NCBI RefSeq assembly: GCF_003334815.1
Contig: NZ_QOWO01000075.1
Reading direction: 5' to 3' (one strand)
DNA from: Escherichia coli
GTDB taxonomy: Bacteria > Pseudomonadota > Gammaproteobacteria > Enterobacterales > Enterobacteriaceae
Length of the DNA stretch: 4,783 bases
The notes under the pieces are model-generated. The model was not told the DNA's origin and did not search any database. It worked only from the letters and a program-made list of their open reading frames with translations. This document shows, one piece after another, positions 1-4,783 of the stretch. A program made the position numbers and the translations under genes. Position 1 is the first letter of the stretch. Each line of letters begins with the position of its first letter.

Positions 1-200
1 GGTCCCTCCTTCCCGTCTGCCGTGATTTTCCGGTCGTTCACCCGCTCAGATTTCGCGGTCTCACCCTCCAACTCCCGTCAGCCGTGTGCGTCAGGCTGCG
101 GCTTCCCTTGCGCCCTTGCATCCCCGCCTTATCGCCCGGCTTTTCTGGAGGCACGGCACCGCCCGGTGTCGCGGAATATGTGAACAACGGAGGAAATCCC

Positions 201-626
201 ATGCAGTATGCGAAACCTGTCACTCTGAACGTTGAAGAGTGCGACCGCCTTTCCTTTCTGCCTTACCTGTTTGGCAACGATTTTCTGTATGCCGAGGCGT
301 ATGTGTACGCGCTGGCGCAAAAAATGATGCCGGAATATCAGGGAGGCTTCTGGCATTTCATCCGCCTGCCGGATGGTGGCGGTTACATGATGCCGGATGG
401 CGACCGTTTTCATCTGGTCAACGGTGAAAACTGGTTTGACCGCACTGTGAGTGCTGATGCCGCAGGTATCATCCTGACTTCCCTTGTGATTAACCGCCAG
501 TTGTGGCTGTACCACGACAGCGGGGATGCGGGACTGACACACCTTTACCGGATGCGTGATGCGCAGTTGTGGAGCCACATTGAATTTCATCCCGAATGTA
601 ACGCGATTTACGCAGCACTGGACTGA
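201..626 (+). CDS. klcA: Anti-restriction protein, ArdB/KlcA family (141 aa)
   Basis: ATG at 201 preceded by GGAGG (189-193, 7-nt spacer). Translation carries family-typical blocks: [36 protein letters not shown] and C-terminal AIYAALD. The 141-aa length fits this family; the upstream in-frame start at 84 has no RBS and would give a poorly coding GC-rich extension. Confidence 0.85.
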
Positions 627-635
627 TTAACGGAC

Positions 636-654
636 GGGGCGGCGATGCCGCCCC
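636..654 (+). other. Intercistronic GC-rich hairpin (8-bp stem GGGGCGGC/GCCGCCCC, 3-nt loop), no U-tract
   Basis: Perfect inverted repeat 636-643 / 647-654 lying between the klcA stop (624-626) and the next gene's RBS (GGAG 661-664). Downstream sequence is not T-rich, so not a classic intrinsic terminator. Confidence 0.6.
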
Positions 655-672
655 TGTAAAGGAGACGAGAAC

Positions 673-1092
673 ATGTACTGTACTGTTAAAGAAATTATCC
701 GCGAAGTGCTGAATACAGACGTGCCGGACAGTGAATGTGTTTTTGCCGTGGTGCTGACCCGCGGGGATGTGCGCCACATAGCCCGGGACTGGAACCTGTC
801 AGACGATGAGCTGGAAACCGTCATGCAGCGGCTGGACGATGCTTTTGTATATGGCGCATGTGACAGAGTTGTTTCCGATATTGTCAATGAACTGATGGAG
901 GAAAAGCGCGTAAACCGTCTTGTAACAGTCCCTGCGGTGCTGCTGGAAAAAGTGATGGTGATGGCTGGTAGTGAAATTTATCGCCTCCATGCTGTAGGGA
1001 GCGAGAACGGGGGCGACGGTGACGCATTTGTCAGGGAAGAACGTGAGATTATGCGGGTAATGCGTCAGGCACTGGACGGGGAGAACGGGTAA
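673..1092 (+). CDS. Hypothetical leading-region protein, 139 aa (possibly DUF1380-like; assignment from memory, unverified)
   Basis: ORF with GGAG at 661-664 and 8-nt spacer to ATG 673. Acidic protein with coding-like composition; same strand and tight spacing with neighbours. Stop TAA 1090-1092 overlaps the next start. Confidence 0.75.
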   Translation: MYCTVKEIIREVLNTDVPDSECVFAVVLTRGDVRHIARDWNLSDDELETVMQRLDDAFVYGACDRVVSDIVNELMEEKRVNRLVTVPAVLLEKVMVMAGSEIYRLHAVGSENGGDGDAFVREEREIMRVMRQALDGENG

Positions 1093-1283
1093 TGAATATC
1101 AGCACGGAAACCCGCGAAATTCTGCGTAATTACAGGGCCGTGATTAATGCGCGGCGTCGTGAAATGGGGCAGAAACCGCTCACCACCGCGCAGATTGTTG
1201 ATGAAATCTGTGATTTTGTGGCGAATCAGCAGGCGGTTTTCCTCGGTGGTCACTACATCCTTCAGGGCAGCAGGCACAGGTGA
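1092..1283 (+). CDS. Small hypothetical protein, 63 aa, translationally coupled to the upstream ORF
   Basis: TAATG stop/start overlap at 1090-1094; GGGGAG at 1078-1083 with 8-nt spacer. No recognisable motif; called on context and coupling only. Confidence 0.5.
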   Translation: MNISTETREILRNYRAVINARRREMGQKPLTTAQIVDEICDFVANQQAVFLGGHYILQGSRHR

Positions 1284-1290
1284 TACAGGG

Positions 1291-1310
1291 CAGGCGGTGG
1301 AGGCCGCCTG
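1291..1310 (+). other. GC-rich hairpin just downstream of the 63-aa ORF stop (7-bp stem CAGGCGG/CCGCCTG, 6-nt loop)
   Basis: Inverted repeat 1291-1297 / 1304-1310 seen directly; begins 8 nt after the stop at 1281-1283. Confidence 0.45.
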
Positions 1311-1448
1311 TCAGCCCGCGCGAAAACCCCTGGCAGGCTGGCGCCTGCCGGAAGGGATGCGGGCCACGCTGGCGCGTCGCCCGTTACCCTTCCCGTTTGT
1401 GATGTGTCCGGAATGTTTTTTCCTGATGTTATGTTTCTGTGGTTACTG

Positions 1449-1477
1449 TTCTTCTTCTTCTTCTTCCTCTTCTTTCC
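1449..1477. repeat. Polypyrimidine simple-repeat tract containing (TTC)6 at 1449-1466
   Basis: Direct reading: ttcttcttcttcttcttc followed by ctcttctttcc; pyrimidine-only on the + strand for 29 nt. Confidence 0.9.
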
Positions 1478-1837
1478 GTTCCTCTCCTGTTTATGCCTTT
1501 TCCGGGCGTCCCCCTGGCGGGGCGGGCTGTCGTGAACGGAGCCAGCGGAGCTGTCTCCGCCCTGGCGGGCTTCCATCCCTGACGCAAAACCCCGGGTTTG
1601 CAGCGACCGGAACGGTCGCGCCACCCTTGTCGCGCCGTGGCCTGCGCTCCTGGCATCCCGGCAAAAAGACGCCGGGATGTAAGGCGCAACGCCGTTTCGC
1701 GCACGCGCTCTCCGTCGTTGCGGCGGGTCCCTGCTCATTGCCTGCCGGGTGCCACACACCCGTATGAGTCCCTGTCGCCGGGGGCTGATACAGCCACAAC
1801 CTGCCGCACTGACTGTCCAGGGTAAATGAACAGCCCA

Positions 1838-1873
1838 CAAAATTTTTTACCCAGAACCCGGTAAAAAATTTTG
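1838..1873. other. Perfect 14-bp AT-rich inverted repeat (CAAAATTTTTTACC / GGTAAAAAATTTTG) with 8-nt spacer
   Basis: Arms 1838-1851 and 1860-1873 are exact reverse complements. Flanked by a further imperfect pairing, 1813-1821 with 1882-1890 (8 of 9), suggesting a longer imperfect hairpin centred near 1855. Confidence 0.8.
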
Positions 1874-2252
1874 CGTTCTGCCCAGGACAGGTGCGTCAGG
1901 CCGTGGCAGTGATGCCCCTTGCGGCGAAGGTTCTCAAACGGGTGAAGTTCATACCACAGGGAATACAGCAGCAGGTTCCCGCGAAACGTCAAAACCGCGG
2001 CTCCCGAAACTCAACGGGTGATGTTCTTTAAAAATCAGGATTTATTTCAGGCTCCGGCAATACGCATTTATGTGTTCTGTCAGCATCCTGCTGACAGGTA
2101 ATGAGAACGCAGGAACAGAAGGAGGAATACACCGGAAAACGTCAGATGCAGATATGAAAAAAGCAGGTCAGGGACCTGCTTAATCCACGCCGAAGAGACT
2201 GTGCAACCAGTCTTTAAGGCACTGTTACCAACCTGTCATAAGGTATCCATTT

Positions 2253-2483
2253 ATGACTGTAAGCATTGTTTCACCTTCCGCAGCGGCTGTAAAGCCCCGT
2301 CGTCATACCCGTTTCAGACGCGAAGACATCCCCGCGCCGGAAATTGACCCCGTGCTGAAAGCCTTCGGGCGACACATTGCCCGGAGTTTTCGCCGGGGGC
2401 GTGGTGTACACATCCCCGCCATGAAAAACACGGCTTTCGGGCAGGTGCTCCGCACACTCGAACTGAAACGCGCTTTTAACTGA
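2253..2483 (+). CDS. Small arginine-rich hypothetical protein, 76 aa (possibly DUF905/UPF0401-like; unverified)
   Basis: ATG 2253 with weak SD (AAGG 2240-2243, 9-nt spacer); first ORF downstream of the structured element; co-oriented. Many R/K residues (KPRRHTRFRRED, RSFRRGRG). No motif recognised with certainty. Confidence 0.55.
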   Translation: MTVSIVSPSAAAVKPRRHTRFRREDIPAPEIDPVLKAFGRHIARSFRRGRGVHIPAMKNTAFGQVLRTLELKRAFN

Positions 2484-2491
2484 TGAGGTGA

Positions 2492-2511
2492 GCCGCCCCG
2501 CGAGGGGCGGC
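2492..2511 (+). other. Intercistronic GC-rich hairpin (8-bp stem GCCGCCCC/GGGGCGGC, GCGA tetraloop)
   Basis: Perfect inverted repeat 2492-2499 / 2504-2511 between the stop at 2481-2483 and the RBS AGGAG 2523-2527 of the next gene. Uses the same octamer pair as the 636-654 hairpin, in swapped arm order. Confidence 0.6.
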
Positions 2512-2534
2512 AACAGACAGAAGGAGAACATTTT

Positions 2535-3896
2535 ATGACATTATCAGCAATCACCATGACCGCCCCGGAAGCCGCCAGCCCGGTGCAGATGTACCGCGCG
2601 ACCTACTCACCGGATGATAACAAACTGCGCCTGTATGCCGCGTCACGTCTTGACCCGGAGACGTATAAAAAAGTGCATGATGCCGGTTTTCGCTGGGCAC
2701 CAAAACAGGCGCTGTTTGTCGCGCCAGCCTGGACACCGGGCCGGGAAGACGTGCTCCTCTCACTTGCCGGAGAGATTGAGGATGAAGACAGCACGCTCGC
2801 TGAACGTCAGGAAGCACGGGCGGAGCGGTTTACCGGATACAGCGGAAAGCGGGCCAGTGAATCCGCACAGGCACTTGATGAAGTGGAAAGACTGGCCGCG
2901 ATGATCCCGCCCGGTCAGCCCATTCTTGTGGGGCATCACAGCGAACGCCGCGCCCGTCGTGATGCGCAGCGTATTGAAAACGGCATGAAACGTGCCGTGA
3001 TGCTCTTTGAACGTGCGGAATACTGGGAAGAACGGGCGCGGTCGGCACTGCTTCACGCGAAGTATAAAGAACGCCCGGACGTTCGCTGGCGTCGTATCAA
3101 AAAAATCGAAGCGGATTTGCGCAAGGCTGAAAAGACCATCGCACAGTCGCAGAAATATCTGACGATGTGGCGGGCTGAATCGCTGGATCTGAATATGGCA
3201 AAACTCATCAGCAGTCATGACCATATCAGCGCCTGTTTCCCGCTGGATACGTATCCGCGCCCGGCAGAAAAAAGCCAGTATGAAGGGAGCCGGTCGTTAT
3301 GGTCGGCCCTGGATGATGACATCATCACCACGGAGCAGGCCCGCGAAATTGCGATCCGCTGTCATGAACGGCAGATTCAGCATCAGCAACGCTGGGTTAA
3401 CCACTATCAGAACCGCCTGATCTATGAGCGTGCCATGCTGGACGAAAGCGGCGGCGTGGTTACCCGGACACAGGATTTTGAGCCGGGCGGACAGGTTTTC
3501 AGCCGGGGCGAGTGGCTGACCATCATCCGCGTGAACAAAAGCAACGGGGCGGTGAGTTCAGTCACAACGCCGAATTACAGTTTTCTCGGGTACAGCGGCA
3601 CGATGAAAGTGACGCCCGATCGCATCACGGACTACAAAGCACCATCGGCAGAAGAGGCTGCCGTCGCCAGTCAGGCCGCGAAGCGTCCGCCGGTAGTCAA
3701 CTATCCGGGGGAAGGTTTCCGGGAAATGACAAAGGCACAGTGGGCCGCCCTGCCCCGGGACTGTAAGGCCGTGCGCAGTGTGGCAGAGACAGAAGACCAC
3801 GGGGCATACCGCTACCGCCGCACAATGGATAATAATTTCCGCCTGGTGAGTGTGTATATTACCGACATGAAAATCACGGAAATCCCACAGAAATAA
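2535..3896 (+). CDS. Protein of unknown function, 453 aa (possibly DUF3560-type leading-region protein; unverified)
   Basis: Long ORF with RBS AGGAG at 2523-2527 and 7-nt spacer to ATG 2535. Central highly charged, probably helical segment (ERQEARAERF ... RRARRDAQRIENGMKRAVMLFERAEYWEERARSALLHAKYKERPDVRWRRIKKIEADLRKAEKTIAQSQKYL). No catalytic motif recognised by eye. Confidence 0.9.
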   Translation: MTLSAITMTAPEAASPVQMYRATYSPDDNKLRLYAASRLDPETYKKVHDAGFRWAPKQALFVAPAWTPGREDVLLSLAGEIEDEDSTLAERQEARAERFTGYSGKRASESAQALDEVERLAAMIPPGQPILVGHHSERRARRDAQRIENGMKRAVMLFERAEYWEERARSALLHAKYKERPDVRWRRIKKIEADLRKAEKTIAQSQKYLTMWRAESLDLNMAKLISSHDHISACFPLDTYPRPAEKSQYEGSRSLWSALDDDIITTEQAREIAIRCHERQIQHQQRWVNHYQNRLIYERAMLDESGGVVTRTQDFEPGGQVFSRGEWLTIIRVNKSNGAVSSVTTPNYSFLGYSGTMKVTPDRITDYKAPSAEEAAVASQAAKRPPVVNYPGEGFREMTKAQWAALPRDCKAVRSVAETEDHGAYRYRRTMDNNFRLVSVYITDMKITEIPQK

Positions 3897-3901
3897 GGTA
3901 T

Positions 3902-3927
3902 ATCCCCCCGGGAAATCCCCGGGGGAT
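3902..3927 (+). other. Intercistronic hairpin containing two CCCGGG palindromes
   Basis: ATCCCCCCGGGAAATCCCCGGGGGAT: outer 7-bp stem 3902-3908 / 3921-3927, a C-C mismatch, inner 3-bp stem 3910-3912 / 3917-3919, loop AAAT. Lies between the stop at 3894-3896 and the RBS GGAG 3931-3934. Confidence 0.5.
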
Positions 3928-3942
3928 GACGGAGATAATGAC

Positions 3943-4506
3943 ATGCACAGTCAGTTAAGAGAACGTATCCGGCTGCTGCGCGCAAGGCTGGATAACGCCG
4001 CACCGGTTGCTGAAATCCGGGCTGAATCTCAGCTTTTTGTGACACCTGCCCCGGTCTGTGATCGCCTGGTGACGCTGGCGGAAATCAGCAATCGTGATCA
4101 CATTCTGGAACCCTCTGCCGGCACCGGGGCCATACTGCGGGCGATTCGGGATACCGCGCCGGAGGCCATGTGTGATGCGGTGGAGAGCAACAGCGGGCTG
4201 GTCCGGTATCTGCGGGAAAATTTTAACGGTGTCAGGGTACAGTGTGGCGACTTCATGGAATGGCAGCCGGTGCAGTATTACAGCCGGATTATCATGAATC
4301 CGCCGTTCAGCCACGGGCAGGATATCCGGCATATCCTGCGGGCCTTTTCCCTGCTGCGTCCGGGTGGCGTTCTGGTCGCCGTCTGTCTGAACGGGCCACG
4401 CCAGCAGGAGAAGCTGTTACCGTTTTCTGACATCCGCGAGGAGCTGCCGCGCGGCACGTTTGCTTATACCCATGTTCCGACGATGATTATTCGTCTGCGC
4501 GCCTGA
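3943..4506 (+). CDS. Orphan SAM-dependent methyltransferase, 187 aa (amino-methyltransferase fold; N6-adenine/N4-cytosine DNA MTase-like, no recognisable target-recognition domain)
   Basis: RBS GGAG 3931-3934 with 8-nt spacer. Motif I (AdoMet binding) ILEPSAGTGAIL near residue 55; motif IV NPPF near residue 119 (IIMNPPFSHGQD). Motif order I then IV and the small size indicate a minimal MTase core. No adjacent restriction endonuclease gene in the window. Confidence 0.85.
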   Translation: MHSQLRERIRLLRARLDNAAPVAEIRAESQLFVTPAPVCDRLVTLAEISNRDHILEPSAGTGAILRAIRDTAPEAMCDAVESNSGLVRYLRENFNGVRVQCGDFMEWQPVQYYSRIIMNPPFSHGQDIRHILRAFSLLRPGGVLVAVCLNGPRQQEKLLPFSDIREELPRGTFAYTHVPTMIIRLRA

Positions 4507-4577
4507 TGACACAGGCAGGCGGGAGGATAAATGCCCGTCTGCCCGTGCCGGGAAAAAGACCGCGCGCCGGTGGCGCT

Positions 4578-4609
4578 GAAAGGGGCCGCGCTGACGCGCC
4601 GCCCCTTTC
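4578..4609 (+). other. GC-rich hairpin downstream of the MTase (13-bp stem with one mismatch, 6-nt loop), contains GCCGCCCC
   Basis: GAAAGGGGCCGCG (4578-4590), loop CTGACG, CGCCGCCCCTTTC (4597-4609). Followed only by a short TTTC, so at best a weak terminator. Confidence 0.5.
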
Positions 4610-4654
4610 ATTGCGCGGACGTTCTGCTGTGGACTTCTGTCTTTTCAGAACGGT

Positions 4655-4783
4655 CATTTGTCTGTTACTGATGATGTTGTTGTTCCTGCTACTGCTACTG
4701 CTACTGTTCTTCTTTTTTCTGCTGCTCTGATTACTGTCTGTTTTGTTGTTCTCCTGCTTATGCCTTTTCCGGGCGTCCCCCTG
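4655..4783 (+). promoter_or_regulatory. Start of a second copy of the Frpo/ssi-like element (truncated by window end)
   Basis: 4751-4783 (ctcctgcttatgccttttccgggcgtccccctg) matches 1484-1516 at 32 of 33 positions. Upstream there are shared ttactgttcttctt and ctgatgtt blocks plus a different simple-repeat tract. Confidence 0.6.
4670..4750. repeat. Compound simple-repeat tract: (GAT)2(GTT)3 at 4670-4684, (CTGCTA)3 at 4686-4703, T-rich pyrimidine run
   Basis: Direct reading of the sequence; differs in unit and copy number from the tract at 1449-1477 in copy 1. Confidence 0.9.

Follow-up and report, generated by a model that had tools for sequence, protein, structure and literature searches.

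Frpo of the F plasmid (also named ssiD, Frpo1, or ssp1a) is the founding member of the single-strand promoters (Masai & Arai, 1997). The folded transferred strand is described as offering duplex -35 and -10 boxes to sigma-70 RNA polymerase, with conversion to duplex DNA turning the promoter off. Early and transient sigma-70 transcription from the single-stranded form is known both for Frpo1 and Frpo2 of F and for ssi1-3 of the IncI plasmids. Early expression in transconjugants is lost when Frpo1 or Frpo2 is deleted (Couturier et al., 2023), and the start sites of class-1 promoters have been mapped by 5' RACE (PMC12672017). Frpo transcripts also prime the conversion to double-stranded DNA, and this priming has been confirmed in vivo. 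The promoters were divided into classes 1-3 by Wen et al. (2025) and have been studied further by Fraikin et al. (2026, preprint). Class 2 (ssp2 or 'Frpo3') and class 3 (ssp3) promoters have the same role and the same strand logic as class 1, but display no sequence similarity to the class-1 repeat. In the literature ssp2 is placed upstream of ardB/yfgB and is also described as a replication roadblock.

Several plasmids carry more than one class-1 promoter. In ColIb-P9 three dispersed repeats head the leading-region operons (Bates et al., 1999). Frpo1 and Frpo2 of F are 92% identical and have been pointed out as a substrate for recombination, and it was suggested that hok/sok protects the intervening segment (Couturier et al., 2023). 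When pO111-CRL115 was compared with pO26-CRL125, a hybrid Frpo repeat was found to mark the gain or loss of a 9.7-kb leading block (Venturini et al., 2013). In a later survey, 6,006 conjugative elements yielded 13,089 Frpo homologues (Samuel et al., 2024; PMC11541004). That repeated Frpo/ssi promoters head operons, and that recombination occurs between them, is already published in outline (PMC3817090, PMC9849209). Single-strand promoters allow anti-restriction and SOS-inhibition genes to be expressed minutes after entry, ahead of the host defences, and this makes them central to the establishment of resistance plasmids in new hosts.

The DNA analyzed here, a stretch of 4,783 nt called the window below, comes from the leading region of an IncF conjugative plasmid, i.e., the part that enters the recipient first. 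It contains one class-1 repeat in full (copy 1), and its last nucleotides, 4743-4783, are very probably the left end of a second Frpo/ssiD/ssp1 repeat of ~541 nt (copy 2); it is equally probable that recombination and gene conversion between such repeats shuffle the gene blocks of IncF plasmids. We found no paper naming the copy upstream of the DUF3560/methylase module, which is an ordinary member of the family. What is new here is a modest survey of IncF plasmids, where this module is found in most and is absent from the laboratory model F. Results based on F thus leave out the copy-1 module, which most clinical IncF plasmids carry.

The leading region and its first promoter copy

Thousands of IncF-type conjugative plasmids from Escherichia, Klebsiella, Salmonella, and Shigella match the window at 90-97% identity in PLSDB; the record counts given here and below are drawn from the best-scoring 5,000 PLSDB records of each search. 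The window is present in 3,869 of the 5,426 complete E. coli genomes. Identity reaches at most 97.3% in PLSDB and 98.0% in the RefSeq complete E. coli genomes. NZ_CP074882.1 (L009), which is 98.0% identical overall and 99.8% in copy 1, is the closest relative found. The other relatives include AP026744.1 (L001), NZ_MT269835.1 (L005), CP148533.1 (L007), and NZ_LT174529.1 (L008); L002, L005, and L006 were analyzed through an alignment of the copies (A1), and L008 through its annotation table only.

In the annotated relatives the left part of the region has the order antirestriction gene, DUF1380 gene, 63-aa ORF, element, 76-aa ORF, DUF3560 gene, methylase gene, element. Then follow ssb, a DUF905 gene, a ParB-like gene, psiB, psiA, hok, another element, small ORFs, a DUF932 gene, an SLT transglycosylase gene, and traM. 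All the leading-region genes are co-oriented on the plus strand towards oriT, which lies to the right. Since the module genes are all found on the plus strand, the transferred template strand corresponds to the minus strand of the window. The features of the window are as follows:

1-172, minus strand: right half of a class-2 single-strand promoter (ssp2 / 'Frpo3' type), 88% identity over 172 nt to candidate Frpo' 4 of Samuel et al.
201-626, plus strand: ArdB/KlcA-like antirestriction ORF (annotation in relatives)
673-1092, plus strand: DUF1380 gene (annotation in relatives)
1092-1283, plus strand: 63-aa ORF (annotation in relatives)
1415-1482, plus strand: pyrimidine-rich variable tract before copy 1, 82% pyrimidine
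1483-2023, minus strand: copy 1, a ~541-nt class-1 Frpo/ssi repeat predicted to act on the transferred strand (blastn, homology to F ssiD); segments A 1483-1590, B 1591-1744, hairpin H 1745-1955, and right end R 1956-2023
1745-1955, minus strand: long imperfect hairpin, the putative promoter-forming stem-loop, with an A/T-rich tip at 1831-1880 (DNA fold, inverted repeat I1)
2024-2252, plus strand: 5' leader, found only after copy 1 (alignments)
2158-2258, minus strand: AS-pc01-like antisense RNA (Rfam RF02875, 68.7 bits against a gathering score of 79, E = 3e-12, full-length model)
2253-2483, plus strand: 76-aa ORF, gene 1 of module 1 (ORF list; hypothetical protein in relatives)
2535-3896, plus strand: 453-aa DUF3560 protein, gene 2 of module 1 (ORF list; RefSeq annotation 'DUF3560 domain-containing protein' in relatives)
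3943-4506, plus strand: 187-aa class I SAM-dependent methyltransferase, gene 3 of module 1 (ORF list)
4577-4610, no strand assigned: GC-rich hairpin closing module 1, inverted repeat I8 with 15-nt arms that are 93% complementary, folding in the transferred strand
4655-4742, plus strand: pyrimidine-rich variable tract before copy 2, 72% pyrimidine
4743-4783, minus strand: first ~41 nt of copy 2 (left end of segment A) as identified by homology, cut by the window end; identity 32/33 to 1484-1516 and 33/34 to 1483-1516

The class-2 element at 1-172 heads the module before copy 1 and is truncated by the window start. The 63-aa protein and the antirestriction protein gave no NCBIfam match. Between the 63-aa ORF and the 76-aa ORF lies a non-coding spacer of ~970 nt that contains copy 1.

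The first-pass annotation had suggested that the element in this spacer is a single-strand promoter, and the comparison with F bears this out. The ssiD/Frpo sequence of F (D90178, taken from the supplement of Samuel et al., 2024) aligns to the minus strand of window 1680-2012 with 78% identity over 340 nt (E = 8e-70), and Frpo2 and Frpo3 of ColIb-P9 align to copy 1 at the hairpin tip. When folded as DNA, the minus strand of 1740-1960 forms the expected imperfect hairpin of ~200 nt (-68.2 kcal/mol, z -8.55), and the hairpin of copy 2 in L001 is very similar in this respect (-68.7 kcal/mol, z -8.73). Hairpins from F-type copies, ColIb-P9, a Serratia plasmid, and an insect-metagenome element were aligned. 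Their consensus stem comprises 24 pairs with 95.5% of the cells paired, and 10 of the 24 pairs show compensatory changes. The members share a bulge of 8-10 nt on the 3' arm and a lower internal loop, and all except the insect-metagenome ones have the A/T-rich tip. No Rfam family covers the class-1 element, the sub-threshold AS-pc01 match being the one notable hit, and a search of plus-strand positions 1284-2534 gave no conventional sigma-70-like promoter.

To look for the promoter hexamers and the start site within the hairpin, conservation, the bulges, and the limits of the Frpo2 construct of Samuel et al. were considered. Two candidate -35/-10 pairs emerged, TTGAGA-N17/18-CATCAC(T) on the 5' arm at the conserved internal loop, and TTGTGG-N17-GACAGT on the 3' arm, which is located beneath the A/T-rich tip and extends across the conserved 8-nt bulge. 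The homology to ssiD, the hairpin, the non-conserved ORFs (see below), and the lack of a conventional promoter in this interval together identify copy 1, as judged from its sequence, as a class-1 single-stranded-DNA promoter (Frpo / ssiD / ssp1). Its position in the leading region, with the transferred strand as the predicted active strand, is the one expected for this class.

Copy 1 differs from the described elements in several respects. Frpo1 of F has the same long hairpin, A/T-rich tip, and conserved bulge, but it is only 78% identical to copy 1 and represents a distinct hairpin allele, which in L004 is found at the ssb position. The three repeats of the IncI1 plasmids ColIb-P9 and pESBL (ssi1-3 or Frpo1-3) belong to class 1 and head the ardA, psiB, and ssb operons (Bates et al., 1999; Wen et al., 2025). 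They share the hairpin architecture of the window element, with compensatory changes; however, the ~79% identity is confined to the hairpin tip, and these repeats head other cassettes, without any DUF3560/methylase module.

From this the following model can be proposed. During conjugation the window minus strand would enter the recipient as single-stranded DNA, and each repeat would form a long imperfect hairpin, a mimic of duplex promoter DNA. There host sigma-70 RNA polymerase would initiate and transcribe rightwards on the transferred-strand template. In this way copy 1 would express the block of the 76-aa, DUF3560, and methyltransferase genes, while copy 2 would express ssb and the genes downstream of it, in the relatives through psiB, psiA, and hok. 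Once the complementary strand is synthesized, the hairpin would disappear and the promoter would be off; the hairpin transcripts might also prime this synthesis. The single-strand-specific transcription, the priming, and the shut-off are taken from the literature on F and IncI plasmids; the present analysis established homology, strand, hairpin and covariation, gene order, and the recombinant and mosaic plasmids described below. By analogy, copy 1, which is absent from F, probably works like the Frpo copies of F.

The repeats might instead serve mainly as priming or roadblock signals for complementary-strand synthesis, with expression of the downstream genes being secondary. It was as ssiD that Frpo was originally isolated, and the priming of DNA synthesis by its transcripts is seen in vitro as well as in vivo. 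Segments A and B are more structured when folded as transferred-strand DNA (z -3.6) than when folded as RNA (z -1.15), and ssp2, of another promoter class, acts as a roadblock as mentioned above. However, when an anti-CRISPR gene is put behind Frpo, the plasmid is protected only if this is done in the leading region and in the transferred-strand orientation (PMC11541004), and co-oriented genes with a ribosome-binding site follow every copy. Priming and promoter activity are moreover mutually compatible, and a predominantly priming role is quite improbable.

Promoter-headed modules and recombination between the copies

In the full-length relatives each class-1 promoter copy stands in front of a co-oriented gene block, as expected if the region has the modular promoter-cassette organization that had been proposed from the window alone. 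Copy 1 heads module 1 (the 76-aa ORF, DUF3560, and methylase genes), copy 2 heads module 2 (ssb through psiB, psiA, and hok), and copy 3 heads module 3, which starts with a yeiA-like 100-aa ORF. A short copy 4 without the hairpin heads module 4 (a 95-aa ORF and the DUF932 gene). It consists of left-part sequence, core positions 108-164, joined directly to 515-541, and has only the right-end segment in common with the full copies. It precedes the 95-aa ORF near oriT at these positions:

L001 19497-19580: short repeat form
L004 14213-14403: short repeat form
L007 6753-6835: short repeat form

The F plasmid itself can be read as a recombinant of this arrangement. It has the order antirestriction gene, DUF1380 gene, 63-aa ORF, one element, ssb, so that exactly module 1 is missing. 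The element in question, Frpo2/ssp1b (Couturier et al., 2023; Fraikin et al., 2026, preprint), is like copy 2 found directly upstream of ssb, the DUF905 gene, the ParB-like gene, psiB, and psiA. The Frpo2 region is 95.8% identical to copy 2 of L001 with its right flank, and has the same hairpin on the same strand. However, Frpo2 comes directly after the 63-aa ORF, while copy 2 of the window follows the methyltransferase gene, since F is without the 76-aa/DUF3560/methylase module. Frpo2 has the left flank and the tract of copy 1 joined to the right end of copy 2. This F-type junction, lacking module 1, was found in at least 267 PLSDB records. Module 3 is also missing from F, where Frpo1 has the right flank of the short copy and leads into the 95-aa ORF. 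This points to a crossover in the right-end segment, and the fact that the short form shares this segment with the full copies could explain why the yeiA-like module is missing.

Other combinations are found as well. Synthetic junction queries, with the best record checked in each case, gave at least 66 PLSDB records consistent with recombination between copies 1 and 3, and at least nine consistent with recombination between copies 2 and 3; the >=80% class of both searches also takes in records of somewhat different structure. In CP148533.1 a single full element separates the 63-aa ORF from the yeiA-like ORF, and both ssb and psiB are absent. According to its annotation, NZ_LT174529.1 has the yeiA-like ORF following the methylase gene with no ssb, psiB, or hok between them. 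The sites that distinguish the parent copies show that the CP148533.1 element has the flank and tract of copy 1 and is of the copy 3 type from the first ~100 nt of the core onwards. Frpo2 of F likewise displays one switch, from the flank of copy 1 to the core of copy 2. Comparing cassette content across related plasmids thus yielded recombinants with a single element and one switch at each junction. A single crossover between repeats suffices to explain each of the natural plasmids, whether it carries one module, two, or three.

The 33-nt core shared by the two ends of module 1 had been put forward as the homology anchor for such exchanges. Recombination between the cores is supported, but it also takes place outside the 33-mer, which some copies lack. 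Since the copies are direct repeats with 85-100% identity, separated by a few kb, homologous recombination and gene conversion between them would be expected to reshuffle the blocks, i.e., to delete, retain, or re-pair them.

It could also be envisaged that a mobile element or a site-specific recombination system inserts units consisting of an element with its cassette, as Venturini et al. speculated for the 9.7-kb IncI leading block bounded by Frpo repeats; the comparisons are compatible with gain as well as with loss of a module. But module 1 encodes neither a recombinase nor a transposase, the junctions each show one switch within a long stretch of near-identical sequence and lack a target duplication, and the mosaics described below affect internal segments while the gene content is unchanged. 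Insertion of this kind is therefore very improbable, and homologous recombination between the repeats remains the preferred explanation.

The relationships between the copies further differ from one segment to the next. In L001 and L002 copies 1 and 2 are nearly the same in segment B (99-100%), yet they are 79% identical in R. In L005 and L006, which are Klebsiella and Salmonella plasmids, copies 2 and 3 are identical over the hairpin (100%). The ssb-proximal copy of L004 has a segment B that is 100% identical to that of copy 3 in L001, and a hairpin allele which is that of Frpo1 in F (92%). The R segment comes in two position-linked alleles, a copy 1 type and a copy 2/3 type, which are 76-79% identical. 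Gene-conversion tracts thus span the middle of the element. Judged from these sequences, recombination between the copies is real and frequent, and they appear as mosaics of the sort that gene conversion would yield. These incongruent segment identities, the absence of module 1 from F, and the plasmids recombinant between copies 1 and 3 and between copies 2 and 3 all support the proposal that recombination shuffles the modules.

The 33-mer belongs to segment A, for which most copies show 95-100% identity. In copy 1 of L005 and L006 this segment has been swapped for an unrelated sequence (35% identity; A1 columns ~650-800), so that the 33-mer is absent. By eye, this alternative segment A looks similar to a portion of the Frpo* candidates that Samuel et al. 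list from Salmonella and insect metagenomes, and this suggests a class-1 promoter with two alternative left-hand modules. L005, a Klebsiella KPC-2 plasmid, also carries a group II intron encoding an ltrA reverse transcriptase/maturase at 3244-4911. It is located in the left part of copy 1, between the 63-aa and the 76-aa ORFs.

The second copy at the window border

Copy 2 corresponds to the element at the Frpo2/ssp1b position, which drives ssb in the relatives. The match between 4751-4783 and 1484-1516 on which it was first recognized was reproduced exactly, with identity at 32 of the 33 positions. A 26-mer inside this match occurs exactly twice in the window, while none are expected from 200 shuffles. 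The first-pass annotation let the second copy start at 4655, directly after the methyltransferase gene. Recognizable homology begins only at ~4743 (TCTCCTG), and 4655-4742 is nothing but variable tract. The start of copy 2 is found ~240 nt past the stop codon of the methylase gene (4506), with the GC-rich hairpin at 4577-4610 and the pyrimidine-rich tract lying in between.

The window covers 34-41 nt of copy 2, and whether the copy is complete is therefore not visible within the window itself. The relatives were used to extend it downstream. L009 has a full copy of 541 nt at 7288-7829, between the methylase gene and ssb, that is 91.5% identical to copy 1 of the window, and in L001 copy 2 is found at 12969-13510 with 94.3% identity. 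According to blastn, L001 contains the repeat three times in full and once in the short form, with identities of 94% and 89.5% to copy 1 of the window over 541 nt for full copies. The junction of methylase gene, element, and ssb is intact in at least 3,323 PLSDB records. By extension from these relatives, copy 2 is probably complete in the molecule from which the window derives.

If the 33-nt match were a short shared motif, such as a protein-binding site or an end-of-operon signal, there would be no full second element. Such a motif could account for the 34-41 nt of similarity seen before the window ends, and the segment concerned, A, lies outside Frpo as originally defined with its 328 nt and is missing from copy 1 of some plasmids. 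But rather than ending after the 33-nt core, the similarity runs on for ~541 nt in every relative examined (L009, L001, L002, L005, and L006), and together with the number of intact junctions this makes a short motif extremely unlikely. A second full element is thus the better description of 4743-4783.

The tract at 4655-4742 is not homologous to copy 1 and resembles a microsatellite. A tract of this kind precedes every copy, and both its length and its sequence differ between copies and between plasmids (A1 columns ~560-660). The tracts are built of CTT, CTG, and CTA units and are consequently purine-rich on the transferred strand. In a minus-strand fold of 4507-4783 the tract is unpaired, and it is thus predicted to be unstructured on the transferred strand. 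Indels in the tract explain why 277 nt in the window correspond to 320 nt in L009.

That the repeat encodes small proteins is next to impossible; ORFs of 85-192 aa on the minus strand do overlap the element and some records annotate them as hypothetical proteins, but in many copies a frameshift or a stop codon interrupts these frames, and the substitutions in the hairpin are compensatory. In L001 such genes are annotated within the repeat on the minus strand at 9956-10213, 12637-13200, and 13222-13479, and the corresponding window ORFs overlapping the repeat are found at 1735-1992 and 1262-1840, also on the minus strand. They are probably annotation artifacts of GC-rich structured DNA.

The left part of the repeat and the genes of module 1

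The 541-nt repeat is longer than the Frpo promoter. The 328-nt definition of Frpo/ssiD in F omits the left ~200 nt, i.e., segment A and part of B (window 1483-1744). This is the most homogeneous part of the repeat among the copies (95-100%), and the preference for folding as transferred-strand DNA mentioned above applies to segments A and B. Together with the purine-rich tract, the left part could act in insulation or termination between modules on the single-stranded template, as a priming or SSB-loading site, or as a maintained homology 'handle' that allows cassette exchange without an integrase. A small hairpin at 1609-1625 (A1 columns ~812-828) is found as two alleles, GCGACCG-GAA-CGGTCGC and GCGACCG-TTC-CGGTCGC. 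These are exact reverse complements, so that the stem is kept and the loop is inverted.

In copies 2 and 3 there is hardly any distance to the first gene, while copy 1 is followed by the leader at 2024-2252. In the methyltransferase the motifs EPSAGTG and NPPF are recognized, and in NCBIfam it matched adenine-N6 rRNA methyltransferases weakly, with every score far below the cut-off. The 76-aa and DUF3560 proteins gave no NCBIfam match. An anti-defence role of the 76-aa/DUF3560/methylase cassette is an assumption.

The leader also contains the AS-pc01-like antisense RNA on the opposite strand. Its first hairpin overlaps the ribosome-binding site and the ATG of the 76-aa ORF. A promoter-like sigma-70 site (2293->2265) and a terminator (2181->2161) are found on the minus strand. 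Since the template for this RNA is the plus strand, it can be made only after complementary-strand synthesis, and it may act as a switch for silencing module 1 when the plasmid has become double-stranded. The combined proposal that the left ~200 nt have a function of their own and that the AS-pc01-like RNA silences module 1 in this way is speculative and rather unlikely to hold as a whole.

A direct repeat of ~290 nt (97-100% identical) is found in L001 at 4181-4472 and 5501-5791. The two copies precede yccB and the gene of an M.EcoGIX-like DNA methylase, at the position expected for a class-3 promoter (ssp3), and this promoter may thus also be duplicated.
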